UHGV virus genome: UHGV-0207123
Origin: a virus
DNA length: 6,409 bases
Reading direction: 5' to 3' (one strand)
Shown: piece after piece, positions 1 through 6,409 of the stretch
Numbering within the stretch: the stretch's first letter is position 1
Layout of the letters: every line of letters starts with the position of its first letter
The notes under the pieces: generated by a model
Seen by the model: only the letters and a program-made list of their open reading frames with translations
The model's database searches: none
What the model was told of the DNA's origin: nothing
Made by a program: the position numbers and the translations under genes

Positions 1-3
1 ATT

Positions 4-315
4 ATGGCAAAAAGATTATTTAAAGCACAGCTTAATCCCTGTCAGTGTGTACACAATCCTGAAATTGATCACATTTGTACAAAACCCGGCTTAGCGCTTA
101 CGCCGAGTGATATTAAAGCTCTGACCGATAAAGGCATAGCCGTTTCTTTGCCGAATGCGCAAAATTTCCTTGCACCTCAAGAAGGTGCTAGTTGGAACAT
201 TGAACCGCAATTTAGGCGAGATGCAACTATGTGTTCTGTATGGGAAACTGAAAAGCTTTCACAAAGACGTGTGATGAAGGCTCAAAAGTCTGATATTCAA
301 TTATATGGAGAATAG
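4..315 (+). CDS. Hypothetical 103-aa protein in the F/G-equivalent position between the capsid and pilot genes. It has a Cys/His cluster, C-x-C-x-H-x6-H-x-C, near the N-terminus.
   Basis: ATG at 4, stop TAG at 313-315, and the pilot ATG at 319 follows 3 nt later, so the two are tightly coupled. It is on the same strand as every other gene. If the window is a circular genome, reading the same frame back across the junction hits TAA at 6398-6400, so the ATG at 4 is a consistent start. I recognise no family from the sequence. Confidence 0.45.
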   Translation: MAKRLFKAQLNPCQCVHNPEIDHICTKPGLALTPSDIKALTDKGIAVSLPNAQNFLAPQEGASWNIEPQFRRDATMCSVWETEKLSQRRVMKAQKSDIQLYGE

Positions 316-318
316 CTT

Positions 319-1503
319 ATGGGATTTTTAAGTAAATTAAATCCGAACAGTTGGTTTAGCTCTGCCATTAGTGGCGGAGCTTCCCTTATTGGTAATATTG
401 TTGGTAATAAACAACAGAATGCCAATATTGATAAGCAAATAGCCTTTCAACGTGAAGAAAATGAGAAAGCAAGAGCGTTTAATAAGGCTATGGCAGAACA
501 AGCAAACCAATGGAGTATCGATCAATGGAATAGAGAAAATCAATACAATAGTCCTGAAGCTATGCGCCAACGTCTTCGTGACGCAGGTGTTAATGCTGAT
601 TTATTCTACGGTGGTAATGCTCAAAATACTGCTTCAGCTTCTCCTTCTGTTACTCCCGTTGCTCCTGCTACGCCTACGGACGTTTCCGCTATCGGACAAA
701 AAGCTACAGTTGGAGATATTACCAATAATGTTGTAAGTCAATCTCTTGCAGCCGCACAGATTCGGAAGCTGGAAGCTGATAAAGGTAAGACAAAGCAAGA
801 AACTGAAAATCTTAAGATTGAAGGTAAGATCCTCTCTGCTGATGCTCTTACACGTGCTGCACAAAACGAGCAGGCTTTAGAAATTGGACGCTCAACTATC
901 TATGTAAATCATTCTATTGCAAAACTGAATCAGAAAGAGGCTGAATTAGCCTCTGCCCGTATAACTGAAGCTGCTGCCAATGCTGATTTGTTGTATGAGA
1001 AAGCGAATGAAGTCAAAGCTAATATCAGAAATATCAATGCGAATACTGCAGCTACACGTTTTGGTATGATGATGCGTACAAAAGAGTTTCGCCAACGTGT
1101 GAGAGAGTTTCAGGAACAAGTACGTGTTAATGATTCTTCCATTCGTCTTAGTTATGAGCAAGCCGCTACATATTTGGCTACCCGTTCTGCTACTGTATTA
1201 AATATTAATGCGGATACCACTCTTAAGTCAGCAGGTGTAAAAACTCAATACACTTCCAGGCAAGAGATGCGTGCCCGTACTGAAATGTATGGTAAGCTTG
1301 ACCGTCTTATTAATATACAAGGTGACCAAGCTGCATTTAATCTCGACTCCGATAAAAAGTACAAAGACCTTGAAAGAGGTGTTAGCCTCGTTACAGGTAT
1401 AATAGACTCTGTTTCCGGTGTAATTGGTTCCGCCGGTTCGTTTATTTCCGGTACAGGAATTGGATTACCCAAACCTGTAGGCATTAGAGGTTTACGTAAG
1501 TAA
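319..1503 (+). CDS. Microviridae VP2/H-like DNA pilot (minor capsid) protein, 394 aa
   Basis: The N-terminus is Gly/Ser-rich and hydrophobic (SAISGGASLIGNIVG). The motif MRQRLRDAGVNADLFY at 562-609 matches the conserved R-x-R-x-x-AG-x-N-P/A-x-L-x-Y block I recall in gokushovirus/alpavirus VP2 proteins. The central part is long, Ala/Glu/Lys-rich and predicted helical, coiled-coil-like as in pilot proteins. The C-terminal tail is Gly-rich (GSAGSFISGTGIGLPKP). The gene lies directly upstream of the Rep gene. An SD-like GGAG sits at 307-310, 8 nt before the ATG. Confidence 0.8.
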   Translation: MGFLSKLNPNSWFSSAISGGASLIGNIVGNKQQNANIDKQIAFQREENEKARAFNKAMAEQANQWSIDQWNRENQYNSPEAMRQRLRDAGVNADLFYGGNAQNTASASPSVTPVAPATPTDVSAIGQKATVGDITNNVVSQSLAAAQIRKLEADKGKTKQETENLKIEGKILSADALTRAAQNEQALEIGRSTIYVNHSIAKLNQKEAELASARITEAAANADLLYEKANEVKANIRNINANTAATRFGMMMRTKEFRQRVREFQEQVRVNDSSIRLSYEQAATYLATRSATVLNINADTTLKSAGVKTQYTSRQEMRARTEMYGKLDRLINIQGDQAAFNLDSDKKYKDLERGVSLVTGIIDSVSGVIGSAGSFISGTGIGLPKPVGIRGLRK

Positions 1504-1507
1504 TTCT

Positions 1508-1533
1508 AGGCGTCCCTGTTCGGACGCCTTTTT
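1508..1533 (+). terminator. Rho-independent terminator-like hairpin after the pilot gene
   Basis: AGGCGTCC (1508-1515) pairs perfectly with GGACGCCT (1522-1529) across a 6-nt loop CTGTTC. A T5 run follows at 1529-1533. It begins 5 nt after the VP2 stop codon. Confidence 0.55.
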
Positions 1534-1553
1534 ACGATTTCTTCCAAAATCGT
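1534..1553 (+). repeat. Second stem-loop immediately 3' of the terminator hairpin: ACGATTT, loop CTTCCA, AAATCGT
   Basis: A perfect 7-bp inverted repeat with a 6-nt loop. Together with the 1508-1533 hairpin it makes a tandem-hairpin structure in the pilot-Rep intergenic region. Confidence 0.35.
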
Positions 1554-1557
1554 TCGC

Positions 1558-1585
1558 GAAAACTTGATAATATATAAGCAACTGA
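1558..1585 (+). other. Candidate (+)-strand origin / Rep nick site. ACTTGATA at 1562-1569 is embedded in the AT-rich stretch GAAAACTTGATAATATATAAGCAACTG.
   Basis: The octamer ACTTGATA is identical to the core of the phiX174 gene-A origin, CAACTTG/ATATTAATAAC, and includes the G/A nick position. It sits directly downstream of two stem-loops and about 80-100 nt upstream of the Rep start. From sequence alone this is only a candidate, because an 8-mer can occur by chance at this genome size. Confidence 0.3.
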
Positions 1586-1663
1586 CACACCTTGAGTATC
1601 AACCGTTTACGGTCAGTGCGATTTGATGTAAAGTGCTCCTTCCGTGAGCTGAAAGTAACTCAT

Positions 1664-3052
1664 ATGAATAAAGATATATTTTGCCTTGATCCTGTTATTA
1701 TACAGACTCATACACTTGCTTACAATCTATCTATATACAAACGTTATCATACTCCTAATGGTATGGTATTTATTGATAAAGATGTCGCTGCAACATACCG
1801 TTATTATTTTCCTAAATATAAATACTCTTGTCGTCGTTTAGGTGTAACTATTGACAATGTAGATGAATTCTACATACCTACATTTGATGGTGAGATCATA
1901 TCTATGTTTATGGTTGTTCCCTGTGGTAAATGTAACCTCTGTCGTGATAAGAAAAAACGTGAGTGGTCATTCCGTGCTATTTGTGAGAATGTATATTCTA
2001 CTTCCCAGCCTCTATTCATTACGTGCACATATAATCCTAGCCATTTGCCTAAACATGGTGTATTTAAGGAAGAGTTTCAACTATTCATGAAGCGTCTCCG
2101 CATGAACTTGACTCGCAAAGGTATTGACTCTTCAAACATTCGTTATTTCGCTGTTGGTGAATATGGTCACAAATCTGGTCGTCCTCATTACCATGCTATA
2201 CTATGGTCGTTCCCTTCTGAACATTTTCCAAACATTACCGCTGTATTACATTTTATTGAACGTTGTTGGCGTGTACCCACTGGAGAATATCTTTCTGATG
2301 GCACACCTGTCACCGATTCTCTTGGTTTCTGTCTTGTAAAGCCCTGTGATAAAGGTGTTATTTCCTACGTCATGAAATACATGAGAAAAGAACCTGCTGT
2401 TCCTAAAGGCTGTAACCCTGTATTCTTTCTATCCTCTCGCAAAAATGGAGGTCTCGGTGCTCGTTATGCCCGTGATTATAAGGATTTTTATATGAAACAC
2501 CCTGAGTGCTTGGATGTATCTGTCACAGATCCATTTTCCGGTAAAACTGAAACTGCATTCCTTCCTTCGTATTTTAAACGATTGTATTATCCTAGTAATT
2601 CCGCTGTCTTAGATAAACCTACCCGTGATGCATTTAAGAAGTTTACACTCCTCATCTCTGAACGTATCCAAAATGAACACCAGTTAAATAAGTTGCTCGG
2701 AGAACCCCTTCAGCCAAAGATTTCAAAACTCGAAAAAGAAATCTATAAGAAATTTTGGTTTCTGAAAGTACAAACCTATTGTAAGCCTGAAATACTTAAT
2801 CCTGATTCCCGTTATTATAATCGTATCTACAAACGTAATCTTGCTATTGAACTAGAACTAGACTATTATATCCGTTTCTTATCATTGGTAACTTATGACG
2901 ATTCGTATATTTCCGTCCGTTCTGAACTGCTTGAAAAAAGAGAATTTTCCCTTAAGCGTAGATTTGCTTCAAAAGAACAGCTAAACTTAAATGATGTTAA
3001 TTACAATATAATCCAGAGCATAAAACTTGCATACGCAAAAGAAATACTATAA
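1664..3052 (+). CDS. Rolling-circle replication initiation protein, Microviridae VP4/gpA-like, HUH endonuclease superfamily. It is 462 aa counted from the ATG.
   Basis: RCR motif 1 FITCTY is at 2015-2032. Motif 2 (HUH) is PHYHAIL, with HYH at 2186-2194. Motif 3 is YVMKY, with two Tyr spaced Y-x-x-K-Y, at 2366-2380. An N-terminal C-x2-C-x2-C cluster (PCGKCNLCR, 1922-1942) is a zinc-finger-like element that I recall in gokushovirus-type Reps. The ORF track opens this frame at a TTG (1592). I prefer the first ATG at 1664 (MNKDIFCLD...), and the upstream 72 nt contain a small palindrome. Confidence 0.85.
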   Translation: MNKDIFCLDPVIIQTHTLAYNLSIYKRYHTPNGMVFIDKDVAATYRYYFPKYKYSCRRLGVTIDNVDEFYIPTFDGEIISMFMVVPCGKCNLCRDKKKREWSFRAICENVYSTSQPLFITCTYNPSHLPKHGVFKEEFQLFMKRLRMNLTRKGIDSSNIRYFAVGEYGHKSGRPHYHAILWSFPSEHFPNITAVLHFIERCWRVPTGEYLSDGTPVTDSLGFCLVKPCDKGVISYVMKYMRKEPAVPKGCNPVFFLSSRKNGGLGARYARDYKDFYMKHPECLDVSVTDPFSGKTETAFLPSYFKRLYYPSNSAVLDKPTRDAFKKFTLLISERIQNEHQLNKLLGEPLQPKISKLEKEIYKKFWFLKVQTYCKPEILNPDSRYYNRIYKRNLAIELELDYYIRFLSLVTYDDSYISVRSELLEKREFSLKRRFASKEQLNLNDVNYNIIQSIKLAYAKEIL

Positions 3053-3057
3053 ATTTG
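3024..3057 (+). promoter_or_regulatory. Candidate Bacteroidetes-type promoter for the small-gene cluster, with a -7 element TAAATTTG overlapping the Rep stop codon
   Basis: TAAATTTG at 3050-3057 fits the Bacteroides sigma-AB -7 consensus TAnnTTTG. A weak TTG (3027-3029) lies about 21 nt upstream as a possible -33 element. The next ATG, at 3084, is 27 nt downstream. This is pattern-match only. Confidence 0.2.
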
Positions 3058-3083
3058 TAGTGTAATCAAAAAGGAAATGTATT

Positions 3084-3269
3084 ATGAAACTAAAACTAAC
3101 ATTTAAATCAGCATCAAAAAAAGTTATTAAAAAAGAAATTGAAGTAGATGCCTTTAGCCTAATGTCTTTATTAAATGACAAAGCTATTATTGAGATCGCT
3201 GAACAGATATACGATGGCGCTCATGAGAGATCTGAATTCTACCTTTATTCTATCACTGATATCGACTAA
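3084..3269 (+). CDS. Hypothetical 61-aa protein with a Lys-rich basic N-terminus (KLKLTFKSASKKVIKKE) and an acidic C-terminal half
   Basis: ATG at 3084 is preceded by AAGGA at 3071-3075 with an 8-9 nt spacer. Stop TAA is at 3267-3269. It is the first gene of a same-strand coupled cluster between Rep and the capsid gene. The basic N-terminus would fit a small DNA-binding (J/VP5-like) role, but that is speculative. Confidence 0.45.
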   Translation: MKLKLTFKSASKKVIKKEIEVDAFSLMSLLNDKAIIEIAEQIYDGAHERSEFYLYSITDID

Positions 3270-3270
3270 T

Positions 3271-3462
3271 ATGAAAAAAGAATATGTTGCCTTATATCTT
3301 ACCGTTAGTAGAAGTTATTATGGTATTCACATGTTGACCGCTTCCTCTTTCTCTCGTGCTTATAAGGACGCTAGAGATTATTGTAAAGCTTCTAATTTTG
3401 AACTTGTAGGCGTTGTCGAAAAACAAGCCTTTAAAGATAATTGTCAAATTTTTAATAGTTAA
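3271..3462 (+). CDS. Hypothetical 64-aa protein (MKKEYVALYLTV...)
   Basis: Its ATG at 3271 overlaps the previous stop as TAATATG, an arrangement typical of translational coupling. Stop TAA is at 3460-3462. The track shows a longer 95-aa version from 3175 in the same frame. That version would overlap the previous gene by about 95 nt, so I prefer the internal coupled ATG. No family recognised. Confidence 0.4.
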   Translation: MKKEYVALYLTVSRSYYGIHMLTASSFSRAYKDARDYCKASNFELVGVVEKQAFKDNCQIFNS

Positions 3463-3465
3463 GTT

Positions 3466-3693
3466 ATGGAAAAATCAACTCTACTTTATGGATCTTTGGA
3501 AATTGTTTCACGTGAAACACTTCAACCGTTACTCACTCTTAATATTGGTGAGCTTCGAAGACCATCTCAACTTGAAAGCATGCGCTCTTCTATTGCGGAT
3601 AATAATCCGAATCTTATTGTTCTTGCTTCGTTTGAGGAAATTCTTAACCCTGCTTATTCCCCCTTAAAAGATGAAAAAGGAACAGATTTATGA
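3466..3693 (+). CDS. Hypothetical 75-aa protein (MEKSTLLYGSLEIVSRETLQ...)
   Basis: ATG at 3466 lies 4 nt after the previous stop. Stop TGA is at 3691-3693. It overlaps the next ORF by 23 nt. It is on the same strand and tightly packed with its neighbours. No family recognised. Confidence 0.45.
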   Translation: MEKSTLLYGSLEIVSRETLQPLLTLNIGELRRPSQLESMRSSIADNNPNLIVLASFEEILNPAYSPLKDEKGTDL

Positions 3694-3865
3694 AATTGTA
3701 AAAATTGTAGCTACAGCGATTATTTCTGTAGCTGCTGTACTTTTCTTGGATAGCTGTACGGCTAGTATGTCTATATTTAAGAATAATTCAGGTAGTTCAC
3801 AGAATACCGAACAGAGTTCAACATTACGTACTGATAGTACTAGTATAAATATTAAATATAAATAA
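3671..3865 (+). CDS. Small 64-aa membrane-anchored protein with a signal-anchor and possible lipoprotein signal. It is a candidate lysis or superinfection-exclusion protein.
   Basis: MKKEQIYEIVK is followed by the hydrophobic stretch IVATAIISVAAVLFL and then D-S-C. The Cys is residue 29, so a lipobox-like L-x-S-C, although Asp at -2 is atypical. After the Cys comes a 35-aa Ser/Thr/Asn-rich tail that looks disordered (SMSIFKNNSGSSQNTEQSSTLRTDSTSINIKYK). Its stop TAA at 3863-3865 abuts the VP1 start as TAATATG. Confidence 0.5.
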   Translation: MKKEQIYEIVKIVATAIISVAAVLFLDSCTASMSIFKNNSGSSQNTEQSSTLRTDSTSINIKYK

Positions 3866-3866
3866 T

Positions 3867-6116
3867 ATGGCAAATATTTGGAATGCAACCTTAGAACCCA
3901 ATAATGATGTAAAACAAAATACATTTGATTGGACACATGTTAACAATCTTACTACTCAAATAGGACGTATTACACCTATTCAGTGTGAATTAGTTCCTTC
4001 AAAAACGTCTTTTCGTGCTAAACCTATTCCGGCATTACAGCTTATGCCTATGGTATTCCCTATACAAACACGTATGCGTGCTAGTATTGCTTACTTTCGT
4101 TATCCTCTTCGTGCTCTTTGGAAAGACTATAAGGATTTTATAGGAAATTTCCGTGAAGGACTTGAAGAACCCTATCATGATTTTAATAGTCAGTCAATGC
4201 TCGAGAAGATGCTTGGAACAGGAAAGTTAATGGACTATCTTGGAGTACCTACTACTCTTATAGGTAAATATGGTAATCCTCAATCTGGTTCTCTCCCTGT
4301 TTTTCATAATGCGCAACCTTCTTCGGTTTTCTCCGGCTTAAATGTCCCGCCTTCTGTCGCTTATAATGAAATTCTTAATAATGTCTCTGATGTCAATTCT
4401 TTATATGGTACCGCTCCTGTTGGTTCTAATTCTTGGACTTATTCATTTTATGAATTTGCTGAGTTCACAGAATCAATCGATGTAGTTACTGCAAAATTCA
4501 CCCTTACATATAAGGGAGATGCTTCTCTTGATAGTTTAGCTTCCTCACCTATTTTCACTTTTGTAGCCAGTTCTGGCGTTGCTGGTGTTTTTTACGCTTC
4601 TCAACGAAATAATGTTTCTTACCTTGTTTCAGGCAAACAGATCGAATACACTTTAACGCTTCGGAAAGAGGACTTACTTAGTACTTATGATCTTGCTAAT
4701 ATCACTGGATTAGGCATACTACTCCCTAATTTTTTGAATAATGGAGGTTTCTTTAATTCTGCTAATTCTCCTCTATTTGAGCTTACGCCGATCACTATTA
4801 ACAATGTTTCTGGTGCTGGTACTGTTTCTGATTTAACATTAACTACCTCTCCGTATTATAATAGCAATTCAGCTTCTAAGGATAAACAAATTAAACTTTC
4901 TGCTTATGCCGCTCGTGCATATGAAGGTATTTATAACTCTGTTTATCGTGACAATCGTAATAACCCATATTATATTGATGGTGTTGTTCAGTATAATCAA
5001 TGGATTCCAACTTATGAAGGTGGAGCAGATTCCACTATTTATGAACTTCGTTATGCTAACTGGGAAAAAGATTTCCTTACGACTTCTGTTCAATCGCCGC
5101 AGCAAGGTAACGCACCTCTTGTAGGTATTACTACTTATGATCAGGTTTCTAAAGTTTATGACGAACAAGGCAATCCGACGTTGACTCAGCAGACAAAAGT
5201 AGCTATGGTTGATGAAGATGGAAAACGTTATTCCCTTGAATTTGAATCTGATAAGGACGAGTTAAAAGGTGTCAAATATGTAGAACTCGATAATGGTACA
5301 ACCGTTCGCTCTGCACGTTCGATTTTTGATTTAGTGACTAGTGGTATCTCTATTACTGATTTACGTAATGTAAATGCATATCAGAAGTTCCTAGAACTTA
5401 ACATGCGTAAAGGTTATTCATATAAAGAAATCATTGAAGGTCGCTTTGATGTTAAAGTGCGTTATGCCGATTTGTTATTGCCTGAGTTCTTTGGTGGTTT
5501 CTCTCGTGATATTAATATGAATGCTATTTCACAAACTGTAGATCAAACTGCTACAGGTGAAGGTTCTTATAAAGATGTTCTTGGCTCTCAAGCAGGTATA
5601 GGTTATTTTCATGGAGGTTCTGATGCTAACATTGAGTGTTTCTGTGATGAAGAGAGTATCATTATGGGTCTATTAGTAATTACTCCGTTGCCTGTTTATA
5701 CTCAATTGTTACCGAAACATTTCTTATATCGTGGACTCTTAGATCATTTCTATCCTGAGTTTAATAATATATCATTCCAGCCGATTACCTACAAGGAAGT
5801 ATGTCCAATTCAGGCATATAACGATTCGCCTGACTCATTGACGGAAACCTTTGGTTATCAAAGACCGTGGTATGAATACTGTCAGCGTTATGACCAAGCA
5901 CATGGCTTATTCCGTACTGATTTGTCTAACTTCTTAATGCACCGAGTGTTTGATAAGAAACCGGAGCTTGCTCAGAGCTTCTTAACGGTAGACCCTGATC
6001 AGGTTACAGATGTATTCAGTGTTACAGATGTTACGGATAAAGTCTACGGACAGATTTTAATTGACTGTACCGTGAAGCTTCCTGTCGCTCGTGTCGCAAT
6101 ACCGCGTCTTGACTAA
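3867..6116 (+). CDS. Microviridae major capsid protein VP1/F-like, 749 aa
   Basis: The N-terminal block NTFDWTHVNNLTTQIGRITPIQCELVPSKTSF matches the conserved microvirus MCP start pattern F-D-x-S/T-H, T, G-x-L-P, E-V/L-L/V-P-G/S. The length and the long S/T/N/G-rich low-complexity insertions in the middle third (roughly 4500-5100) are typical of the surface-loop insertions of gokushovirus/alpavirus VP1. It is by far the largest ORF and is flanked by non-coding sequence. Confidence 0.9.
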   Translation: MANIWNATLEPNNDVKQNTFDWTHVNNLTTQIGRITPIQCELVPSKTSFRAKPIPALQLMPMVFPIQTRMRASIAYFRYPLRALWKDYKDFIGNFREGLEEPYHDFNSQSMLEKMLGTGKLMDYLGVPTTLIGKYGNPQSGSLPVFHNAQPSSVFSGLNVPPSVAYNEILNNVSDVNSLYGTAPVGSNSWTYSFYEFAEFTESIDVVTAKFTLTYKGDASLDSLASSPIFTFVASSGVAGVFYASQRNNVSYLVSGKQIEYTLTLRKEDLLSTYDLANITGLGILLPNFLNNGGFFNSANSPLFELTPITINNVSGAGTVSDLTLTTSPYYNSNSASKDKQIKLSAYAARAYEGIYNSVYRDNRNNPYYIDGVVQYNQWIPTYEGGADSTIYELRYANWEKDFLTTSVQSPQQGNAPLVGITTYDQVSKVYDEQGNPTLTQQTKVAMVDEDGKRYSLEFESDKDELKGVKYVELDNGTTVRSARSIFDLVTSGISITDLRNVNAYQKFLELNMRKGYSYKEIIEGRFDVKVRYADLLLPEFFGGFSRDINMNAISQTVDQTATGEGSYKDVLGSQAGIGYFHGGSDANIECFCDEESIIMGLLVITPLPVYTQLLPKHFLYRGLLDHFYPEFNNISFQPITYKEVCPIQAYNDSPDSLTETFGYQRPWYEYCQRYDQAHGLFRTDLSNFLMHRVFDKKPELAQSFLTVDPDQVTDVFSVTDVTDKVYGQILIDCTVKLPVARVAIPRLD

Positions 6117-6134
6117 TTGGTGAAAAAGAGAATA

Positions 6135-6153
6135 TTTTTTTCTTTTTTCTTCC
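6135..6153 (+). other. Pyrimidine (T-rich) tract immediately after the capsid gene stop: TTTTTTTCTTTTTTCTTCC
   Basis: A T7 run at 6135-6141 and a T6 run at 6143-6148 lie 19 nt after the VP1 stop. The preceding A-rich GAAAAAGAGAA (6122-6132) can pair weakly with it. It may be a weak intrinsic terminator for the capsid transcript. Confidence 0.25.
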
Positions 6154-6217
6154 GACACTGCCTCATCAAGCAGAACGAGCGATATGACCAAGGGTTCTTG
6201 TAGTAAAAATTGTTAAA

Positions 6218-6243
6218 TGCGTGCGCGCGCTTGCGTGTGCGCG
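6218..6243. repeat. 26-nt all-G/C/T alternating purine-pyrimidine tract TGCGTGCGCGCGCTTGCGTGTGCGCG, which is two imperfect direct copies of a TGCGTGCGCGCG-type unit
   Basis: The pyrimidine/purine alternation is perfect for 13 nt, then a TT break, then 11 more nt. It is GC-only in an otherwise AT-rich non-coding region. Related GCGTG-type motifs occur at 6218-6225, 6231-6238 and 6372-6380. It has Z-DNA-prone composition and is a possible protein-binding or iteron element. Confidence 0.5.
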
Positions 6244-6295
6244 TATTTAATCATTTTTAGTGCAAGGTTCATTGGACATTTCGAGCGTTCTACCT

Positions 6296-6303
6296 TATCT
6301 TTG
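6296..6303 (+). promoter_or_regulatory. Candidate Bacteroidetes -7 promoter element TATCTTTG in the large non-coding region
   Basis: It matches TAnnTTTG. If the genome is circular, it could drive the 103-aa ORF/pilot operon that starts about 120 nt downstream across the junction. I could not identify a clear -33 TTTG. Confidence 0.15.
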
Positions 6304-6312
6304 CAGTTTCGT

Positions 6313-6333
6313 AAGATTAAAGATTAAAAGATT
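6313..6333. repeat. Tandem heptamer repeat AAGATTA x about 3 (AAGATTA AAGATTA AAAGATT)
   Basis: The direct repeats are visible at 6313-6319, 6320-6326 and 6327-6333. This is an iteron-like arrangement lying between the promoter-like element and the GC hairpin. Confidence 0.4.
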
Positions 6334-6339
6334 CTCTCC

Positions 6340-6353
6340 CCGGCGTATGCCGG
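6340..6353. repeat. Short GC hairpin: CCGGC, loop GTAT, GCCGG
   Basis: A perfect 5-bp GC stem with a 4-nt loop is followed by the A-rich run ACAAAAATAGCAAC. It stands out against the AT-rich background. Confidence 0.3.
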
Positions 6354-6409
6354 ACAAAAATAGCAACTCTGTTGCGTGCGTTTAAAAAATAAACAATTAA
6401 AAACGAAAG

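Follow-up and report, generated by a model that had tools for sequence, protein, structure and literature searches.

The closest described system is that of phage phiX174, in which protein A cleaves and religates DNA between G4305 and A4306 within a 30-nt origin, using Tyr343 and Tyr347 (bioRxiv 10.64898/2026.07.25.740675). In the phiX174 record, positions 4299-4328 read CAACTTGATATTAATAACACTATAGACCAC and the origin is annotated at A4306.

Other rolling-circle systems resemble single aspects of the locus reported here. CRESS-DNA viruses and pT181-type plasmids have stem-loop origins with the nick site in the loop. In the Ff phages (M13/f1), one non-coding region 3' of the structural-gene terminator hairpin gathers hairpins and the plus-strand nick site beside the initiator gene, and the roles of these hairpins (packaging signal, (-) origin and (+) origin) are known from experiment. 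For the HUH relaxases TrwC and TraI, an inverted repeat is located 5' of nic in oriT. In the human gut, the Alpavirinae and microviruses related to them belong to the most common DNA phages, and almost none have been cultured. No description of an origin for Alpavirinae-related phages was found in the searchable literature, which was covered in part, and no annotation of one in the GenBank phage records; a literature search using the sequence itself returned unrelated primer lists only.

The window analysed here, a stretch of 6409 bases, represents the complete genome of an Alpavirinae-type microvirus, and its closest GenBank record is a rat gut microvirus with 78% nucleotide identity. Its genes and the elements of the spacer between the pilot and Rep genes are listed in Table 1; capsid F is followed by a 293-nt non-coding region. 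A tblastn comparison showed that the order of pilot followed by Rep is common to all relatives, and it is also the order of genes H (pilot) and A (Rep) in phiX174. Bacteroides chromosomes contain Rep homologues, and the host of this group is Bacteroides, whereas phiX174 infects an enterobacterium.

Table 1. Genes of the window and elements of the pilot-Rep spacer
Feature	Position	Strand	Description
orf1	4-315		First gene in order
Pilot (VP2/H-like)	319-1503	+	From the ORF list; stop codon 1501-1503, where the spacer starts
Hairpin 1	1508-1533	+	8-bp stem, AGGCGTCC (1508-1515) with GGACGCCT (1522-1529); 6-nt loop; T run 1529-1533
Hairpin 2	1534-1553	+	7-bp stem, ACGATTT (1534-1540) with AAATCGT (1547-1553); 6-nt loop CTTCCA
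AACTTGATA	1561-1569	+	Predicted Rep recognition/cleavage sequence; sole copy in window
A/T-rich spacer ATATATAA	1570-1577	+	Sequence varies, composition kept; presumed melting region
GCAACTGACACAC box	1578-1590	+	Presumed Rep binding site
Stem P1	1578-1619	+	1578-1584 with 1614-1619, A1580 bulged; 5' arm GCAACTG
Hairpins inside P1			TTGA (1592-1595) with TCAA (1599-1602); ACCG (1602-1605) with CGGT (1610-1613)
Linker GATTTGATGTAAAGT	1620-1634	+	Conserved, unpaired
Hairpin P3	1635-1649	+	GCTC (1635-1638) with GAGC (1646-1649); loop CTTCCGT
Rep (VP4)	1664-3052	+	462 aa; HUH rolling-circle initiator with two active-site tyrosines
Four small ORFs			Between Rep/VP4 and capsid
Capsid F	3867-6116		

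The Rep protein matches the Pfam family REP_ORF2-G2P (E = 4e-18), and its match to Phage_GPA is weak (E = 0.0065). A profile alignment with phiX174 protein A covers only the surroundings of the HUH motif. Both initiators nevertheless combine an HUH motif with two tyrosines spaced four residues apart: HFH (263-265) and FYVAKYVNK (Y343/Y347) in protein A correspond to HYH and SYVMKYMRK (Y235 and Y239) here. The preliminary description of this DNA had placed a Rep gene with HUH and YxxKY motifs about 100 nt 3' of a putative nick site, and this was borne out, with HYH at residues 175-177, YVMKY at 235-239 and the ATG 95 nt downstream. The residues H175-Y-H177 and Y235-V-M-K-Y239 are invariant among 40 homologues. 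Since most Rep homologues are about 460 aa long, the ATG at 1664 was taken as the start of Rep. An ORF opening with TTG at 1592 and sharing the frame of Rep was rejected as coding sequence because the homologues start at the ATG (about 460 aa), and a coding function of the spacer was rejected because its alignment contains indels that are not multiples of 3 and its stems covary.

The two-part signal between the pilot and Rep genes

The preliminary description had proposed the spacer as a candidate origin from the octamer ACTTGATA at 1562-1569, which is indeed present on the + strand as a single copy in the window. The octamer alone, in one genome, is without significance; 0.38 copies per genome are expected by chance on both strands, and at least one copy was found in 63 of 200 shuffles. 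The fold of 1504-1663 was modestly better than that of shuffles (z = -1.99), and that of 1495-1560 gave z = -3.0. The features of the spacer were judged to be real because they are conserved and covary in relatives.

Relatives were gathered by Rep similarity rather than by the motif, and comprised 74 loci from viral contigs, 4 loci from bacterial genomes and 8 further genomes with 38-59% Rep identity. Their comparison revealed a signal of two parts with fixed spacing, T-AACTYGATW followed by about six A/T-rich bases and then N7-TGACAC, which occurs in one copy, always on the coding (+) strand, between pilot and Rep. The interval is present in about 79 loci, 69 of which carry the 9-mer with no more than 2 mismatches together with TGACAY, and L005 (with a longer A/T spacer) and L018 (in which the box reads CTAACAC) raise the total to about 71. 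The exceptions are L014, in which a 6-nt deletion removes CTTGAT, two odd loci (L063 and L069) and five very distant Reps. The spacing is identical in 53 of 54 distinct sequences.

Among 53 distinct sequences, positions A2, C3, T4, G6, A7 and T8 of AACTTGATA are invariant and the other three vary rarely, position 5 being T in 48, C in 4 and A in 1. Positions 10-15 are almost exclusively A/T. In the box, T23, G24, A25, C26 and A27 (TGACA at 1583-1587) do not vary and C1588 varies once, always at the same distance from the nick motif; the N7 positions before TGACAC covary with a downstream arm. When 27 distinct spacers were aligned, the invariant columns clustered in ACTnGAT (1563-1568), AG (1577-1578), TGACA (1583-1587) and CG (1619-1620). 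The octamer is therefore conserved, as the preliminary description had expected of a true origin, and the alignment of relatives that it suggested gave a clearly positive result, with no sign of an octamer that varies while the remainder of the spacer is kept. The entire spacer is conserved and not the octamer alone, so that conservation by itself does not single out the nick site. The origin candidate and its octamer stand, and what had been missed is the second half of the signal, the TGACA(C) box at 1583-1588.

The signal persists down to 31% Rep identity, and its form is the same at a distance of 90 nt from the start of Rep as at 560 nt. In a distant group (L041-L067, 31-38% Rep identity), the same 28-mer is located 470-566 nt upstream of the Rep ATG and is followed in turn by a box-based hairpin, a linker reading GATTTGAATG and a further hairpin that covaries. 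At least two members, L047 and L056, have a Bacteroides-type promoter box (TAtcTTTG) between this module and Rep. Given this position and the intervening promoter box, the signal is independent of Rep expression, and the module is an autonomous cis element and not simply the leader of Rep.

The 9-mer AACTTGATA is identical to phiX174 positions 4300-4308 and matches 9 of the 10 bases of CAACTTG/ATA, the first C being replaced by A. It is shared, on the viral strand, with the phiX174 origin CAACTTG/ATATTAATAACACTATAGACCAC; many relatives carry AACTTGATAT, and the first base is A or T in this group but C in phiX174. Beyond this sequence, phiX174 has TTAATAA at the same positions as the A/T-rich spacer and GAC at the same positions as here (24-26 after the 9-mer's first A, or 25-27 within the 30-nt phiX origin), and the length of the signal is likewise about 30 nt. 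Shuffles of positions 11-30 equalled the score of the match past the first 10 bases in 3-75% of trials. Homology to the phiX174 origin over the full 30-mer was consequently not upheld, as agreement was limited to the first 10 bases and GAC. In place of the TGACAC found here, the distal box of phiX174 is CTATAGACCAC, a similarity that is not significant, and equating TGACAC with the binding sequence of phiX is our guess. Homology to phiX174 can be claimed for the recognition sequence and the general layout only. The 9-nt cleavage sequence has outlived nearly all recognisable similarity between the initiator proteins, which bears on the evolution of HUH specificity.

Taken on sequence comparison, the region of about 1561-1590 is very probably a phiX174-type viral-strand (+) origin of rolling-circle replication. 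By analogy with phiX174, the nick would probably fall between G1566 and A1567. Such an origin differs from the phiX174 type by its intergenic location, the origin of phiX174 lying inside the Rep coding sequence, and by its attachment to a structured module; the box here pairs with a downstream complement (P1), and the module, about 70 nt long, follows.

Hairpins flanking the motif and the downstream module

The two perfect hairpins at 1508-1533 and 1534-1553 and the palindrome ACCG-TTTA-CGGT at 1602-1613, all reported in the preliminary description, are present. Their roles were revised in part. Hairpin 1, which had been included in the origin, is better read as a predicted terminator of the pilot operon. 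It begins 5 nt past the pilot stop codon, and six of its eight pairs are G-C. All eight pairs show compensatory changes among 27 relatives, so that the sequence varies and the structure is kept. The stem was recovered independently by RNAalifold, and a run of 4-6 T residues after it is retained in most relatives. Because of this G+C-rich covarying stem, the T run and the position right after the stop codon, hairpin 1 is most likely, and most simply, an intrinsic terminator of the orf1-pilot unit, the unit that starts at a promoter-like box at 6296. A scan with a simple terminator consensus did not list hairpin 1; base pairing at the bottom of the stem, which consumes one or two T residues, is the probable reason.

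Hairpin 2 is conserved in both stem and loop sequence, and its outer pairs (ACGA/TCGT) are retained in 21-27 of 27 sequences. In one lineage the stem is swapped to AGGCAT/ATGCCT, and in another the inner part is replaced, giving ACGAAG-[inner hairpin]-CTTCGT. The distant group has a TACGAAGTT-TCC-AACTTCG hairpin about 95 nt downstream of the core in place of hairpin 2, and because this similar TACGAAG...CTTCG hairpin sits downstream, hairpin 2 is a separable module. Its position recalls the inverted repeat of oriT in that 7 nt separate its end from the 9-mer and 13 nt from the predicted nick, but the distant group has another hairpin there and the element resembling hairpin 2 is downstream. 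Hairpin 2 is a conserved accessory hairpin that may serve as an auxiliary site for Rep or a host factor, or as a priming site for the complementary strand.

The preliminary description had regarded the nick site as presented by a hairpin. This was not confirmed, as the motif here is unpaired and lies between hairpin 2 and the downstream stem. A nick site presented in a loop in the manner of CRESS-DNA viruses and pT181 was not found in the window or in the 6-8 kb relatives, in which stems enclosing the motif reach 3-6 bp at most. The CRESS and pT181 systems are also distinct in nick sequence and Rep subfamily. The locus is similar to the Ff region in its layout of hairpins and a nick site beside the initiator gene, but the initiator family and the nick sequence are other, and a candidate (-) origin sits in a separate non-coding region.

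Downstream of the motif, the 5' arm of stem P1 is built from the box. Compensatory changes were found in 4 of 7 pairs of P1, 90% of the cells are paired, and 26 of 27 relatives folded singly form the stem. The hairpins inside P1 covary as well, ACCG/CGGT being replaced by CCTA/TAGG in L081 and TTGA/TCAA by CTGA/TCAG. The linker that follows reads GCGAATTGCYCTAAGT in most relatives and GATTTGAATG in the distant group; C1619, G1620, T1623 and A1631 are invariant. P3 shows covariation in 5 of 5 pairs, and the distant group has an equivalent covarying hairpin 3' of the linker. RNAalifold on the MAFFT alignment recovered hairpin 1 and P3 only, and P1 was obtained from an explicit count of pairs and from folding each sequence. 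For the whole structure, the observed covariation was reached by none of 500 shuffles, and when the 3' partners were slid by 1-3 columns 37-48% of cells were paired, compared with 84% for the actual structure.

Smaller microviruses and a proposed scheme for initiation

IMG/VR was scanned for AACTTGAT-N10-13-ACTGACAC, and the matches comprised Alpavirinae together with microviruses of 4.2-5.2 kb; about 55 long contigs that had no microvirus Rep were set aside, their matches being put down to chance within coding sequence. In all 58 contigs that have both, motif and Rep are on the same strand. In the 4.2-5.2 kb microviruses, and only in these, the arrangement is like that of CRESS-DNA viruses and pT181-type plasmids, with AACTTGAT in the loop of a covarying stem of 6-12 bp. 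At least 17 different stems were found, each directly before ACTGACAC(C), and the box often pairs with a downstream GTGTCAG. One of these small microviruses (L097) encodes a Rep with 97% identity to the Rep of Parabacteroides phage YZ-2015a. The presentation of the motif in the loop of a covarying hairpin in these genomes, which is the textbook arrangement for rolling-circle origins, gives independent support for the same sequence as origin in the window.

The motif is not universal across the family. When 80 small microvirus genomes were sampled by Rep similarity, the relaxed motif was found on the + strand in 27 and on the - strand in 2, and about two thirds of the sample were without it. 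In the classical gokushoviruses its occurrence was rejected, as it is absent from Chp2 and phiMH2K and the copy in SpV4 is uninformative in so A/T-rich a genome. The TGACAC box persists into more distant microviruses than does the nick motif.

We infer the following course of initiation, in which cutting by Rep at this site, the exact bond, and the roles of the box, of P1-P3 and of hairpin 2 are all predictions. Binding of Rep to the TGACAC box (1583-1588) on the double-stranded replicative form would be followed by melting of the A/T-rich spacer at 1570-1577. Either Y235 or Y239 would then cut the + strand in AACTTG/ATA, between G1566 and A1567, becoming covalently joined to the 5' end, while the free 3'-OH would prime the host polymerase. 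After one round, the second tyrosine would cut the regenerated site and the first would reseal the displaced strand to a circle, and the circular single strand would then be packaged. P1-P3, as part of the same conserved module, may form an extended docking or enhancer structure for Rep in the displaced single strand. Hairpin 1 would stand apart as the pilot operon's terminator, and hairpin 2 would be an accessory element.

A more tentative possibility is that YTTGAT, about 14 nt and CTGACAC, with the box forming a hairpin arm, represents the ancestral (+) origin for much of the Microviridae, and that P1-P3 serves a dual purpose. If true, the signal would have been kept from phiX174-like phages via Alpavirinae to small Parabacteroides and environmental microviruses while the Reps diverged beyond ordinary sequence recognition. 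Lineages would then differ only in how the site is exposed, in a hairpin loop or by a melting A/T-rich region, and the box would have switched its pairing partner from an upstream to a downstream arm. P1-P3 would be a loading structure for Rep as DNA and a translational brake on Rep as RNA.

A defined origin would provide a natural zero coordinate for these circular genomes and a direct target for biochemical tests. It could also supply a cis element for Rep-dependent replicons or for the rescue of synthetic genomes in Bacteroides, and it would correct Rep genes that have been annotated too long, across the spacer.

Alternative roles of the spacer

It is conceivable, but very unlikely, that the spacer acts in gene expression only and is not nicked, as a promoter or operator of Rep or through a structured 5' leader RNA formed by P1-P3 and controlling the translation of Rep, and that the match to phiX174 is coincidental. 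Bacteroides sigma-AB promoters (-33 TTTG / -7 TAnnTTTG) were sought as TAnnTTTG with TTTG about 19-21 nt upstream; there was none in 1504-1663, and the only intergenic boxes were those at 3050 and 6296. As the spacer has no TAnnTTTG box before Rep, it is possible that Rep is expressed by read-through of hairpin 1, and with such read-through the structured region would belong to the Rep mRNA. P3 abuts or overlaps the Rep ATG in L010 and L084, and covarying stems suit RNA as well as single-stranded DNA; P1-P3 could equally act in RNA. A role in expression only is opposed by the distant group, in which the module is about 500 nt from Rep and, in at least L047 and L056, upstream of a separate promoter-like box, and by the small microviruses, which hold the motif in a hairpin loop wherever Rep lies. 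For a 9-mer conserved across the family, a chance match to the phiX cleavage sequence has a probability of about 4^-9 per conserved 9-mer. A sigma-70 or Bacteroides promoter on TTGATA was rejected, as no correctly spaced consensus lies over the motif and the distance across P1 varies by 20 nt among relatives. A search of the window against Rfam 15 gave two sub-threshold chance matches, neither of them in 1504-1663, and no family reached the gathering score. A regulatory role of P1-P3 in addition to the origin is compatible with these results.

It is very unlikely that the region is instead a complementary-strand (-) origin or a packaging signal, with Rep nicking elsewhere and host primase or RNA polymerase recognising hairpins in the packaged single strand. 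Several covarying hairpins of the + strand would fit such a function, as would the conserved loop of hairpin 2, which is a feature of single-strand origins; such an origin adjoins the nick site in the Ff phages and in rolling-circle plasmids. The most conserved bases, AACTnGAT and TGACA, are, however, not simply those of stems, since AACTTGATA and the A/T spacer are unpaired here, and nowhere else in the genome is a nick-like site conserved across lineages. The long post-capsid hairpin is also a better candidate for this role. Hairpin 2 or P1-P3 alone may nevertheless have a (-) origin or packaging function. Nearly all of the relatives examined have this long hairpin, the (CG/TG)n tip of which is conserved, in the post-capsid non-coding region.

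The probability that the region is a XerC/D dif-like attachment site for lysogeny is negligible. Some relatives carry GATAATGTAT, which we take to resemble the inner part of E. coli dif, and hairpin 2 is a 7-6-7 inverted repeat. Bacteroidetes proviruses with the layout attL-Rep-capsid-pilot-attR and dif-like att sites at their ends have been described (Krupovic and Forterre 2011, PMC3091885), and this layout puts att between pilot and Rep. The arms of the motif, however, are not palindromic, and an attachment or dif site at hairpin 2 or at the motif was ruled out for this lineage by prophage junctions. The prophage of Bacteroides sp. f07 (L077) has an unbroken pilot-spacer-Rep junction and is accompanied by 15-nt direct repeats at 3942 and 10410 (6468 nt apart), the right one 33 nt past the Rep stop codon, and L010 and L078 run into the same host sequence after Rep.

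Predicted nick motif and flanking hairpins in related microviruses

A putative phiX174-like nick motif similar to that in the pilot-Rep spacer of the window was found in microviruses with genomes of 4.2-5.2 kb, in which a covarying hairpin carries YTTGAT in its loop, followed by (A/T)nTGACAC(C). These observations cover L097, which is closely related to Parabacteroides phage YZ-2015a, and L099, L100, L120, L137, L158, L161, L163, L173, L176, L179, L196 and L206-L285. In a sample of these small microviruses ascertained through Rep, a relaxed form of the motif was present on the plus strand in 27 of 80 and on the minus strand in 2 of 80. CTAGAT, CTTGTT and CTTGAC were observed as loop variants.

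In the more distant group L041-L067, a hairpin of sequence TACGAAGTT-TCC-AACTTCG lies on the downstream side of the nick core, at a distance of about 95-125 nt (for example at 1450-1480 of L041). It resembles hairpin 2 of the window (1534-1553), but the latter lies upstream of the core, and the position immediately before the core in the distant group is occupied by another hairpin, whose conserved loop reads GYGAARCAT. The hairpin modules appear to have been reshuffled. In phiX174 itself, a small CCCC-GAA-GGGG hairpin directly follows the 30-nt origin on its 3' side (4329-4345), and recalls the hairpin found after the TGACAC box in other microviruses, a likeness that may be coincidental.

At about 3390-3400 of the relative L014 (IMGVR_UViG_3300045988_026761) the sequence reads TATAA-ATATATAGAGCAACTGACAC, lacking the six bases CTTGAT while the remainder of the spacer is kept; this could reflect an assembly error, or an origin that is dead because the prophage is decaying. 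In one Alpavirinae sub-lineage (L027-L033, L184 and L199; for example about 455-500 of L027), an upstream GTTGCT is able to pair with AGCAAC of the box, an arrangement that would leave the nick motif inside a loop of 20 nt. AGCAAC also pairs with a downstream CAGTTGC in stem P1, the covarying stem formed by the box region, and the two partners may constitute a two-conformation switch. Within the window, TTGA-type motifs recur at intervals of approximately 30 nt (see table), and TATCAA (1597-1602) is the exact complement of TTGATA (1564-1569). These repeats could be iterons, alternative pairings, or the product of chance.

Post-capsid hairpin and promoter-like boxes

An imperfect hairpin of great length is formed by the non-coding region following the capsid gene, with a DNA folding energy of -60.6 kcal/mol (z = -7). 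Its tip, GCGTGCGCGCGC-TT-GCGTGTGCGCG, is an alternating purine/pyrimidine G+C hairpin with G-T wobbles. A (CG/TG)n hairpin of this type was present in the post-capsid region of almost all relatives examined; among these, the long extension is limited to some, namely the window, L004, L018 and the Bacteroides sp. f07 prophage L077. Candidate roles for the long hairpin are those of a complementary-strand origin or a single-strand promoter.

Positions of post-capsid, promoter-like and repeated motifs in the window
Feature	Position	Remarks
Post-capsid non-coding region	6117-6409	hairpin core 6127-6337; hairpin tip 6218-6241
Arms	6165-6230 / 6233-6298	71% complementarity
Outer arms	6127-6161 / 6303-6337	80% complementarity
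Promoter-like box TATCTTTG	6296-6303	3' arm of the long post-capsid hairpin; upstream of orf1 and pilot gene
Promoter-like box TAAATTTG	3050-3057	overlaps Rep stop; upstream of small ORFs and capsid gene
TTGA-type motifs CTTGATA, CTTGAGTA, ATTTGATG	1564-1569; 1592-1595 with 1597-1602; 1622-1627	

An intergenic scan of the window for the Bacteroides -7 promoter box TAnnTTTG gave only the two matches listed, and none belonging to Rep. Rep expression may therefore depend on read-through of hairpin 1 (1508-1533), the putative terminator of the pilot operon.

Prophage boundary and annotated start of Rep

Prophage L077 is flanked in the host chromosome by a 15-nt direct repeat, ATAATGATTATTCCC, at 3942 and 10410 (6468 nt apart). 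Since the right copy lies 33 nt past the Rep stop, the host sequence after Rep is common to L077, L010 and L078, and the Rep stop is the exact contig end in many IMG/VR contigs, the attachment site of this prophage lineage is downstream of Rep. The corresponding stretch in the window is only 31 nt long.

On the other side of the gene, the homologue of the spacer is labelled as part of a 'replication initiator protein' in GenBank entries PQ006824, PQ007374 and PQ007396 (bajarodmic viruses), where the Rep coding sequence has probably been overextended upstream, across the predicted origin module. A comparable TTG ORF in the window, starting at 1592 and in frame with Rep, is unlikely to have a coding role.

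Follow-up and report, generated by a model that had tools for sequence, protein, structure and literature searches.

A large family of tiny predicted lipoproteins in microviruses, with host lysis as a candidate role

Small lysis and exclusion proteins as points of comparison

By what means the host cell is lysed has been a question for microviruses outside the phiX174 group ever since their discovery. Among these viruses, the Alpavirinae-type microviruses belong to the commonest phages of the human gut, with Bacteroides and Prevotella as hosts. In one microvirus genome (the window, that is the whole stretch of 6,409 nucleotides analysed here), a first-pass annotation had singled out a 64-aa lipoprotein-like membrane protein encoded just upstream of the capsid gene as a candidate single-gene lysis or exclusion factor, on the premise that no homologue of the phiX174 lysis protein E is recognised in such viruses. 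The premise is consistent with the literature (Krupovic & Forterre 2011, PMC3091885; Roux 2012, PMC3394797) and has to be qualified in one respect, as some of these viruses carry an M15 peptidase, the only lysis factor proposed outside the phiX174 group and one that occurs in a minority of genomes (PMC3394797). A description of the lipoprotein family was not found in the literature on microvirus lysis lipoproteins. The database label of its members is 'hypothetical protein' only.

Among described systems, the colicin lysis proteins or BRPs (PF02402, Lysis_col; ColE1 Kil and the pCloDF13 BRP) are very small prolipoproteins too, in which about 28-38 polar residues extend from the lipidated Cys, a make-up likewise predicted for the microvirus family (36 residues in the window). 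In BRPs, which bring about release or quasi-lysis by activating the outer-membrane phospholipase, the stable signal peptide and the lipopeptide both contribute to function, and this functional signal peptide is paralleled by the constrained signal peptide of the microvirus lipoprotein. By analogy, release of a macromolecular product through envelope damage might be proposed for the lipoprotein as well. Unlike the BRPs, however, it is encoded by a ssDNA phage and not a plasmid, with a Bacteroidota host, and has a longer signal peptide and a conserved O-glycosylation sequon. The Lysis_col profile matched neither the window protein nor family members at E up to 5, and we know of no BRP that passes particles of 25-30 nm through peptidoglycan.

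The likeness to phiX174 E and the amurins lies in a single small membrane-targeted protein with an N-terminal hydrophobic helix, encoded by a tiny endolysin-free phage genome and with expression linked to late or structural genes. On the other hand, E, a SlyD-dependent inhibitor of MraY, is overprinted in another frame of the scaffolding gene, whereas the lipoprotein gene has its own frame and merely overlaps its neighbour; furthermore, the invariant lipobox Cys and the conserved, predicted periplasmic tail set the lipoprotein apart from E, with which it is not homologous. Equally, T5 Llp and Cor are small phage lipoproteins predicted to face the periplasm, usually encoded beside the gene for a receptor-binding protein. 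In comparison, the mature part of the microvirus lipoprotein is about half the size, predicted to be disordered, encoded by a core gene and constant across capsids; no match indicating Llp/Cor similarity was obtained in Pfam, NCBIfam or PHROG and no folded mature domain in the AlphaFold2 (AF2) model. The likeness to E-like Sgl proteins and T5 Llp that had been drawn at first pass is one of architecture; a sequence relationship is absent and both remain analogies.

Holin-endolysin cassettes provide a further comparison, as mini-peptides related to the lipoprotein signal peptide are encoded directly after M15 in sister microviruses, a holin-like position; these mini-peptides are, however, far smaller than known holins and the window is without an endolysin. 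The o-spanins are likewise small lipoproteins. A spanin was rejected, with no partner inner-membrane spanin gene, embedded or adjacent, and no C-terminal membrane segment.

Library searches led to the same outcome throughout. Neither the window protein (E up to 1) nor any of 16 diverse members (E up to 5) matched a Pfam family, and nothing credible came from PHROGs or NCBIfam for either set. No PHROG of known function matched the lipoprotein family, and the searches revealed no homology to phiX174 E, to Llp/Cor, to colicin lysis proteins or to spanins. The weak NCBIfam matches, to 'smalltalk protein', pilin-like and ThiP entries, were put down to hydrophobicity or low complexity.

The gene, its predicted product and its family

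The window is a complete microvirus genome that also encodes VP2 and VP4, and in which Pfam detected no muralytic enzyme, M15 peptidase included. The position of the small ORF, its overlap with the ORF upstream and its TAATATG junction with VP1, as given at first pass, were confirmed by the ORF list and the sequence (Table 1; full 64-aa protein, MKKEQIYEIVKIVATAIISVAAVLFLDSCTASMSIFKNNSGSSQNTEQSSTLRTDSTSINIKYK), with the stop codon TAA at 3863-3865, a single T at 3866 and the VP1 ATG at 3867. In most relatives 0-4 nt separate the lipoprotein stop from the VP1 start, as compared to 1 nt in the window; in another genome architecture the lipoprotein gene is located directly upstream of VP4. A Bacteroides-type promoter motif, TTTG...TAnnTTTG, had no full match, and the 13 matches to TAnnTTTG alone against 7.4 expected are uninformative for the lipoprotein gene. 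The product of the upstream 75-aa ORF lacks a membrane segment and had no match in Pfam or PHROG.

Table 1. Features of the lipoprotein locus, in positions of the window
Feature	Position	Strand	Basis or content
64-aa predicted prolipoprotein gene	3671..3865 (including stop)	+	ORF list, ATG start, homologues, pN/pS 0.16
Signal peptide, residues 1-28 (predicted)	3671..3754	+	n-region MKKEQIYEIVK, h-region IVATAIISVAAVLFL
Lipobox-like L26-D27-S28-C29	3746..3757	+	TTG GAT AGC TGT
Mature peptide, residues 29-64 (predicted)	3755..3862	+	CTASMSIFKNNSGSSQNTEQSSTLRTDSTSINIKYK
O-glycosylation sequon D55-S56-T57 (predicted)	3833..3841	+	GAT AGT ACT
Upstream 75-aa ORF	3466..3693	+	overlaps lipoprotein gene by 23 nt
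VP1 major capsid gene, 749 aa	3867..6116	+	Pfam Phage_F, E 5.5e-39; phrog_514, E 1.9e-82

In its n- and h-region the N-terminus has the make-up of a lipoprotein precursor of the class covered by PROSITE PS00013/PS51257, the signal peptidase II substrates, with K2 and K3 as positive charges (K/R) among the first seven residues of the n-region and an uncharged hydrophobic h-region (residues 12-26; best 15-residue Kyte-Doolittle mean 2.81) directly before the box. AlphaFold2, run on a 14-sequence alignment (mean pLDDT 65.6), returned only a helix spanning residues 3-38, with pLDDT 78-90 across residues 1-30, and a low-confidence tail (pLDDT 45-55 in the mature part); on this model the mature part is predicted to be a disordered lipopeptide with no folded domain.

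The lipoprotein-like architecture proposed at first pass is supported, and is strengthened by the family, with one qualification that concerns the lipobox of the window. The Cys, predicted from its context to be the lipidated first residue of the mature peptide, is invariant across the family, and 82 of 105 family members pass the PROSITE lipobox pattern PS00013 ([LIVMFWSTAG](2)-[LIVMFYSTAGCQ]-[AGS]-C, Cys at position 15-35). The window itself fails the pattern: its box F-L-D-S-C29 departs only at Asp -2 and would pass with D27Q, Gln being the state at this position in most relatives. Box variants comprise VQSC, AQSC, STAC, TTAC, ASAC and LDSC, and in distant members LLSAC, IISAC and LSSC; many subfamilies have signal peptidase II (SPase II) boxes of textbook type (LLSAC, IISAC, LSSC, VASC).

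The S/T/N-rich character attributed to the tail was borne out, with 9 S, 5 T and 4 N among the residues of the mature peptide in the window. Nearly all family members have a mature peptide of 35-38 residues (41 in one), with the conserved core C-T-x-S-[LM]-S-[VI]-x-K-N-N-x-x-S-x-Q-x-T-E-Q. In all 105 members D/E is absent from positions +2 to +9, and the mature peptide is therefore without the signal for surface export of Bacteroides lipoproteins (PMC6222051). Equally constant is the predicted sequon, which conforms to the Bacteroidota O-glycosylation sequon D-(S/T)-(A/I/L/V/M/T) of non-cytoplasmic segments (PMC12871550): exactly one D-[ST]-[TLIVA] is found at the same position in 81/81 unique sequences, D55 and S56 are invariant in the alignments, and nearly all full-length representatives of the wider family search have the sequon as well.

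The 64-aa ORF is a real gene in a large, unannotated family of tiny predicted lipoproteins that most Bacteroides-type microviruses carry. At 90% identity the family forms 3,404 clusters, at 50% identity it forms 111, and none of its credible members exceeds 125 aa. Conservation of the small ORF in related genomes, on which the first-pass annotation had made its proposal depend, is extensive, with homologues in 74 GenBank phage records and at 80 IMG/VR loci, and among IMG/VR contigs of 5.7 kb or more that were selected by VP1 the gene is present in 54 of 60, which makes it core to the lineage and not accessory. Within subfamilies pN/pS amounts to 0.16 pooled, 0.11 for the signal peptide and 0.21 for the mature part, the window differs from its relative L007 by 1 nonsynonymous and 7 synonymous changes, and the gene is under purifying selection with no sign of diversification. 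A spurious or chance ORF was rejected on the basis of conservation and pN/pS. The mature peptide is near-constant among lineages with capsids that are 35-45% identical and 584-806 aa in length, and this constancy despite divergent capsids fits a conserved host target. Several subfamilies have, in place of the helix, a short lipoprotein signal peptide of ordinary type such as MDKFVLFLSVLLLSSC, whereas what is conserved family-wide is the Cys together with the tail. In minimal relatives (for example L056) the lipoprotein is the sole predicted exported protein besides the pilot protein.

A host-derived gene is unsupported, as an exhaustive search returned only proteins of 30-125 aa and one spurious match, a 1,403-aa low-complexity protein. 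Three matches were bacterial, a 3.5-kb contig and two Bacteroides loci with VP1 directly downstream, one of which (L087) is an integrated prophage.

M15 peptidases and mini-peptides of sister microviruses

M15-bearing microviruses were gathered as individual GenBank records, since IMG/VR searches with single M15 peptidases returned almost nothing; they include phiHBP1, the only cultured Bacteroides microvirus. A full-length lipoprotein gene was found in none of 19 M15-bearing microviruses, phiHBP1 included, an M15 peptidase in none of about 120 lipoprotein-bearing or capsid-related loci, and the VP1-selected sample contained no locus with both. The M15-bearing Alpavirinae-type genomes mostly group together by VP1, and the non-co-occurrence perhaps represents 3-5 independent contrasts, partly inherited by descent. 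Homologues of the upstream 75-aa ORF occur at 54 lipoprotein-bearing loci as compared to 0 of 22 M15-bearing loci; this ORF is possibly a partner of the lipoprotein gene, or merely linked to it, and with its absence from the M15-bearing genomes the exchanged unit may exceed the lipoprotein gene.

A membrane peptide of 26-30 aa is encoded by 8 of the 19 M15-bearing genomes (L127, L130, L131, L132, L134, L138, L141 and L142), and one of 32 aa by L182, which has neither lipoprotein nor M15. The mini-peptide gene follows immediately downstream of M15 in 6 of the 8 genomes, with its start overlapping the M15 stop in L130, L131 and L138. A profile built from the eight mini-peptides alone had 89 matches among 29,903 six-frame segments, comprising 76 lipoprotein ORFs, 9 training peptides, 3 related ORFs and 1 unrelated segment, and in hhalign the mini-peptides aligned to the lipoprotein signal peptide over its whole length with 93.9% probability (E 1.5e-7). 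Judged by these profile comparisons, the lipoprotein signal peptide is related to the M15-associated mini-peptides. In the records examined the mini-peptide genes beside M15 are mostly unannotated.

Host lysis, alternative roles and their consequences

Of lysis and exclusion, the two functions considered at first pass, it is lysis that gains support, of an indirect kind, because the lipoprotein gene is a core gene of its lineage and never co-occurs with M15 endolysin genes, because its signal peptide is related to the mini-peptides encoded beside endolysins and because the window is without a muralytic enzyme. On the reading therefore preferred here, tentatively and with somewhat less than even confidence, the lipopeptide would face the periplasm and serve host lysis in place of the endolysin module. 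The prolipoprotein, of a Bacteroidota-infecting, Alpavirinae-type microvirus, would be made together with the capsid protein, and its N-terminal signal peptide would direct it into the inner membrane. Lipidation of Cys29 and a subsequent cut by signal peptidase II would give rise to two products, a free 28-residue membrane peptide and a 36-residue lipid-anchored, unstructured, Ser/Thr/Asn-rich peptide, which, for want of an acidic surface-export signal, would not leave the periplasmic side and which would probably be O-glycosylated at Ser56. As an egress factor the lipoprotein would do the work that in sister microviruses falls to a module of M15 endolysin and tiny membrane peptide, with the signal-peptide half assuming the inner-membrane function supplied elsewhere by the stand-alone peptide beside the endolysin and the lipopeptide assuming a cell-wall or outer-membrane step via a conserved host envelope component. 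Processing, location and glycosylation are thereby inferred along with the lysis role, the latter from gene content and distribution.

Several points count against such a role in lysis. Adjacency to a given gene carries little weight in a genome of 6 kb, a lipobox with Asp at -2, as in the clade of the window, is unusual, and an E-like overprinted lysis gene inside VP4 or VP1 may be an alternative source of lysis. As the subfamilies with short signal peptides are unlike the mini-peptides, the idea of two products cannot hold family-wide. Furthermore, no phage single-gene lysis protein (amurin) is known to be a lipoprotein, nor is a mechanism known that would let a lipopeptide of 35 aa break through peptidoglycan.

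Unlikely, but the next to be weighed, is a lipoprotein for superinfection exclusion or progeny protection, which, from a periplasm-facing anchorage in the envelope, would block a receptor or keep out the DNA of incoming microviruses, or would hide the receptor on cell debris and vesicles. The llp and cor genes adjoin receptor-binding genes, and T5 Llp and Cor proteins block or mask FhuA; the architecture of the microvirus protein is that of small phage lipoproteins, and in most genomes its gene is found directly beside VP1, the gene of the receptor-binding capsid. Family members are also present in integrated Bacteroides prophages (L087, L088), where exclusion would pay, and for enterobacterial gokushoviruses it is reported that exclusion can be conferred by accessory ORFs of small size, as PMC9239249 relates in citing Kirchberger 2021. 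However, the lipoprotein gene is core (54/60) and not accessory, is under strong purifying selection without diversification, and encodes a mature peptide that is near-identical despite very different capsids with presumably different receptors. Its stop lies 1 nt from the VP1 start, so that transcription in a lysogen could not spare VP1, and exclusion gives no reason for the non-co-occurrence with M15. Equally, T5 Llp is a folded protein, whereas disorder is predicted for the mature part here, which has one Cys only.

Clearly less probable is an uncleaved signal-anchored protein with the transmembrane helix as effector, be it a minimal holin or an E-like inhibitor of a membrane step in cell-wall synthesis, with the Cys and the tail serving only to modulate the stability, timing or topology of the protein. 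Action through one transmembrane helix has precedents in phiX174 E and in several lysis proteins of RNA phages; the helix is what the lipoprotein has in common with the stand-alone 26-32 aa peptides, it is more constrained than the tail within subfamilies (pN/pS 0.11 vs 0.21), and the Asp at -2 may make the window box a poor substrate for lipoprotein processing. On the other hand, family-wide conservation resides in the tail and the Cys with the helix swapped in several subfamilies, 82/105 members pass the lipoprotein pattern, and a hydrophobic core of only 15 residues with E8 and K11 at its flank suits a signal peptide better than a membrane anchor.

Another envelope role, such as host-surface remodelling, vesicle production, assembly help or DNA delivery at the membrane, is improbable, for while the protein is predicted to be exported, is conserved and has a glycosylation sequon typical of Bacteroidota envelope proteins, while its link to lysis is only indirect and while phiX174 K, a small non-essential membrane protein that raises burst size, provides a precedent, such a role leaves unexplained the M15 non-co-occurrence and the tie to peptides encoded beside endolysins, and leaves lysis unassigned in a 6.4-kb genome without another lysis candidate.

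Host lysis might take a still more specific form, which is given the slightest chance of all: one gene would provide two lysis effectors after signal peptidase II, an equivalent of the mini-peptide and a glycosylated, endolysin-replacing lipopeptide that acts on a conserved periplasmic step. A possible target of the lipopeptide, hinted at by the invariant D-S-x sequon, is the O-glycosylation/undecaprenyl-phosphate carrier pool shared with peptidoglycan synthesis. If this form were true, a lipoprotein would for the first time be known as a single-gene lysis system, and the most abundant ssDNA phages of the gut would lyse their hosts mainly by this route.

The lipoprotein gene provides a concrete lysis candidate in about 90% of the sampled lineage, and the lipoprotein is the best candidate for the bursting of the host by these phages because it has never been found together with a gene for a cell-wall-cutting enzyme. 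Sister genomes with an endolysin instead offer a natural control, and the mini-peptide genes beside M15 deserve annotation. Should the lipoprotein prove to act in lysis, the host component that it targets would reveal a vulnerability of the Bacteroidota envelope that is new; should it act in exclusion, it would influence how gut phages compete. With either outcome, a description would become available for a family that counts more than 3,000 sequence clusters.

The capsid-adjacent gene and its genomic setting

The window is, with its 6,409 bases, a complete microvirus genome with every gene on the + strand, and agrees in its gene order and large VP1 with the Bacteroidales proviruses of Alpavirinae type reported by Krupovic and Forterre (PMC3091885). 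The closest GenBank record is a rat-faeces microvirus with 78.5% nucleotide identity across 67% of the genome. No muralytic enzyme is encoded in the window. The ORF at 3671-3865, described in the first-pass annotation as encoding a lipoprotein-like membrane protein and candidate single-gene lysis or exclusion factor, does encode 64 residues, overlaps the upstream 75-aa ORF (3466-3693) by 23 nt and is separated by a single base between its TAA stop and the ATG of VP1. Equally, the hydrophobic N-terminal stretch (residues 12-26), Cys29 directly after L-D-S and the S/T/N-rich tail (9 Ser, 5 Thr and 4 Asn among the 36 residues from Cys29) have been recovered.

The conservation that the annotation had left to be checked is extensive, with a relative of the protein encoded in 74 GenBank phage records and 80 IMG/VR loci, and with 81 sequence clusters of proteins 73-100% identical to that of the window on contigs of about 6.4 kb. 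Pooled pN/pS is 0.16 over 614 gene pairs and the median pairwise dN/dS is 0.09; the window gene differs from that of locus L007 by 7 synonymous and 1 nonsynonymous changes, and from that of locus L001 with dS 1.31 and dN 0.13. The ORF is more than a chance reading frame. Within subfamilies, pN/pS is 0.11 for the signal peptide versus 0.21 for the mature part, a tighter constraint that is unusual for a signal peptide. Among relatives picked by the capsid protein alone, a sample unbiased for the lipoprotein gene, 54 contigs of at least 5.7 kb carry the lipoprotein gene only, 1 the M15 peptidase gene only, none both and 5 neither; the lipoprotein gene is core in this lineage. In minimal relatives, L056 among them, the lipoprotein is the sole predicted exported protein besides the pilot protein.

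In most genomes the lipoprotein gene ends 0-4 nt ahead of VP1, with its position differing by genome type: in the lineage with a 659-aa VP1 an extra small ORF intervenes (gap about 243 nt), and in genomes of the L004 type, which have another gene order, the gene ends 2 nt ahead of VP4. One family member (L087) resides in a prophage integrated in the chromosome of Bacteroides sp. f07, with the order small ORFs, lipoprotein, VP1, 105-aa ORF, VP2 and VP4 and host genes on both flanks, and a second one has been found in a Bacteroides MAG. A 404-aa signal-peptide-bearing host gene, located at 5966-7180 in L087, recurs upstream of the prophage, within host DNA, on 11 longer contigs (L087 and ten other loci, e.g. 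L033, L034, L035, L038, L045 and L088), which suggests a common integration site of this prophage type in Bacteroides. The 3,476-bp contig43 of a soil Chitinophaga silvisoli assembly (L089) holds VP4, the beginning of VP1 and a lipoprotein gene whose product does not differ from the one in the IMG/VR microvirus L056, representing either contamination or an episomal microvirus.

Non-coding features of the window include a long imperfect hairpin 3' of VP1 (6165-6298; 66-nt arms, 71% complementary) with a G+C-rich core, GCGTGCGCGCGCTTGCGTGTGCGCG, conspicuous against the A+T-rich genome, and a single-stranded DNA fold of -31.4 kcal/mol (z = -4.7 versus shuffles); it may serve as a replication origin, as a terminator or, in the manner of dif, as a recombination site. 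TAnnTTTG, a motif resembling the -7 promoter element of Bacteroides, is seen 13 times (7.4 expected), with one copy at 3050-3057, 27 nt 5' of the cluster of small ORFs of which the lipoprotein gene is the last, and a second at 6296-6303 within the large intergenic region; no complete -33/-7 Bacteroides promoter match occurs in the window.

Coordinates of window genes and of mini-peptide ORFs in other microvirus loci
Feature	Locus	Position	Strand	Evidence
103-aa ORF	window	4-315	+	ORF list
VP2 DNA pilot protein	window	319-1503	+	phrog_8689, E 5.7e-17
VP4 replication initiator	window	1592-3052	+	PF23343 and phrog_942
Four small ORFs	window	between 3084 and 3865	+	ORF list
VP1 major capsid protein, 749 aa	window	3867-6116	+	Pfam Phage_F E 5.5e-39; phrog_514 E 1.9e-82
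Mini-peptide ORF	L130	6040-6126		
Mini-peptide ORF	L131	1881-1964		
Mini-peptide ORF	L138	5980-6066		
Mini-peptide ORF	L134	30-119		
Mini-peptide ORFs	L141 and L142	just 3' of peptidase		
Mini-peptide ORF	L127	about 4860-4940		
Mini-peptide ORF	L132	3707-3796		

A family of small predicted lipoproteins

A profile search assigned 3,404 clusters at 90% identity to the family, with members called 'hypothetical protein' each time the source of a match names one, and 111 clusters at 50% identity emerged when 1.84 billion representatives were scanned exhaustively with HMMER. Members in the latter are 30-125 aa long and thus constitute a free-standing small protein rather than a fragment or domain of a larger one; the single exception, a 1,403-aa low-complexity match, is regarded as spurious. 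Literature searches on microvirus lysis lipoproteins found no description of this family. From N to C terminus, its plan, common to all members, comprises a short positive start, a hydrophobic helix, a small residue, an invariant Cys and 35-38 polar residues whose core reads C-T-x-S-[LM]-S-[VI]-x-K-N-N-x-x-S-x-Q-x-T-E-Q ... [V/A]-D-S-T-x-I-N. AlphaFold2 places a helix at residues 3-38, confident over the signal peptide only, with a low-confidence tail.

Lipoboxes of the family read VQSC, AQSC, IQSC, STAC, TTAC and ASAC, with LDSC in the clade of the window, and signal peptidase II signals of textbook form, for example MSTKQKFLVVVLMLIAIISAC, ...FLLLSAC and MDKFVLFLSVLLLSSC, appear in more distant subfamilies. 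The lipoprotein reading is accepted for the family as a prediction, since 82 of 105 unique members pass the classic PROSITE pattern with its positional rules and the box of the window fails solely through Asp27 at -2 (D27Q would pass). The cysteine that the annotation placed in a lipobox-like context is invariant across the family, and the box in the clade of the window is unusual.

In Bacteroides lipoproteins, surface exposure needs an acidic export signal, for example CS(D/E)2, without which the protein faces the periplasm (PMC6222051); as an acidic residue at +2 to +9 is absent in 105/105 members, the mature peptide is predicted to remain facing the periplasm. A D-[S/T]-[T/L/I/V/A] triplet occurs once, and only once, at the same position in 81/81 unique sequences (D55-S56-T57 in the window), with its Asp and Ser among the few invariant columns and its third residue confined to T, L, I, V and A. 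Judged by its residues, the triplet is the general O-glycosylation sequon of Bacteroidota, D-S/T-A/L/V/I/M/T, which in non-cytoplasmic proteins is usually fully occupied (PMC12871550). The peptide is probably glycosylated, in keeping with its predicted export and with a host among the Bacteroidota.

Several loci deviate. In L090, a close capsid relative, the N-terminal part of the lipoprotein ORF (near 5964-6189) lies in another frame than in sister genomes of the L098 type, which suggests a frameshift or assembly error, and in the IMG/VR contig L105 (271-3000) lipoprotein ORF and VP1 share one uninterrupted, stop-less frame, either by sequencing error or as a natural fusion. The capsid relative L119 lacks the family; its different 60-aa ORF (717-899), which lies about 250 nt 5' of VP1, has a lipobox of canonical form (LLISSC) and the sequon D-T-L twice, and so resembles an analogous small lipoprotein, apparently without relation to the family.

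No co-occurrence with the M15 peptidase

The sole Bacteroides microvirus in culture, phiHBP1, encodes an M15 metallopeptidase (PMC13064476) and no relative of the lipoprotein gene; for a minority of Alpavirinae and gokushoviruses, Roux et al. (PMC3394797) proposed that such peptidases are the endolysins. With the phiHBP1 peptidase as probe, no M15 gene was detected in about 120 lipoprotein-bearing or capsid-related loci. Equally, 19 M15-bearing microvirus genomes of several architectures are without a full-length family member. In Alpavirinae-type genomes, M15 occupies the same VP4-to-VP1 interval as the lipoprotein gene. Because the M15-bearing genomes of this type mostly form one group by capsid similarity, the non-co-occurrence amounts to only a few independent contrasts and is in part due to common descent. 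The upstream 75-aa ORF, which shows no membrane segment and no family match, accompanies the lipoprotein gene in 54 loci but is missing in 22/22 M15-bearing loci, so the exchanged unit may be larger than the lipoprotein gene alone, and this ORF may be a functional partner.

Eight of the 19 M15-bearing genomes contain an ORF of 26-30 aa made up almost wholly of a single transmembrane helix (e.g. MKEKIKKVLEVIVIALSALLGALGGSSL and MTKNKWYEVAKAIITFLGALAGALLGS), directly downstream of M15 in six of the eight and with its ATG overlapping the M15 stop codon in L130, L131 and L138; L182, without M15 and lipoprotein gene, has a mini-peptide of 32 aa near 4105. These candidate mini-holins are mostly without annotation in the GenBank records examined, and five further M15-bearing genomes (L135, L139, L140, L143 and L144) have amphipathic 23-33 aa ORFs at the corresponding position. 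A profile trained solely on the eight mini-peptides, run against 29,903 six-frame segments of all loci, many of them hydrophobic, gave 89 matches at E up to 1, namely 76 lipoprotein ORFs, 9 training peptides, 3 related ORFs from genomes with neither gene or a truncated one, and 1 unrelated. Profile-profile comparison with the family (93.9% probability, E 1.5e-7) aligned the entire signal peptide, which the mini-peptides resemble. No separate mini-peptide ORF occurs in lipoprotein-bearing genomes.

A putative role in host lysis

The most economical reading of these sequence comparisons would be two alternative modules in one genome slot, the first composed of an endolysin and a tiny membrane peptide and the second, without endolysin, of the same kind of helix to which a lipobox and a conserved lipopeptide have been added, and from this reading we favour a role of the lipoprotein in host lysis. 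The signal peptidase II cut would yield a membrane peptide sized like the stand-alone mini-peptides and a periplasm-facing, probably glycosylated lipopeptide, which might act on a conserved host component. Such a target is supported by a mature peptide near-constant between lineages with capsids 35-45% identical and 584 to 806 aa long. Subfamilies with ordinary short signal peptides are unlike the mini-peptides, so it must be the mature peptide that carries the function common to all members. As phiX174 E is an overprinted gene, hydrophobic alternative-frame ORFs also bear on the assignment of lysis, those on the + strand of the window at 1863-2090 (in VP4, open in 20 loci) and 4906-5124 (in VP1, open in 16 loci) as well as one in L056 at 4793-5017 (open in 12 loci).

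The main rival, a superinfection-exclusion factor, suits the small lipoprotein architecture, the presence of family members in prophages and the position beside the gene of the receptor-binding capsid protein, but agrees poorly with the core status of the gene, its purifying selection, its constancy across capsid types and the M15 pattern. It also agrees poorly with the 1-nt spacing, owing to which a lysogen could not express the gene separately from VP1. For the clade of the window, an uncleaved signal-anchor with the helix alone as effector is possible in view of the Asp at -2, although it leaves the invariant Cys and the tail unexplained.

For the favoured role in lysis, the closest functional analogue would be the lipoprotein of colicin lysis, or bacteriocin release, which is made as a tiny prolipoprotein, has a signal peptide with a function of its own and retains about 30 polar residues when mature. 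The window protein, too, is a predicted tiny prolipoprotein with a small polar mature part, but its family is without sequence similarity to it. Membership in the phiX174 E, Llp/Cor and spanin families has been rejected, as defining features tested for each of them proved absent. To our knowledge, none of the single-gene lysis proteins known so far is a lipoprotein. Phage lipoproteins of small size with a role at the envelope are known as a kind; the window protein would be one from a new family and in a new setting, and makes the question of microvirus lysis in Bacteroidota accessible to simple experiments.
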